Shown: positions 1 to 56,095 of the stretch, one piece after another | Position numbering within the stretch: position 1 is the stretch's first letter | Layout: each line of letters starts with the position of its first letter | Source: an uncultured virus (IMG/VR IMGVR_UViG_3300043256_000464) | Lineage: Duplodnaviria; Heunggongvirae; Uroviricota; Caudoviricetes | DNA length: 56,095 nt | IMG/VR virus record: IMGVR_UViG_3300043256_000464 | Direction: 5' to 3' (one strand) | Position numbers and translations under genes: made by a program | Notes under the pieces: generated by a model | Seen by the model: only the letters and a program-made list of their open reading frames with translations | Told to the model about the DNA's origin: nothing | The model's database searches: none

Positions 1-715
1 GACCGCCATGTTTAATGATTCCATCTGGAACGACTTGAACCCAGAGGCTTTTCACATATGAATTGTGATTAGCCTGAACACCTTTCTTGCGTTTTTTCCA
101 TTTACCACCGCATACACCAGCATAGGAACGCGAATTTCCAAGCGTAGGTCTTCTGCTGGTCTTGGGATGTAACCGGAATGCTTTAACAATATGAAGGATT
201 CTAAACAGACTCGCGGGGCCTAAACCGGGGATATCATCGCAAAGATGCACAATGCCAGGATGTGTTTTTCGTGCCAAGCCCACAACTCTCCGTCGCAATC
301 TATCGCGTGCTTTTGATGGCCCATCCACGAGAAGTTGGACATATTCCTCCGGCATACCATTCCTTACAAGATGCGATGCCTGCCCCTTACGACGATTCGA
401 ATCTTTGCTAAGAGCCGTCTCTATTCGTACCATTACCCAAAGCTCATCTATGTCATTGGGCTTATAAAGAGAACCATAATTGGGAGCATCGGAGAGCTTG
501 CCTTCAAATCGATGGGTGCCGATAAAATCACCCGATTTTTCTGGAGGATTGCAATCTGGACAAGACCAAAGAATGTTATCTTCCTCAGATCCACCACTAG
601 CTTGCCGGGGGATAATATGAGCTTTCTGACCATATGCCAATTCGCATTTGATTCCACAAGATTGGCAAATGCCTTTGTCGCGTTTGTATATTTCTTCTCG
701 TGTATTTTTATTCAT
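1..715 (-). CDS. HNH nuclease fused to a Nop/IS110-Tnp-like domain (TasH-like), 3'-truncated at the window edge
   Basis: Manual translation from ATG 715 is open for 238 codons: IYKRDKGICQSC...AHIIPRQASGGSEEDNILWSCPDCN (HNH), helical linker, then HPGIVHLCDDIPGLGP...RPTLGNSRSYAG...KRKKGVQANHN. Confidence 0.75.
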   Translation of the reverse strand, partial: MNKNTREEIYKRDKGICQSCGIKCELAYGQKAHIIPRQASGGSEEDNILWSCPDCNPPEKSGDFIGTHRFEGKLSDAPNYGSLYKPNDIDELWVMVRIETALSKDSNRRKGQASHLVRNGMPEEYVQLLVDGPSKARDRLRRRVVGLARKTHPGIVHLCDDIPGLGPASLFRILHIVKAFRLHPKTSRRPTLGNSRSYAGVCGGKWKKRKKGVQANHNSYVKSLWVQVVPDGIIKHGG

Positions 716-727
716 TTACGATGACAA

Positions 728-783
728 GGGCGCGGCAGAGGAAGGCACGGGTAATCATTGGATCTATGGGTATTGCCGCGCCC
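728..783 (-). ncRNA. 10-bp hairpin enclosing a 36-nt TIGR-like guide unit
   Basis: GGGCGCGGCA/TGCCGCGCCC stem; minus-strand loop ATACCCA-TAGATCCAA-TGATTACCCG-TGCCTTCCTC; 12 nt upstream of the ATG at 715. Confidence 0.45.
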
Positions 784-801
784 GTTACATTCTAAGCTAA
801 A

Positions 802-1773
802 TCAAGGAGATTTGCCTAGTTCAGACTTCACCATAATCTCAACCAACTCCTCAAAACTGGTCTTGGGCATCCATCCCAACTTCTTACGCGCTTTGCTTGC
901 ATCACCACAAAGTTCCCGAACTTCGGCGGGGCGTTTTAGGGCTTCACTATCCCATTCGACTTGAGAACGACTTTTACCAACATGCGCCAAAGCCAAATCC
1001 AAGAATTCTCCAACCGAGTGCGTTTCCCCAGTCGCAATCACATAATCATCTGGTTCGTCCTGCTGAAGCATCAACCACATCGCTTCAACATAATCAGGCG
1101 CGTAGCCCCAATCTCGTTTTGCATCAAGCGACCCAAGCTCAAGCGTTTTGCCTGTTCGTTTGATCCGAACCACGCCTTGGGCAATTTTCCGAGTCACAAA
1201 TTCTATTCCCCTTCTTTCGGATTCGTGATTGTACATAATTCCGCCAACCACAAACATCCCAAACGACTCTCGGTAAATATTGACAAGCCGATGCGATGCT
1301 AACTTGGATAAACCATATGGTGAACATGGAGTCATGCGAGTTTCTTCATTTTGAGGTAGAGGTTGGTTTCCGTACATCTCTGATGAGGAGGCTTGATAAA
1401 TGCGTGGAAGCGCACGACCTTTAATTTGACGACAAACATCAAGTAGTTTCAGAAAGCCGAGAAAATTGACCTCGTTGGTGTGTATAGCTTGATTCCATGA
1501 AGCACCAACGAATGACTGGGCGGCCAAATTATAGATTTCTGTGGGATGAGCGGTTTCTATAACATGTCTCAATGAACCACTGTCTGTCATCTCCCCCTCA
1601 ACTAGCTTGAAAGACTGGTTGTTTAGAATGCTAGCTAGATTTCCAAGGTGCTTAAGGGATCGATGACGGATCATGCCTATGACTTGGTAGTTTTTAACTA
1701 GGAGAAATTTTGCGAGGTAAGAACCATCCTGGCCTGCTACGCCCGTAACAAGTGCCACTTTGTTCGTCGGCAT
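802..1773 (-). CDS. gmd: GDP-mannose 4,6-dehydratase
   Basis: ALVTGVAGQDGSYLA, YNLAAQSFV, YQASSSEMYG, SPYGLSK, NHESERRG-FVTRK, RDWGYAPDYV; start moved to ATG 1773 after GGAG. Confidence 0.93.
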   Translation of the reverse strand: MPTNKVALVTGVAGQDGSYLAKFLLVKNYQVIGMIRHRSLKHLGNLASILNNQSFKLVEGEMTDSGSLRHVIETAHPTEIYNLAAQSFVGASWNQAIHTNEVNFLGFLKLLDVCRQIKGRALPRIYQASSSEMYGNQPLPQNEETRMTPCSPYGLSKLASHRLVNIYRESFGMFVVGGIMYNHESERRGIEFVTRKIAQGVVRIKRTGKTLELGSLDAKRDWGYAPDYVEAMWLMLQQDEPDDYVIATGETHSVGEFLDLALAHVGKSRSQVEWDSEALKRPAEVRELCGDASKARKKLGWMPKTSFEELVEIMVKSELGKSP

Positions 1774-1883
1774 GTATGTTCTCCAAATAAATGGGTGACT
1801 AAATACAATTGAGTTTAGCATTAATAAGGAAGTCCCACAACTACGGCGAAGACAGCCATGCCCTATATGGTACACTTTAACCT

Positions 1884-2204
1884 ATGACTCAAACAGACGC
1901 CATTGAGCAGGCCGTCAAGGAGATCAAAAAATGGGGCCCACGACGCGTCTTGATTGACAAAGAAGGTAAATCCACTACCCCCGAAAGAGCCAACAGACTT
2001 CAGAACAAACTCCCCGATGTGATTTTTATCAGATCCGATGGATGGACACTAGGAGCAATCAGCGAGCTTGCTGCTGAAGCAGAAGCTCTTTGGAAAAACG
2101 AGTGGATCGCTGTAATGATCAGTCCAATAGACAGACCGATAAGCTATGAGCAATATCAATCTGTCAAAGGCCCGATGGTCGATAAACTGATGAGGAACAA
2201 TTAA
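1884..2204 (+). CDS. Hypothetical protein
   Basis: 106-aa ORF; TGG-TACACT -10-like box 7 nt upstream (leaderless-like). Confidence 0.6.
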   Translation: MTQTDAIEQAVKEIKKWGPRRVLIDKEGKSTTPERANRLQNKLPDVIFIRSDGWTLGAISELAAEAEALWKNEWIAVMISPIDRPISYEQYQSVKGPMVDKLMRNN

Positions 2205-2366
2205 TGGCAAGAAAGAGATCAACAAGAAAGGCAAGTGGACTCCGCTTGCCAGGTGAGGCAAATCTAGTCATTTCTTGTGCTTGTGGCTGCAAATCTCAGT
2301 TCTACAAATACGATCATGTAGGGCGACCGCGCCGTTTTGTGAACGGACACAATAATAAGAAACGGA

Positions 2367-3158
2367 ATGGCTAAAACGACAGCAATTGAGTGGTGCGACG
2401 CCTCGCATAATTTCTGGATGGGCTGTAGCAAAGTATCCGCGGGATGCAAAAACTGTTTCGCAGAACGAGGAATGACCCGTTTTGGAAGAGACTTCTCCAA
2501 GATCACGAGGGCAAAAGGTTTCAGAAAGCCTCTTTCGTGGAAAAAACCTCGAAGCATCCTTGTAAGTTCTTGGACTGATTTCTTCCATGAAGATGTCCCG
2601 ACTGAGTGGCGACAAGAAGCTTGGGAAATAATGTTTTTCTCCCCTCAACACACATTCTTGATCCTAACCAAGAGACCAGAAAATATGAAAGGTATGCTGC
2701 CTGTGGGATGGATCGAGGGCATGTGGAAGCGCAGCCGCCATATCTGGCTAGGCGTAAGCGCAGAAAATCAGGCAATGGCCAACCTGCGGATTCCGAAACT
2801 GCTGGAGATTCCGGCGCAGGTGCATTTCGTGAGCGCGGAACCATTGCTTGCTCCGATAGATTTCTCAAGATGGTTGCGATTCCAAAGACCGGAGTATAGG
2901 TCGGCAATCGGAATACCGACAGATGCTCCAGCGGTTCCGCCGATTGATTGGATCATCACGGGCGGCGAGAGCGACCTGCGTAATCCGAGGGCGATGGATC
3001 TGGATTGGGTAGCAGACATCCGCGACCAATGCCAAGAGGCGGGAGTCGCATTCTTCCACAAACAAATGGGCGGCTCTAGTAAGTGTAAGTGCCACGGCGC
3101 GTGGGGTTGCAGGTTATTGGGTGGGCGAACATGGGGAGAGTTTCCCGATGGACGGTAG
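2367..3158 (+). CDS. DUF5131 (phage Gp37/Gp68) family protein
   Basis: TAIEWCD..NFWMGCSKVSAGCKNCFA, ILTKRP, WLGVSAENQ, SAEPLL, DWIITGGES, FFHKQMGG. Confidence 0.9.
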   Translation: MAKTTAIEWCDASHNFWMGCSKVSAGCKNCFAERGMTRFGRDFSKITRAKGFRKPLSWKKPRSILVSSWTDFFHEDVPTEWRQEAWEIMFFSPQHTFLILTKRPENMKGMLPVGWIEGMWKRSRHIWLGVSAENQAMANLRIPKLLEIPAQVHFVSAEPLLAPIDFSRWLRFQRPEYRSAIGIPTDAPAVPPIDWIITGGESDLRNPRAMDLDWVADIRDQCQEAGVAFFHKQMGGSSKCKCHGAWGCRLLGGRTWGEFPDGR

Positions 3159-3477
3159 AGGCAAACATGGTGAGCACGCTAGGGGTCCTGACCATCCTCG
3201 ATGGAATGAGGATCGCAAGATCGCCAGCACCGGATACGTGAAAGTACGTGTTGGCCGATCCCATCCGCTTGCTGATCCCAATGGTTACTGCTATGAACAT
3301 CTTCTTGTATGGACTTCTGCTGGTTTGGAACCTCCTGGCCCCGATGAACTATTGCATCATAAGAACGGACGGAAGACCGATAACAGGATCGAAAACCTAG
3401 GAAAGATGATTAGGTCCGATCACTCTAAGTTGACTAGCGAGAAGATACCCAGGGAACAGGGAAGGTTTTCTAATTGA
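3148..3477 (+). CDS. HNH homing-type endonuclease
   Basis: GYVKV..HPLA..GYCYEH...LHHKNGRKTDNRIENL; ATG 3148 after GGGGAG. Confidence 0.85.
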   Translation: MDGRGKHGEHARGPDHPRWNEDRKIASTGYVKVRVGRSHPLADPNGYCYEHLLVWTSAGLEPPGPDELLHHKNGRKTDNRIENLGKMIRSDHSKLTSEKIPREQGRFSN

Positions 3478-3569
3478 GCAAGATAGATGGCGCGTGGGGC
3501 GGGCGCGCTTTGGATGGCCGCACATGGGATGAGATCCCGGAAAGGAAGCCACATGAAGTTCGTTCCTGA
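3477..3569 (+). pseudogene. Orphan duplicate of the DUF5131 3' end
   Basis: Reads SKIDGAWGGRALDGRTWDEIPERK..* versus the active SKCKCHGAWGCRLLGGRTWGEFPDGR*. Confidence 0.75.
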
Positions 3570-3593
3570 GGATATGAACGAGGGACAGGATTG

Positions 3594-5276
3594 ATGGCAA
3601 AGTCTACTCGACTGAAGCTAGCGCCGCAGCTCACATTCCCAGCAGATGCCATTACCAGAACATTTGGTATCTTGGCTGTACGTGGTGCGGGCAAGTCCAA
3701 CACCGCTACTGTCATGGCCGAAGAAATGTATAAGGCAGGTCTTCCCTTCGTAGTCATTGATCCCGAAGGAAGCTGGTGGGGACTCCGTTCTGCTACAGAT
3801 GGCCGGTCCCCTGGCTTGTCTATTCCAATCCTAGGCGGTCGGCACGGCGATATTCCGCTGGAACGGCAGGGCGGAGCATTGGTTGCTGATCTAATCGCCG
3901 ACACCCGATTGTCCTGCGTGCTAGACTTGGACGGTTTTGAATCCGAGGCGGCGCGCAAACAATTCCTGCTGGATTTTGCTCAACGGCTTTATCGGAAGAA
4001 CACCGATCCACTTCATCTGTTTTTGGAAGAAGCAGATGACTATATTCCGCAGAAACCAATGAAGGATGAAACGCGCCTGCTCAGGGCTTGGGAAAACATT
4101 GTGCGCCGCGGCCGTAAGCGTGGTTTGGGCATGACTATGATTTCCCAACGTAGCGCGGTAATCAACAAAAATGTCCTGACGCAGGTAGAAACATTGATCG
4201 TCATGCGCACCACGGGTCCCCAGGACCGCAAGGCTATTCAGGCATGGGTTGACTATCATGGACAGAGTCGTGAAATTCTCGATTCGCTACCTGAACTCGA
4301 AGATGGCGAAGCATGGATTTGGTCCCCGCAGTGGTTGAAAAAGACCGTACGCGTCCAGATCAGAATGCGAGAAACCTTTGACAGCGGCGCAACCCCCAGT
4401 CATCGGAAAAGCAATCGGCCCGCCGCCGCCCTAGCAGATGTTGATCTGGCTGAATTCCAAACGCGCATGGCTGAAACCATTGAGCGAGCGAAAGCAGAAG
4501 ATCCGAAGGAATTGAAACGGATGATTGGCAAGCTTCAGGCTCAATTGACCAGAGCCAAGAAAGCAAAACCCGAAGTAGAGGTACGAACACAGGTAATTGA
4601 ACGTCCGGTATTGCAAGATGAAGATACAAAAGCATTGAAAACTGTGGCCGAGCAATTACAGATCATAGCTAACAATATTGTTCAGGCCCTTGACGGCTTC
4701 GATAGCCAGAAGGCGCAGACAGTCGTTCCGATGTCGCCCAAGACACCAGTCCGCGATCTAACCCAGCGGAAGCCAAAAGCCGCCGCCGAGCTACAACAGG
4801 ATATGGACAATCTCGGTCGAGGCGAACACAAGATTCTGACCGCGGTCGCACAACATCCGGAGGGTTGTACCCGAACGCAAATCACCGTTCTGACTGGATA
4901 CAAGCGGTCAAGCCGCGACACCTATCTTCAGCGACTTTTATCAGCAGGACTGATTGAAAAACAGAGAGGACGGCTGGCCTGCACGCGTCTCGGCATCGAG
5001 GTATTGGGCTCGCGTTATGAACCTTTACCCACTGGATACGATCTGCAAACCTACTGGCTGGGGCGTTTGCCCCGAGGCGAAAGTATCATCTTGCAGGAAT
5101 TAATTAACGCCTATCCCGAAGCCATCCATCGCGAAATCCTGAGCGAAACCACGGGATACAAACGATCCAGCAGGGATACATATCTGCAACGGCTAGTTGC
5201 CCGCGAACTGATTGACCGGATGGAAGGAAGTATGGTCAAAGCAAATGATCTGTTATTTTCAGTCCCCGAAAGGTAG
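3594..5276 (+). CDS. HerA/FtsK-like ATPase with two C-terminal winged-helix repeats
   Basis: Walker A AVRGAGKS, VVIDPEG, FLEEAD, RRGRKRG, ISQR; TGYKRSSRDTYLQRL occurs twice. Confidence 0.8.
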   Translation: MAKSTRLKLAPQLTFPADAITRTFGILAVRGAGKSNTATVMAEEMYKAGLPFVVIDPEGSWWGLRSATDGRSPGLSIPILGGRHGDIPLERQGGALVADLIADTRLSCVLDLDGFESEAARKQFLLDFAQRLYRKNTDPLHLFLEEADDYIPQKPMKDETRLLRAWENIVRRGRKRGLGMTMISQRSAVINKNVLTQVETLIVMRTTGPQDRKAIQAWVDYHGQSREILDSLPELEDGEAWIWSPQWLKKTVRVQIRMRETFDSGATPSHRKSNRPAAALADVDLAEFQTRMAETIERAKAEDPKELKRMIGKLQAQLTRAKKAKPEVEVRTQVIERPVLQDEDTKALKTVAEQLQIIANNIVQALDGFDSQKAQTVVPMSPKTPVRDLTQRKPKAAAELQQDMDNLGRGEHKILTAVAQHPEGCTRTQITVLTGYKRSSRDTYLQRLLSAGLIEKQRGRLACTRLGIEVLGSRYEPLPTGYDLQTYWLGRLPRGESIILQELINAYPEAIHREILSETTGYKRSSRDTYLQRLVARELIDRMEGSMVKANDLLFSVPER

Positions 5277-5284
5277 CAAATAAA

Positions 5285-5560
5285 ATGGACGAAATGGATA
5301 GCCCGAACATAGGCGACTTAGCGGTCTGGACCGTCATCAATCCACCCCGCAGCCCATATTTGTTTCCGGTTAATTCTCCGAAAGAAGCCAAGCAAATGAT
5401 CAATCAGTTAGCTTGGGCCATGTCCACAACCGACGCAATTTCAGTCAATGCTTTTGGCTTGGTCGAATGGGATGGCGAGGAATGGACAGAATGGCATAGC
5501 GAAGAGGGTGAAGATATCGACGAATGGGAAGGCATGACAGACTCTATCCCTGCAAGTTAA
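5285..5560 (+). CDS. P22 gp17-like (superinfection-exclusion-related) small protein
   Basis: LAVW...P..FPVNSPKEA..MI..LA...NAFGL..W...WTEW pattern, recalled from memory. Confidence 0.5.
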   Translation: MDEMDSPNIGDLAVWTVINPPRSPYLFPVNSPKEAKQMINQLAWAMSTTDAISVNAFGLVEWDGEEWTEWHSEEGEDIDEWEGMTDSIPAS

Positions 5561-5579
5561 ATAATGAGGTGTGATATAG

Positions 5580-5855
5580 ATGGGACGGAGAAAGACCAAG
5601 CCAAACAAATATTTCATAATTCTGAACAATCCAGACGGATGCTTACAAATCGGACGCCAGTTCAGAAAGGGAGACTTTGTCAATAGTCTAATCGATGGTC
5701 GATGGCCTAATGGCCTTAAAGTGAGAAACGAAAATGGTCGCATATTCACTGTAAGACATCGCAAAACTAAAAGACATTGCCTTGTCTCCGGTAACGGCGA
5801 AATTTATGAAATCATAGCGAATGCCCAGATCAGGAAAAAGGAGAGGGCCAAATGA
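5580..5855 (+). CDS. Hypothetical basic protein
   Basis: GAGGTG RBS; stop overlaps the next start. Confidence 0.6.
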   Translation: MGRRKTKPNKYFIILNNPDGCLQIGRQFRKGDFVNSLIDGRWPNGLKVRNENGRIFTVRHRKTKRHCLVSGNGEIYEIIANAQIRKKERAK

Positions 5856-6241
5856 CAGGACCGGCAACACAGCAACAGGATAAACCTCACGGTGCAGGAG
5901 AAGCCATTGTTGATATAGTGATCCGCGATTTGAAAGAGCGGAAAAAATTCGGAACTCAGAAATATGGTGAGCCTCTTAAAGCCTTCAATGGTCGCAATCC
6001 ATTAGTCGATCTCTATCAGGAATTAATTGACGCTCTTGTTTACGTTAGACAACACTTGGAAGAGGACAGAGAGAGTGAAATCGGAATACTTCAATCCATG
6101 TTGAGAACAGCAGCCGAGAACGCGTACATGAAGTTAACTCTCGGGCCTGATCGAAAGCAATTTGCCGACAAAGAAGATTGGATTGAGGCTTGGCTTAATG
6201 GTTTGATCCGATCAGATCCAGAGAAAGGCATTTCTCCCTAA
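5852..6241 (+). CDS. MazG-like all-alpha NTP pyrophosphatase-like protein
   Basis: R..FG..KYG..L...NGR..L.DLYQELIDALVY. Confidence 0.5.
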   Translation: MTGPATQQQDKPHGAGEAIVDIVIRDLKERKKFGTQKYGEPLKAFNGRNPLVDLYQELIDALVYVRQHLEEDRESEIGILQSMLRTAAENAYMKLTLGPDRKQFADKEDWIEAWLNGLIRSDPEKGISP

Positions 6242-6393
6242 TTGTCTGCTGGGCAATCTGGAAGAAGTGGAATACAAAATGACAGATCCAAATTAACGCC
6301 ACGGGCCGGGACGGGGTTAGCCCGTGAGACTAAAAAAGGTTGGAATAGATTTGAGCTGTGACGCTGCCCCGTCCCGTTTTTGAAAGGAATATC

Positions 6394-7113
6394 ATGAATG
6401 AATTTGTAGATAAAGTCTCTTTAGCCTATTGGTTTCCGAAACTCCAGGCTTCCGGAGTTCTGACTCCAACAACCAAGATCATCACAACAAAGACTGACTT
6501 CGGGCCAATGATGGATGGCCAACCATCAAAGGAAATTGATGAGTTCATTGCCTTTCTCAAACACGAGGCAGAGCATTTCGGCTTTCCTTTGTTTTTGAGA
6601 ACGGGCCATCTGAGTGCAAAGCACTCATGGAAAGATAGCTGTTTTGTTCCATCTAAAGAGCAAATTGGAAATTCTATTTATGCATTGGTTGAGGCGAGTG
6701 CTCTGGCTACGCTGCGAGGTTTACCAATGGACGTGTGGGTCATCCGCTCATTCCTTGACCTGGACATCCGCTTCACTGCATTTCATGGAGATATGCCCGT
6801 TGCAGTCGAAAGACGCTATTTCATCGAAGACGGAAAGGTAATTTGCTCCCATCCGTATTGGCCAGCCGGGGCTTTTGAACAGATCCGCAATAAGCCGGAA
6901 AACTGGGGAGCGCTCTTGACCGAAATGAATGCTGTCACAGCACCGGAACTCGAAGACCTCAGCGTCCAAGTTTCACAATCTTTTGAGGGCGCGTGGTCTC
7001 TTGATTGGGCGAAGCATAAATCAGGAACTTGGTATGCGATCGATATGGCCCCGATGGAAGTTTCATGGCACTGGCCTGGGTGCGAACATGGGGAAACACA
7101 TGCGCAAGTATAG
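6394..7113 (+). CDS. ATP-grasp protein (R2K/CDC123-like)
   Basis: PLFLRT..SAKHSW, WVIRSFL, ERRYFI, WSLDW...WYAIDM; AAAGGA RBS before ATG 6394. Confidence 0.55.
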   Translation: MNEFVDKVSLAYWFPKLQASGVLTPTTKIITTKTDFGPMMDGQPSKEIDEFIAFLKHEAEHFGFPLFLRTGHLSAKHSWKDSCFVPSKEQIGNSIYALVEASALATLRGLPMDVWVIRSFLDLDIRFTAFHGDMPVAVERRYFIEDGKVICSHPYWPAGAFEQIRNKPENWGALLTEMNAVTAPELEDLSVQVSQSFEGAWSLDWAKHKSGTWYAIDMAPMEVSWHWPGCEHGETHAQV

Positions 7114-7321
7114 CTATTCCAGAGACGTTAAAGCTGGATGCTATCAATGCCATGGCAGCGATACGCATTGGTTCGGAAAAAACGCACAGGGAGTGGCAGC
7201 TAGACACCACGATGTTCATGGACATCAGACTTGGGTAGAAATCGAAATGACAATTCAGTATGGCAAATCCGATTCAATCGATTCGGAAAAAGAAACGCAA
7301 CAACTCAGGATGGAGGAATAG
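7100..7321 (+). CDS. Hypothetical protein (CxxC/His)
   Basis: Coupled ORF in operon. Confidence 0.55.
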   Translation: MRKYSYSRDVKAGCYQCHGSDTHWFGKNAQGVAARHHDVHGHQTWVEIEMTIQYGKSDSIDSEKETQQLRMEE

Positions 7322-7326
7322 AATAG

Positions 7327-7539
7327 ATGCCCGATCCTGCAGTGATCAAAGTACTTAATCCAGTACCCGGAACTCACATTGAAGACGCCTTAGTAGAAGC
7401 GATCATGCTCTCCATCAAGGAAAACTGTGCAGTTCAGGTTGCCTTTAATGGCCGCGATATTTATATCAACATGCGTGCTTATATAAATCAAAGATTGGAG
7501 GAATTCCATGCACGACAACGCACACACGTTAGCGGGTAA
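7327..7539 (+). CDS. Hypothetical protein
   Basis: GGAGG RBS. Confidence 0.55.
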   Translation: MPDPAVIKVLNPVPGTHIEDALVEAIMLSIKENCAVQVAFNGRDIYINMRAYINQRLEEFHARQRTHVSG

Positions 7540-7801
7540 AACGGTCGAACTCAAGCTCAAGGGAAACCATCATCAAATTCATCCTAATACCGATCGCATC
7601 GAAATTGAGGATTGGCAGGATCGCATCACTGGTAAGCCTTGGAGGACATCAGATGTCGAAGGGAATCCTGCTGCCATAGTTTATGGTTTGTACATAGAAC
7701 ATGCCGGACTGCCAGATGACGATGAAGTGGTATACGGTAAGATTGGATTGCAGGGCTTCATTATTCATGACAGTGAGCTCGGAGATATAATTGATGAATG
7801 A
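7508..7801 (+). CDS. Hypothetical protein
   Basis: GGAGG RBS, overlapping ORF. Confidence 0.6.
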   Translation: MHDNAHTLAGKTVELKLKGNHHQIHPNTDRIEIEDWQDRITGKPWRTSDVEGNPAAIVYGLYIEHAGLPDDDEVVYGKIGLQGFIIHDSELGDIIDE

Positions 7802-8036
7802 AAAGTGGTCATTGGATTGGCCCGAATCTCCAGGATGGTATTGGTTCTATGGCCGTCGCTTTTCAGGTGACAGCATAAAACTTTTAACTGTCAGGGTAAA
7901 GAAAATCTCTAACGGTCTTAACTATGTTGCAGGATCGCTTTTCATGTATAAATCTGAAGGCGTAAAAGGACTTTGGCTTCCAATGAAAATGCCTGAGCTG
8001 CCAGAAGGAGATGAAGATGATTTGTCCAAACTGTAG
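7794..8036 (+). CDS. Hypothetical protein
   Basis: W...P..PGWYW...P..PE small phage protein pattern. Confidence 0.6.
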   Translation: MNEKWSLDWPESPGWYWFYGRRFSGDSIKLLTVRVKKISNGLNYVAGSLFMYKSEGVKGLWLPMKMPELPEGDEDDLSKL

Positions 8037-8424
8037 AGGAGTAAGCCGATGTGGGTGTCGGAGCTGTCTTCAAAAGCATAGACAGTTTGATGTGTTGGAA
8101 GTTCGGCTCGACAAAGAGATCGGAGTAATTGCATGCGGCCATTGTGGGTTCGCTATGATTTCTGATGCTTGGGCCGAAATGGAATGCGATATGTATTTGG
8201 GGTCAACAACAATATCGCTCGAAGAAGTAATTCTGAAATACAGGCCTCAGGGAAAAATGCCCCACGAGAAGAATTACAAACCCAGCATCCGAACTCATTG
8301 GGGTGTCAAGTTATGGCGCTGGAGAGGAATTCTCAAACACGCTCTTGAGTTGCTAATTGGGCATGGAACTGTCTATAAAAAGACTCGTTGGAAAACGATC
8401 AAAGCGCAGTTCGCAAAACTGTAG
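8011..8424 (+). CDS. Hypothetical Cys-rich protein
   Basis: AGGAG RBS; several CxxC. Confidence 0.5.
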   Translation: MKMICPNCRGVSRCGCRSCLQKHRQFDVLEVRLDKEIGVIACGHCGFAMISDAWAEMECDMYLGSTTISLEEVILKYRPQGKMPHEKNYKPSIRTHWGVKLWRWRGILKHALELLIGHGTVYKKTRWKTIKAQFAKL

Positions 8425-8451
8425 CACTTCCAAAACAAAGGAGACACATCG

Positions 8452-8652
8452 ATGTCTAACGAGGCAATGACATTTTCTATTGGCGGACTACTATCAGATA
8501 CGCCGTGCTCCAAGTGCGGCGAATTTGAATTAGTCAGTACTGGCCTTTGGCCTCCTGGCGCGTATGTTTGCTCTAATTGCGGAGACAGGGTAATTTTATC
8601 TCCATCAGCAAAGCTCCATATCTACGATAGCCGGGAGGAGCAGGATGAGTGA
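8452..8652 (+). CDS. Small Zn-ribbon protein
   Basis: CSKC...CSNC; AAGGAG RBS. Confidence 0.55.
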   Translation: MSNEAMTFSIGGLLSDTPCSKCGEFELVSTGLWPPGAYVCSNCGDRVILSPSAKLHIYDSREEQDE

Positions 8653-8887
8653 AGTGTTGAAGAAGTACGCCATAGAGAGAATGATGTGGGACGACGAGAA
8701 CGCAATGGTGGGACGTTCGGAAGAGCGTATCCGCTGGCATGGCAATTTTGTCGCAGTTTACGATGCACTCCAGGAATCCGAACGTAAGCTAAGTGAGTTG
8801 CGCTCTAAACTAAGCCTCGCTCCAGTTGCGCCACATCTGTTCATTTCCGATTATGATGAATGGCTGAAATCGCTCAAGGTAAAATAG
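8645..8887 (+). CDS. Hypothetical protein
   Basis: GGAGG RBS, coupled. Confidence 0.55.
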   Translation: MSEVLKKYAIERMMWDDENAMVGRSEERIRWHGNFVAVYDALQESERKLSELRSKLSLAPVAPHLFISDYDEWLKSLKVK

Positions 8888-8896
8888 AGAGGAATA

Positions 8897-9115
8897 ATGG
8901 CAAAAGAAACGGATCATAATTTCAATCGGATAGACAGTGAGCTGCGGCAAATCGAAGAATATATTGTGACCATCGGGCCCAAGGCCAAGATGCTTGATCT
9001 GCTAATAGCGGCGGATGAACAAGCGTTTATTGAACTGACCATAAAGATTGACGAGCATCCTGATGGTTATGATGGTCCTTGTTTGTGTGCGCTTTGCAGA
9101 AGCTATGGAGAGTAA
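8897..9115 (+). CDS. Hypothetical protein
   Basis: GAGG RBS; HP.GYDGPC.C..C. Confidence 0.55.
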   Translation: MAKETDHNFNRIDSELRQIEEYIVTIGPKAKMLDLLIAADEQAFIELTIKIDEHPDGYDGPCLCALCRSYGE

Positions 9116-9119
9116 CAGG

Positions 9120-9431
9120 ATGATTGAGACACGGGAGCAATATGAGGCTTTGCGCCGAGTGCTTGGAGCGCCATTTCCTACAGACATTCAGGAAGAAGAA
9201 AGCGTTGCCATTTTTGAAACCCTTGAAGCCCTGCGGGAAGCGGCGAGACCAACACAGATGTTTGGAGGATTCGCCGTTCCCACTATGTTGAAGGTTATAG
9301 CCGATGCTTATGAATCTTCTGATGAAGATGGCATTGTCAAAGAGGCGCGCATCCGATGGCTCAGAGACTTGGCTAATAAGTTTGCGAAGATCGAACTCCC
9401 CGCGTGGCTCACGGAGGTCAACAATGATTGA
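9120..9431 (+). CDS. Hypothetical protein
   Basis: GGAG RBS before ATG 9120. Confidence 0.55.
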   Translation: MIETREQYEALRRVLGAPFPTDIQEEESVAIFETLEALREAARPTQMFGGFAVPTMLKVIADAYESSDEDGIVKEARIRWLRDLANKFAKIELPAWLTEVNND

Positions 9432-9720
9432 GGAACGCATAACCACACGATGCCCATCTTGCGGAGGCAGAACACTGTTTATTGGTAGCGGAGGTCATCT
9501 GACCTGTAGTTTTATTGATTGTCCTGAGCCGTTCGTGAGAGCCGCCATAGAAGCCCTGCAAGAAGTGGCGACGGTAGCAAAGAAATACCAGCAAGAAAAA
9601 CAGAAGTTCCTATCAGGCCAGTCCTATAACGAAGAAGGAACCGACTTAAAGGCGGCTCTTGCCAAACTCCCCGATGGCTCACAGAGAAGCAGCAAAGATG
9701 AAAAAGCTGAATCAGGATAA
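9424..9720 (+). CDS. Hypothetical Zn-ribbon protein
   Basis: GGAGG RBS; CPSCG..TLFI..GG.LTCS..DC. Confidence 0.55.
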   Translation: MIEERITTRCPSCGGRTLFIGSGGHLTCSFIDCPEPFVRAAIEALQEVATVAKKYQQEKQKFLSGQSYNEEGTDLKAALAKLPDGSQRSSKDEKAESG

Positions 9721-9875
9721 AATACTTGCCATCATCCGTTGGATCGAATCGATGCCATGGGGAAAGCAAGTAATCAGGACAATTATCGCGAGAGGGTAGG
9801 TCCTCCACTTTCTGTATCGCGGGATCAATACAGAGAGGGGCGGATCTACTCAAATTGGAGAGGAATGTCCGTCCT

Positions 9876-9970
9876 GGGGTCGCTATTTCCTTCCGATCCA
9901 GGTGTGGCTCTTGGCAGGGACGCACCAATCTAGAGACTCGAGAAGTCGATATAGGGGAGGTAGCGGCCCC
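9876..9970 (+). ncRNA. Putative structured RNA element
   Basis: 17-bp closing stem with G.U pairs on + strand and two internal hairpins. Confidence 0.35.
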
Positions 9971-10128
9971 GAATTTTAAAATCAATCCAGCTAGTGAAAT
10001 CGGAGCGGGGGGGGTCGGGCGTGGGCCGAGTGAGGGAAGGGGAAGGCGGGGAAAGAAATTAAAACCAAATGGGATACTCTGGCGCAGAGGGGAAGATCCG
10101 TTAGTGACTATGCGCATTGATCTTTGAC

Positions 10129-10380
10129 ATGAAACTAATCTATTGTCCGGCATGTAGGGATATGCGGAAGATCCAGCACGCGCGCACAGAATGCTCGTGC
10201 GGAGCTTCTTGGGGTCAGTACAAGATGGATGGCCTGCATGCCGTCATTGGAGGTAAAGCTATTCCCATCGCTATAGCAAATCCAGACATCGAGGAAGCTT
10301 TGGAGCGCGAGGACCATAATGCTTTGCGCTGCTGGGTGATGCGCAACGCGCCACATATAGAAAGGGAAGAAACGAAATGA
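10129..10380 (+). CDS. Hypothetical Cys-containing protein
   Basis: MKLIYCPAC...CSCG. Confidence 0.6.
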   Translation: MKLIYCPACRDMRKIQHARTECSCGASWGQYKMDGLHAVIGGKAIPIAIANPDIEEALEREDHNALRCWVMRNAPHIEREETK

Positions 10381-10619
10381 GTGCAATCAATAAACAGAAA
10401 AAACTTGAAGAGTTCGGCCTAACAGAATGTCCAAAGTGTGGAGAGACCGACTTTTCTGAAACCTTCCATGCTGACTGGGCTGACATTGGTTGGTCAGGAG
10501 ACTTTGAATATGGCACCGCATTGATGTGTGGCCCGAAATGGCTAAAAGGCCAAGAGCATATTCATCGGAAATGCCGAAATTGTGGATATTCACAACTGGA
10601 GAAACCCGCAGATGGATAG
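10377..10619 (+). CDS. Small Zn-ribbon protein
   Basis: CPKC...CRNC; ATGA overlap. Confidence 0.6.
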   Translation: MSAINKQKKLEEFGLTECPKCGETDFSETFHADWADIGWSGDFEYGTALMCGPKWLKGQEHIHRKCRNCGYSQLEKPADG

Positions 10620-11841
10620 CAATACTACTGCGATTAAAATGTTGCACTTCGCAGATGTCCATATCGGCATGGAGAACTATGGCAATATCGATCCGCTAAC
10701 AGGAACCTCGACCAGGGTAGCTGATTTCCTGAATCGGTTGGATGAAGTGATCGACTACGCTATTGAAAACAATGCTGATTTAACTGTCTTTGCCGGAGAT
10801 GCCTTCAAGGATCGAGATCCCGAAATAACACAACAAAGAGAATTCGCTTCTAGGATCAAGCGACTGGCAGCACATTGCCCAACGTTGCTTTTGGTAGGGA
10901 ATCACGACATGCCCGGCCTGGCAGCGAAAGCCAACTCAATGGACATATTCACAGCGCTCGATGTAAACAATGTGATCGTTGGCAATAACCCCGAAGGACG
11001 CGTGATCGAAACCAAGAACGGACCCATCTACTTAGCATGGCTTCCATACCCCATGCGAAACAGGGCGCTGACACCCAAGGAAAGACACGGAAAATCAATC
11101 GACGAAATTGACGTATTGCTGCAACGGGCAATCGTAGAAATTCTCGAACGACTCGCATCAGATGCGTCTAAACACGATATGCCGCGGGTACTATCAGCAC
11201 ATCTTTCCGTGCTAGGCGCTGAATTTGGATCAGAACGATTGGTCATGCTGGGACACGATGCTACTGCACCACTGAAATCCATCTGTGATCCAGTATGGGA
11301 TTATGTCGCTCTGGGACATATCCACAAGCATCAGGTATTGAATGAAGATTCATCCCCCTTGGCAATCTACAGCGGTTCGCTTGAGAGGATCGACTTTGGC
11401 GAGAAGGATGATCCCAAGGGCTTTTGCTGGATCGAACTAGACGGCTCAGAGAATCCATGGCAATTCATCGAGGTAGACTCAAGAAAATTCCTCACGATTA
11501 CTGTCGATATCAAAGAAGGTGAAGACGCTACTTCGATGGTCCTAAACAAGATCGGCCAACTCGATATAGCAGAAAGGGTAGTTAAGTTGATCGTGAAGAT
11601 GTCCCCCAGCCAACAAGCGGACTTCCGAGACGCTGAAATTACGTCAGTGCTTTCAGAAGCATTTAACACAACCGTCGAACGCAGAGTGGAAAGCGAGATC
11701 AGGACCAGACTGGGAGACCTGGAACCAGAGCGACTGTCACCTATCGAGCTCTTGGGACATTATTTCCAATCGAAAGGCGAGCCGGATGAATCCACCAAAA
11801 TCCTGCTCGATAAAGCCAAAACCATAATGGACCTATCATGA
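10612..11841 (+). CDS. sbcD: SbcD/Mre11-family nuclease
   Basis: LHFADVHIG, FAGDAF, VGNHD, SAH, YVALGHIH, YSGSLERIDFGE. Confidence 0.93.
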   Translation: MDSNTTAIKMLHFADVHIGMENYGNIDPLTGTSTRVADFLNRLDEVIDYAIENNADLTVFAGDAFKDRDPEITQQREFASRIKRLAAHCPTLLLVGNHDMPGLAAKANSMDIFTALDVNNVIVGNNPEGRVIETKNGPIYLAWLPYPMRNRALTPKERHGKSIDEIDVLLQRAIVEILERLASDASKHDMPRVLSAHLSVLGAEFGSERLVMLGHDATAPLKSICDPVWDYVALGHIHKHQVLNEDSSPLAIYSGSLERIDFGEKDDPKGFCWIELDGSENPWQFIEVDSRKFLTITVDIKEGEDATSMVLNKIGQLDIAERVVKLIVKMSPSQQADFRDAEITSVLSEAFNTTVERRVESEIRTRLGDLEPERLSPIELLGHYFQSKGEPDESTKILLDKAKTIMDLS

Positions 11842-13919
11842 TAATCAAACAGATCGACATGACCAATTTCCTTGCCTACAAAGATCCTGGTCCGCTATCG
11901 CTAGAGGGAATGCATATAGCGTGTTTGACTGGAGACAATGGGGCAGGAAAATCGTCTATTTTGGACGCGGTAACTTGGGCGATTTGGAATAAGGCACGCG
12001 GGAGTTCCGTTGACGATCTGGTGCGCTCGGGCGAAGACGAGATGAATGTTTCGGTAGTTTTTGAGCAAACCGAGAAAATCTACCGCGTGACAAGACAAAG
12101 AAAGATTTCAGGACGCGGGACATCGGGCCTGTCACTTGAGGTGAAGCTTGAAGATGACTGGGTAAATGCAACCGAAGCAACCATACGCGATACCCAATCC
12201 AAGATCGAAAGAATCCTGCGGTTGGACTACAACACTTTTGTCAATTCAGCTTACATCGCTCAAGGAAAAGCTGACGAATTCACCAACAAGACTCCTGCGC
12301 AAAGAAAAGAAATCCTTTCGGAAATCCTAGGACTCTTTATCTGGAAGCAGTTCGAGGACAAGGCCAAGGAACTCGAGAAGAACGTTTTAGACAAGGGCAG
12401 ATCAATTGAATCGAACTTAAGCGAGATTGAGCCAGAGCTTTCGAAACGAGATTCGTACAAAACTAATTTGGAAAGCGCCCAGGAGGATGCCAAGCAAGCT
12501 GCGATCGCTTTAGAAGAACTAGAGGCACAGTGGCAATCAGTCGAAGCAGCACGTGCCGAGATTAAGTCAACAAAGGAACTCATACGAGGTTCTGAAAAGA
12601 ATCTTATTTCGGCCCAGCGCGAGCTGAAAGATGCAGAGCAAGAATTGAAACGGTTGCAAGGCTTGATGGATACCGAAACCATCAAATCGGAGCTGGAGAG
12701 CGTTCGAGGACAGATGACTGAATATGAAGAGGTCGAAGCCAATCTGTTGGTGCTGGAAACACATATCAAAACGGTTCAACTTGATATAGCTGAATTCAAT
12801 GCAAACAAAAATTCAGTCAAACAGAGAGCCGAAGAACTCAAACAGAAGCTAGCCAAGGTGGAAAACCTAGCTGCAGAGTGTCCTGTATGTGGACAAGAAC
12901 TATCCGAGGATCACAAGACAAAGGTGGTCTCTGAGTTCAATTCACGGATAGAACAGCTCAGATCAGAGTATCGTTCTTTTCAAGACGGCGCTCAAAACAA
13001 ATCTGATGAATTAAAGCCACTTAATGATGAGGCCAAAGAAGTCCGCGCGACACTGGCAGAACGCGAACAAGCCTCAAAAAGGATCGGCGTATTAGAGCAA
13101 AAACTTTCTCAGGCATCCGAGGCAGCCAAGGCAATTGAGAATATCGAATCAAAACAAGAACACTGGCAGACTGAGATAGGAACCGCGCAGTCTGAAACCG
13201 GTTCATCCAAAGAAAAGCTTGCTGAGCTCGAAAAAACTTTGGAATCAGATATCGACGAAAACCGTGTCAAAAGCGCGCGTTCTCTCAAGCAGTCAGCCGA
13301 TATTAGCCTAGGCGTAGCTAAAGAGAAAATGGACAACCTAACGAAGCTTGAGAAAAGATACGCTCAGCTCAAGATTGATTTTTCTGACTTGCAGACTGAA
13401 AGAGAGATCTATACAAAACTCAAAGAGGCGTTTGGAAAGAAAGGCGTTCCAGCAATGATCATAGAGACCGCCGTTCCCGAATTAGAGGAATCGGCCAATT
13501 CGCTACTATCGAAGATGACTGACGGACGCATGTCCATCGTCATAGAAACCCAAAAGGAAATCAAGTCAGGTGAACTGCGCGAGGCGCTTGATATAGTCAT
13601 CTCAGATCAGCTCGGACAACGGCCTTATGAGAATTATTCGGGCGGGGAGGCTTTTCGAATCAACTTCGCTATCCGGATAGCACTTTCCAAATTGCTCGCT
13701 CGTAGAGCGGGAGCACAATTGCGGAGCTTGTTCATTGATGAAGGGTTCGGTAGCCAGGATGCGCAAGGAAGGCAAAAGCTGGTTGCTGCCATCAATGACA
13801 TACAAAATGACTTTGACCTCATCTTGGTGATAACGCATATCGATGAGTTAAAAAACGCTTTTCCGGATCGCATCAATGTCACGAAGACTCCAAGTGGATC
13901 TGAATTCCTGCTCAGCTAA
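11838..13919 (+). CDS. sbcC: SbcC/Rad50-family SMC ATPase
   Basis: GDNGAGKS, coiled coils with CPVC hook, YSGGE, FIDEGFG, VITH. Confidence 0.93.
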   Translation: MIIKQIDMTNFLAYKDPGPLSLEGMHIACLTGDNGAGKSSILDAVTWAIWNKARGSSVDDLVRSGEDEMNVSVVFEQTEKIYRVTRQRKISGRGTSGLSLEVKLEDDWVNATEATIRDTQSKIERILRLDYNTFVNSAYIAQGKADEFTNKTPAQRKEILSEILGLFIWKQFEDKAKELEKNVLDKGRSIESNLSEIEPELSKRDSYKTNLESAQEDAKQAAIALEELEAQWQSVEAARAEIKSTKELIRGSEKNLISAQRELKDAEQELKRLQGLMDTETIKSELESVRGQMTEYEEVEANLLVLETHIKTVQLDIAEFNANKNSVKQRAEELKQKLAKVENLAAECPVCGQELSEDHKTKVVSEFNSRIEQLRSEYRSFQDGAQNKSDELKPLNDEAKEVRATLAEREQASKRIGVLEQKLSQASEAAKAIENIESKQEHWQTEIGTAQSETGSSKEKLAELEKTLESDIDENRVKSARSLKQSADISLGVAKEKMDNLTKLEKRYAQLKIDFSDLQTEREIYTKLKEAFGKKGVPAMIIETAVPELEESANSLLSKMTDGRMSIVIETQKEIKSGELREALDIVISDQLGQRPYENYSGGEAFRINFAIRIALSKLLARRAGAQLRSLFIDEGFGSQDAQGRQKLVAAINDIQNDFDLILVITHIDELKNAFPDRINVTKTPSGSEFLLS

Positions 13920-14155
13920 TGATCAGAGGTGCTGAAAACGGCGTAGCAATCACGCTTCTGCTATACTCAGGACAACCCGAGGGTGTTATCGTAGGCAAGC
14001 GCAAACTTGGGAGACACATTTATTACACCGCGGAAATCACTAATCCGAATGGCACTCATTTCTCGGTGGGCGACAAAACGAACTGCCGTCCACATTGGCT
14101 AAACAGGAGAAAACACAATGGCCAAAAACGAAGTAAATTGCTGGGCTTGTGGTAA
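13919..14155 (+). CDS. Hypothetical protein
   Basis: TAATG-coupled ORF. Confidence 0.4.
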   Translation: MIRGAENGVAITLLLYSGQPEGVIVGKRKLGRHIYYTAEITNPNGTHFSVGDKTNCRPHWLNRRKHNGQKRSKLLGLW

Positions 14156-14348
14156 TGTCGTAACCGATCTGCCCGAAGGCGCTAAAGTGCCCGATCCAGA
14201 ATATACGCTGCTGGATCTAATCTTTGATCAGACAACGGGAGTAACCATCGCAACATCTGAGGTGGTCATGGTCTACTGCCGAGCGTGCCCAGGCGGAAAG
14301 ATTCTCGATCAATACTACAAGAGAGCCAGGCGCAGAAAATCATCGTAA
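14118..14348 (+). CDS. Small Zn-binding protein
   Basis: AGGAG RBS; CWAC...CRAC. Confidence 0.55.
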   Translation: MAKNEVNCWACGNVVTDLPEGAKVPDPEYTLLDLIFDQTTGVTIATSEVVMVYCRACPGGKILDQYYKRARRRKSS

Positions 14349-14353
14349 TCCTA

Positions 14354-14382
14354 TTGACACCAAACTGATGCTTTGGTATCAT
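14354..14382 (+). promoter_or_regulatory. Sigma70-type promoter of a small RNA
   Basis: TTGACA-17-TATCAT containing the inverted repeat ACCAAA..TTTGGT. Confidence 0.65.
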
Positions 14383-14388
14383 CTTGCT

Positions 14389-14513
14389 TAATAGGCCATT
14401 CTTGAATTGCCTAGGCCAGGCAAGCCCAGCGAACTGCGCAAACGGGGTTAATGAGTGGCCGCAAAATATCGCCCGAGAGATCTTCAAATGAAATGAAGGT
14501 TTCTCAATTTTTT
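14389..14513 (+). ncRNA. Putative stand-alone small RNA
   Basis: GGCCATTC/GAGTGGCC closing stem, internal hairpins, then terminator hairpin 14475-14505 and T tract; no sense ORF. Confidence 0.5.
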
Positions 14514-14533
14514 AATTGACTATATTCCCCTAG

Positions 14534-14562
14534 TTGACAATTCATTCCGCATTCGGTATACT
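14534..14562 (+). promoter_or_regulatory. Repeated promoter/operator, copy 1
   Basis: TTGACA-attcattccgcattcgg-TATACT. Confidence 0.75.
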
Positions 14563-14575
14563 TTCCTGAACAGTC

Positions 14576-14959
14576 ATGTCAAGCGAGAAACGCATCTGCT
14601 GGATTTGTGGGCGGCCCTTTCAATCGAGAGCATCGGCCCCATTCATAAGCCATCTCAGAAAACATGTACGCGAGGGAGTTTTGGTTGAGAAGCCGAATTC
14701 GCCAATCAAATTCCAGCCAGCAGAATTCGCTTGGTGGGGATATGTGCTAAGAGCAGATGTGAAGCTAGTAGCAATCGCCTTGCGCAATGGCCCTCAGTCC
14801 GTCATGACATTCGACAGATTCAGAGTGGGAGGACCAACAGAACCAGGAGACGCTGTAGTGCTGGATTTCCGCAAGGTGAGAGGCGGATGGGGAAGAGGGG
14901 CGTGGTTTGCCAAGCCATTAGGCTACAAAGCTGAATGGGAAAGAATACCAACACGGTAG
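14576..14959 (+). CDS. Hypothetical protein with C2H2-like N-terminus
   Basis: CWIC...HLRKH. Confidence 0.6.
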   Translation: MSSEKRICWICGRPFQSRASAPFISHLRKHVREGVLVEKPNSPIKFQPAEFAWWGYVLRADVKLVAIALRNGPQSVMTFDRFRVGGPTEPGDAVVLDFRKVRGGWGRGAWFAKPLGYKAEWERIPTR

Positions 14960-14966
14960 GAATCAA

Positions 14967-15461
14967 ATGATTTTTCGAGACACATGGAAGCTCATACCTG
15001 AAGGAAAGAAAACCCAGACTCGAAGACCGGTAAAGCTGGGCGAGAGTTTGCATCCTGCCGATAAAATGAGCGGCCTCAAAAGCATTGATGAGCAGCCGTC
15101 TTGGGTATGGGATGCAAGGCGTCGAATGAAGTGGCAGGTAGGCCGCACCTATGCAGTCCAAACCGAACGTACAGGCAAAGGAATTTTTCGAATCAAGATC
15201 ACAGAAATACGTCAGGAGGCACTACAAAGTATCTCGGGGGAAGACGCTATCGCTGAGGGATTTAGCGGCAAACGTGAGGTATATACAGTCAGTCTTGCCG
15301 ACCTAAATACTGGCATGAGCGTCAAGCAAAGAAAGCATCAATACGCCATCGATGCCTTTCAAGCAGCCTGGGAAAAGCTCTATCCGTATGGAATATCCCA
15401 GTGGTCGAAAAACCCCCAGGTATGGTGTTTGACTTTCGAGCCAGTCATTGAAAAACAATGA
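14967..15461 (+). CDS. ASCH/PUA-like domain protein
   Basis: IPEGKKTQTRR, LQSISGEDAIAEGF, F...W..LY...W..NPQVW...F. Confidence 0.8.
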   Translation: MIFRDTWKLIPEGKKTQTRRPVKLGESLHPADKMSGLKSIDEQPSWVWDARRRMKWQVGRTYAVQTERTGKGIFRIKITEIRQEALQSISGEDAIAEGFSGKREVYTVSLADLNTGMSVKQRKHQYAIDAFQAAWEKLYPYGISQWSKNPQVWCLTFEPVIEKQ

Positions 15462-15640
15462 AATTCAGTCCGGACAAACCCGCATCAATTCCCGTAAGCA
15501 TCGAAGATCTTTGGCGTGCCCATATGCGCGAAACTTTCAACCGATCCGGGGGAGAGAAGGGCGCATGGTTGCGACACTCCGATGGCATACAGGTCCCCGA
15601 ATGGTTCAAAGAAAACATCGAAAAGCTTAGATTAAGCTGA
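15458..15640 (+). CDS. Hypothetical protein
   Basis: ATGA-coupled ORF. Confidence 0.45.
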   Translation: MKFSPDKPASIPVSIEDLWRAHMRETFNRSGGEKGAWLRHSDGIQVPEWFKENIEKLRLS

Positions 15641-15644
15641 CACC

Positions 15645-15686
15645 AAGAAGCCCCACGCCAGAAAGTCAGGCTGGGGCATTTCTTTT
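15645..15686 (+). terminator. Rho-independent terminator
   Basis: GCCCCA(C)GCC..GGCTGGGGC hairpin then TTTCTTTT. Confidence 0.6.
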
Positions 15687-15688
15687 GC

Positions 15689-15717
15689 TTGACTAATCAT
15701 ACCGCATGCGGTATACT
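15689..15717 (+). promoter_or_regulatory. Repeated promoter/operator, copy 2
   Basis: TTGACT-aatcataccgcatgcgg-TATACT; perfect palindrome ATACCGCATGCGGTAT. Confidence 0.8.
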
Positions 15718-15743
15718 TTATATCAAATCAACCCCCAGGAGAC

Positions 15744-15965
15744 GTGATGGAACCCAAAATGGCACATCTAGTTGATAGTCACGGAAACATCGAAGAACGA
15801 AGAGAGATGCTACCTGATGAGATCAAAGAATTGAACAGTAGATTGAGCCATAAAATCACTTCCCTAAGATGGGAATGGGCGGAAGAGGATTTGGTAGATG
15901 ATCCCGCCTGGAGTGACGGCGAACTTGAACTTGGTCGGGAAGAGGAAGCTGGAGAGGAAGACTAA
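15744..15965 (+). CDS. Hypothetical acidic protein
   Basis: AGGAG RBS after promoter. Confidence 0.55.
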   Translation: MMEPKMAHLVDSHGNIEERREMLPDEIKELNSRLSHKITSLRWEWAEEDLVDDPAWSDGELELGREEEAGEED

Positions 15966-16387
15966 TGGAAATACCCATACAAACAAAAAATACGTTTGAG
16001 AAAATGTCTAAGCTGTCTGAATTGGCAGACCATCCAGAGACATGCGGAATTAAATTTGTTCAGCAATGCCATCCCGAAGCTGGACACTTTATTGAAGCAA
16101 TAAAGCTGGACAACCAGCAAATTGGCTTTATAAGTAGCTGTTATGAATGCGATCTCCCGCATGACATATTCTTAGTAGACGCTGACTTAGAGAACATGCA
16201 AAAACTCTTTGAACCGTTTCCGTATAGTATTCACCTCAATCATCCATGGGAAAATCTGGAGTTCGGATGGCCAGAACTGGACCCCGAGATCATGCGTTTC
16301 TCGCTTACGTTGGCCGATCTTCCAGACGGCGAAAAAATAGGAATCGAAAACGTTGACCGAGTTGAGATAGTCCACTTTAAAGGATGA
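15965..16387 (+). CDS. Hypothetical protein
   Basis: TAATG coupling. Confidence 0.55.
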   Translation: MEIPIQTKNTFEKMSKLSELADHPETCGIKFVQQCHPEAGHFIEAIKLDNQQIGFISSCYECDLPHDIFLVDADLENMQKLFEPFPYSIHLNHPWENLEFGWPELDPEIMRFSLTLADLPDGEKIGIENVDRVEIVHFKG

Positions 16388-16393
16388 GTTTCT

Positions 16394-16576
16394 ATGAAAA
16401 GATGGAAAGTGATTTATCGCAAGCGTGGCCGCGACACAAGCGGGTCCGGACTGCTAAAAGACGAATTCGAGCTGCCCTCGATGACCATCGACGCTGAAAA
16501 CAAGTGGGCGGCAATCGATCAAGCCCTAAGAGACAATAGTGTCGCTTGGGTCGTCGCCGTAGAAGAATCAAAATGA
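16394..16576 (+). CDS. Hypothetical protein
   Basis: Short ORF with stop overlapping the next ATG. Confidence 0.5.
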   Translation: MKRWKVIYRKRGRDTSGSGLLKDEFELPSMTIDAENKWAAIDQALRDNSVAWVVAVEESK

Positions 16577-17457
16577 GCAATGGTCTAGGATTTGACTTCG
16601 AGGTTTTATGGACAATCGGCCTAGCTGTTTTGCGCGGATTGAATCCCTACAGCATTCAAGGATCGCTTTATCCACCCGCGGCCAGCTTGACCTTCGCGCT
16701 CTTTGCGCTTATTCCACTAAAGATTTCCTATGTCGTTGTTATGACTACTGGCATCGTCGCGCTGGTCTTAATGACCAAACACAAAGCATTGAATTGGCTA
16801 ATTTTTTCCCCGATCATTCTTATCGTTGAAGCCGGACAAATAGACTTGCTTTTCCTTATTCCTATTATGCTCCTGAGTTCCAAGCAAAGATGGATCTCGG
16901 GGCTTGCAATAGCGATACTCCTGTTCAAACCCCAGATTGCTTTTGTCGCTGTCCCTTGGTATTTGATCCAATGGCTTTTTAAGGACCGTAGGCGTCTTTT
17001 GTGGGCCTTGGGCATCATCATGGTTCTGCATTCCGCTCCGTTGCTCTACAACCCTGCAATTTACGGACAGTGGCTAACAGCCATCGTCACTGGCGGAGGC
17101 CATAAAGTCGGAGGCATAGGTGTGTGGTTGCTGCGCGACTATCTTGGATTTTGGATCGCCGCTTTAGGCTACGTCTTAATAACCCTAGCAGGTCTTGCTC
17201 TGGATGAAAAAACATGCCGACTCATCCTCACATTTGCCAATCCTACAATGTGGCATTATGACACCGTTGTATTAATTGAAACAGCCCCCTGGTGGGTACT
17301 CGGACCCGCCAGTATCGTTGCTCTTATAGCTGGCAATCTAATTGGCCATCCCGTGACTTTCCTCCTCATTCCAGTAGCAGGATTAATTTATCGAACCGCG
17401 CGCCATTTAGCGATCCCTTCATGGACTAGGCTGAAATTAAGGGAGCAGGTAGGATGA
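16573..17457 (+). CDS. Polytopic membrane glycosyltransferase (GT87/DUF2029-like)
   Basis: GLNPY...LYPPA...F..FAL, GQID, FKPQ, HYD; many TM segments. Confidence 0.7.
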   Translation: MSNGLGFDFEVLWTIGLAVLRGLNPYSIQGSLYPPAASLTFALFALIPLKISYVVVMTTGIVALVLMTKHKALNWLIFSPIILIVEAGQIDLLFLIPIMLLSSKQRWISGLAIAILLFKPQIAFVAVPWYLIQWLFKDRRRLLWALGIIMVLHSAPLLYNPAIYGQWLTAIVTGGGHKVGGIGVWLLRDYLGFWIAALGYVLITLAGLALDEKTCRLILTFANPTMWHYDTVVLIETAPWWVLGPASIVALIAGNLIGHPVTFLLIPVAGLIYRTARHLAIPSWTRLKLREQVG

Positions 17458-17687
17458 AGCATCCACCAAACCATCCAAGAGGTAAGCCGTTTGATCCCGG
17501 AAGATGTCAAGAGTCAGTGCTTTGGGGCGATGCAGGCATGCACTTTCATCAATGTCAGCGTAAACCACAAAATGGAAGTGACTATTGTTGGCAACACCAA
17601 CCGGAGCGCATGGAGGCACGGCGGCAAGCACTCAAAAAGCGCATCGAGCAAAAGATAAGACTCGCGGAGGCTGACAATGAAACTTAG
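17454..17687 (+). CDS. Hypothetical protein (C3H)
   Basis: RC...QC.RK.....YCWQH. Confidence 0.55.
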   Translation: MKHPPNHPRGKPFDPGRCQESVLWGDAGMHFHQCQRKPQNGSDYCWQHQPERMEARRQALKKRIEQKIRLAEADNET

Positions 17688-17904
17688 ACGAAACAAAAAC
17701 GGCGGATTATATGTGCCAGTTGGGAAGATTGGCATCTTGTCAAAGCTCCCAGGATATCAAACGAGAGATGTTTCTATAACAGATCCGCCCGTATGTAAGT
17801 GGATCAAAGAGAGACTTTCTCCAAGCGGTAGCCCTAATAGCTACCATGACAAACACACGAAAACATCAGGGTATTGTTTTGTCCTTAAGCCGAGCACTTC
17901 CTGA
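17677..17904 (+). CDS. Hypothetical protein
   Basis: GGAGG RBS. Confidence 0.5.
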   Translation: MKLRRNKNGGLYVPVGKIGILSKLPGYQTRDVSITDPPVCKWIKERLSPSGSPNSYHDKHTKTSGYCFVLKPSTS

Positions 17905-17933
17905 TTGACTAATCATACCGCATCCGGTATAAT
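17905..17933 (+). promoter_or_regulatory. Repeated promoter/operator, copy 3
   Basis: TTGACT-aatcataccgcatccgg-TATAAT. Confidence 0.8.
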
Positions 17934-17940
17934 TTATATT

Positions 17941-18165
17941 ATGGACGCGAAAATCTTGATGGATTTCCAGACTATGAAAACTCAAGTAAATGAACACACG
18001 ATATTTACCTATTTCCATAAGAGCAAGAAGCGATGGGAAACCATAATCAAAAGAGGGGCTGTTATATCAACAGTGCGATTTTTCAATTATGGTGAATGGG
18101 CTGCCGCTAAACAGCACGAAATGGCTGTCTGGGAAGTAAAGAACGGCTATTGGAAGGACATGTAA
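17941..18165 (+). CDS. Hypothetical protein (probably leaderless)
   Basis: ATG 7 nt after the -10 box. Confidence 0.55.
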   Translation: MDAKILMDFQTMKTQVNEHTIFTYFHKSKKRWETIIKRGAVISTVRFFNYGEWAAAKQHEMAVWEVKNGYWKDM

Positions 18166-18263
18166 ATGAAAGACATCAAGGATGTCCACCGAATGACTGG
18201 AAAAGAAATTGCACGTATGACCGAAGAAGAACTTGAAGTTAACCTAAATAAAAGAGGAGAACC

Positions 18264-18680
18264 ATGAGCGCGTTTGTTCTCAACAACAACCAGATCAGCA
18301 AGATTGTTTCTTGGGTGACAGGGCTTAGAGCTTGGCAACGACACGCCTACACCTTGAAGCCGCTAGGTTATGCTAACAATGGACACGAATCTAAGAATGC
18401 GCTGGGCATTGACTTGCTAGCGATGAACCAAGATGCCGTGATGCAGCGGTATCCAGACTGCGATGCTACCGATCTACCAGGACCCATTAATCCTAAACCC
18501 TACGACTATGAGCCGTTAACTTGTGGCCTGTTCGAGGCTTACGATTTGATTGGCAGCTTCATTTACCAGTGCAGTGAGGGCAACGTTCCAGAATGCGACC
18601 TCTACAAAGCAGTAGAGGGTATCTACAATTCAATGGCGCATCGCCTAGCACGCTCTGTAATCGAGGGCGAATACAAATAG
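18264..18680 (+). CDS. Hypothetical phage protein
   Basis: GAGGAG RBS; L..MN..AV..RY and YQCSE motifs. Confidence 0.7.
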   Translation: MSAFVLNNNQISKIVSWVTGLRAWQRHAYTLKPLGYANNGHESKNALGIDLLAMNQDAVMQRYPDCDATDLPGPINPKPYDYEPLTCGLFEAYDLIGSFIYQCSEGNVPECDLYKAVEGIYNSMAHRLARSVIEGEYK

Positions 18681-18692
18681 GAGAAAACCATC

Positions 18693-19007
18693 ATGACAGA
18701 GCACACAGCGACCATCACAGAACACACAACTACGCCTTGGCGACTAATTAAAGATAAACCTAGGAGGCGCTTTCTTATTCAAGAGAATGAAGGGCGCAAT
18801 ATAGCCAGTATCTTTGATCGCGGATGGCGAGCTGAAGCCGATGCCCGTTTCATAGTGAAGGCATGCAATGAACGCGCAGAATTATTAGAAGCGCTTGAAA
18901 ACTTTATGGGCTGCATTGCCAGTGACGGAACTAAGTGTGCGCCTAACGATTCAGATTTTGAATTCGCGCGCTCCGTTCTCACCAAAGCACAAGAGGAGAC
19001 GAAATGA
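18693..19007 (+). CDS. Small phage protein, paralogue A
   Basis: HTTTPW...ADARFIVKACN..ELLEAL. Confidence 0.7.
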   Translation: MTEHTATITEHTTTPWRLIKDKPRRRFLIQENEGRNIASIFDRGWRAEADARFIVKACNERAELLEALENFMGCIASDGTKCAPNDSDFEFARSVLTKAQEETK

Positions 19008-19318
19008 CAGAGCATGCAGCTACACCTTGGCGCTACGAGCTTGTATCAGAATTCACTGAAGAAGGAGAAATAAATAAAGATTTCTTCATCATCATAAGTG
19101 AATCTACAAAATTGAAGAGAGTTGTAGCAGAGCTAGATATTTGGCCCGAACATGAAGCCAACGCCGCCTTCATAGTGAGGGCGTGTAACTGGTTTGATGA
19201 AGGCATGGAAGCATTACAAGATCTGGTGGCAGATTATGAAGAACTGGGCGGTGAGGCTTTCTTTGCAGATACTTATAAGAAAGCCCAAGCCGTTCTCGCC
19301 AAAGCACAGGAGGAGTAG
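19004..19318 (+). CDS. Small phage protein, paralogue B
   Basis: HAATPW...ANAAFIVRACN...MEAL. Confidence 0.7.
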   Translation: MTEHAATPWRYELVSEFTEEGEINKDFFIIISESTKLKRVVAELDIWPEHEANAAFIVRACNWFDEGMEALQDLVADYEELGGEAFFADTYKKAQAVLAKAQEE

Positions 19319-19319
19319 C

Positions 19320-19520
19320 ATGCAAGATAAACACGCATGCCCTAATTGTGGCGAGTTGCATGAAATCAAAGAAGCTCATTCTCAAGCTACGCGCCACGAA
19401 CCCAGCGCGTTCTTAGGTGAGTACATTTTATGCTTCAAAGGTACTGGAAATATGGGAGCTAAACGATATCATGCAGAGACAAAAGACAAGCGATTCAGAC
19501 ACAGGCGGATGTTGGTATAA
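19320..19520 (+). CDS. Small Zn-ribbon-like protein
   Basis: GGAGGAG RBS; CPNCG. Confidence 0.5.
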   Translation: MQDKHACPNCGELHEIKEAHSQATRHEPSAFLGEYILCFKGTGNMGAKRYHAETKDKRFRHRRMLV

Positions 19521-19528
19521 TTAAGACT

Positions 19529-19930
19529 ATGAGAAAAAGACGAATGATGAGCAAGGCTCAAATCCGAACCGCGGCAAAAGGATCAGCCGAAGGGGAGATT
19601 GACGCGAATCACGGAACGGTTGGGGTGGAGGAAGCTGCCAGGTTTCTTAGCTGGATGCGTGGTCCGCGCATTGTCGTTTCAATCAGCCCCCGCCGCGTCA
19701 GAGCATTCATCAATCCAGAATGCAATTGTGTCATCAGGAAGCGAAGACGAAAAATAAAGCCAACCCCTGATAAGAATTGCATCCATTGCAATGGAACTGG
19801 TCACATCGAGCAGCGCTTACGCGCCAGAAAAGACGGAAGCAGGGGGTACAGAATGATCCCTGACGATCTTTTTGAATTCGCTTCACACAGCAGACCAACT
19901 GGACGCCCTCCGGGTTCAACACTCTCTTAA
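19529..19930 (+). CDS. Basic, putative DNA-binding protein
   Basis: TGG-TATAAT 7 nt upstream; CIHC; C-terminal GRP. Confidence 0.55.
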   Translation: MRKRRMMSKAQIRTAAKGSAEGEIDANHGTVGVEEAARFLSWMRGPRIVVSISPRRVRAFINPECNCVIRKRRRKIKPTPDKNCIHCNGTGHIEQRLRARKDGSRGYRMIPDDLFEFASHSRPTGRPPGSTLS

Positions 19931-19942
19931 TCAATACAACCC

Positions 19943-21439
19943 ATGAACTCTACCGGTCTTTTGGTAGTTTCCTCTTCACATCAGATGCCTTTGGCGTCAG
20001 GTGTTTTTCATTCTTGCATTACATCGCCTCCCTACTTTGGACTCCGAAGTTATGAAGGCGATCAAGTTATTGAATGGCCTGCAGGACAATATACACCTAT
20101 GTCCGGACTCATTCCTATTCCTTTTCCTGGATGCTGGTCAGATTGCGAACATGAATGGATTACCCAAAAGGTTTACAGCACTAAAACCAGAAACGTCCGC
20201 TCAAGAGACGCATTCACCGAACCTGGCAAAGCCAACATTGAAAGACTCAAAAAATCGCGACGGACCGAACATTGCTGGTGTTCTAAATGCGGCGGCTGGA
20301 GAGGGGCCCTAGGAGCCGAACCGACCATCGAAATGTATATCGGCCACATGGTTCTGATCTGTCGCGAAATTCATCGTGTACTCAGGCCAGATGGAACGTT
20401 CTGGTTAAACATAGGAGATTCATACAACGGCTCGGGGGGAGCTGGCGGAGACTACAATCCAGGTGGAACAAGAGAGGGCCAACCAAGATATCCAGGACGC
20501 GATTTAACCGAACTCCAAACAGGTGATCTTATGATGATCCCGGCGCGGCTAGCTCTGGCACTGCAAGCCGATAGATGGATATTAAGAAACGACAACGTGT
20601 GGGCCAAACATCCAATGCCCGAACCAAGAAAGGGCTGGCGCTTCGAGAAGCCACCCTGCACTTGCATAACAGAAAAACGCGAGGCGCATATTGCCAGACA
20701 AATGGCTGAACAAGGAGTGGATCGACATCGGATCTACGATAAAGCAGGAACTAAATTCTCTCCTGATGAAGAGTGCCCTAAATGCAGAGGTTCTGGTCGT
20801 CAAGGAACTGAAATCTTCAAGCCAGAATCGTGGCGGCATACGCGAGGTCACGAAAACATTTTCCAATTTGTGAAGAAGATGAAATACTACTCAGACCACA
20901 CACGCGTAGCCACTGAAACGGGTGCCAACCCAAAGAGCATACTCAAAGCCGGGCGAACTAACTATTCTGGCAAACACTTTGCGGTATTTCCTCCTCATTT
21001 GATAGCGCCATTAATCCACGCATCTACACCTCGGCGATGCTGCTCAAAATGCGCCAAACCCTGGGCACCCATTATTGAATCGTCCGGAAGTGGCGGCGCG
21101 AGATCAATAGAAAATCGCAAGCATGTCTTACCAAAATACGGAAAGCAGGTTGGGAACACCGGAAAGAGCTGGGAGGATGTCGGCCAGTATAAAATCAAAA
21201 GTCACTTATCTGGATATCGCCCAACATGCGAACATGACGCAGAACCAAATCCAGGCCTCGTGATTGATCCCTTCATGGGCAGTGGAACAACCGGAATGGT
21301 AGCGCGTGAATTCGGTGTTAATTTCGTCGGTTTGGATATATCCTATGAATATCTAGATAAGCAAGCTACTATCAGGAGTCAAACTGGGCAGCCATCAAAA
21401 ATACTGAGCGGGTTGCCTTTATTCGAAGGAACCGAGTAA
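19943..21439 (+). CDS. DNA N4-C/N6-A methyltransferase (beta class) 1
   Basis: TSPPY, RVLRPDGTFWLNIGD, HFAVFP, DPFMGSGTT. Confidence 0.9.
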   Translation: MNSTGLLVVSSSHQMPLASGVFHSCITSPPYFGLRSYEGDQVIEWPAGQYTPMSGLIPIPFPGCWSDCEHEWITQKVYSTKTRNVRSRDAFTEPGKANIERLKKSRRTEHCWCSKCGGWRGALGAEPTIEMYIGHMVLICREIHRVLRPDGTFWLNIGDSYNGSGGAGGDYNPGGTREGQPRYPGRDLTELQTGDLMMIPARLALALQADRWILRNDNVWAKHPMPEPRKGWRFEKPPCTCITEKREAHIARQMAEQGVDRHRIYDKAGTKFSPDEECPKCRGSGRQGTEIFKPESWRHTRGHENIFQFVKKMKYYSDHTRVATETGANPKSILKAGRTNYSGKHFAVFPPHLIAPLIHASTPRRCCSKCAKPWAPIIESSGSGGARSIENRKHVLPKYGKQVGNTGKSWEDVGQYKIKSHLSGYRPTCEHDAEPNPGLVIDPFMGSGTTGMVAREFGVNFVGLDISYEYLDKQATIRSQTGQPSKILSGLPLFEGTE

Positions 21440-22927
21440 ATGTTGATTCAAGCCAATGCAAGCCGAATCCCGCTACCTGATCAATCGGTCCACTGTGCTG
21501 TAACTTCGCCACCCTACTTGGGTCTCCGAAAATATACAGGAGGTCAGGGCGATGAGCCCCTGGGCCTCGAAAAGACACCCGAGCAACACATCGATCGCAT
21601 CGTTGAAATCATGTCCGATGTCCGCCGAGTGCTTCGGGATGATGGGGTGCTGTGGCTGAACTATGGAGATTGCTATGGACACGGAACAACTGCGGGACGT
21701 ATCCCAGTTGATGGCCGAGACACATTGAATTCGGAGGCGCAAAACATTGGCCGTCACGGCGGTAGTGCAGGCAACCTCATGATGATGCCCCACCGCGTAG
21801 CCCTCGCCCTTCAAGCCGATGGCGCGGCAGATCCGAGGGCGATGAATGTAATTGACAAGCTCATCGCCCGACTCGAGGGAGCATACGATTCGTGGGATGC
21901 CGTACCGGATAAAGTTCGGGCGCAGATTGAAAAACTAGAACATGAATATCAAGATGCTCGTGTTGGCGGCTGGATCGTGCGGCAGGATCTTGTTTGGTAC
22001 AAGCGGAATCCGATGCCCGAGAGCGTGGCGGGGTGGAGATGGCAAAGAGAGCGCAAGAGAACTAGCAATGATCCGCGCAGAGAATACGCGCGTACTAATG
22101 AAAACAATGCTCAGCGCAAGCACGATGGACCGGAAAAGTTCGCCCAACCCGAATACGAATACGGCGACGATCTCGAACTCCGCCGCTCATCCTGGCGGCA
22201 TACGCGAGCTCACGAATATATTTTCATGCTGACAAAGAAAATGGGCTACTGGAGCAATCAGGAGGCTGTGAGGGAGGCCGCGACTATGCGACCCCAAGCG
22301 CGCTTTACTGACGGGCGTGGCGACAAATCGCTAGGCTATGCCGAGCATCGACAAGCATCTGGAGATACGGACCCCAACATTCAGCGCGGAGGCCGCAACC
22401 CCCGCTCTGTCCTCGACATCCCAACCGCACCCTACAAAGGCCCACACTCCGCGACGTTCCCGCCTAATCTCATCGCCCCGCTGATCCGCGCAACCTGTCC
22501 GCGCTGGGCATGTCCTGTCTGTGGGCAAGGATGGGCGGCGGTGGTGGAACAAGGAAAGCGAATTCAGGCCCATTGGGATGGAACGGAACAAGCGAAGATA
22601 AACACAGAGGGGGCGCGTGGTAAGCATGGAAAATCTAGCGTAATCGAAACCGGAAGCTATCAGACATATAAAGCTACTGGCTACCGCCCCACCTGCGACC
22701 ATCCTCACACACAGGATGAAGCCGTACCGGGAACGGTGTTCGATCCATTCGTAGGATCTGGCACTACGGTCATGGTCGCCCAGCAGCTATTGAGGCGCGG
22801 GATAGGACTGGACATTTCGATGCCGTACCTTGACGAACAAGCTAAAATCAGAACGCACACAGGACAACCCTCGAAAGTCCTAGATGGACTACCGCTCTTC
22901 GACAACATGGAGGAAGGTGAAGAATGA
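21440..22927 (+). CDS. DNA N4-C/N6-A methyltransferase (beta class) 2
   Basis: TSPPY, RVLRDDGVLWLNYGD, HSATFP, DPFVGSGTT. Confidence 0.9.
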   Translation: MLIQANASRIPLPDQSVHCAVTSPPYLGLRKYTGGQGDEPLGLEKTPEQHIDRIVEIMSDVRRVLRDDGVLWLNYGDCYGHGTTAGRIPVDGRDTLNSEAQNIGRHGGSAGNLMMMPHRVALALQADGAADPRAMNVIDKLIARLEGAYDSWDAVPDKVRAQIEKLEHEYQDARVGGWIVRQDLVWYKRNPMPESVAGWRWQRERKRTSNDPRREYARTNENNAQRKHDGPEKFAQPEYEYGDDLELRRSSWRHTRAHEYIFMLTKKMGYWSNQEAVREAATMRPQARFTDGRGDKSLGYAEHRQASGDTDPNIQRGGRNPRSVLDIPTAPYKGPHSATFPPNLIAPLIRATCPRWACPVCGQGWAAVVEQGKRIQAHWDGTEQAKINTEGARGKHGKSSVIETGSYQTYKATGYRPTCDHPHTQDEAVPGTVFDPFVGSGTTVMVAQQLLRRGIGLDISMPYLDEQAKIRTHTGQPSKVLDGLPLFDNMEEGEE

Positions 22928-23421
22928 GAGACGAGGAAATATTCCAAGAATGTGTCACGTTAGCTATGGAATCAAACTGCAAAAAACTCGGCTTCGGGGC
23001 CGTTCTTTATGATTGCGGTCAAGAAAAAATCATCGCCCGATGCAGCAACAATGCTATGAAACCATTCGAGTATTTATGCGATCCAGAATGCATCAGGGAC
23101 AGAATCCCATCACGAACTCAGTCCATGATAGGCGCATGCGCCCACGCGGAAGAACAATGCTTGTGGCTTGGTGCAGCCGTAGGCCTTGATCTATCAACGT
23201 GCGAAATCTACGTTCAGGGAGTCAACCTAAAAACCGGAGATCTATTGACCAAAACAGACGAAACCTTTACCTGTATCCGCTGTGCTACTCAGATGTACTT
23301 GGCCAAGCTGAAAGCAATCAACATCTGGCTTGAGGATGGATGGCTTTCAATTCCCACAGACATTGCATTGGTTCAATCATATGAATACGCCAGCGGAGCA
23401 TTGGAGGCAGATAGCGCATGA
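22924..23421 (+). CDS. dCMP/cytidine deaminase-like protein
   Basis: SNC...FGAVL, CAHAEE, TCIRC. Confidence 0.75.
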   Translation: MRDEEIFQECVTLAMESNCKKLGFGAVLYDCGQEKIIARCSNNAMKPFEYLCDPECIRDRIPSRTQSMIGACAHAEEQCLWLGAAVGLDLSTCEIYVQGVNLKTGDLLTKTDETFTCIRCATQMYLAKLKAINIWLEDGWLSIPTDIALVQSYEYASGALEADSA

Positions 23422-23645
23422 CAGAAAAAGAAAAACAAGAGGATCAAGCTACATTCCAAGCGACATTCCCCGGAACTCAGAATGCAATTGCTATGCACGG
23501 AGGCGGTGGAATGCGAATCATACTGGAGATCCCCGAGAGCGAAATGCCCAACGCAATTGACCTAATTGCCTGGAGAGATAGAAATCTGAAAGTGACCGTC
23601 GAGGTACTTCCTAAGCAACCTCCAATTGGTGGAAGCTGGCGTTAA
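23418..23645 (+). CDS. Hypothetical protein
   Basis: GGAGG RBS, ATGA overlap. Confidence 0.55.
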   Translation: MTEKEKQEDQATFQATFPGTQNAIAMHGGGGMRIILEIPESEMPNAIDLIAWRDRNLKVTVEVLPKQPPIGGSWR

Positions 23646-23652
23646 TTAAATG

Positions 23653-23682
23653 AAAAAGCCGGGACGCCAACCCCAGCTTTTT
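23653..23682. terminator. Bidirectional terminator between convergent blocks
   Basis: AAAAAGCCGGG..CCCAGCTTTTT. Confidence 0.7.
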
Positions 23683-23736
23683 CTATGGAGGAGAAGAAAA
23701 GAATGAACTTTTCTTCCACGTCAAATCATACCACAA

Positions 23737-25227
23737 TCAGAAATTCCAGCCAATCCCATCCTCGTAATGCTTCCGGGTCGACTCCCTGATTTCGTCTAAT
23801 CTGTCTCTGGCCTCATAGACTTTGCCATTGTAAACAGCCCTTCCATTGTTGATCGGAATGGGTATAACAATATGCTCAGGACGCCCATCGGTAAAGTATT
23901 CGATCATCCCAATCGCTTGCTGCCAATTTGCTTTATTGGACTTCCCAGCGCCAGGTACTATTCCATCAATCCGACACAAGCATCCCACTGACTGAACTGA
24001 TACGATTCTTGTACCCTTCTTTTCATGAATGGTTCGCGTTGCTGATTCGATCCGATGGATATGACCGATAATTCTGGTTTCGTTGACACTCTGGACCATG
24101 GCCGATACTGTCGCTCCTGATTTGTTGCGCGCTATCGACCCGTGTTCGCAAACAACATAGTCGTTTACCCAGCTTTCGCCATTCGGATAATCTCCAATCC
24201 ACTCGATATCGAGCTCGTGCAGCGCCAGGATGCGTGGAATACTCATTAATGGGGGAAGGTTCAAAGCATCGACAGAGCGCAGCCCAAAGGCTTCTTTCAT
24301 ATGTTCTATGAGTTGCTTGGGCATTCTTGCCTCGTGATTACCTTCCAGCAACTTTATCCTGGCCTCTGGATCGGCCATCCTAAATTGTGCAAGCCACCAT
24401 TTCCCTTCGATCGCAGCCGGTTGTGTGGTCCAGTAAAAATTAGGATCTCTTGAAAACTTGTCTGACCAATCAGCCAGGTCAAAGAAGTCTCCAAGCCAGC
24501 AAACATATTCCAATTCATAGTCCTGTGCTATTTGCAAAGCCACATCCAGAGCAGTACGATCATGGAAGGGTTCCAGCTTAGCAGTCCGTAGCGATTTCTT
24601 AAATCCGAATTGGGGGTCCGGAAGAGTAAGTCCGCGTTTCATTCCTTTCGGATCAACTTGCTTCGGTTTTGGCAACTTACCGACGATTTTTATACTTATA
24701 GGACTAATCACTGGTGAGATCTGAATCGGATCTTTGCGTACCAGCCAGACCTTGACCTGCCAGAGGTTTTCCACCTCGAAATACTCATCCCCCTTCACTC
24801 CGAATTTTCCAGCCACTTCCCACTTGTTTATAATGTGGCGTTCAATAATCCAGACATCCAGGTCAATCTCCGCTGCCTCAATCAAGTGCTCTAGTGTTTT
24901 GATCCTTCCACTGTGGGATTGAATGACCATGGTATTTTCTTTCTCTTCTCTTTCAATACCATGGCGAGATGGATCGGGGATCTTGGAGTTTTTCTTGGAA
25001 GGAATGTAAAAATCAGCAGGCGATTTGCGTTCTAGAATCTGACCTTTTTTCTTAAACAGTTTGCGCAATCTGCTAAGCTTTTTGGCAATTGAGCACTCGC
25101 TGCGATTAAGATCGTGAGCAATCTCTTCGACCGTCTTTCCTGTTTCAGTATAAAGTTCAATGAGCTTAAGCGTGTCTTGACCAAATTCGTTGGGGACATC
25201 TCCCCAGTCTCCGCGTTTAATAGGCAA
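23737..25227 (-). CDS. HTH plus calcineurin-like metallophosphoesterase
   Basis: N-terminal HTH; PDPQ, GDFFD, GNHE, EHG, GHIHR. Confidence 0.8.
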   Translation of the reverse strand: MPIKRGDWGDVPNEFGQDTLKLIELYTETGKTVEEIAHDLNRSECSIAKKLSRLRKLFKKKGQILERKSPADFYIPSKKNSKIPDPSRHGIEREEKENTMVIQSHSGRIKTLEHLIEAAEIDLDVWIIERHIINKWEVAGKFGVKGDEYFEVENLWQVKVWLVRKDPIQISPVISPISIKIVGKLPKPKQVDPKGMKRGLTLPDPQFGFKKSLRTAKLEPFHDRTALDVALQIAQDYELEYVCWLGDFFDLADWSDKFSRDPNFYWTTQPAAIEGKWWLAQFRMADPEARIKLLEGNHEARMPKQLIEHMKEAFGLRSVDALNLPPLMSIPRILALHELDIEWIGDYPNGESWVNDYVVCEHGSIARNKSGATVSAMVQSVNETRIIGHIHRIESATRTIHEKKGTRIVSVQSVGCLCRIDGIVPGAGKSNKANWQQAIGMIEYFTDGRPEHIVIPIPINNGRAVYNGKVYEARDRLDEIRESTRKHYEDGIGWNF

Positions 25228-25316
25228 AGGTCTTCCCCTCCAAGGGATCTCGACTAGCTTAATTATAGCGGTTTTAGGCTATTTAGGCACAAGCTTTGCA
25301 CCCTGCTACAGAAGCG

Positions 25317-25643
25317 TCAGGATTCTGTTACCTTCCAAATCCTTGATCGTCTTCCGCTTCTCAGTTTAGCGAAATGCCCCGAGAACTCAACGTTGCCCAA
25401 TCGACAAAGCTCCTTGCGTCGCGTGCGTGCGCCCGAAGGAGAAATGCGATAACTGTTTTCAGTGAGATTCAAAAAAATGTCCTGATCGCATGAAGGCCCA
25501 TTGGCTTTCAAAGACAGAAGAACCGCTTTCTGATCCTCAGTTAGCTTCAATCCACTAAGAGATTCTGCAGCTTCATGGCTTGTTTCCGGATCGGTCCTGC
25601 GAGCTCTAGCACGACTGTCTGAAAACATCCTCATCTGATCCAT
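25317..25643 (-). CDS. Winged-helix phage protein
   Basis: ARRTDPETSHEAA...RTRRKEL...G. Confidence 0.65.
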   Translation of the reverse strand: MDQMRMFSDSRARARRTDPETSHEAAESLSGLKLTEDQKAVLLSLKANGPSCDQDIFLNLTENSYRISPSGARTRRKELCRLGNVEFSGHFAKLRSGRRSRIWKVTES

Positions 25644-25645
25644 GT

Positions 25646-26044
25646 TTAATTTTCCTTCCTTGATGCCTTCAGTGCAGCCCTACAAACAGCGAGCTGGAAA
25701 GTATCAGCACGTATACTCTCCACCTCCACTGTCCAATTGGGATCGTAGTATTTATTAAGTTGAACCTGAGCACCGTGAATATCTACGCCAATATCCACAT
25801 AGAATTCTTGACGTAACTTTTCAACAACCTCCCACGCCGCCGCTATATCGTGGTCTGGATACCACTGCGGACCAAGATCAGGAAGTAGGTACATGTGCTC
25901 GCCCTTATCAGTAATAACGTGCGCGGGCAAATCACCCGCTCCCTTCCCGACCTCCCATCCCATAACATCCTTCGCAACCCACCCCCTCAAACACGGTGAA
26001 GGTTGATGATCGTCAATCGATGTGTCACAATATGGACAATTCAA
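25646..26044 (-). CDS. Phage ABA-sandwich-like protein
   Basis: VA..VMGW...DIAAAWEVVEKL...LAVCRAALKA. Confidence 0.7.
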   Translation of the reverse strand: MNCPYCDTSIDDHQPSPCLRGWVAKDVMGWEVGKGAGDLPAHVITDKGEHMYLLPDLGPQWYPDHDIAAAWEVVEKLRQEFYVDIGVDIHGAQVQLNKYYDPNWTVEVESIRADTFQLAVCRAALKASRKEN

Positions 26045-26241
26045 CTCTTTGTCTCCAATTGTTCTTCCAGCCGACGCAATACCGATTTGGACATATTTGC
26101 ACGCAGAATTTTATTCTCGCGTTCGAGATCGGCGATGTGCTTGTCTTTTTTCAGCAACGATCCACAAACACAATCACATTCGCTTAAAGGCGCGCCGTCT
26201 AACTTGGTCGAACACCATTCGTCATGAATATATTCATTCAT
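26041..26241 (-). CDS. Hypothetical protein
   Basis: H...C...CDC then coiled coil; stop overlaps the next start. Confidence 0.5.
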   Translation of the reverse strand: MNEYIHDEWCSTKLDGAPLSECDCVCGSLLKKDKHIADLERENKILRANMSKSVLRRLEEQLETKS

Positions 26242-26378
26242 CAAATCACACCTAGCAACCACAGAATGAAAAGCACCGCTGCAGCCGGAACCACCACCCA
26301 TATACCATAAATGGACAAAGCGATGACAGCGGCGAGCAGGTTGATGAGTGCTACCCTCAGAAAGCTAATCACAAGAAG

Positions 26379-26786
26379 TCAACCATCCTCCATCTCCTTC
26401 GTCTTGCGATCCGCTTTCTCGCTATTCAGCGACAGAAGAATCCCGTATTTCGCGCGGAGATCCTCTACTGAAGTGACGCGCATGGCTCTGCAGATGTATG
26501 CGCCATAATGTTTCGCGGTCCATTTGCTGATTTCCATAGCCTCACCAACTTCATGATGAGCCATCCCTTTCAAAAGCAGGGGTGCCGCTTCTTGCTTTCT
26601 AGGCGACAGCGAATCTAATCCTTTCTCCCACTCATGCCGCAGTATTTCAACATATATTCCTTGTCTGACTAGGTGCGGAATTAGGTCTAGTCCCATTCCA
26701 AGCTCACGGTTTAGTGCATTGATCAGCTCACGTAATTCCGAATCCAACTTGCAAGGAACGGTGACATCATTATGAGTCAAAATCAT
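26379..26786 (-). CDS. LuxR-type HTH regulator
   Basis: LSPRKQE...LLKG....EVGEAMEISKWTAKHY. Confidence 0.7.
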   Translation of the reverse strand: MILTHNDVTVPCKLDSELRELINALNRELGMGLDLIPHLVRQGIYVEILRHEWEKGLDSLSPRKQEAAPLLLKGMAHHEVGEAMEISKWTAKHYGAYICRAMRVTSVEDLRAKYGILLSLNSEKADRKTKEMEDG

Positions 26787-27073
26787 GTTATAGCGTCATC
26801 TTCGCTTTTTTCCAGTGCGTCGGCGTAGTTCTCGCATACCTTCGACGGTCTTGCTTTCATCGGGTAGCCATTACGATTGGCACAGTTATAGCAATGTTCA
26901 CCCCGCACTATTGAAATCTCCAACCAGTTCTTGCAATTCTCAACTTCAACACTCTGTTCCTCGACAGCATTGAGACGGCGTTCTATTTCTGGTGCTTCCA
27001 GATGTTCAGGACATCCAGTACACAACGCTGCCAGTTCATCAAAATCAATGCGAAACGCGTGCCTATGTGCCAT
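26783..27073 (-). CDS. Hypothetical protein (ERRLNA family)
   Basis: EIERRLNA. Confidence 0.6.
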   Translation of the reverse strand: MAHRHAFRIDFDELAALCTGCPEHLEAPEIERRLNAVEEQSVEVENCKNWLEISIVRGEHCYNCANRNGYPMKARPSKVCENYADALEKSEDDAIT

Positions 27074-27180
27074 CTTCTATCTCTTTCTCCAGTTCGGTGA
27101 TGATTTTCTTGAAAAGATAGCCAGCAATATTGAAGCCTATCAAGAAGCCCACGATAATGCCCATTGCAAATATTCGAGTC

Positions 27181-27441
27181 TCAGGACTCATCTTCTATCT
27201 CCTTCCTGGTGGACTCGGAGATGGCTTGCCATGCTTCATTTGCTGCTTTCCGCAACGGTGCAAGAACGGGGTTGAAGTCCACAACTGCCAGCTTCTCGGC
27301 GAAGTCTGCCCTAACATACCGCACCAGCGCATCACGTTCTGCAAGAAGTTGGCGCAAGTTGTGAGTATCGCCCATCGCCGCGTCGAAGAATGGTGTGCGC
27401 TCTAGCCGCAACCTGACTTCGTCAGCAGTCCATTCAGCCAT
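27181..27441 (-). CDS. Hypothetical protein
   Basis: GAAGGT RBS before ATG 27441. Confidence 0.5.
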   Translation of the reverse strand: MAEWTADEVRLRLERTPFFDAAMGDTHNLRQLLAERDALVRYVRADFAEKLAVVDFNPVLAPLRKAANEAWQAISESTRKEIEDES

Positions 27442-27709
27442 CTTTACCTTCCCGCATAGCGGCATAGGCATACATCTCTGCTAACATTTCCTCATCTCGT
27501 GACAGAGGGCCTCTATCTGACATGAAAACTTCATAGCCAGTGATCATTTGCTTTGCGGTTTCGGCACTCAAACACTCAATAGCATTGATGCGGCGTTCTA
27601 CTTCAGCTATTTCGAGTCTTTCATCACAGATGCCATCTGCTTCTTCTGCGCAATAAGCCCCAAACGTGCTGTCAAAGTGCCACTCATGCTTATGTGCCAT
27701 CTCCGTCAT
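27434..27709 (-). CDS. Hypothetical protein (ERRLNA family)
   Basis: EVERRINA. Confidence 0.6.
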   Translation of the reverse strand: MTEMAHKHEWHFDSTFGAYCAEEADGICDERLEIAEVERRINAIECLSAETAKQMITGYEVFMSDRGPLSRDEEMLAEMYAYAAMREGKDG

Positions 27710-27978
27710 CCAATTTCCGCGATAGCGCGCGTTAGGGCATTCCTGAGCCGTTCTACTTCTTTCAAATTCAGGACTATATCATCGGTATATGGATGTCCTT
27801 TTTTCAAGATATGCCAGATGTGCTGGATCTTGTGCCGCCAATCATAAAAGCGTCCACCTGGTTGCACGGCCCACATTGACAAGAAGATCATCTTGTCTTC
27901 ATCGTCAGGCCAGTAAGACAAAACAACTGCTTCGGCACCGCATTCGCAAGGAATGAACTCGCGTATTTCTTTATCCAT
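27706..27978 (-). CDS. Hypothetical protein
   Basis: Coupled ORF; CECG. Confidence 0.6.
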   Translation of the reverse strand: MDKEIREFIPCECGAEAVVLSYWPDDEDKMIFLSMWAVQPGGRFYDWRHKIQHIWHILKKGHPYTDDIVLNLKEVERLRNALTRAIAEIG

Positions 27979-27995
27979 CCTTCTACTTTGTTCTC

Positions 27996-28424
27996 CTATA
28001 TATTTGTTGATAGCTCCGGAGGTTCAGGAAGTTCTTCTGGCGGCATTTCTCCAACTTTATCATCGTAGATAAATTGCCGAGCAATTTCGCACAGCGCTAT
28101 AAATACAGCGTCTTTGTCTCGTTCAAGCGGGCCCAAATCAGCATAAGGTACAAGATCAGGATGCAACTTGCTTTCTGGATCGTAGACTTCGCCATGTTGC
28201 CAACCCATTTCTATATAAGCCTGCATCCAGCCACCGTGCAATTCTTCAGGTGATTTCGACCTGTGCGGGCCGCATTGTCGCTCAATAACCTCAAAGAACT
28301 GCTCTTTGAATGATTCTTCCCGTTCTGTCCAAGGCGCAGGAATAATCGGTGCTTGCGCTGCTATTGCCGCCAATCGCGCGGCATCATAAACAAATTCTGC
28401 TCTGCGTTCAGTCAGTGTTGTCAT
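27996..28424 (-). CDS. RyR-domain protein
   Basis: H..WM......GW.HG...D...K.HP.LVPY..L...RDKD. Confidence 0.75.
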   Translation of the reverse strand: MTTLTERRAEFVYDAARLAAIAAQAPIIPAPWTEREESFKEQFFEVIERQCGPHRSKSPEELHGGWMQAYIEMGWQHGEVYDPESKLHPDLVPYADLGPLERDKDAVFIALCEIARQFIYDDKVGEMPPEELPEPPELSTNI

Positions 28425-28449
28425 GCAATATCCCTTTCATTTGCCACGT

Positions 28450-29808
28450 TCAATCTCCATCGTCACTTTTCCCGCCCATTATCACAATAGCTGGTTTCAT
28501 CTCGGCGACCGTTCTGACAAGAATTCCTTCTTGCTTTTCCATCACGCGATTGATGTCTTTGTAAGCAAACGGGCTTTCATCCGGAGCTACGCCAATATGC
28601 AGCACGTCCCATTCCTTCATATGCTCATCGAATTGATCTTTGACAAATCGTTGTTTGGCTTCGGTTCGGCTGAAAGGTCTTCCGGCTCCATGTGCTGAGG
28701 ATTTCAAACTGGTTTCCTCGGCTAGGCCCTCCACTAGATATGACATTGCACCGCTCGATCCAGGAATGATTCCAACTTGCCCCGCGTCAGCCGGTGTAGC
28801 ACCTTTACGATGAATCACCGAATCGTCTTCCAGCCAAGCAAAGTTGTGATGATTTTCGTGACGCACTACCTGGCTGATACCGCTTCGTTTTAAGAAATGG
28901 TCATGAATTAATTCGTGATTGGCCTGAGCATACAAACCCATGAGCTGCATTGCCATCCAATACTCGCGACCAGCGTCATTGTCCAGACTCAACCACGCAT
29001 AACCTTTCGGAATCCCACTGGCCACGTTCCTTGTGTAATCCTTGGCAACTTGCTGATAGTAGCTTGCTATCTTGTGTCCTGTGCCTCGTGAACCCGAATG
29101 AGTCATGATCGCAACAAACTGATCACCGACATCGAGAGAATGCCAGTATGTTCGCTTTGTTACGGTCCCGATCAAAGCATCAAAAAAGTGATTTCCCCCA
29201 CCGGAAGAACCTAACTGTCTAGCAGCCTTTTCCTTGAGCTGTTTGGCAATTTTGATTTCTTCCCAGCGCGGGTCCTCCATGATTTCGTGTTCGCGACGTT
29301 CGCTATTCGCGAACCCCGAATTCAATCCGAAGCTAGAAACTGCGCTCATGTCCTTGGCAATCTTCTCGCGGTTGGCCATGAATTCTTTAGGCGAGATGTG
29401 TAAAATAGTGAGCATCATTCGACAAGCAATGTCATATCCAACAAATGAAGGGCTTACAGCCCTGTGGAGCGCAGCAACACCGCCAATGGGCATCCCATAA
29501 CCCTTATGGGCATCGGGCATTAGAGCTCCCCTAATGGCCACTGGCAAGCGCATTACTGTATTGATCTGTTCGTAAGACGCGTAATCGATATCGGTTCCAA
29601 GATCTCCGAACATCGCTATGGGCTTGGCTTTTTCCAGAAGACTAGGACGCGCTTTACCAAGATCAAATTCGCTGCGGACAATCTCGATAATTATCTTGGG
29701 ATCGGTGCCATCTTTCCCTAACTGCGCAGCTCTCTTGGCTATAGAACCGTAATCATACGCGGGGGAGGGAACAATTCCAGCCGAACGAAGAAGCTTATTG
29801 GTATCCAT
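28450..29808 (-). CDS. rtcB: RtcB RNA ligase
   Basis: MPDAHKGYGMPIGG, VGYDIAC, GGGNHF, HSGSRG, HHN, HRKGAT, HGAGR, DESP.AYK; ATG 29808 after AAGGA. Confidence 0.93.
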   Translation of the reverse strand: MDTNKLLRSAGIVPSPAYDYGSIAKRAAQLGKDGTDPKIIIEIVRSEFDLGKARPSLLEKAKPIAMFGDLGTDIDYASYEQINTVMRLPVAIRGALMPDAHKGYGMPIGGVAALHRAVSPSFVGYDIACRMMLTILHISPKEFMANREKIAKDMSAVSSFGLNSGFANSERREHEIMEDPRWEEIKIAKQLKEKAARQLGSSGGGNHFFDALIGTVTKRTYWHSLDVGDQFVAIMTHSGSRGTGHKIASYYQQVAKDYTRNVASGIPKGYAWLSLDNDAGREYWMAMQLMGLYAQANHELIHDHFLKRSGISQVVRHENHHNFAWLEDDSVIHRKGATPADAGQVGIIPGSSGAMSYLVEGLAEETSLKSSAHGAGRPFSRTEAKQRFVKDQFDEHMKEWDVLHIGVAPDESPFAYKDINRVMEKQEGILVRTVAEMKPAIVIMGGKSDDGD

Positions 29809-30025
29809 AGATAATTCCTTTGCGAGACGACGCCGGATTTTCACCGACAGGAGCCTTCAGCCGCACCCTCCCAGGCAGCTCCAGGTGGACAACAGAGTCG
29901 GGTCATTTCGCAGGAGGGGGTTCACCGTCCCATGCTCTAGGAACTTATCGTCTCGCATTCAAATGAATCAGAGAAATCGATGTGCATTGTGTTCGGACTA
30001 ATTGACCCTCCATCAATTTCTCCAG

Positions 30026-30104
30026 TGGAGATGGCGGGATTCGAACCCGCGTTCCGCTCTGATCGCTTTTAGCGACTTCTGAGCGGGCGTAGCCTTTCAT
30101 CCCC
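30026..30104 (-). ncRNA. Mini tmRNA-like RNA (tRNA-like domain only, Ala identity)
   Basis: GGGGATG/CATCTCC-A acceptor stem with G3.U70; T arm GCGGG-TTCGAAT-CCCGC; no D stem; short interrupted hairpin instead of an mRNA-like domain. Confidence 0.7.
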
Positions 30105-30107
30105 ATT

Positions 30108-30265
30108 GCTGGCGGAACCCGAATTCTGCTGTGCGCTGCACATCAGACGGCTCTCCAAAACATTGCGCACATCTGCCGCCGCCAGCCATTGTCAGCCCGC
30201 GCCCGGTGTTTCCACGAGAGCGCGGGCCATAGTCACCCGCGTGTTGTTCAACCGGATGCGCGGCC
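30108..30265 (-). ncRNA. Three further GC-rich hairpin RNA elements
   Basis: Stems GCTGGCGG/CCGCCAGC, GCCCGCGC/GCGCGGGC and CCGCG/CGCGG separated by CAAT/CTAT linkers. Confidence 0.4.
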
Positions 30266-30274
30266 CCCGGTTTT

Positions 30275-31033
30275 CTAACTACCCGGTGGTTCGGTTTTTT
30301 CCTTCAATATTTTGTGCATCTTTCGATAGGCTTCGATTGTTTTGCCGTGTTCTTTTTCCTTCTCGCGAATCCAACCCGCCGCCTCGCTTTGCGTCATTTC
30401 GACATCTTCAACCGCGAAGCTAAAGAGCATTGTGCGTGCTTCTATTGGAGTAGGTTCTTTGTCTGGTTTATTATCGTCCGAAGGATCAGCACTGGTTTCG
30501 GTTTCGGTTTCTTTCCCACGCTCCCCACCACCACTTTGAACAAACCTTCGTATCGCTTCTTGTGGTTCTTCCCACCATTTAACAAACTTGATATCGTTTC
30601 CAGCTTGGCGCACTTTACATTTTACGCGCAATTTAGGGATGTCTCTAAGATCTCTGCCAATCCCCCATTGACGGGCCGCTCTTTTTAGAGCTGATGTGAC
30701 TTCCTCTTTTTGTGGTTGGCTGGACTTCTTTTCATTGTCAGAGCCGATATCCCAGCGCCATAACCACTCCTGGGTATCCGGATTAAAAATACCAACACCC
30801 ACAGCTACGGTGTTGCAGGTGTCGATAATTTGCGATTGCCAACCGAATGCGCCACAAGCTTCGTCTAGTCGATTTTCTACAAAATGAGAACTGATGTATG
30901 GAATTGCAATGGCTGTCGGACCATCGTTTCCTCCGGCCTTTAGGACTCCGCGTGGCAAAAAATGAATTGACTTTAGAGGAGTTGGAGCTTGCAGAACTTC
31001 TAGAATTTCTTGTGCAGTTTTGTTGTCTGTCAT
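30275..31033 (-). CDS. Rad52/Rad22-family single-strand annealing protein
   Basis: PYI....V.NRLDE.CG..GWQ...SALKRAARQWGIGRDL. Confidence 0.8.
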   Translation of the reverse strand: MTDNKTAQEILEVLQAPTPLKSIHFLPRGVLKAGGNDGPTAIAIPYISSHFVENRLDEACGAFGWQSQIIDTCNTVAVGVGIFNPDTQEWLWRWDIGSDNEKKSSQPQKEEVTSALKRAARQWGIGRDLRDIPKLRVKCKVRQAGNDIKFVKWWEEPQEAIRRFVQSGGGERGKETETETSADPSDDNKPDKEPTPIEARTMLFSFAVEDVEMTQSEAAGWIREKEKEHGKTIEAYRKMHKILKEKTEPPGS

Positions 31034-31066
31034 TTTTGTCTCGATCAGATCAAGACAAATTATACC

Positions 31067-31900
31067 CTAACGCTTATCCCAGTCTCTCCTAATGTTTTTC
31101 AGATAGTTGAGGATGAAATCGCTTATTACTTGCTCGTCTTCCGCTAGTTCATCGGCTATATCCAAGTCCCAGTAAGGTTCTAAGGCTTCGGTGATAATCT
31201 TTTGCGCTTGTCCGTCGGTGAGCGCTACCCACTGCCAGTGATTGGGACGATCTGGATCTTCTGGCACCTCCATACTTGTGGCTTGTTCTCTGCTAAGTCC
31301 GGCGTGAATGAAGTTGATGTCTTCACTACACCAGTCCTCGATGTCTCTGAGGGCACTATACGGAATTTCCAAACCCTTTGGGTCATAGTCTCCGAAATAA
31401 ATCATATGGACTGGTTTACCGTCACAGTTTTCTTCGATCGCTTTTGCCAAGTTCCATTTATGCCTTATGCTGGTGTCTCCACCGTATGGCCAAAGGTCTA
31501 TCCTCGGAGCATAAGTCCTGAACTGTTGCGTCATTCCCCTAGCTTCATAAGCAACCACGACATAATTTTCCTGCCTGTAATAAGAAGATAGACGAACAGT
31601 TATGCCATTTCGAACCAAGGCGTCAAGATAATCCTCCGCATTTTCATGGCCAACACCCAGCCTTATGGCTGCCCTAGTGTCATCAGCCAATGTGTCAGGG
31701 GCCCAGCCGCCATAGAATTCTTTTCGGGCTTTACTGAGTAGATATTTCAGGCGATTGTAGTCTTCCTTTGCATGGTAAAGACCCTGTTGCAGCAGGCGGT
31801 AGAAAACCCATCGGGTAGTAACCTGATAGGGAACAGAGTTGACATGTTCCATTGCTCTGTCTAGGATCTGGGCGTTTTCAGGCGAGGGATTCCACGTCAT
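31067..31900 (-). CDS. TopoVI-A/Spo11-like Toprim protein
   Basis: TTRWVFYRL, VAYEA, GGDTS, YFGDYDPKGLEI. Confidence 0.7.
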   Translation of the reverse strand: MTWNPSPENAQILDRAMEHVNSVPYQVTTRWVFYRLLQQGLYHAKEDYNRLKYLLSKARKEFYGGWAPDTLADDTRAAIRLGVGHENAEDYLDALVRNGITVRLSSYYRQENYVVVAYEARGMTQQFRTYAPRIDLWPYGGDTSIRHKWNLAKAIEENCDGKPVHMIYFGDYDPKGLEIPYSALRDIEDWCSEDINFIHAGLSREQATSMEVPEDPDRPNHWQWVALTDGQAQKIITEALEPYWDLDIADELAEDEQVISDFILNYLKNIRRDWDKR

Positions 31901-32091
31901 TTCTTTTCTTCCTTCCCAGCAAAACCAAAAAGCGTGCGAAGCGATTTCTTAATATATCCAAGATGTCGTTCCAGACCATCGAAGGCATTAAGGCGTCGCT
32001 CGGCCTCCTCAATGGTCATTTCCTCACGACTGTTCCAATCCTGGATAAAAACATCTCTGCCGTCTATATGCCAATCACGTTTTTTGGGCAT
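31897..32091 (-). CDS. Hypothetical protein (ERRLNA family)
   Basis: EAERRLNA. Confidence 0.55.
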   Translation of the reverse strand: MPKKRDWHIDGRDVFIQDWNSREEMTIEEAERRLNAFDGLERHLGYIKKSLRTLFGFAGKEEKK

Positions 32092-32500
32092 CGCGCACTT
32101 CCTCCAATAACCTGCCGAGCCAGTTTAAGTTCGTTTTGGATTTACAATCTGGGCAAACACATTTGCCCCAAAAGTTATCGTGCCAGGTGTTTTCTTCAAC
32201 GATTGATCCCCTGACTGACGATAGTCGATTAGACAATTCGGTATGAATGAATTTGCGCCTGAGGATGGCCCGCATAATAGTGACTTTGTTTTCTTCCCAA
32301 TCTGGTCGAAGATGCAATTTTCTCCCGAGTCGTTTGGCTTGTCCAGGAGTTGGGAGCTCCGCAATTTCTCTACGCAGATCCATATTAAGTATCTTGGCAG
32401 CCACATAAACATGCTCAGCGGTAGGAAATTTAATTCCCCAGGCAATAATATTCGCTGGGTAGAAGTTGCTCAAAAAATCGTAATGGTTTCTAAATCTCAT
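32075..32500 (-). CDS. NADAR (YbiA-like) family protein
   Basis: FLSNFY, FPTAEH..AAK, AKRLGR, RPDWE, KF, WHDNFWG, NWLG..L..VR. Confidence 0.88.
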   Translation of the reverse strand: MRFRNHYDFLSNFYPANIIAWGIKFPTAEHVYVAAKILNMDLRREIAELPTPGQAKRLGRKLHLRPDWEENKVTIMRAILRRKFIHTELSNRLSSVRGSIVEENTWHDNFWGKCVCPDCKSKTNLNWLGRLLEEVRDAQKT

Positions 32501-32742
32501 TTTTTCTCCAACGGATCAGAGGAAACAAGTTCTAGCAAACCTTGTTGGACTTGAAGCTTCTCAAGTTCCGGAACGCAGCCTCCACAAGCCGTCGCGCCCT
32601 GATTGAGCGTTCCTCCATCCGGATATGCATCACAAATAGGTATCGGGTAAATGTGTCTACGTTGCCTTTTGTCCTCTTGCTCAATAGGATTTTTACAAAA
32701 GCCACAGTCATTCATGGGATGTGCTCGACGCTTTTTAATCAT
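32497..32742 (-). CDS. Hypothetical Cys-containing protein
   Basis: AGGAG RBS; CGFC..CGGC. Confidence 0.5.
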   Translation of the reverse strand: MIKKRRAHPMNDCGFCKNPIEQEDKRQRRHIYPIPICDAYPDGGTLNQGATACGGCVPELEKLQVQQGLLELVSSDPLEKK

Positions 32743-32760
32743 GACAGTTCTCCTATTCTA

Positions 32761-33471
32761 TCAGTCAACTTCGCCATCATCGAGTTCAAAATTGAGTCTC
32801 TTGGCCAGATCATTAAGTCGTGCAAAAAACGGACCGGTATGACATCCAACACTCGAATGTTTCTCGATCCGAGATAGGTCATCAAACCAGTGAATAACCT
32901 CATGAAGCAAAGTTGAGGAGCGACAATTCTGATCCCATTGAATCTTGATATAGAAATCGTAGCGTACCTGACTGCGAGGCCTGCTGAAGCCACGCCCGTA
33001 TCTACCAAGGAAATGGAGAGCGTCATCGATTTGCAACTTCGGAACTCCAGTCACTCCACCACCCGAACAGCCACACGACGATCGAGATGGTCCACGACCT
33101 CTATGATGAGGACACGACCACAAATCTATCTCAAGTGCTTCCAAAAAAGCGCGGCCCCTGCTCTCGAAAGTCCGACGCTGCTTGGCTTTCAAAAAGTTCT
33201 TCCAGGCTACTTTGGTTGCCTTTGAGATTTTAAGAACCGATCCGTAGGTTGTTCGATTCTTACTGTGTCGATTTCTGAGCTTGAGTCGAGCGCGACTCTC
33301 GCGTTCCGTTTTGCGCTGCCATTTCTTTTTAAGGGCCTCCGCGCGGGATGGCCACTTGCGAGCCTTGCGACATTGACCACCACACCGATGACAACGCTTC
33401 CGTTCATCGCGTTTGAATCTGTGATAGACATTCCCGCAATTCTCACAAAACCAGTAACGTTTTTTTCTCAC
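32761..33471 (-). CDS. Zn ribbon plus SprT-like HEXXH metallopeptidase
   Basis: CENC..CHRC; TLLHEVIH...H...F; GTG 33471 after GGAGG. Confidence 0.65.
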   Translation of the reverse strand: MRKKRYWFCENCGNVYHRFKRDERKRCHRCGGQCRKARKWPSRAEALKKKWQRKTERESRARLKLRNRHSKNRTTYGSVLKISKATKVAWKNFLKAKQRRTFESRGRAFLEALEIDLWSCPHHRGRGPSRSSCGCSGGGVTGVPKLQIDDALHFLGRYGRGFSRPRSQVRYDFYIKIQWDQNCRSSTLLHEVIHWFDDLSRIEKHSSVGCHTGPFFARLNDLAKRLNFELDDGEVD

Positions 33472-33490
33472 GCGGCCTCCATACAAATAA

Positions 33491-33519
33491 ATTATACCGC
33501 ATTCGGTATGATTAGTCAA
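33491..33519 (-). promoter_or_regulatory. Repeated promoter/operator, copy 4
   Basis: TTGACT-aatcataccgaatgcgg-TATAAT on the minus strand. Confidence 0.8.
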
Positions 33520-33639
33520 AATTGGGCTGGTTTTTCGAGGATTCTCAAAGAGAGGAATCGTATGATCCGCGGACCAATTATGCCGTCAACCTTAAATTTT
33601 CGATGGGCAATCGCGAAGTGGGTTATCATAGTTGCCCGC

Positions 33640-33668
33640 TTGCATGACATCATAATTCGTGCTATTCT
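33640..33668 (+). promoter_or_regulatory. Putative promoter of the replication operon
   Basis: TTGCAT-17-TATTCT. Confidence 0.4.
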
Positions 33669-33880
33669 TTTCTTTGTGAGGAGAAATACAGAATGCTCTT
33701 TTCCCAACCGAATAGACAGGCCTCGCCGGGCGCTGACAACGAAAGTAAAGTGATTCTGAAATCAACACCCCCGCATCGTTTTCAGCCCCACCATCGGAGA
33801 TACTTGAAGTGACGCTGCACGACACTTCAAGCCCGATGGCCCGGAGGGGGCTGTCTTTTTTTCTTAAACTCACGTAAGGC

Positions 33881-34312
33881 ATGAAAACAAACATCATTGT
33901 TCGTTCTCCGGGAGATATAGTCAATCCAATTAAATCTGCTGCCGATGAACTTAGACATCGAAAGGTTTCTCCCGAATCCTTTAAAGATCTCATGGCCCGT
34001 GCAAAGCGCGGGGATATAGAAGCAATTGAATTCCTTGTCTCAGTAAAAATAGCTGCAGAATGGCGTTGGTATCGCCAATTTTATTTATCCTCGAAACACT
34101 GGAAAAACAAACGCCTAGAAGCGATTGAAATACAGGGCGCTCGATGCCGAATCTGTCTTTCTAAAGAAGGGCCTTTTCATGTTGATCATTTGACATATGA
34201 AACTCTACATAACGAAGATACCATACGCGATCTAAACGTTCTCTGCGGTAGTTGCCACCGCGATGTTACTTTCAAACGCAGGGTGAATAAGCGGAGGAGA
34301 AGAAAACGATAA
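33881..34312 (+). CDS. HNH endonuclease
   Basis: YLSS.HW..KR, CRIC, HVDHLTY, DL.VLCGSCH. Confidence 0.8.
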   Translation: MKTNIIVRSPGDIVNPIKSAADELRHRKVSPESFKDLMARAKRGDIEAIEFLVSVKIAAEWRWYRQFYLSSKHWKNKRLEAIEIQGARCRICLSKEGPFHVDHLTYETLHNEDTIRDLNVLCGSCHRDVTFKRRVNKRRRRKR

Positions 34313-35127
34313 TGACACGAGGCGATCAAGAGATTAGAACGCCAAAAAGCCATTTCACGATGATACCCAACCTTTATGATGATTCTGACTTGGATGTTTT
34401 TGAATTCAGACTATTAGCTCATTTCATGAGAGTCGGAAAATGCACAGAGAGTACACGTACAACAGCGAAGAAGTGCCATATGAGCATTGGAACCGTTGTT
34501 AAGAAACGTAAATCGCTTGCAAAAAGAGGTTGGATCAAGACCAAAAAGAAGGTCGATAGCACAATACGTGTCGTAGTTATAGACAAGTGGCTAGAGAACA
34601 CCACCATATATGGGGGTAACAAAGCAAAGCGTTCATCTGGTGAACACGAAAGAGAATCGCGTTCATCTAGCGAAACGGCGTGTTCGTCTGATGAACAACC
34701 GCGTTCATCTAATGAAATTAAAGAAGACTCCGTTAAGAAGACTATAACTAAGAAGAAAGAATCTATTAGGGAAAATGAAAATTGGGATTTCCTTTTTGAT
34801 TCTTTGGCTGAGACATGCTCTGTTGATCCGAAAACTGCTGGGGCATCCCTGGCCAAAATTTCCGACATCTTGTTTAAGGCTGGCTATCGCGATGTTGACG
34901 TGAAGCAATTCGGTCGCTGGTGGTTATCTGATGATTTTCGGAAAAGGCGCGGTATACCACCAACTCTTTGGCAGCTTAGAGAACAGATAGCAATAGTGCG
35001 AGACAAACACGCAAAGGCAAACGCAGAACACGGACAGAGGCTCATTGATTCAGTTGAAGAAAGAAGCAAGCGCGTACGTGAGGAATTGGGATTAAAAGAT
35101 GGCGAAAAACTCATTGGTCATACATAG
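34312..35127 (+). CDS. Phage replication initiator (N-terminal wHTH)
   Basis: FTMIPN...HTH; internal iterons; upstream of DnaC-like gene. Confidence 0.75.
   Translation: MTRGDQEIRTPKSHFTMIPNLYDDSDLDVFEFRLLAHFMRVGKCTESTRTTAKKCHMSIGTVVKKRKSLAKRGWIKTKKKVDSTIRVVVIDKWLENTTIYGGNKAKRSSGEHERESRSSSETACSSDEQPRSSNEIKEDSVKKTITKKKESIRENENWDFLFDSLAETCSVDPKTAGASLAKISDILFKAGYRDVDVKQFGRWWLSDDFRKRRGIPPTLWQLREQIAIVRDKHAKANAEHGQRLIDSVEERSKRVREELGLKDGEKLIGHT
34629..34717 (+). repeat. Four 17-bp iterons (putative origin)
   Basis: GCGTTCATCTGGTGAAC, GCGTTCATCTAGCGAAA, GTGTTCGTCTGATGAAC, GCGTTCATCTAATGAAA at 34629, 34659, 34680, 34701. Confidence 0.75.
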
Positions 35128-35839
35128 TGGAATTTGTAAACCTGATTGTAAACATTGCAACGGCATCGGCTTTTTGAAACCGCCCGATGACACCCCAATA
35201 GATTCTCCACAATTTGGAAAGCTTGAATATTGCCCAAACGTAGATCGCTGGAATCTTCCAGGGGCCGTTAGATATGGGCTTACCAGCGACGAAATAAGCG
35301 ATATGACATGGGACAGCATAGCGGACAAGGAATCCGCCCAATCCGCTATCGATGCAGTAAACGAACTGCTTGAGAGGGGCTACGGTTGGCTTTATATCCA
35401 TGGTGCTTTTGGACTGGCCAAAACATTCATCCTGAAAATAGCTGTTGCGCAGATGCTAAGAAAAAACACAGAGGCCGCGTATATTCGAATGTCTCAAATC
35501 ATCGACAATTTAAGAGACGCATTCAGCAGCAACCATCCATCACATGAAGTCCAATCAAGACTTGATTGGTGGTCTCAAATACCCATACTGGCGATAGACG
35601 AATTTGACAGAGTGCGGCTAACCGAATATGCTCAGGAGAGGCAATTTGTCCTTATGGATCAGCGCTATGAGTCGGCGCTGAGGCAGGAAACCATAACGAT
35701 CATGGCGTCAAATAAATCACCAAGCGAACTGGCTGAGCAAACAGATGGATATTTGTCTGACAGGATTGAGGATGGACGATTCCAAATTATCAAACTTGAT
35801 GGAGACAGCAGGCGAAGTACAATGGGTTGGAGAAAATGA
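35099..35839 (+). CDS. DnaC/IstB-like helicase loader ATPase
   Basis: CKHC, GAFGLAKT, LAIDEF, RY, TIMASN, SDRI. Confidence 0.8.
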   Translation: MAKNSLVIHSGICKPDCKHCNGIGFLKPPDDTPIDSPQFGKLEYCPNVDRWNLPGAVRYGLTSDEISDMTWDSIADKESAQSAIDAVNELLERGYGWLYIHGAFGLAKTFILKIAVAQMLRKNTEAAYIRMSQIIDNLRDAFSSNHPSHEVQSRLDWWSQIPILAIDEFDRVRLTEYAQERQFVLMDQRYESALRQETITIMASNKSPSELAEQTDGYLSDRIEDGRFQIIKLDGDSRRSTMGWRK

Positions 35840-36249
35840 AGATCCGATTCCCTTATTCCTACTTTGATAGACACAGTGCATTACTCGAGCATCTTGGTCT
35901 ATTCGACGTGGCCACAGCGCACTGTTTTGGGATAGCTGCAGGATGGGTTGATGATGAAGAAATTAAAAAGATGTTTCCTGAGGCGGACGGGGAAATACGC
36001 GTATATCAGATAGCATGCATGATTTGTAAAAACGCGCTCAGGCGTCCTATCACACAAGAAGAGTTGGACGCGATGGAAGATCCAGTGGTGTGGATAAAGA
36101 TGCTCTACGAAGGCTTTGCGTCAGAGGTGCTTTGTCATCATTTTGAGCAGTTCGCTGAATTTGGAATAGGGCTCAAGACCAGCGAATACGCGAGACAGTT
36201 GAACTCAGCTATCGAAGTGCAAGCTAGACTGCTGGGGACAACTACATAG
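35836..36249 (+). CDS. Hypothetical protein
   Basis: ATGA overlap; GGAG RBS. Confidence 0.55.
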   Translation: MKIRFPYSYFDRHSALLEHLGLFDVATAHCFGIAAGWVDDEEIKKMFPEADGEIRVYQIACMICKNALRRPITQEELDAMEDPVVWIKMLYEGFASEVLCHHFEQFAEFGIGLKTSEYARQLNSAIEVQARLLGTTT

Positions 36250-36917
36250 TGATGGCTAAATCCGATCTTGAAGTTGCTTTTGATACACAGTTTGTTCGCT
36301 TGGGCTCCGACCTTCCTAAGCCCGTCGAGGAATACAAATTCCATCCCAAACGTAAGTGGCGGATCGATCGAGCATGGCCTGATCATAAGCTGGCAGTTGA
36401 AATAGAAGGTGGAGCTCATCCTAGAAGAGTCTATTGCCAGAACTGTGGAACTATCGTCAGAGCCAAGAAGGGAGACGGCTCTATAGGGCGCGAAATCAGA
36501 GTTGGCGGCGCGCACAATCGAAGCGCTTACCTGAAAAATATAGAGAAATACAACACACTCACAAGCTTGGGCTGGTTCCTGTTAAGGTTTACTCACGATG
36601 ACATCTTGGCAGATCCCTTTAGTATGGTTGAGAACATTCGCTGCATTCTAGAAATGAGGGAACAAGATGTCAAAAAAGTAGACTATCTTTCGCCGAACGA
36701 ACGAGAAGTTTTGTATCTGATCGCTGCCGGATTCAACAGCATGGAAATCGCAAAAAGATTGGACAAAACTCAAAACTCAGTCAGGCGAAAAGCACAGAAT
36801 GTTTGTGAGAAATTGTTAGTGAGAAACCGCACAGCAGCAATCGCTAGAGCCCTGGTATGGGAGTTGATTGATCCCGAGGAAATACCTTGGCCGGATGACG
36901 GCAAAGCTGTTTTCTAG
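36249..36917 (+). CDS. Vsr-like/PD-(D/E)XK nuclease fused to LuxR HTH
   Basis: EYKFHPKRKWRID.AWP..KLAVEIEGG..H..KYN...LGW.LLRF; LSPNEREVL.LIA.G....EIA. Confidence 0.75.
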   Translation: MMAKSDLEVAFDTQFVRLGSDLPKPVEEYKFHPKRKWRIDRAWPDHKLAVEIEGGAHPRRVYCQNCGTIVRAKKGDGSIGREIRVGGAHNRSAYLKNIEKYNTLTSLGWFLLRFTHDDILADPFSMVENIRCILEMREQDVKKVDYLSPNEREVLYLIAAGFNSMEIAKRLDKTQNSVRRKAQNVCEKLLVRNRTAAIARALVWELIDPEEIPWPDDGKAVF

Positions 36918-36958
36918 GTAACAAAAATTTGCACGATAACAAATAAAAGGTTACTAAT

Positions 36959-36983
36959 AAAAACCGCCCTATAGGGGCGGTTT
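36959..36983. terminator. Bidirectional terminator
   Basis: AAAAACCGCCC-TATA-GGGGCGGTTT between convergent blocks. Confidence 0.7.
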
Positions 36984-37016
36984 CCTTGTCTAGGGGAAGC
37001 GAGCGGCGCAGCGAAC

Positions 37017-37328
37017 TCAATAATTGTCGCGGCTGTAGCTCTTGAAAGGCTTGATGGTCATGTAGTAGATTGCCAGTGTGATCAAAATACCGAAGAACCA
37101 CTGCATCACATAACTCAAACTTAATTCGGGCGCTGGACTCCAGCCCAAATACCCAGTCGTAATTTGAGCAAGCAACGTGAAGAAAGGCACGGTGACGGTA
37201 TAGAAGATCTTGGGAAAATCAAATTCAGCGTCTTTGACGACGAGCCAACGCACAAGGTATTTGAAAGCCTCCAAAAGAAACGGGGCCAACAACGCTGCCG
37301 TCAATAGAGTCGGTTCAGGTTCCAACAT
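37017..37328 (-). CDS. Holin-like membrane protein
   Basis: About three TM segments; end of the late operon. Confidence 0.45.
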   Translation of the reverse strand: MLEPEPTLLTAALLAPFLLEAFKYLVRWLVVKDAEFDFPKIFYTVTVPFFTLLAQITTGYLGWSPAPELSLSYVMQWFFGILITLAIYYMTIKPFKSYSRDNY

Positions 37329-37369
37329 TTATCATTCTCCTTTTTGATATCGCTTCCACAACGGAATAA

Positions 37370-37756
37370 TTATACCTCAGGTAAACCAAGAAGGCTGAAA
37401 ACAAAAAATCTGATTGAGGGTACAGTCAGGATGACTATGGCCACAGCCAGTAATAAGAGAAAACCTACGACGAGTGTCTTTAGCGTCTTTGGGGTTCGAT
37501 AACGCATAAGCCAAATCAGCGAAGGATTTTCATCGAATGTCTTTTTGATGCCATCAATCGTGTGCGAAATATGGGGAAGGTCGTTATACACAATCTGCTT
37601 AACAGTTTTATCGATCTCATCAAGCCGATCATTAGTTCTCTTGGATCGGATATTTGTATCCATAATGGCAGCGAAGGTAAGTTCGGGCGTTACCTCTTCC
37701 GGTAGCTTACCTTCTCGGGCCATTCGACGTATGCTTTCAAGCAATTGATCGCTCAT
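37370..37756 (-). CDS. Coiled-coil protein with C-terminal TM (lysis-associated?)
   Basis: Hydrophobic C-terminus. Confidence 0.45.
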   Translation of the reverse strand: MSDQLLESIRRMAREGKLPEEVTPELTFAAIMDTNIRSKRTNDRLDEIDKTVKQIVYNDLPHISHTIDGIKKTFDENPSLIWLMRYRTPKTLKTLVVGFLLLLAVAIVILTVPSIRFFVFSLLGLPEV

Positions 37757-37805
37757 GTAAACATCCTAGTACAATGAGCTGGTTTTCTCAAGAAGTTTGC
37801 ACCCT

Positions 37806-38255
37806 CTATTCATCATCATCGGGATCTTCTTGCTTAAAGTGCTTTCCAGTGGCAGCTTGAAATTCGAGGATAAATTCCACAAAGGCCGAATCAAGACGAT
37901 TCAACTTGAACTTCTCATCAGCAATACGATCCCAAACCAGATCGACTTGAAAGGGTGAGAGAGTAAAGCCAGCTTCAAGATCGTCGTCTAGTGCGTTTAC
38001 CCTCTCCACTAGCTTGAACCACTTAGCCATTTCACTGAGAGGCAAACCGCCCGGAGGAACCCAGTCCACAATGTTTTTAAGCCACTGCTTATCGTGAACA
38101 TCCGTCTCGGTGTCCTTTACCGGCAAGAAATATTCCCACAAGGCATCCTTGGCGGCTTCTTCGTCCGATGAAGAAACGATAGCTTTAATCTCAACTAGGG
38201 GAGCAATAACGGTCATGTTGTTGATGCGCTTTTTTAGATCAATTTTTACAGACAT
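37806..38255 (-). CDS. Hypothetical protein
   Basis: AAGGAG RBS. Confidence 0.6.
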   Translation of the reverse strand: MSVKIDLKKRINNMTVIAPLVEIKAIVSSSDEEAAKDALWEYFLPVKDTETDVHDKQWLKNIVDWVPPGGLPLSEMAKWFKLVERVNALDDDLEAGFTLSPFQVDLVWDRIADEKFKLNRLDSAFVEFILEFQAATGKHFKQEDPDDDE

Positions 38256-38295
38256 TCTTCTCTCCTTTGCTCAAATAATAGCACACCGATGGATG

Positions 38296-38565
38296 TTACG
38301 GGAGTATTTCCGCCGTTGCTTTCGCACGCATTCTATCAAGAAAATCTGAGAGCCACACCTTGTCCGCACTCGACAAATGTTCCAAGATGTCTCCGGTCAT
38401 TATCCTCATTATTCTTCCGTCCCCATCTTGCACCTGCACACTATATCTTCCTTCTTGGCGCGCTGGTTCTTCGTCTGGATCTGCGCCAGCTATGTAATCA
38501 GTAAGTTCGATGCTAATGTCGGCTATGGCTGTTGGCGTGACTAACGATGCTTGTGGCAGTGGCAT
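38296..38565 (-). CDS. Hypothetical protein after the tail fibre gene
   Basis: AGGAG RBS. Confidence 0.55.
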   Translation of the reverse strand: MPLPQASLVTPTAIADISIELTDYIAGADPDEEPARQEGRYSVQVQDGDGRIMRIMTGDILEHLSSADKVWLSDFLDRMRAKATAEILP

Positions 38566-38574
38566 TAAAATCTC

Positions 38575-40248
38575 CTACTGTGCAGCTATTCTTAGTATGA
38601 AGTTCCCGATTGCAAATGTCCTATTGGTCGTAGTTATAAGTTCGATTATGGTTCCTTCACCGCCACTGCCGCCTATCACCGTACTTAAATTGGCTCTTTT
38701 CCAAGCACCTTCCTCATCAACTCTAATTCGAATTTCTGTATTGTGATCAGTTGCCATACTCGCAATCTCAGTAGGCGGTGTTGGAGCTGCTGCATTATTA
38801 TATGTCCAACCAGTTGCTTTGTGGTGTCTTAATAAGATATCTGGTGTGGCATCATTCTTGGCCCCGAGCCAGGTAGCCTCGAAACCCAAGACTTTAAAAT
38901 CAGAGTTATTGTTATCCCAGTATTTACAGAAACCATAATTACAAAGTAAATCAGGTCCAGACTGTTTGGCTATCGTAACTTGTCCTATCCATTTTTTAGT
39001 TGTTTCATAATAAGTCCCAGCCGCACCCGCATCATCAACTGTTAAATCTTCTGTATCTGCTGCAGCTCTTACTCCGGCATCCGTGATAGATGTCCCTGTT
39101 ATCCTAATAACCGTATCGATTCCACCCGCGCCGCCCGCGGCTTGTACCAAAAAGAAGTGTGCAGCATAAGACGCATTGGCAGTTCCGAAGGTTATTGAGG
39201 GATTAAAATCATTGTCGCTCGTTCCGAATTTGTAGTATCCGCCGATATAGTTAATTCCAGAGTTAGCATCACGACTCATAAACGCCCAGGACTTTTCTGA
39301 AGCATCGGCGTCCCATTGCAAATTGCCACTACCATCTGTGGATAAAACAGCGCCCTCCACTCCGTCCTCATCTGGCAATATCCATATTTGATCTGCTGAT
39401 AGTGCCGGTGCTTCGAAGCCTACATAGTTGCCGTTATCATAGAATCTTAGCTCGTTGTTGCTATTGATCAATATCCCTTTTGTGAAAGCGAACATGTCCT
39501 CGCTTTCGTCCCACATAAGCTTGGGAGCGCCAGTGACATCGACTGTAAAAAGATTTATGTCCCTGTCTGTAGCATCTGAAGAAAACTGGATGCATTGCTC
39601 ACTGACATCTTTTTGGTCGAGGAAGAGGACGGGGATGGCAGCCGTGGTAGATAATTGGCCAATATGCAGGGCCCCACTAGGAGATGTAACATCCCCCATT
39701 CCGATACGACCACTATCTCGTATGACAATGTCTTCGCGGGCATCATTTACATTATAAAAACGTAATCTGTTGGTACCAACAAGCGCAATTTCCATCGTTT
39801 CTGACCCAGATCGTTCAATACGAAAGCCATCAGAAGAGCTCTGTAACATGTGTAGTCTTGTAGCTGGATTTGTTCCAATTCCTACCCTATCAGTATTACC
39901 TGCTACCACCAGAGCGTTGTTGTTTCCAACAATCAAATCCGCGCCCGCGGCATTGTCCAGCTCTATCGTTATAGAACCATTCGCCGCATCTGCGCGTATC
40001 AAATCAAGATCAATTTCTCCAACGTTTACAATATTGCCATCGGCAAAAGACACGTCTCCTACTGGATTGAGTATCAAATCGCCGCTAGTCGTAACAATGC
40101 TTTGCGCACCAACGAAAGTTATTCCAGCGCCCTCTATCCTTAATCCAGAAACAGACGTGGGGAAAGGCCCTGGACCGATATACGCTCCAGGGAAAAAGAA
40201 AGGCCCTTGATCCTGAGCTACTGCATTGGGTCTTATCTCTAAAGCCAT
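38575..40248 (-). CDS. Tail fibre/receptor-binding protein
   Basis: RVGIGTNP...LH and RIGMG..SP...LH fibre repeats; LPD.DG..G.VLSTDGSGNL.W. Confidence 0.7.
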   Translation of the reverse strand: MALEIRPNAVAQDQGPFFFPGAYIGPGPFPTSVSGLRIEGAGITFVGAQSIVTTSGDLILNPVGDVSFADGNIVNVGEIDLDLIRADAANGSITIELDNAAGADLIVGNNNALVVAGNTDRVGIGTNPATRLHMLQSSSDGFRIERSGSETMEIALVGTNRLRFYNVNDAREDIVIRDSGRIGMGDVTSPSGALHIGQLSTTAAIPVLFLDQKDVSEQCIQFSSDATDRDINLFTVDVTGAPKLMWDESEDMFAFTKGILINSNNELRFYDNGNYVGFEAPALSADQIWILPDEDGVEGAVLSTDGSGNLQWDADASEKSWAFMSRDANSGINYIGGYYKFGTSDNDFNPSITFGTANASYAAHFFLVQAAGGAGGIDTVIRITGTSITDAGVRAAADTEDLTVDDAGAAGTYYETTKKWIGQVTIAKQSGPDLLCNYGFCKYWDNNNSDFKVLGFEATWLGAKNDATPDILLRHHKATGWTYNNAAAPTPPTEIASMATDHNTEIRIRVDEEGAWKRANLSTVIGGSGGEGTIIELITTTNRTFAIGNFILRIAAQ

Positions 40249-41304
40249 TTAAGTCTCCACGCCATACCAAACAGTTTGAACACTGCCAGTTGGCGGTCTT
40301 TCAGTAAGAAATTCAAAAGTTCCCGATCCAGGAAATTGCTCTTGATAATCTATAGAGGGTGTTTGTACAACACCTCCTAATGCCAGAGCCAAGCTCCCTG
40401 TATAGTATTCACCATCAGGGACTATCCAGTAAACCCCGGTTGCACCATCTCCTAGAGAAGTTGGCTGACCAACTACCATCCTATTTGCGCCCGCTCCGAC
40501 CGGAACCGACGTATGTGGGTGTCTCAGGTCATAAATCTCGCCCCAGCCTATCCTGGTCGTTCCTGTGAGCAGGAAAACAGCAGCTACAGGAATTCCTTGA
40601 CCTGTTGACGGAATTGGGATGTAATCGCCCGGATCGATTGGTGGGGTTACTGCATTTATCTCTTCCCCAACCAGAAGGGCTGGGTTCCCGCTAGCACCAT
40701 CAATATAAACAGTCACAAACCGACCATTAGTTCCGCCAGTTGGCAGGAAGGATTCTAGGCCGGGGGTTCCTGTACTGGCAAACCAACGATATTGACCACC
40801 AAAATAGTAGAAATCCGATCCTATTTCAATGGCCATGCTCCCGGTTGGCTGAGGATGCGGGAGCAATGGCATCATCTGTCTCTTGAAAACCCAAACCGGA
40901 TCAGCCCCCATTCCAGCTTGGCCGCTGAATGAATGATCTGAACCATGAGGGGGTAAATAAGGACTGCTTTGAGGGAGATTGCCTGATTTACCCCAGTCGC
41001 GATATCTCCGAAGATCCCGGCCCTTTACCTTCCAAACATCGGGAAAGTTAGGATCGCGAACAAGAATGATCGGTAGATCCCAATGGTGTCCCACGCCCGG
41101 ATCAGCGTTGAAAGCTTTGACTCTTTCGGACGTATTACCTCTGATCCGACACCAGACATAATCGGGCTGTCCGTTAACAACAATCGTCTTTTGACCATTG
41201 ATGTAAGCACCAAGAGCAGCGGGAACCTGCCTAGCTACATCTTGCTTTGAGCCAAGGACTTCCTCCAGTGCTTCCTCTAATCTGCGTTTACCTATACCGG
41301 CCAT
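40249..41304 (-). CDS. Minor tail protein
   Basis: Position in tail module; G/T/P-rich. Confidence 0.55.
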   Translation of the reverse strand: MAGIGKRRLEEALEEVLGSKQDVARQVPAALGAYINGQKTIVVNGQPDYVWCRIRGNTSERVKAFNADPGVGHHWDLPIILVRDPNFPDVWKVKGRDLRRYRDWGKSGNLPQSSPYLPPHGSDHSFSGQAGMGADPVWVFKRQMMPLLPHPQPTGSMAIEIGSDFYYFGGQYRWFASTGTPGLESFLPTGGTNGRFVTVYIDGASGNPALLVGEEINAVTPPIDPGDYIPIPSTGQGIPVAAVFLLTGTTRIGWGEIYDLRHPHTSVPVGAGANRMVVGQPTSLGDGATGVYWIVPDGEYYTGSLALALGGVVQTPSIDYQEQFPGSGTFEFLTERPPTGSVQTVWYGVET

Positions 41305-41309
41305 CTATT

Positions 41310-44300
41310 TCATGCCGTCCAAACAAAGTGCAAGGCTTTGACATTAAAACCAAGGTTGTCTGGTCCTCCGATTGTTCCTATATCTCGAATCCAAGCAGCC
41401 ATTCCATCGATGAATGAAAACCCCTGATCTACTGACAAGTAGAGACGATTTTCACTTGAATCGCCTACGTGAATCGCGGCCATGATATCTGGATTCGTTC
41501 TGTGCCATTCAATGGGATATACATTGTTGTCGCCACCCAAGCTTGGAAACTGGTGTCTTGGAAGCCACGAGACAACACCGCCATCTACGCCATCTGTAGC
41601 AAAGAACAACACGTGCCTTACTACTCCACTGATTGGCCTCATCAACGATGCAACTAGAAGACGATTTCCATACCAAGTTGCTATATTCGGACGCCCGTCT
41701 CCATCGCTTAAATCATTAGAGGTAGGCGGCAGCCATTGAATTCCATCAAATAGCGGAGTGATAATTGTTTTGGTAGCAAATCTGTCTTTGGTTATATAGA
41801 CATTTCCAGGCCCACCAGCATCTTCTTCGGACCAATATGCTATGAGATCGGCTGGGTTTGCATTGAAAGGCACGTGGAGCTGGCCAATGCGTTGCGATGT
41901 CCCTGTGTCGTATACTTCTGACCAACTAACCCCCTGAACATTTGTGTACCAGATTTCTCTTCCGAGTTGACCCAAAACAAGCGCTTCTTGAATAGATTTT
42001 TCTGAAACGAGCATTGGAGGAAGCGACGCATCGCGAGCGCCTACTTCATTTGATACATCTACCCAAGACCCACCTCCGTCAGTGGATTTTATAACCCTTA
42101 CATCGCCAAAAGCACTTGCGGTTCTTCCTTTAACGTAGATGATGTTTGAGTTGATCGGACTGATGCTTATCGAATCGGCATTGGTCCCTCCTGCCTCTCC
42201 AACAATCGTGTTTGCCCATATTGTGGGATTCAAAAGTTCTGTATACGACTGGGTTCCAGTGATGCCGTTCAAATCATTGATTCGATAAAGCCACGGTCCA
42301 TCTGGAGGCACCGACCCTATTCCTATGTTGGTTAGCAAAAAGGCTGTATTTGCCGGATCGTTTGGATCAAGATGAAACGAAGTGAATGAACCAGTTACTC
42401 CACTTGGGTCCCACTCAGGAGTAAGATTTTCCCAGGTTGATCCAGTGGCGCGCCCTGAAGCGAAGTCAGTGCTTCTGGTTAATCTGTTCGATGTTACAAG
42501 ATAGATAATATTGCCAACGCCTTCGGGCGGGATGATCGGCGGAACGATTGGATTGGGTGGAATAATTGGTGGGAAGTCTATGTCCCAATCCGGAAGAATT
42601 CTGCGATCGTATGGTGGATCGACTGGAATTATGACGGTATCCCCAGGAGGCCCGTGAGTTTCTTCCGACACAACCATATCCATCAACAACGACTGTCTGG
42701 ATGGGTTCCAGCGGTAAGTAATTGCCTGTGGAATGAACGGTTTCTGATTCCAGACTATTCTTCGGAAAGTCTCATCCTCAGCGACCGTCATTTCAACTCG
42801 CTGTTGTGGGGCTATATCAAGAAAACGATATTCGCCAGCTAGAGGAATGCGCACTTTTGGATACAAAGCGTTTCTCTGTGCCCACGTCAGCCCAGCTAAT
42901 TCGTTGACTTGATCCTGATCAACGATGACAAGACCGCTGGCTCGCTGCACCGATCCAAAATATTCAGGGGCTTCGCCCGGAGCTCCTGAGAGATAGGCAT
43001 CAAAAGTGCCAGTTGTTGCCCCCGAGTAGGCTATTCCACCCAGTTCGATATAAGCCAAATCAGCATGCGGATCGCGCTCAATGGCAATCTCTCTTCGCCA
43101 ATCCTGGCGAGTTATTCCGATGACGTTTTGCATCACGTCGTTGGCTTGTCTGGAGCTCCCGGTCGTAAGAATATTTGCGTCAAGTTCACACCACAACTTT
43201 CCCTGCCTGTCCGAAACCATGGATGCCATGAGACTGCTTTGGAGTAAACCATTCATGGCCTCATAGATATTCCCTCTGCCAAAGTCAACGAATTCAACAC
43301 GCTTCATATCGTTGGTTTGAGAGAAGTCGGCCACAGCCAGGACAGTTGATTGCCACCGCAAGAAATGAACTATGGCCCGGTCGATAGTCATCTCTCGCAT
43401 GTCTGTCCAAGCCATCGCGCTCCGCTTGTCGTCCAATGCAGTCGAGAATGTGCTTAACTCTCCCATCCGGATCGATACGCTACCAACTTTAAAATCGACC
43501 ACGCTTGTTACTGGATCGTAGCGAATCGAATCCTCTAGGACGTATCCAACAAACAGTGTCGAATCCCTGTTTTCGGCATTAGCTCCTACCTTAGTTTCGA
43601 CATAACCTTCCCAGTCTTCTGAGAAAACTACGACCAAAGCACCATCTACGATTTCGTCTACACCAACCACATCTCGGACCCAAATTCTGGCGTTATAGCC
43701 ACCCTGCCCCCTCTCGCCGTCAAGACTCCGAAGCCCCCAACGATAGTAGGGTTTGCATGAACCGGGATCTTCAGGACGGGTAAGGACCTGAATATGCCTA
43801 CGTCCTGTAAAGGAATCGCCCTGATTATTTGTTATCTCAAGCGACGTGACGAAATATCCACATCCCGTGTACGTGACCATCCCCGGATGTGCAGCGGTGG
43901 AGCCGGTTGGATCGCCCCCCTCAAAGTGCCAGTCGTAAGATGACAATCCACCGCCAGGGGTGGGATCGAAACTACCGGAGGATGTGTACCAAACCAAACT
44001 TGTTCCACTAGGGGCAGGGGAAAGGAAGCTCGCAGAATTAGGACCCAAACAGACAACAGGTTCCATGTCTTGATTCTGACCGGTATAAGGAATATCCCAG
44101 TCCTTAAAAAACACCGGAACATTGTCAGCATCGAGTACGATCCTAGGAAAAACCCCCCACGGCTCGAAATATCGGACGACTGTCAAATACCATCCATCCA
44201 CCCAGTTTATGGAATTCTCTGCTACGGTAATTTGAGATGAAGTGGCACTCCGAACCCTAATCCTTCCAAGTTCCTTTCCGTCTGAAACTGTTGAGATGAA

Positions 44301-44495
44301 ACAGGTCTCGCCACCAACAATCAGACCAGCATCGCCACTCAACGCGGTTACGTTGATGTCTTGAGCAGCCTTAGAGATTCCGGCCTGGTTGATCTGCGCG
44401 GAGAAGATGACCCGAGGCCGGAATATCCCAAGCCACAGACGCGTTCTATGAGGGCGTGTTCGCAATTGAGAAAGTTGAGTAGGCGTTAAATTCAT
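41310..44495 (-). CDS. Large tail/baseplate protein (PKD-like and BNR-like repeats)
   Basis: SYDWHFEGGDP (PKD-like), Pro-rich linker, KSTDGGGSW and SVDQGFSF Asp-box-like motifs. Confidence 0.65.
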   Translation of the reverse strand: MNLTPTQLSQLRTRPHRTRLWLGIFRPRVIFSAQINQAGISKAAQDINVTALSGDAGLIVGGETCFISTVSDGKELGRIRVRSATSSQITVAENSINWVDGWYLTVVRYFEPWGVFPRIVLDADNVPVFFKDWDIPYTGQNQDMEPVVCLGPNSASFLSPAPSGTSLVWYTSSGSFDPTPGGGLSSYDWHFEGGDPTGSTAAHPGMVTYTGCGYFVTSLEITNNQGDSFTGRRHIQVLTRPEDPGSCKPYYRWGLRSLDGERGQGGYNARIWVRDVVGVDEIVDGALVVVFSEDWEGYVETKVGANAENRDSTLFVGYVLEDSIRYDPVTSVVDFKVGSVSIRMGELSTFSTALDDKRSAMAWTDMREMTIDRAIVHFLRWQSTVLAVADFSQTNDMKRVEFVDFGRGNIYEAMNGLLQSSLMASMVSDRQGKLWCELDANILTTGSSRQANDVMQNVIGITRQDWRREIAIERDPHADLAYIELGGIAYSGATTGTFDAYLSGAPGEAPEYFGSVQRASGLVIVDQDQVNELAGLTWAQRNALYPKVRIPLAGEYRFLDIAPQQRVEMTVAEDETFRRIVWNQKPFIPQAITYRWNPSRQSLLMDMVVSEETHGPPGDTVIIPVDPPYDRRILPDWDIDFPPIIPPNPIVPPIIPPEGVGNIIYLVTSNRLTRSTDFASGRATGSTWENLTPEWDPSGVTGSFTSFHLDPNDPANTAFLLTNIGIGSVPPDGPWLYRINDLNGITGTQSYTELLNPTIWANTIVGEAGGTNADSISISPINSNIIYVKGRTASAFGDVRVIKSTDGGGSWVDVSNEVGARDASLPPMLVSEKSIQEALVLGQLGREIWYTNVQGVSWSEVYDTGTSQRIGQLHVPFNANPADLIAYWSEEDAGGPGNVYITKDRFATKTIITPLFDGIQWLPPTSNDLSDGDGRPNIATWYGNRLLVASLMRPISGVVRHVLFFATDGVDGGVVSWLPRHQFPSLGGDNNVYPIEWHRTNPDIMAAIHVGDSSENRLYLSVDQGFSFIDGMAAWIRDIGTIGGPDNLGFNVKALHFVWTA

Positions 44496-44509
44496 GATAT
44501 ATTCACATC

Positions 44510-44572
44510 GGGATTGTGCCTAAAAGCCATGTACCAAGAGAAACCCAAGTCAAGTGAGCGAGGCGCAATCCC
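44510..44572 (+). ncRNA. Solitary TIGR-like guide unit in a 12-bp hairpin
   Basis: AGCCA-TGTACCAAG-AGAAACCCA-AGTCAAGTG-AGCG (36 nt, 44525-44560) inside GGGATTGTGCCT/AGGCGCAATCCC, followed by TCTTTT. Confidence 0.6.
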
Positions 44573-44576
44573 TCTT

Positions 44577-44945
44577 TTATTCAATGACGATGTTGTGGAT
44601 AAGCAACACAACGCTTCTCGGATATGTCTCAAAAAACTGTCCAATGCTCGGTTCTGCCATCGTGCAACCACTGTATTCACGAAAGGCGTATGGCGATCCA
44701 GTGATAGTAGGGAATTCAGGAAGCCTAGCCGTTACGGTTCCACTCGACTCAATGTCTCGATAGTTGGCTTGTAGTGTTGCCCACTCTTCGGATGATGTAA
44801 GCTGATATCGCAACTCAAAGCTTCGGACGCCTGGATAAATTGGCCGATTGTCGCCCTGGACATCCAATGGGCGGCGCGGAAGCCACCTGCCAGTCGTAGG
44901 TTCAAGAATTCGATTACCGTTGATTTGCCAGTCACCGTATGACAT
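44577..44945 (-). CDS. Distal-tail-like protein
   Basis: Position after tape measure; size. Confidence 0.45.
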   Translation of the reverse strand: MSYGDWQINGNRILEPTTGRWLPRRPLDVQGDNRPIYPGVRSFELRYQLTSSEEWATLQANYRDIESSGTVTARLPEFPTITGSPYAFREYSGCTMAEPSIGQFFETYPRSVVLLIHNIVIE

Positions 44946-45293
44946 CTATTTCATATCCTTCATAGGTAGTGTGGAGTCTGAGCCAGAAAAGGGTCTTTTA
45001 GATCCACTTGATTGAGCAATCCGCGCATCGCGCGCTACAACTATGTTTCCTGGTCCAGAGTTTGTCATGAACTTTTGTTCGAGCTTTAACTTTCGTTCAG
45101 GGTCACGCAAATAACCCAGGACGCACTCAACCCATCTTCTAATAGTTTCTTCATTCCATCCCTCGTTTTCTCTATTGCGCATAATAATGGCTACAATTTT
45201 GTGGCCGTTATCACCATGTGATTCGTAAGATCTATAAATTTTAATCACGAGGCGGGAAAAACATTCGTCTATATGTTCGTTTCCATTAGGCAC
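44946..45293 (-). CDS. Hypothetical protein
   Basis: GGGAGG RBS before GTG. Confidence 0.5.
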   Translation of the reverse strand: MPNGNEHIDECFSRLVIKIYRSYESHGDNGHKIVAIIMRNRENEGWNEETIRRWVECVLGYLRDPERKLKLEQKFMTNSGPGNIVVARDARIAQSSGSKRPFSGSDSTLPMKDMK

Positions 45294-45305
45294 AATAGCC
45301 TCCCA

Positions 45306-47660
45306 TTATTTCCTATTTACGCGCACGATCACGTCCGCTACCTGATCCATGGTCTCATCAACTATTTCGCCGACCAAGCCTTCGCCCAAGTTGACATCAA
45401 CTTCCACGCGGCCCTCACCACCCTCCAGGCCGCCTCCCCTAAATCCGCCCCTCGGTCTACCGCTTGCCTGAGAAAAAGGCGTTATGTCCACCCGCTCCGA
45501 TTGTCCCTCGCCGACACTTATCAAAGTAGGAGAAGTTGCGATGAATGAACCGCCGCGCTGAAACGCTCGCGCGCCTCCGCCCCCGCCACCTCCGCCAACC
45601 GTAGGTTGCGAAACCCCACTGGCAAGTACGGATTGCCAGTATTTATAGACGGCAGTAATGTACCCATCCGGCCCATAGGCTGCTAGATATTCTTCATAAA
45701 CCAGCAACAATTCCTGGCGCGTAAGCCGCAACTCTGCGCTAAATCCTTCAACTAACAAATTAAGTTTGCTGTTAATTTGATCGCTGATTTCGGTCATCCG
45801 TCGATCAAATTGGATGCGTGCCTCTTCCCTTAATCGGTCCTCTTGCTCGCGAAGATCTGCTAGCTGCTCTTCGTATTCGTCCAGTCTTTCCAGTTTACGA
45901 ATTTCGCGCTCGCGTTCGATCTCAACCAGTTCATTTTTGAAATCCTCCTTAAGGCGCTTGGTTCTAATATTCTTCGTGCGTTCGAGTTGAGCTTTCTCCA
46001 AATTGAACTTGCGCTGCAGCATCAGAACGCCTCGGGCATCGCGTTCTCTGACCGCATCTTCTAGATCAAATAGAAATCTTTCCTCCAACTCCAGCATCTT
46101 TAACTTGAAGTCTTCCGTAAGCCTGAATTGCCTTTCTTGGAAATCTACGCTGGCCTTGACGCGATCTTCATATGCATCTTTTTCGATATCAACCAGGTCG
46201 CGGGCAAGATCCCTTTGAGCATCTGCCCTTCTTAGACCCATTCGGCGGCCTATGTCATCTAGTCGTTTTTCTAATGCGTCCTCGGCTTTTCTGCGAGATT
46301 CATCAGCGGCCTTCAGAATGTCATCGAAAGCTTTCTTGAGTCGGGAAGCAATAAGTTTTTCTAGACTAGTTTCCTCAGCCAAATCAGTAAGATTGGCCCA
46401 GGCAGCCCTTAATTCATTAATAGACTTGGCAGCCTGTCTATATTCGTCCTCCATATCCTGCAAGATCTGTTCTTGTGTTTTCCAACTGTCGGTACTTTCG
46501 GCGATTGACTGTTGCATGTTGTCTATTGCTTTTGCTGCGCCGTCCGCTGCCCTAGCCAAAGCGCCGCCCAAGAAGTCGGTTATTGGTTTGATTGCCTTCA
46601 AAATCCCCTTAGCCACTTCAAGAAAAATTAGGAACGCACCAACAAAGGTTTTTTTAATCGTAAGCGCCGCTAACTCTATGATGCTCTTAAAGTTTTTGTA
46701 GTGATGCACCATAATGATGATTGTTTCAACAAGCTGTAGGCTGATCTTGATGACCCTTTCAAGCAGAATAGCAAATAGCTGCATACCAATTGCTTTGATT
46801 GCTTTGCCCAATATATTAAAAGGAGTTGCCAGTCTTCCAATTTGAAGCTGTGCCCTTTGTGTTTGCTTGTCCAGGTTGCTCATCACATTGACGAGAGCAC
46901 CGGTTTCGTCTACGGTTTCCATATAAAGCGCAATGCTTTCCTGAATAGTCCGGCTTAACGCATTGAAGGCACGTCGAAGCGCATAAATACCAATGAACAT
47001 GCTAGCGAAACGCTTTATCAATCTCGTGGCAGTCTTGCCCATATTGCTCATGGCTTTCTGGTCGCGTTTAACTTCCTTGGTTTGGTCCTTAATAGCCCTC
47101 GTTTTCTTTTTGGCTGATTTCTCAACATCTAGTTCGGATTTCATAAACTCGTCTAGCTTCTTTCGGAAATCTACCGTCCCATCTGAAGCCAAGCGAAGTT
47201 CAATCAGTCTTTGTCTGATGCCTTCAGTGTCCTCATCGGTTAGCTGTTTGTGCTCCTTGATCTTTTCTATGACAGCCGGAAATGCTTCCTCGGCTTGTTG
47301 GACCATCAAATCGGTCAATCGCCCAACCTCTTCTGTTATCTCTTTCAAGGTCATATTAAGGACCTTCCCCTCTTTGGCAACGAGGTTGAATTCTTCAGAT
47401 AGAGCTTCCCTAAATCCAAGATCCTTGAGTTCCATTCTTTGGAAAGCCTGCTCCATGAACTTCTGCAAATCTGGTGCAAAACCTTCCATGTCTTTCTTAA
47501 AGGCTGAGAGGAATTTCTTCATGAAGATGCGTTCAATTTCCTCGGCTGATTTACCAGCTTCGCTAGCAGCCTCGTCAAGGCCTTGGCGGAATTGATCAAC
47601 AAAGGGCTGCATGAGCGCGTTGATTTCAACCCAAAGACGCTCTAGTGGTTCACTAGCCAT
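45306..47660 (-). CDS. Tail tape measure protein
   Basis: Long helical protein with a hydrophobic middle; C-terminal AFQRGG...VGE...ERV.ITP. Confidence 0.8.
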   Translation of the reverse strand: MASEPLERLWVEINALMQPFVDQFRQGLDEAASEAGKSAEEIERIFMKKFLSAFKKDMEGFAPDLQKFMEQAFQRMELKDLGFREALSEEFNLVAKEGKVLNMTLKEITEEVGRLTDLMVQQAEEAFPAVIEKIKEHKQLTDEDTEGIRQRLIELRLASDGTVDFRKKLDEFMKSELDVEKSAKKKTRAIKDQTKEVKRDQKAMSNMGKTATRLIKRFASMFIGIYALRRAFNALSRTIQESIALYMETVDETGALVNVMSNLDKQTQRAQLQIGRLATPFNILGKAIKAIGMQLFAILLERVIKISLQLVETIIIMVHHYKNFKSIIELAALTIKKTFVGAFLIFLEVAKGILKAIKPITDFLGGALARAADGAAKAIDNMQQSIAESTDSWKTQEQILQDMEDEYRQAAKSINELRAAWANLTDLAEETSLEKLIASRLKKAFDDILKAADESRRKAEDALEKRLDDIGRRMGLRRADAQRDLARDLVDIEKDAYEDRVKASVDFQERQFRLTEDFKLKMLELEERFLFDLEDAVRERDARGVLMLQRKFNLEKAQLERTKNIRTKRLKEDFKNELVEIEREREIRKLERLDEYEEQLADLREQEDRLREEARIQFDRRMTEISDQINSKLNLLVEGFSAELRLTRQELLLVYEEYLAAYGPDGYITAVYKYWQSVLASGVSQPTVGGGGGGGGARAFQRGGSFIATSPTLISVGEGQSERVDITPFSQASGRPRGGFRGGGLEGGEGRVEVDVNLGEGLVGEIVDETMDQVADVIVRVNRK

Positions 47661-47985
47661 CAGACCATCCTCTATCTAATATCCCTAGTGCAAATCCGGC
47701 ATCGATTAAGTCAGGAATGGGGTTGACAGAAAACCCATTTGCCAGATCTATGAATGCCTGTGCTCCGGTTGGATTTTTCTTAAACCTCTCGGAGATGTCG
47801 TCGAAGTGTTTGCCTTCCATGAGCGCCAAGAGCCTCCCGATATTTTCTTCGGTATTATCCTTGGCGAATCCCTTAGACAACACCGAGATCAAACCAGGGC
47901 CGTCTTCTGCTTTCGCTAGTTCGTCAATATACGGCCTCAGTATTTTGATGACTTCAATTGCCGGTCCGATGCTCATCGGCTTCAT
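47653..47985 (-). CDS. Tail assembly chaperone-like protein
   Basis: Between tail tube and tape measure. Confidence 0.45.
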   Translation of the reverse strand: MKPMSIGPAIEVIKILRPYIDELAKAEDGPGLISVLSKGFAKDNTEENIGRLLALMEGKHFDDISERFKKNPTGAQAFIDLANGFSVNPIPDLIDAGFALGILDRGWSDG

Positions 47986-48653
47986 TATGAAACTGCCTCG
48001 TATTCTTCAACAGTCCCGTCAATATGATGAACTGGGCCAATAGGAAGTAGGCGGCGATCAATCCTTGTTTTCACGCTTTCTTCATCACGAACAACCATCC
48101 ACAGCGGGCGTTGAAGAGGGGTGTATTTGCTCTTTTTGCTTGCCTCATCATAAGGATAGGCAACGTCTGATAATGAATGTAGGAATTCCCTGTTTGTTTG
48201 TTCGTCTGCCTCGATTTCCTGGATAAATCCAAGGGCCTCCTCGATCCAAAGATTTTCGATGTTCTCTCTGGTCCAGTTGTAGGCCTTAGCAATGATATGA
48301 ATCCAGCTAATTTTCAATCTCTCGGGATGATTCCAGGGAACTGATAGTTGACTAGATTTGGAGTGTTTCAAAATAGCAAACTCTCCTCTAACTGCATTCA
48401 TGCTAGCTATCCTGATAAAAGCATTTATGGTCTCGTACCAGGGTGCCTGACCGAATATGCCGCGCTCAAAATCATTTTGTATTGACGCGGAAAGATAGCG
48501 GAATAGCACATCTGCTATCGTTCCGCTACCATCTTCCTTGACAGCCTCCGCTAGATCAGACTGGAGGGTTTCAAGTGTGAGATATAGCCCGAGGCGGGCA
48601 CGGACCACAACGTATTCCTGCCCGCCCAGGCTAAGTTCGACGCTATTCTCCAT
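47985..48653 (-). CDS. Tail assembly chaperone-like protein
   Basis: Between tail tube and tape measure; IA..YNWT.E.I..L. Confidence 0.45.
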   Translation of the reverse strand: MENSVELSLGGQEYVVVRARLGLYLTLETLQSDLAEAVKEDGSGTIADVLFRYLSASIQNDFERGIFGQAPWYETINAFIRIASMNAVRGEFAILKHSKSSQLSVPWNHPERLKISWIHIIAKAYNWTRENIENLWIEEALGFIQEIEADEQTNREFLHSLSDVAYPYDEASKKSKYTPLQRPLWMVVRDEESVKTRIDRRLLPIGPVHHIDGTVEEYEAVS

Positions 48654-48672
48654 CAGGATTGCTCCGTCAGGA

Positions 48673-49305
48673 TTAAAGTTCGCTCTCGTCCTGCCGGATC
48701 ACAGTGGCGAATTCTTGACCAGCCGCAGTCTGAGTGGTCGCCAATGCCCAGGCTGAAATTCCGCCGAGCATCCACTTATCTCCACTCACCATGGCGATCG
48801 TCCAGGGGTCCACAAACTGTGCGCGATGAAGCGTGATCGTCAACAAATCGCCCGTGGCATCGTCATATACCTTTGGCAGGTACAGATGGTAATAGGCGTT
48901 GTTATTGATCGGACCAAGACCCATCTTCTCTCGATTCTCACCAGCATTGGTCACAACCGTTCCGCCCCTGATCAGGGGAGAAATGTTTGCCAGTGGAAAT
49001 AGCGAGGAAAGAGCGAAGCTGAATACAAGGTGATTCCGCTTCTGGATCACCGCGCGGTCGCCCACCTGATCGCAGCGAACTGCATTCACGGTCAAGTCGT
49101 CTGCAAGAGAAACATCCTCATAGCAGGCAAGTTCATAGACCGGGTATGTTGCGCTTCCGGTCAATCCCCAATAGTAACCATCACCATCGGGGTTGAACCT
49201 GAGAGCCGCCGCCTGGTCTTGGTAATAGATATATGGCGCTCCCTCGATGAAAATTTCTTCTTGCTGGTTAATCACTCCCAGCGGTAGTCCAGTTAGAAGT
49301 GGCAT
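48673..49305 (-). CDS. Major tail tube protein
   Basis: Position; beta-rich, ~210 aa; GGAGG RBS before ATG 49305. Confidence 0.6.
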   Translation of the reverse strand: MPLLTGLPLGVINQQEEIFIEGAPYIYYQDQAAALRFNPDGDGYYWGLTGSATYPVYELACYEDVSLADDLTVNAVRCDQVGDRAVIQKRNHLVFSFALSSLFPLANISPLIRGGTVVTNAGENREKMGLGPINNNAYYHLYLPKVYDDATGDLLTITLHRAQFVDPWTIAMVSGDKWMLGGISAWALATTQTAAGQEFATVIRQDESEL

Positions 49306-49333
49306 GTCGTTTCCTCCTGCCTGTTCTGGCCGA

Positions 49334-49696
49334 TCATTGATCGGCAATCACAAAATAGGTTCGTCCACCAGAACCGCAACACGCGCGTCCGCTGCGGTTA
49401 TAGCCCATGACAAACTCAACGTCTTCGTCAGCAACCAAAATCATTTCGCCAGTACGATGCCACACATAGAGCGCTCCGCTGGGTGCTTCGGGAAGAATGA
49501 TCTTTCCCGGCCACGCGGACTGAACCGTGGTTTCTCCACTTGGCGACTCTTCGACTGTGCTTGCTATGGGGAGCTGTTGCCCCTCTTCGATCTCCAAGCG
49601 CTTTACCTCTGACTCAGTTGTCGCGGGCTTGTCAGAGACACGCTTATTTGAATCTTGTTTATTGGTCCTTGTTATTTTTCTTCTCATAAATCCCAC
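49334..49696 (-). CDS. Hypothetical structural-module protein
   Basis: AAGGAG RBS before GTG. Confidence 0.5.
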   Translation of the reverse strand: MGFMRRKITRTNKQDSNKRVSDKPATTESEVKRLEIEEGQQLPIASTVEESPSGETTVQSAWPGKIILPEAPSGALYVWHRTGEMILVADEDVEFVMGYNRSGRACCGSGGRTYFVIADQ

Positions 49697-49699
49697 TCC

Positions 49700-50140
49700 T
49701 TAAGCGACTGGAACGCTAAAGTCAGCTCTCGCGTAGATCACGCCGTTGAAAGTTACTTCTGCCATCCAAAGATTCTTCGATACCCTCCGAGGGTTGCTCC
49801 AGCCAGCATTTCTGAACCATGAATACCATCCCGTTCCCTGAAAATTCCGTCTATGCAATCTTGTGTTTACATCACCAGCAATGACATTGCATGGACGACT
49901 CGATCCACCCTCTCCATAGCTCCTGACAATAAATATCAGCCTAGAATGATCGCATTGCTCCCCCCGGTCAGTAATAGCGGTGTTGCTTATGATCGCTAGC
50001 CTCACCGCTGGAAAAGCGAAGTCCGCTCCTTGATACTGAGCCTCCCTAACCTCTCCCGCGCTAGCTAAGCGAGCTGTCAGGGTTGAATAAGCCAGCAAAT
50101 CAGCCAGGATATCAGCCTGGATCTGGTGGTTTACTATCAT
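49700..50140 (-). CDS. Tail completion/terminator-like protein
   Basis: I...L.A...L...L pattern, FP.V; position. Confidence 0.55.
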   Translation of the reverse strand: MIVNHQIQADILADLLAYSTLTARLASAGEVREAQYQGADFAFPAVRLAIISNTAITDRGEQCDHSRLIFIVRSYGEGGSSRPCNVIAGDVNTRLHRRNFQGTGWYSWFRNAGWSNPRRVSKNLWMAEVTFNGVIYARADFSVPVA

Positions 50141-50697
50141 GGATAAAGCTTCTTGCCAACAGCATTCGATGTCGCACCAGATCTGCCCAACTCAGCAACA
50201 AGCGCGCTCAGTAACAAGCTCCTGCCTTCTATTTCGGTTTCCATTAGCGCGGGCCTCAAATACGGCTGCGCTGGAACACCGGGATGCATGACTTTTCCAA
50301 AGAAAAACAGACCGGTTCTTGGATCTCGCATATGTTCTACTTCTGCCGGAGCTCCCTCCCATTCAAATGCCAATGATTTCGTTGGCGGAATAGGTTCGAT
50401 GGGATACTTAGCTGGCAACTCAGGATCGTGTAATCCAGAGCCTAGCTCCTGAGCAGGCGCGTATTCGAGGTTGGTACCGATTGCTATTGTCATAATCTGC
50501 CACCCAGCACCCCCAATTTCGCCAGCAAAAATACTTCTTGCCAATTCACCTGATGCGACAGGGGCTTTAAGACTAGCCCTCTGAGCCACTAATTCAGCCC
50601 AGGCAGTTAAACCCACGCGCACGCCGACAATCATCCGTACAAGAAACCGCTCTTTTCCCGTATCGCCTCCTCCCTTGGAAGCATAGACAGTAGCCAT
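50137..50697 (-). CDS. HK97 gp10-like tail component
   Basis: APVASGELARSI, IGTNLEYA..QELG, HPG.PAQPYLRPA. Confidence 0.8.
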   Translation of the reverse strand: MATVYASKGGGDTGKERFLVRMIVGVRVGLTAWAELVAQRASLKAPVASGELARSIFAGEIGGAGWQIMTIAIGTNLEYAPAQELGSGLHDPELPAKYPIEPIPPTKSLAFEWEGAPAEVEHMRDPRTGLFFFGKVMHPGVPAQPYLRPALMETEIEGRSLLLSALVAELGRSGATSNAVGKKLYP

Positions 50698-51080
50698 TAC
50701 ATTAAGCTCTCAACTCGGTCTCGATCCACGCGACTTGTTCGCATTCGTATAAATCTCTTTCGATTTTTCGGATGCATCGGTGGCTGCTGCACATTCTCCA
50801 CTCTCCAAAACTCATTGAGATTGGGATGACCCGCCGGACCAACAATCTGAAGCTGGTCACGCTCAAAAATCGTCAGGCTACCCGCGCGAGGACGAATCAA
50901 AACGTCCGCCAATCTTGGTACTTCAAGTCCCTGCTCGAGACTCATTTGACTTGGATTCAACACATTCAAATGCCCCCGAACAGACGATGCAATCACGGTT
51001 CCTGTCAAGACTGCCCCGCCCACATCATCGTCCTGAAAAGTGATCCGATGAATGTCGAAAATTACAACGAGTCCCTGCAT
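50697..51080 (-). CDS. Head-tail joining/closure protein
   Basis: DDVGG motif; position. Confidence 0.55.
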   Translation of the reverse strand: MQGLVVIFDIHRITFQDDDVGGAVLTGTVIASSVRGHLNVLNPSQMSLEQGLEVPRLADVLIRPRAGSLTIFERDQLQIVGPAGHPNLNEFWRVENVQQPPMHPKNRKRFIRMRTSRVDRDRVESLM

Positions 51081-51796
51081 CAGAATTTAAACGCTCTCTT
51101 CTTTTTAAGGTGCCTCACCAATTGAACCGCTCTATTCATTCGTGCACTATTTCCAAGCGGAGTCACTTCTAGGCTTTCCGGAAGCGGCGTCTCCGAATAT
51201 CCTAGCGTGGACCAGTTCTTCACTCCCGGAGCTCCTGGCCCGCCAGGGTTTGCTCCTGGATCGACTATCTCGTTTAAGACCTCTTCCGCTTTCATCGCAA
51301 GTGCCATATGCAAGCTCAAATCATCTGCAGCAATTCCAGTAGGAAGCCCAGCGGTAAATGCGACCTGAACTTGGTATGGAAGAGATGCGGAACCGCATTG
51401 CTGACGAACCAAATTCCCGATACAGAAAACGTCTAGATATCCGATTCTGTCTCTGATACGGTAGCAGCCATCCGTGGCCTGAAGTCCGCATGTTCCAGTT
51501 CCGCCTCCAGAAAGAACAGAGACAGCCTCGATCGACTGAAGCCACGTAAATGGAAGCTTAATCGTGCTTTCTCCGATCGTGTAACTGTCCATTCCTCTCA
51601 GGCTTGGCCATATGAATGTCCCTGTTATGGCTGTTGGCAGAAGGGGTGTTTTCAAATACTGAATCATGGCCTGCTCTGCCATGAGGTATGCTGCGTTCCT
51701 CTGTGTGGCCGTCCCCGTATAAAGCGGATCGCCAATGTACGAAAAGTACAGAGCGTCCGTCAGAATTACCGAGGAAGTATGAACCCATTCGAGCAC
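51080..51796 (-). CDS. Head-tail adaptor protein
   Basis: AE.A...YL, LP..W.Q.I..V, V.V.FTAG; position. Confidence 0.55.
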   Translation of the reverse strand: MLEWVHTSSVILTDALYFSYIGDPLYTGTATQRNAAYLMAEQAMIQYLKTPLLPTAITGTFIWPSLRGMDSYTIGESTIKLPFTWLQSIEAVSVLSGGGTGTCGLQATDGCYRIRDRIGYLDVFCIGNLVRQQCGSASLPYQVQVAFTAGLPTGIAADDLSLHMALAMKAEEVLNEIVDPGANPGGPGAPGVKNWSTLGYSETPLPESLEVTPLGNSARMNRAVQLVRHLKKKRAFKF

Positions 51797-51799
51797 AGA

Positions 51800-52102
51800 C
51801 TAACCTCCCGGTATTGGTACATCGTCCGGAATTCGCCCAGCCACCGCAATGCCACTTTTCTGAGCCAGTTGGCGCGCCATCTCCGCTTCTTGAGCCATGA
51901 TGACCTGCTTGCCCTTCATCCGTAGATATTCACCAATAGCGAGCATCTGAAACGGGTCAACATTTTGAAATGCGATATCCGCAATAGAAGCCGTGTTTCC
52001 ACTGAAGATGACAACTAATTTCGAATCCTCTTCAGCCACTCGATATCCTGGGGACAACTTCGGTCGAGCCTGTAGAGCTTCATCTGGTCCGTTACCTGAC
52101 AT
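51800..52102 (-). CDS. Hypothetical protein
   Basis: AAGGAG RBS before ATG 52102. Confidence 0.55.
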   Translation of the reverse strand: MSGNGPDEALQARPKLSPGYRVAEEDSKLVVIFSGNTASIADIAFQNVDPFQMLAIGEYLRMKGKQVIMAQEAEMARQLAQKSGIAVAGRIPDDVPIPGG

Positions 52103-52168
52103 GTTTGGTCTCCTTAAATAGATAAAGTTGGTTGCGCGGGAAAAGAGCAGATTCCTACCTATACACAA

Positions 52169-52192
52169 TCGTAGGGCATGGATGCCCTACGA
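52169..52192. repeat. 11-bp inverted repeat (GTAG REP-like hairpin)
   Basis: TCGTAGGGCAT-GG-ATGCCCTACGA, intergenic. Confidence 0.5.
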
Positions 52193-52228
52193 CCAAATAC
52201 TTTGCACCTGTTTAATTAAGTGGGTTGG

Positions 52229-53143
52229 TTAGTAATATCGATAGGCGTCCCATTGCAAATGTTGGGCCCATCGACCTTTGAAGATTGTAGCATTTACGCT
52301 TAGGGGGAAACCGCCTTTTCCTGCACCTTGCTTGATTGAACCTCCAACATAGTGATAGCCTCGGGCTTCGGGATTGAAGACAACCTTCGCGCCAAAGCTT
52401 CTCACGGCAAAACAGAATTCCATATCTTCGTAAGTCCCCGCGCCATAGACGGTGGCAAGGCCGCCAGCCCTCTGCCAAAGTTCACGCCGCGTCATGAAGC
52501 ACGCACCTGTCACGGCCTGCATTTCGCGATGCTGGTTGACTCGCGGATTATCGGGAGTCCAGCCAATGAAAATATGAAAAGGATCACCATTGATATCAAA
52601 AGCAATCCCAGCGCTCTGGACGCCTCCAGCAGGTCCATGAGGGGATTCATCGACAGGAAACAGAAGTAGCGGAGCCACAATTCCCACCTCTGGATTATCC
52701 ATTTCCTTGACCATCGTGGTGATCGATCCGGGTTCCAAGTAGACATCAGAAGTAAGAACAAGAATCAAGGGACTATTCCCTTTGGATGCAGCCGTGTTCA
52801 TGCCACCAGGATAACCAGCATTTTCTTCCAGCCTCACAAACTGATCTTGAGGCCTGAGCATCTTTCTAACAGCCTCGGCTTGTTCCTTTGGAGTAACCAC
52901 CCTGGAATCATCGTCAGAAGGCGACCAGGCCGGAGTGCCATTGTCTATCAGAATAATTCTATAGCCACTCTCTAACCCTGCGGCGGCTTCCTCGATTTGC
53001 GATAAGGCCCTTTCAAGCATGTCCCATTCACCAAAAACGGTCATACAAACATCCAAAAGAGCAGTCGGAGAACGCTGTGCCTTCGTTTGCCTTCTGGCGA
53101 TACCTTGTTTCGGCTGTCTATTTCTCTTCCGCTTTCTAGCCAT
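52229..53143 (-). CDS. Glycosyltransferase family 2
   Basis: IILIDNG, ENAGY..GMN, LTSD, AVTGACFM, YED.EFC. Confidence 0.88.
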   Translation of the reverse strand: MARKRKRNRQPKQGIARRQTKAQRSPTALLDVCMTVFGEWDMLERALSQIEEAAAGLESGYRIILIDNGTPAWSPSDDDSRVVTPKEQAEAVRKMLRPQDQFVRLEENAGYPGGMNTAASKGNSPLILVLTSDVYLEPGSITTMVKEMDNPEVGIVAPLLLFPVDESPHGPAGGVQSAGIAFDINGDPFHIFIGWTPDNPRVNQHREMQAVTGACFMTRRELWQRAGGLATVYGAGTYEDMEFCFAVRSFGAKVVFNPEARGYHYVGGSIKQGAGKGGFPLSVNATIFKGRWAQHLQWDAYRYY

Positions 53144-54449
53144 TTAGCATGTCCTCTTCTTCTACGATAGCCGGAATTGGCCTAGGCATCATCGCGGGAG
53201 TGACTCCTGCTGGCGGAGTCAAATCGGGTTCCGCAATCTGGGTTTTAGACACACCCGATTTAATCATCAACTCCAAAACTTCCCCCGCCTTCTGCCAGGT
53301 CCTTGTTCTGGAATAGTCAAGTGCTGCATCAGTTATTTGCCTGAGTTTATCTGCTTTCAGTCTAGAGATTTTCAACAGCATCTCCGCTCCCGCCTTTGGA
53401 TCTGCATATGCCCTTACAGAATTCCCCCAAGGATCGATACTGGCATATTCAACTGGGATAGTAAAACCCCTAACGCCCTGCGGTTTTCCTTTGCCCCATG
53501 ATCCTTCTTTTACTCGAGACCAGTCCGGATCGGCATAAATGTGTTCAAGCATTGCCGTACAATTGGTTGCCAATACCGGCGTCCCACAAGCCATGGCTTC
53601 TAAGACGGGCATACAAAGCCCCTCGGCCTTTGACGTAAGAAGGAACGCATCCGCCGCAGCGTAGAGAATCCAGAGTCTATCGAACGGAAGTCCCCTGTCG
53701 AATTTCGTGAACGCCTCCGTAATGTCAAGCTGCATGGCCAGATCGTCTAGCTTCCACCCAACAGGAGAATCGACGCGCGTAACCAAGACCCACTTCGCAT
53801 CGATTTTTTTCCTAACTCTTGAAATAATGTCTGCTGCGATGCTCAGGTTTTTTCTTTCTTGATTATCGGCAACAGTCAAAACTATAAATTCATCTTCTTC
53901 AAACCCCAGTGACTTTCTGATGGTCTGCCTTTCTTGCTCAGAAGGCGGACGCCACGATTCGGTATCGATCCCAACAGGTAGATATGTTGCATCGACTCCG
54001 GCATTCTCAATCATCAGTTTGCCAAATTCAGAAATCACCAAACGCTCTGTCATCAGCGATAGGGACGCGGACCACGAATTGCAAAGTGGCCCTGACTCTA
54101 CTGGGAAGATCCCGATATAAGGAGTCCCCTCCCGATTTATTTGAAGTAGCTTTTCTTGTAGCGGAATGTCGAGAGCCACAACAATTGCTTCAATCGGCGA
54201 CCACTGGCCAGAGCTACCAAGGTATTGAAAATTGTGAATAATCGCAGGAATGCTTTGAAACATCTCGTTCTGAGGGACTGGAATAATCGAGAATGGCCAA
54301 TGATGTTCGGAACCATCGTACCCAATGCCGAGTGCAGTCACCTTGCGATCGTGACGTGTGACTAATTCATTGCAAAGATTAACGACAATCTGCGTGTAAC
54401 CCGAGTTTTTTAAACCGAAATCCGAAATCACAATCGTCATGGGCTTCAT
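53136..54449 (-). CDS. Glycosyltransferase family 4 (GT-B)
   Basis: SGY, GIDT, NQERKN, YAAADAF...SKAEG..MPVLEAMACG.PV. Confidence 0.88.
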   Translation of the reverse strand: MKPMTIVISDFGLKNSGYTQIVVNLCNELVTRHDRKVTALGIGYDGSEHHWPFSIIPVPQNEMFQSIPAIIHNFQYLGSSGQWSPIEAIVVALDIPLQEKLLQINREGTPYIGIFPVESGPLCNSWSASLSLMTERLVISEFGKLMIENAGVDATYLPVGIDTESWRPPSEQERQTIRKSLGFEEDEFIVLTVADNQERKNLSIAADIISRVRKKIDAKWVLVTRVDSPVGWKLDDLAMQLDITEAFTKFDRGLPFDRLWILYAAADAFLLTSKAEGLCMPVLEAMACGTPVLATNCTAMLEHIYADPDWSRVKEGSWGKGKPQGVRGFTIPVEYASIDPWGNSVRAYADPKAGAEMLLKISRLKADKLRQITDAALDYSRTRTWQKAGEVLELMIKSGVSKTQIAEPDLTPPAGVTPAMMPRPIPAIVEEEDMLNG

Positions 54450-55576
54450 ATGGGCAACCTCCCTTCTTCAAATAAATATTCCCACTTCTCCGCAATCTTG
54501 TCCCAATCAAAACGGAGTCTAGCAGCAAGCATCATGCCATCAATCCTGTCTTCTAGGTAATCCCTTTCCTTAGTTGCAAGTGAACAAATGCGATCCACAA
54601 AATTTTCTCTCAGGGCTGTCGGATTCCGTAGATCTCCCATTGCCTTTATTCCAAACTCATTGGTGCTAGACAAAGCCCCGATAGGAGTTGTGACCGGGAA
54701 AGCTCCTGCAACCTGACACTCTGCTGCTGAGATACAAAACAGTTCCTCATAAATACAAGGATAGGGCATGATTTCGGATTCCAGTTGAAATTTTATCAAC
54801 TCGTCTCTATATACTTTGCCATAAAAGGTCACGCCTTTCATTCCTGCCCAATTCAATCTGTGTTGTGCGTTATTTGCTTTGGCCCCCCACAACCTATAAT
54901 CACTTGTTATTGATAGGGTTGCATCAGGCACTTGCGCAAGAATAAGCGGCCATGCCGCGTGTAAAATCGAAAGTCCTCGATCAGGAACGCTGCAGAAGAT
55001 CATCCTGTTTTTGATTTTTGATACTTGAGATGCTTCAATCTTATAGTCAATGGGTTTTCCATCATCATCTTTCTTGCCCCTGTCGATCCACAAGACACGA
55101 TCACTATAATCATTGAGCCTCACGCCAAGGTCTATGTGTCCAATCTTTTTGGGATCGATCCCATATTTTTCCAAATGGTATTTAGTATGATATGGACTGA
55201 TCGTGACACAGAAATCGACTGCCTGCGACAAAACCTTGAAATTTCCTACTGTATGCTGATCCGTTGACCACCACACTTTTCGCAGATTCACTTTAGCGCC
55301 AACCAGAAGAGGATTAGGGCTTCGAAAAACAATTAAGACATCTCGCTTGCCCTGGGCGCGTGCATTAAAATGTCTTCGCGATCTATATGTAACGCCATCA
55401 TCGAACTTCGCTTCTTTAACGGGATCATTGAAGACAGTAACCTTGTGCCCTCTGGCAGCAAAGGTAGCCATCAGATTAACCATGGCGAGTTCTGCGCCAC
55501 CAACGCCCTTACCGAAAACATCTGGAGGGATTACACCTATTGGTGAACCATCGTTAGCGATAAGATCAATATTCAT
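54446..55576 (-). CDS. Glycosyltransferase family 4 (GT-B)
   Basis: GVGGAE, S.PDRGL, YP..YEELFCISAAECQ.AG. Confidence 0.85.
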   Translation of the reverse strand: MNIDLIANDGSPIGVIPPDVFGKGVGGAELAMVNLMATFAARGHKVTVFNDPVKEAKFDDGVTYRSRRHFNARAQGKRDVLIVFRSPNPLLVGAKVNLRKVWWSTDQHTVGNFKVLSQAVDFCVTISPYHTKYHLEKYGIDPKKIGHIDLGVRLNDYSDRVLWIDRGKKDDDGKPIDYKIEASQVSKIKNRMIFCSVPDRGLSILHAAWPLILAQVPDATLSITSDYRLWGAKANNAQHRLNWAGMKGVTFYGKVYRDELIKFQLESEIMPYPCIYEELFCISAAECQVAGAFPVTTPIGALSSTNEFGIKAMGDLRNPTALRENFVDRICSLATKERDYLEDRIDGMMLAARLRFDWDKIAEKWEYLFEEGRLPI

Positions 55577-56095
55577 GTCTTGTGCCTATTCAGAAAAGCT
55601 GCCATGATTTCCAACATGTAGTCCATCCTTTTCTCATCAATCCCTGGCCAAACGCCGATCCAGAATGTACTCTTGGCTATGACATCTGAATTGACAAGAT
55701 CACCTGACTGTCTAGATGATACACTTCTATACGCGGGTTGCTTCAACAAATTGCCCCCAAAAAGATTTCGCGTTCCAATTCTGTGCTTAGTCAGATATCT
55801 AACGAACTGAGCCCGAGTAAACGGCGCTTCCTTTTTAACTGTGATTAGGAAACCAAACCAACAGGGTTCCGAATTGCTTGTTTTGCGAGGCAATATTAAA
55901 AACTCTCTGTAGGGCCGGAGCCCTTCCATAATTTTGGCAAAGTTTATGGATCGCGACTCCACAAATTCGGGTAATCGTTTTAATTGCGCTAGTCCTACTG
56001 CAGCTTGAAAATCAGTCGCCTTCAAGTTATAGCCAATGTGAGAGTATATGTATTTATGGTCGTACCCTACGGGTAAGCCGGAAAACCGGTAATCG
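55573..56095 (-). CDS. rfbH: RfbH/DdhC-like NDP-4-keto-6-deoxyhexose 3-dehydratase (DegT family), 5'-truncated
   Basis: Frame open to the edge: LPVGYDHKYIYSHIGYNLKATDFQAAVGLAQL, PCWFGF, TRNLFGGNL.KQP, FWIGVWPG. Confidence 0.85.
   Translation of the reverse strand, partial: DYRFSGLPVGYDHKYIYSHIGYNLKATDFQAAVGLAQLKRLPEFVESRSINFAKIMEGLRPYREFLILPRKTSNSEPCWFGFLITVKKEAPFTRAQFVRYLTKHRIGTRNLFGGNLLKQPAYRSVSSRQSGDLVNSDVIAKSTFWIGVWPGIDEKRMDYMLEIMAAFLNRHKT

What the first reader, a model, noticed from the sequence alone, without database searches (positions are those of the whole stretch)
44510..44578. Solitary TIGR-like guide in its own hairpin, antisense inside the tail operon, 44 kb from the nuclease
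Seen: the intergenic 36-mer AGCCA-N9-AGAAACCCA-N9-AGCG enclosed by a 12-bp stem. The stem has a G.U pair on + but a C/A mismatch on -, and a TCTTTT tail follows. It matches the edge-repeat/9-nt spacer/loop-repeat/9-nt spacer layout of tigRNAs as I recall it, but as one stem-closed unit like a box C/D sRNA. Inference: dispersed, singly encoded guides acting in trans with the TasH-like protein, an array-free TIGR variant. By analogy with IS110 bridge loops the target would be TGTACCAAG-CACTTGACT; I saw no full match in the window.
Basis: partly seen in the sequence, partly recalled or inferred. Interest (0 to 1): 0.88.

Follow-up and report, generated by a model that had tools for sequence, protein, structure and literature searches.

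The report
Lone phage guide-RNA targeting kin's gene
A phage carries a tiny stand-alone guide-RNA gene wedged between two tail genes; its guide spells a version of the neighbouring gene that the phage's own copy escapes by three letters, which suggests a way to cut related phages and perhaps to spread itself into them.

Summary
The element is real. It is a single TIGR guide unit (AGCCA-8+R-AGAAACCCA-8+R-AGCG) in a 12-bp stem behind a promoter-like site, in an 81-nt insert between two tail genes that nearly abut in 26 of 30 relatives. Two relatives carry a unit at the same site, with the same repeats but different spacers and stems. Read as 8+8, the guide matches this phage's own tail gene 525 nt away, except for one codon at the cut site (Leu in self, Gln in the guide). 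This holds across the family: 7 of 8 units have a 2-3-mismatch copy in their own neighbourhood. Overall 8 of 23 solitary units do so, against 10 of 440 array units. One relative without the cassette has a perfect target for another unit. Best reading: guide-only cassettes that cut kin alleles next door, spare their carrier and probably home, like viral CRISPR mini-arrays and intronless homing. Not shown: expression, cleavage, a perfect target for this guide, and the effector. The window's TasH has its own guide with other D boxes, and a complete relative has three units but no detectable Tas.

The parts
44475..44503 (+). sigma70-like promoter (TTGAGT-17-TATATT, TG before the -10), overlapping the start codon of the minus-strand tail gene; would start the RNA near 44510
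   Evidence: 4 found vs 2.5 expected in 2 kb, so weak alone; a TG-TACAAT site lies at the same place in G001; in L175 a TATAAT is seen by eye but the scan did not call it
44510..44521 (+). 5' arm of the 12-bp closing stem
44525..44529 (+). 3' half of edge repeat, AGCCA, with box C (CCA)
   Evidence: identical to dual-repeat array consensus
44530..44537 (+). spacer A (8 nt); 44538 is the semi-conserved purine
   Evidence: 8 of 8 match to 43985-43992
44539..44547 (+). loop repeat AGAAACCCA (box D AG, box C CCA)
44548..44555 (+). spacer B (8 nt); 44556 is the semi-conserved purine
   Evidence: 5 of 8 match to own allele, mismatches at B4-B6
44557..44560 (+). 5' half of edge repeat, AGCG (box D AG)
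44561..44572 (+). 3' arm of the closing stem
44573..44578 (+). short T tract after the stem, overlapping the stop codon of the upstream minus-strand gene; possible 3' end, not called as a terminator
43985..44000 (+). the phage's own, mismatched copy of the predicted 16-bp target (13 of 16; one codon, Leu in self vs Gln in guide), inside the large tail gene; the only site with 3 or fewer mismatches in the window
41310..44495 (-). 1061-aa tail-region gene, downstream flank and target gene; no Pfam or PHROG hit
44577..44945 (-). 122-aa tail-region gene, upstream flank; its 3' end is the near-target of the units in G001 and L175
2..715 (-). divergent TasH-like gene (HNH with H33/N47/N56 + coiled coil + Nop fold), cut by the window edge; full length 311 aa (P0004); candidate effector
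728..783 (-). second stem-closed dual-spacer unit (10-bp stem; CCA/CCG box C, TG box D) directly upstream of tasH, with TAGAAT at 794-789; no convincing target found

Best explanation
A guide-only TIGR cassette aimed at kin. The 81-nt insert makes its own ~65-70-nt RNA (inferred from promoter, stem and T tract); the closing stem would remove the need for array processing (inferred). Loaded in trans on a Tas dimer with 8+8 pairing, it directs a cut in the orthologous copy of the neighbouring tail gene of a co-infecting close relative that has the Ser-Gln-Val-Trp-Tyr-Thr allele. The carrier is spared because its copy differs at B4-B6, across the predicted cut site. Repair of the relative's break from the carrier's genome would copy the resistant allele and, with co-conversion over about 0.5 kb, the cassette: RNA-guided intronless homing of a guide without its nuclease. 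Shown: anatomy, insertion polymorphism, spacer and stem turnover, near-self targets, one perfect target in a cassette-free relative (for another unit). Inferred: expression, cleavage, homing, and the effector (the window's TasH at roughly even odds; otherwise a Tas from another phage).
For: Orthologous site: unit in the window, G001 and L175, same orientation, different spacers, stems and insert lengths; short gap in 26 of 30 scored relatives, 4 long inserts of which 1 has a unit. The three carriers are not one clade (26 rows, p-AU 0.0028). Near-self 16-mer with 3 or fewer mismatches within 1 kb: 8 of 23 solitary vs 10 of 440 array units (Fisher p 3e-7); none of the 23 has 0-1 mismatch. In this phage family 7 of 8 units have one, 38-540 nt away. 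Array spacers show no genome-wide self-likeness (64 units, 7 genomes, observed like shuffled). At coding sites the guide spells a plausible allele: all differences silent for L175, L177 and L203; amino-acid changes for the window (Leu/Gln), G001 (two) and L171 (one of two codons). Gln is the commonest residue at the window's site (6 of 27 orthologues). The L203 guide has a 16 of 16 target in the orthologous gene end of L206, which lacks a unit there; its own allele has 3 silent mismatches and the other 10 rows have 6-10. SpTasH uses 8-nt spacers and adjacent double mismatches abolish cleavage (bioRxiv 2026.08.11.744272).
Against: No perfect target for this guide was found: among 27 orthologues the best are 3 mismatches (own allele and 3 others), and none of 28 exact IMG/VR hits is in a related gene. 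The relatives at hand are only 47-67% identical in protein, too far for a fair test. No Tas was detected in G001, G002 or G004, which carry units. The window's TasH has its own unit with TG D boxes, unlike the AG boxes here. One family unit (G001 95520) has no near target. Of 8 new solitary-looking units from the later scan of other viruses, 0 had a near-self site with 3 or fewer mismatches (some are probably chance pattern hits). The 8+8 geometry was chosen after trying two lengths and three gaps, and three of the units in the Fisher table are the ones on which I noticed the pattern. The L206 match is in a short conserved peptide, so codon chance contributes. No RNA data. Proximity does not prove homing.
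Confidence: 0.55

Rival explanations
1. Competition without homing. The unit is the TIGR counterpart of a viral CRISPR mini-array: it destroys or blocks related phages (superinfection exclusion). It sits near its target only because spacers are acquired locally or by recombination, and the cassette does not gain by co-conversion.
For: The same pattern (nearby target, own copy mutated) is published for viral mini-CRISPR arrays and read as exclusion (PMC6858448; PMC11656645). All near-self evidence fits equally. Promoter-bearing solitary units in other phages have no nearby target (L234, L242, L247).
Against: Exclusion needs no linkage, yet 7 of 8 family units lie within 540 nt of the site. Three unrelated carriers hold different guides at one intergenic site, each aimed at a different nearby sequence.
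Confidence: 0.28
2. Self-regulation. The guide brings Tas to the carrier's own partly matched site to bind without cutting and repress late tail genes.
For: Tas binding represses transcription, also when the nuclease is dead. Spacer A matches the own site 8 of 8 and engages first in SpTasH. Regulatory CRISPR mini-arrays with partial matches exist.
Against: Sites are mid-gene or at gene ends, not at promoters, and differ between carriers at the same locus. Differences are often silent, as expected between alleles. A perfect match exists in a cassette-free relative. Most relatives do without the insert.
Confidence: 0.08
3. Decoy RNA. A tigRNA mimic that soaks up Tas proteins of competing phages, like RNA anti-CRISPR solitary repeat units.
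For: Exact copy of the mature 36-nt dual-repeat consensus; carriers without Tas exist; Racr precedent.
Against: A decoy needs no specific spacers, but these spell a neighbouring allele far more often than array spacers do.
Confidence: 0.05
4. Chance motif in an ordinary bidirectional terminator-like hairpin.
For: The bare motif is at chance frequency; another relative has a plain hairpin at this site (L171).
Against: 18 of 18 repeat bases match natural arrays; units recur at the orthologous site with new spacers and new stems; near-self target.
Confidence: 0.02

Closest known systems
Dual-repeat TIGR-TasH (SpTasH; Faure et al. 2025, PMC12045711; PMC13421893; bioRxiv 2026.08.11.744272)
   Same: 36-nt unit with edge half, spacer, loop repeat, spacer, edge half; 8+8 targeting; an HNH+Nop protein in the genome
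   Different: one unit, no full edge repeats, no array, own promoter-like site and closing stem, 44 kb from tas; this TasH is only 14-20% identical to array-linked Tas and shows no Y/H loop in register
Stem-loop TIGR arrays (Faure 2025; Xu et al., bioRxiv 2026.09.09.750476)
   Same: dual spacers between C and D boxes, closed by a variable stem
   Different: published units are in arrays within 10 kb of tas, with 9-nt spacing and TG/CG D-box seeds; here solitary, AG boxes, dispersed, and tied to a neighbouring target
Virus-borne CRISPR mini-arrays (Medvedeva et al. 2019, PMC6858448; review PMC11656645)
   Same: guide-only element in a virus, effector in trans, target near the element in a related virus, own copy mutated
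   Different: TIGR dual-spacer guide, no PAM, no host Cas; the effector is presumably phage-encoded. That paper leaves the cause of proximity open
Free-standing homing endonucleases, intronless and trans homing in T4 (review PMC2988022; PMC13565253)
   Same: intergenic insert between conserved genes; cuts the neighbouring gene of relatives hundreds of bp away; self told apart by substitutions
   Different: specificity lies in an ~80-nt RNA gene; the nuclease is unlinked and would not be co-inherited
RNA anti-CRISPR solitary repeat units (as reviewed in PMC11656645)
   Same: solitary guide mimic in a phage
   Different: this unit has two informative spacers with a predicted target

Membership tests
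TIGR-Tas (general) | two short spacers each between box C and box D | tested here: met
   CCA...AG twice; identical to array consensus
TIGR-Tas (general) | repeats conserved, spacers variable among homologues | tested here: met
TIGR-Tas (general) | Nop-domain Tas protein in the genome | tested here: met
   hhalign 81.6%, E 1e-5; 2-sequence profile hits TasR 9MTY at E 3e-4; Atlas model nearest viral PF02371-like clusters, TM about 0.7; Foldseek top 9W04 TasH and VIA Z 15 to 9MTY (that model was built with Tas rows in the alignment, so it is not independent)
TIGR-Tas (general) | guides in a tandem array adjacent to tas | tested here: not met
   single unit 44 kb from tas; one other single unit next to tas; the 3' side of tas is outside the window
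TIGR-Tas (general) | target = spacer A + reverse complement of spacer B on opposite strands | tested here: met
   only this geometry at 8+8 gives 2-3-mismatch neighbour matches across units; four control geometries do not do so consistently; 16 of 16 in L206
TIGR-Tas (general) | RNA is made, bound by Tas, and guides binding or cleavage | not testable with these tools
   needs experiments
Dual-repeat TIGR | full edge repeats, processed by a C-terminal Y/H dyad | tested here: not met
   edge repeats are halves only; the PY...GH loop is not in register in P0001/P0004 (by alignment only)
Stem-loop TIGR | palindromic stem closing the unit | tested here: met
   2 family units (G001 35877, L177) have a downstream hairpin instead
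Stem-loop TIGR | CUU motif at the stem base | tested here: inconclusive
   CUCUUUU follows the stem on the 3' side; not scored against the published motif
Viral CRISPR mini-array | CRISPR repeats matching the host's | tested here: not met
   repeats are TIGR boxes; no Rfam CRISPR hit in the window
Viral CRISPR mini-array | target near the element, own copy mutated | tested here: met
Intronless homing element | optional insert between conserved genes, patchy on the tree | tested here: met
Intronless homing element | encodes its own nuclease at the insertion site | tested here: not met
   81-nt insert holds no gene of its own
Intronless homing element | over-inheritance with co-conversion in mixed infection | not testable with these tools
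   needs crosses or dense population data

The most novel reading that the evidence does not exclude
A split, RNA-guided homing system in phages. Guide-only cassettes of about 80 nt are selfish elements in their own right: each sits beside its target gene, is reprogrammed by 16 letters, and drives itself and a resistant allele through the phage population using a Tas nuclease supplied in trans, even by the victim or a third phage. This would give TIGR-Tas its first identified natural targets and a function, account for some array-less tas loci, and offer homing as the reason why viral mini-guides lie next to their targets.
Probability: 0.4. Interest if true: 0.93.

Novelty: new variant of a known kind. 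Interest (0 to 1): 0.83.

Why it matters
The TIGR papers I read state that natural targets, spacer origin and biological role are unknown, and that array-less tas loci are an open question. Their survey took up to 10 kb each side of tas and seeds stem-loops on TG/CG D boxes, so these units would be missed. Here each guide comes with a predicted 16-bp target and a matched resistant allele, which makes function directly testable with one protein, one RNA and two DNA oligos. It also bears on the unexplained closeness of viral mini-CRISPR spacers to their targets.

Tried and rejected
9+9 (18-nt) target: no neighbour match. 22 viral hits (16 fixed bases) and 3 genome hits are unrelated to window genes (0 of 25) and about as many as I estimate by chance. 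Exact 16-mer target: 28 viral hits, 0 related. Relatives of the TasH in viral and metagenome contigs: none confirmed; only 2 other proteins at E<=0.001 among 1.84 billion representatives; GenBank phages match the HNH part only. Flanking-gene family in species genomes: none, so the host is unknown. No RNA holder listed. Contigs laid on 1-6000: one contig runs 670 nt past the left end but its letters are not shown; runs X2 and X3 give almost no cover of 1-800, which is no evidence. Single-sequence fold of P0001 was poor (pLDDT 38). Target for the tasH-proximal unit: 30 spacer framings, nothing within 3 kb at 4 or fewer mismatches; a 2-mismatch 18-mer at 6213 needs an uneven 8+10 reading and is kept only as a lead. 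G005 8283 candidate rejected (4 motif mismatches, no target). Whole records behind the metagenome loci are not held, so Tas presence in the carriers L171, L175, L177 and L203 was checked only in the fetched flanks (none). Tas alignment on five other records with solitary-looking units: 0 of 5. Earlier-findings look-ups by place, words and sequence were empty. Pair counting on the alignment was not done.

Full report
Observation. The + strand folds better than the - strand. The loose motif alone is not significant (2 found, 1.33 expected). Motif plus stem is (2 found, 0.15 expected). Of 314 distinct units (the window's included), 303 have a neighbouring repeat in 18-nt register and 11 do not; Tas genes lie beside many of the arrays. 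So all 18 fixed bases equal the mature dual-repeat tigRNA ends and loop. A sigma70-like site on + ends 7 nt before the stem. Rfam has nothing here.

Setting. The window is a phage genome segment. The unit fills an 81-nt gap (44496-44576) between a 122-aa and a 1061-aa minus-strand gene downstream of a tape-measure-like gene. The ORF at 2-715(-) is cut by the window edge. The full 311-aa protein (P0004) is on record on a contig of 118,095 bp, so about half the genome is probably unseen and 'array-free' cannot be claimed. The protein has an HNH domain with His33, Asn47 and Asn56 and a divergent Nop domain. A model built with Tas rows in its alignment matches TasH 9W04 and TasR 9MTY best (not independent). 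The C-terminal PY...GH loop of array-linked Tas is not in register, which the TIGRFinder preprint ties to stem-loop systems. A second stem-closed unit, with TG D boxes, lies just upstream of its start codon (728-783, -).

The insert is optional and its guide changes. With an alignment of the 122-aa family I fetched 37 loci. I scored 34 (3 partial matches left out); in 30 the next gene was located: 26 have a short gap and 4 a long one, of which L175 holds a unit. G001, a 112.6-kb relative found through the motif scan, has a unit at the same site. The window, G001 and L175 share orientation and repeats but have different spacers and unrelated stems, and they do not form a clade (26 rows, p-AU 0.0028). 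Further solitary units lie at other sites in this family: two more in G001 (one identical in G002), and one each in L171, L177 and L203.

The target. The ninth base before each D box is a purine in 255 and 281 of 309 units, and SpTasH pairs 8+8. Trying 9+9 and 8+8 with gaps of 0-2 over 675 kb, I noticed that three units (G001 orthologous, L175, L177) had 2-mismatch 8+8 sites right beside them. Testing 14 units within 1.5 kb gave 3 mismatches for the window (43985-44000; shuffle p 0.013), G001 35877, L203, L171 and G004; 4 for L046 and L087; nothing for G001 95520, G005 8283, L070 and L038. Control geometries gave two scattered 3-mismatch hits and no pattern. Across all AG-type units held, 8 of 23 solitary and 10 of 440 array units have such a site within 1 kb. 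In this family it is 7 of 8. Against this: 0 of 8 new solitary-looking units from a later scan of other viruses do, the geometry was chosen post hoc, and three discovery units are in the table. Array spacers show no self-likeness genome-wide (64 units in 7 genomes, most but not all of each genome fetched).

The guide spells another allele of the neighbour. In the window the site is the only one with 3 or fewer mismatches in 56 kb. The guide reads Ser-Gln-Val-Trp-Tyr-Thr where the phage has Leu for Gln; the three mismatches pair with B4-B6, where the published C-5 rule places the cut. Gln is the commonest residue there (6 of 27 orthologues), but no orthologue is a perfect target; the best are 3 mismatches, shared by the own allele and three others. 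These relatives are 47-67% identical, so the expected victims, close kin, are not sampled. For L175, L177 and L203 every difference is silent. For L203, the orthologous gene end in L206 is a 16 of 16 target and L206 has no unit there; the 10 other rows besides self have 6-10 mismatches. Collection-wide exact searches for the window's target found nothing related.

Mechanism. The best reading is a guide-only cassette that cuts the neighbouring gene of co-infecting kin and spares its carrier; adjacent double mismatches abolish SpTasH cleavage. Because the cut lies 38-540 nt from the cassette, repair from the carrier would tend to copy it, as in intronless homing, where cut sites lie hundreds of bp from the element and co-conversion carries it and self is told apart by substitutions. 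Homing is inferred, not shown; pure exclusion fits most of the data (0.28). The effector is open. The window's TasH is the simplest candidate, but its adjacent unit has other D boxes. G001 (CheckV 100%, linear), G002 and G004 carry units and no detectable Tas. G003 has an array-linked Tas plus one distant solitary unit. Supply in trans by another phage is therefore likely in at least some cases.

Comparison and novelty. Works like: viral CRISPR mini-arrays, for which nearby targets and mutated own copies are published with the cause of proximity left open, and free-standing homing endonucleases. Member of: TIGR by boxes, geometry and protein, but it fails the array criterion. I found no paper on solitary tigRNA cassettes with neighbouring targets or on TIGR homing in searches; most subscription papers are outside this library. 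Two unchecked earlier notes of this scan report solo units far from an array and kin-like matches of array spacers in other phages; they are leads, seen after my analysis.

What I read. PMC12045711: passages, part 2 of 12, and the Discussion; supplements not seen, and its array alignments may show single units. bioRxiv 2026.09.09.750476: parts 1-6 of 7 and passages; supplements closed, and its unit-count figure may include single stem-loops near tas. bioRxiv 2026.08.11.744272: passages and parts 2-3 of 6. PMC13421893: passages and one supplement search. PMC2988022, PMC13565253, PMC11656645, PMC6858448 and bioRxiv 2023.03.03.530964: passages only.

Verdict. Real, a new variant of a known kind, interest 0.83. 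It turns the open question of what TIGR guides target in nature into a simple experiment.

Noticed in passing
window 728-794 (-): Second stem-closed dual-spacer unit with a TAGAAT -10 box directly upstream of tasH; TG D boxes; probably the gene's own single guide; target not found.
   Followed up: partly
window 43995-43997: The escape codon differs from the guide's codon by an exact reverse-complement swap of three bases; may be coincidence.
   Followed up: no
window 30023-30104 (-): Short Rfam tmRNA-family hit above the gathering score (82 nt), between the RtcB and Rad52/Erf-like genes.
   Followed up: no
window 6213-6230: 2-mismatch 18-mer to the tasH-proximal unit under an uneven 8+10 spacer reading, at the end of ORF 5852-6241.
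   Followed up: partly
G003 4435 (L046) and 56139-57233: A complete 60-kb phage with an array-linked Tas and arrays also has one distant solitary unit whose 11-base near-target lies in the hairpin right behind it.
   Followed up: partly
L234, L242, L247, L087: Solitary units behind promoter-like sequences (seen by eye) in other phages, without a nearby target; no Tas found in the L234 and L247 records.
   Followed up: partly
G017 16597 (L077): Unit with promoter-like site and terminator-like hairpin whose two spacers are almost pure C runs, giving a near-palindromic C/G target.
   Followed up: no
L171, L183, L189, gap after the 122-aa gene: The same intergenic site holds other inserts: a plain hairpin, and longer stretches of about 190 and 390 nt; an insertion hot spot.
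   Followed up: no
L203 2595 and L171 2823: Both have a unit after the same glycosyltransferase gene, in opposite orientations and with different D boxes (AG vs TG): a second shared insertion site.
   Followed up: partly
P0002: Closest relative of the TasH (29% identity) lacks the HNH histidine, so it may be nuclease-dead.
   Followed up: no
window 10582-13919, 28450-29844, 30275-31033: The phage encodes SbcCD-like, RtcB and Rad52/Erf-like proteins; the recombination genes could support break repair of the kind homing needs.
   Followed up: no
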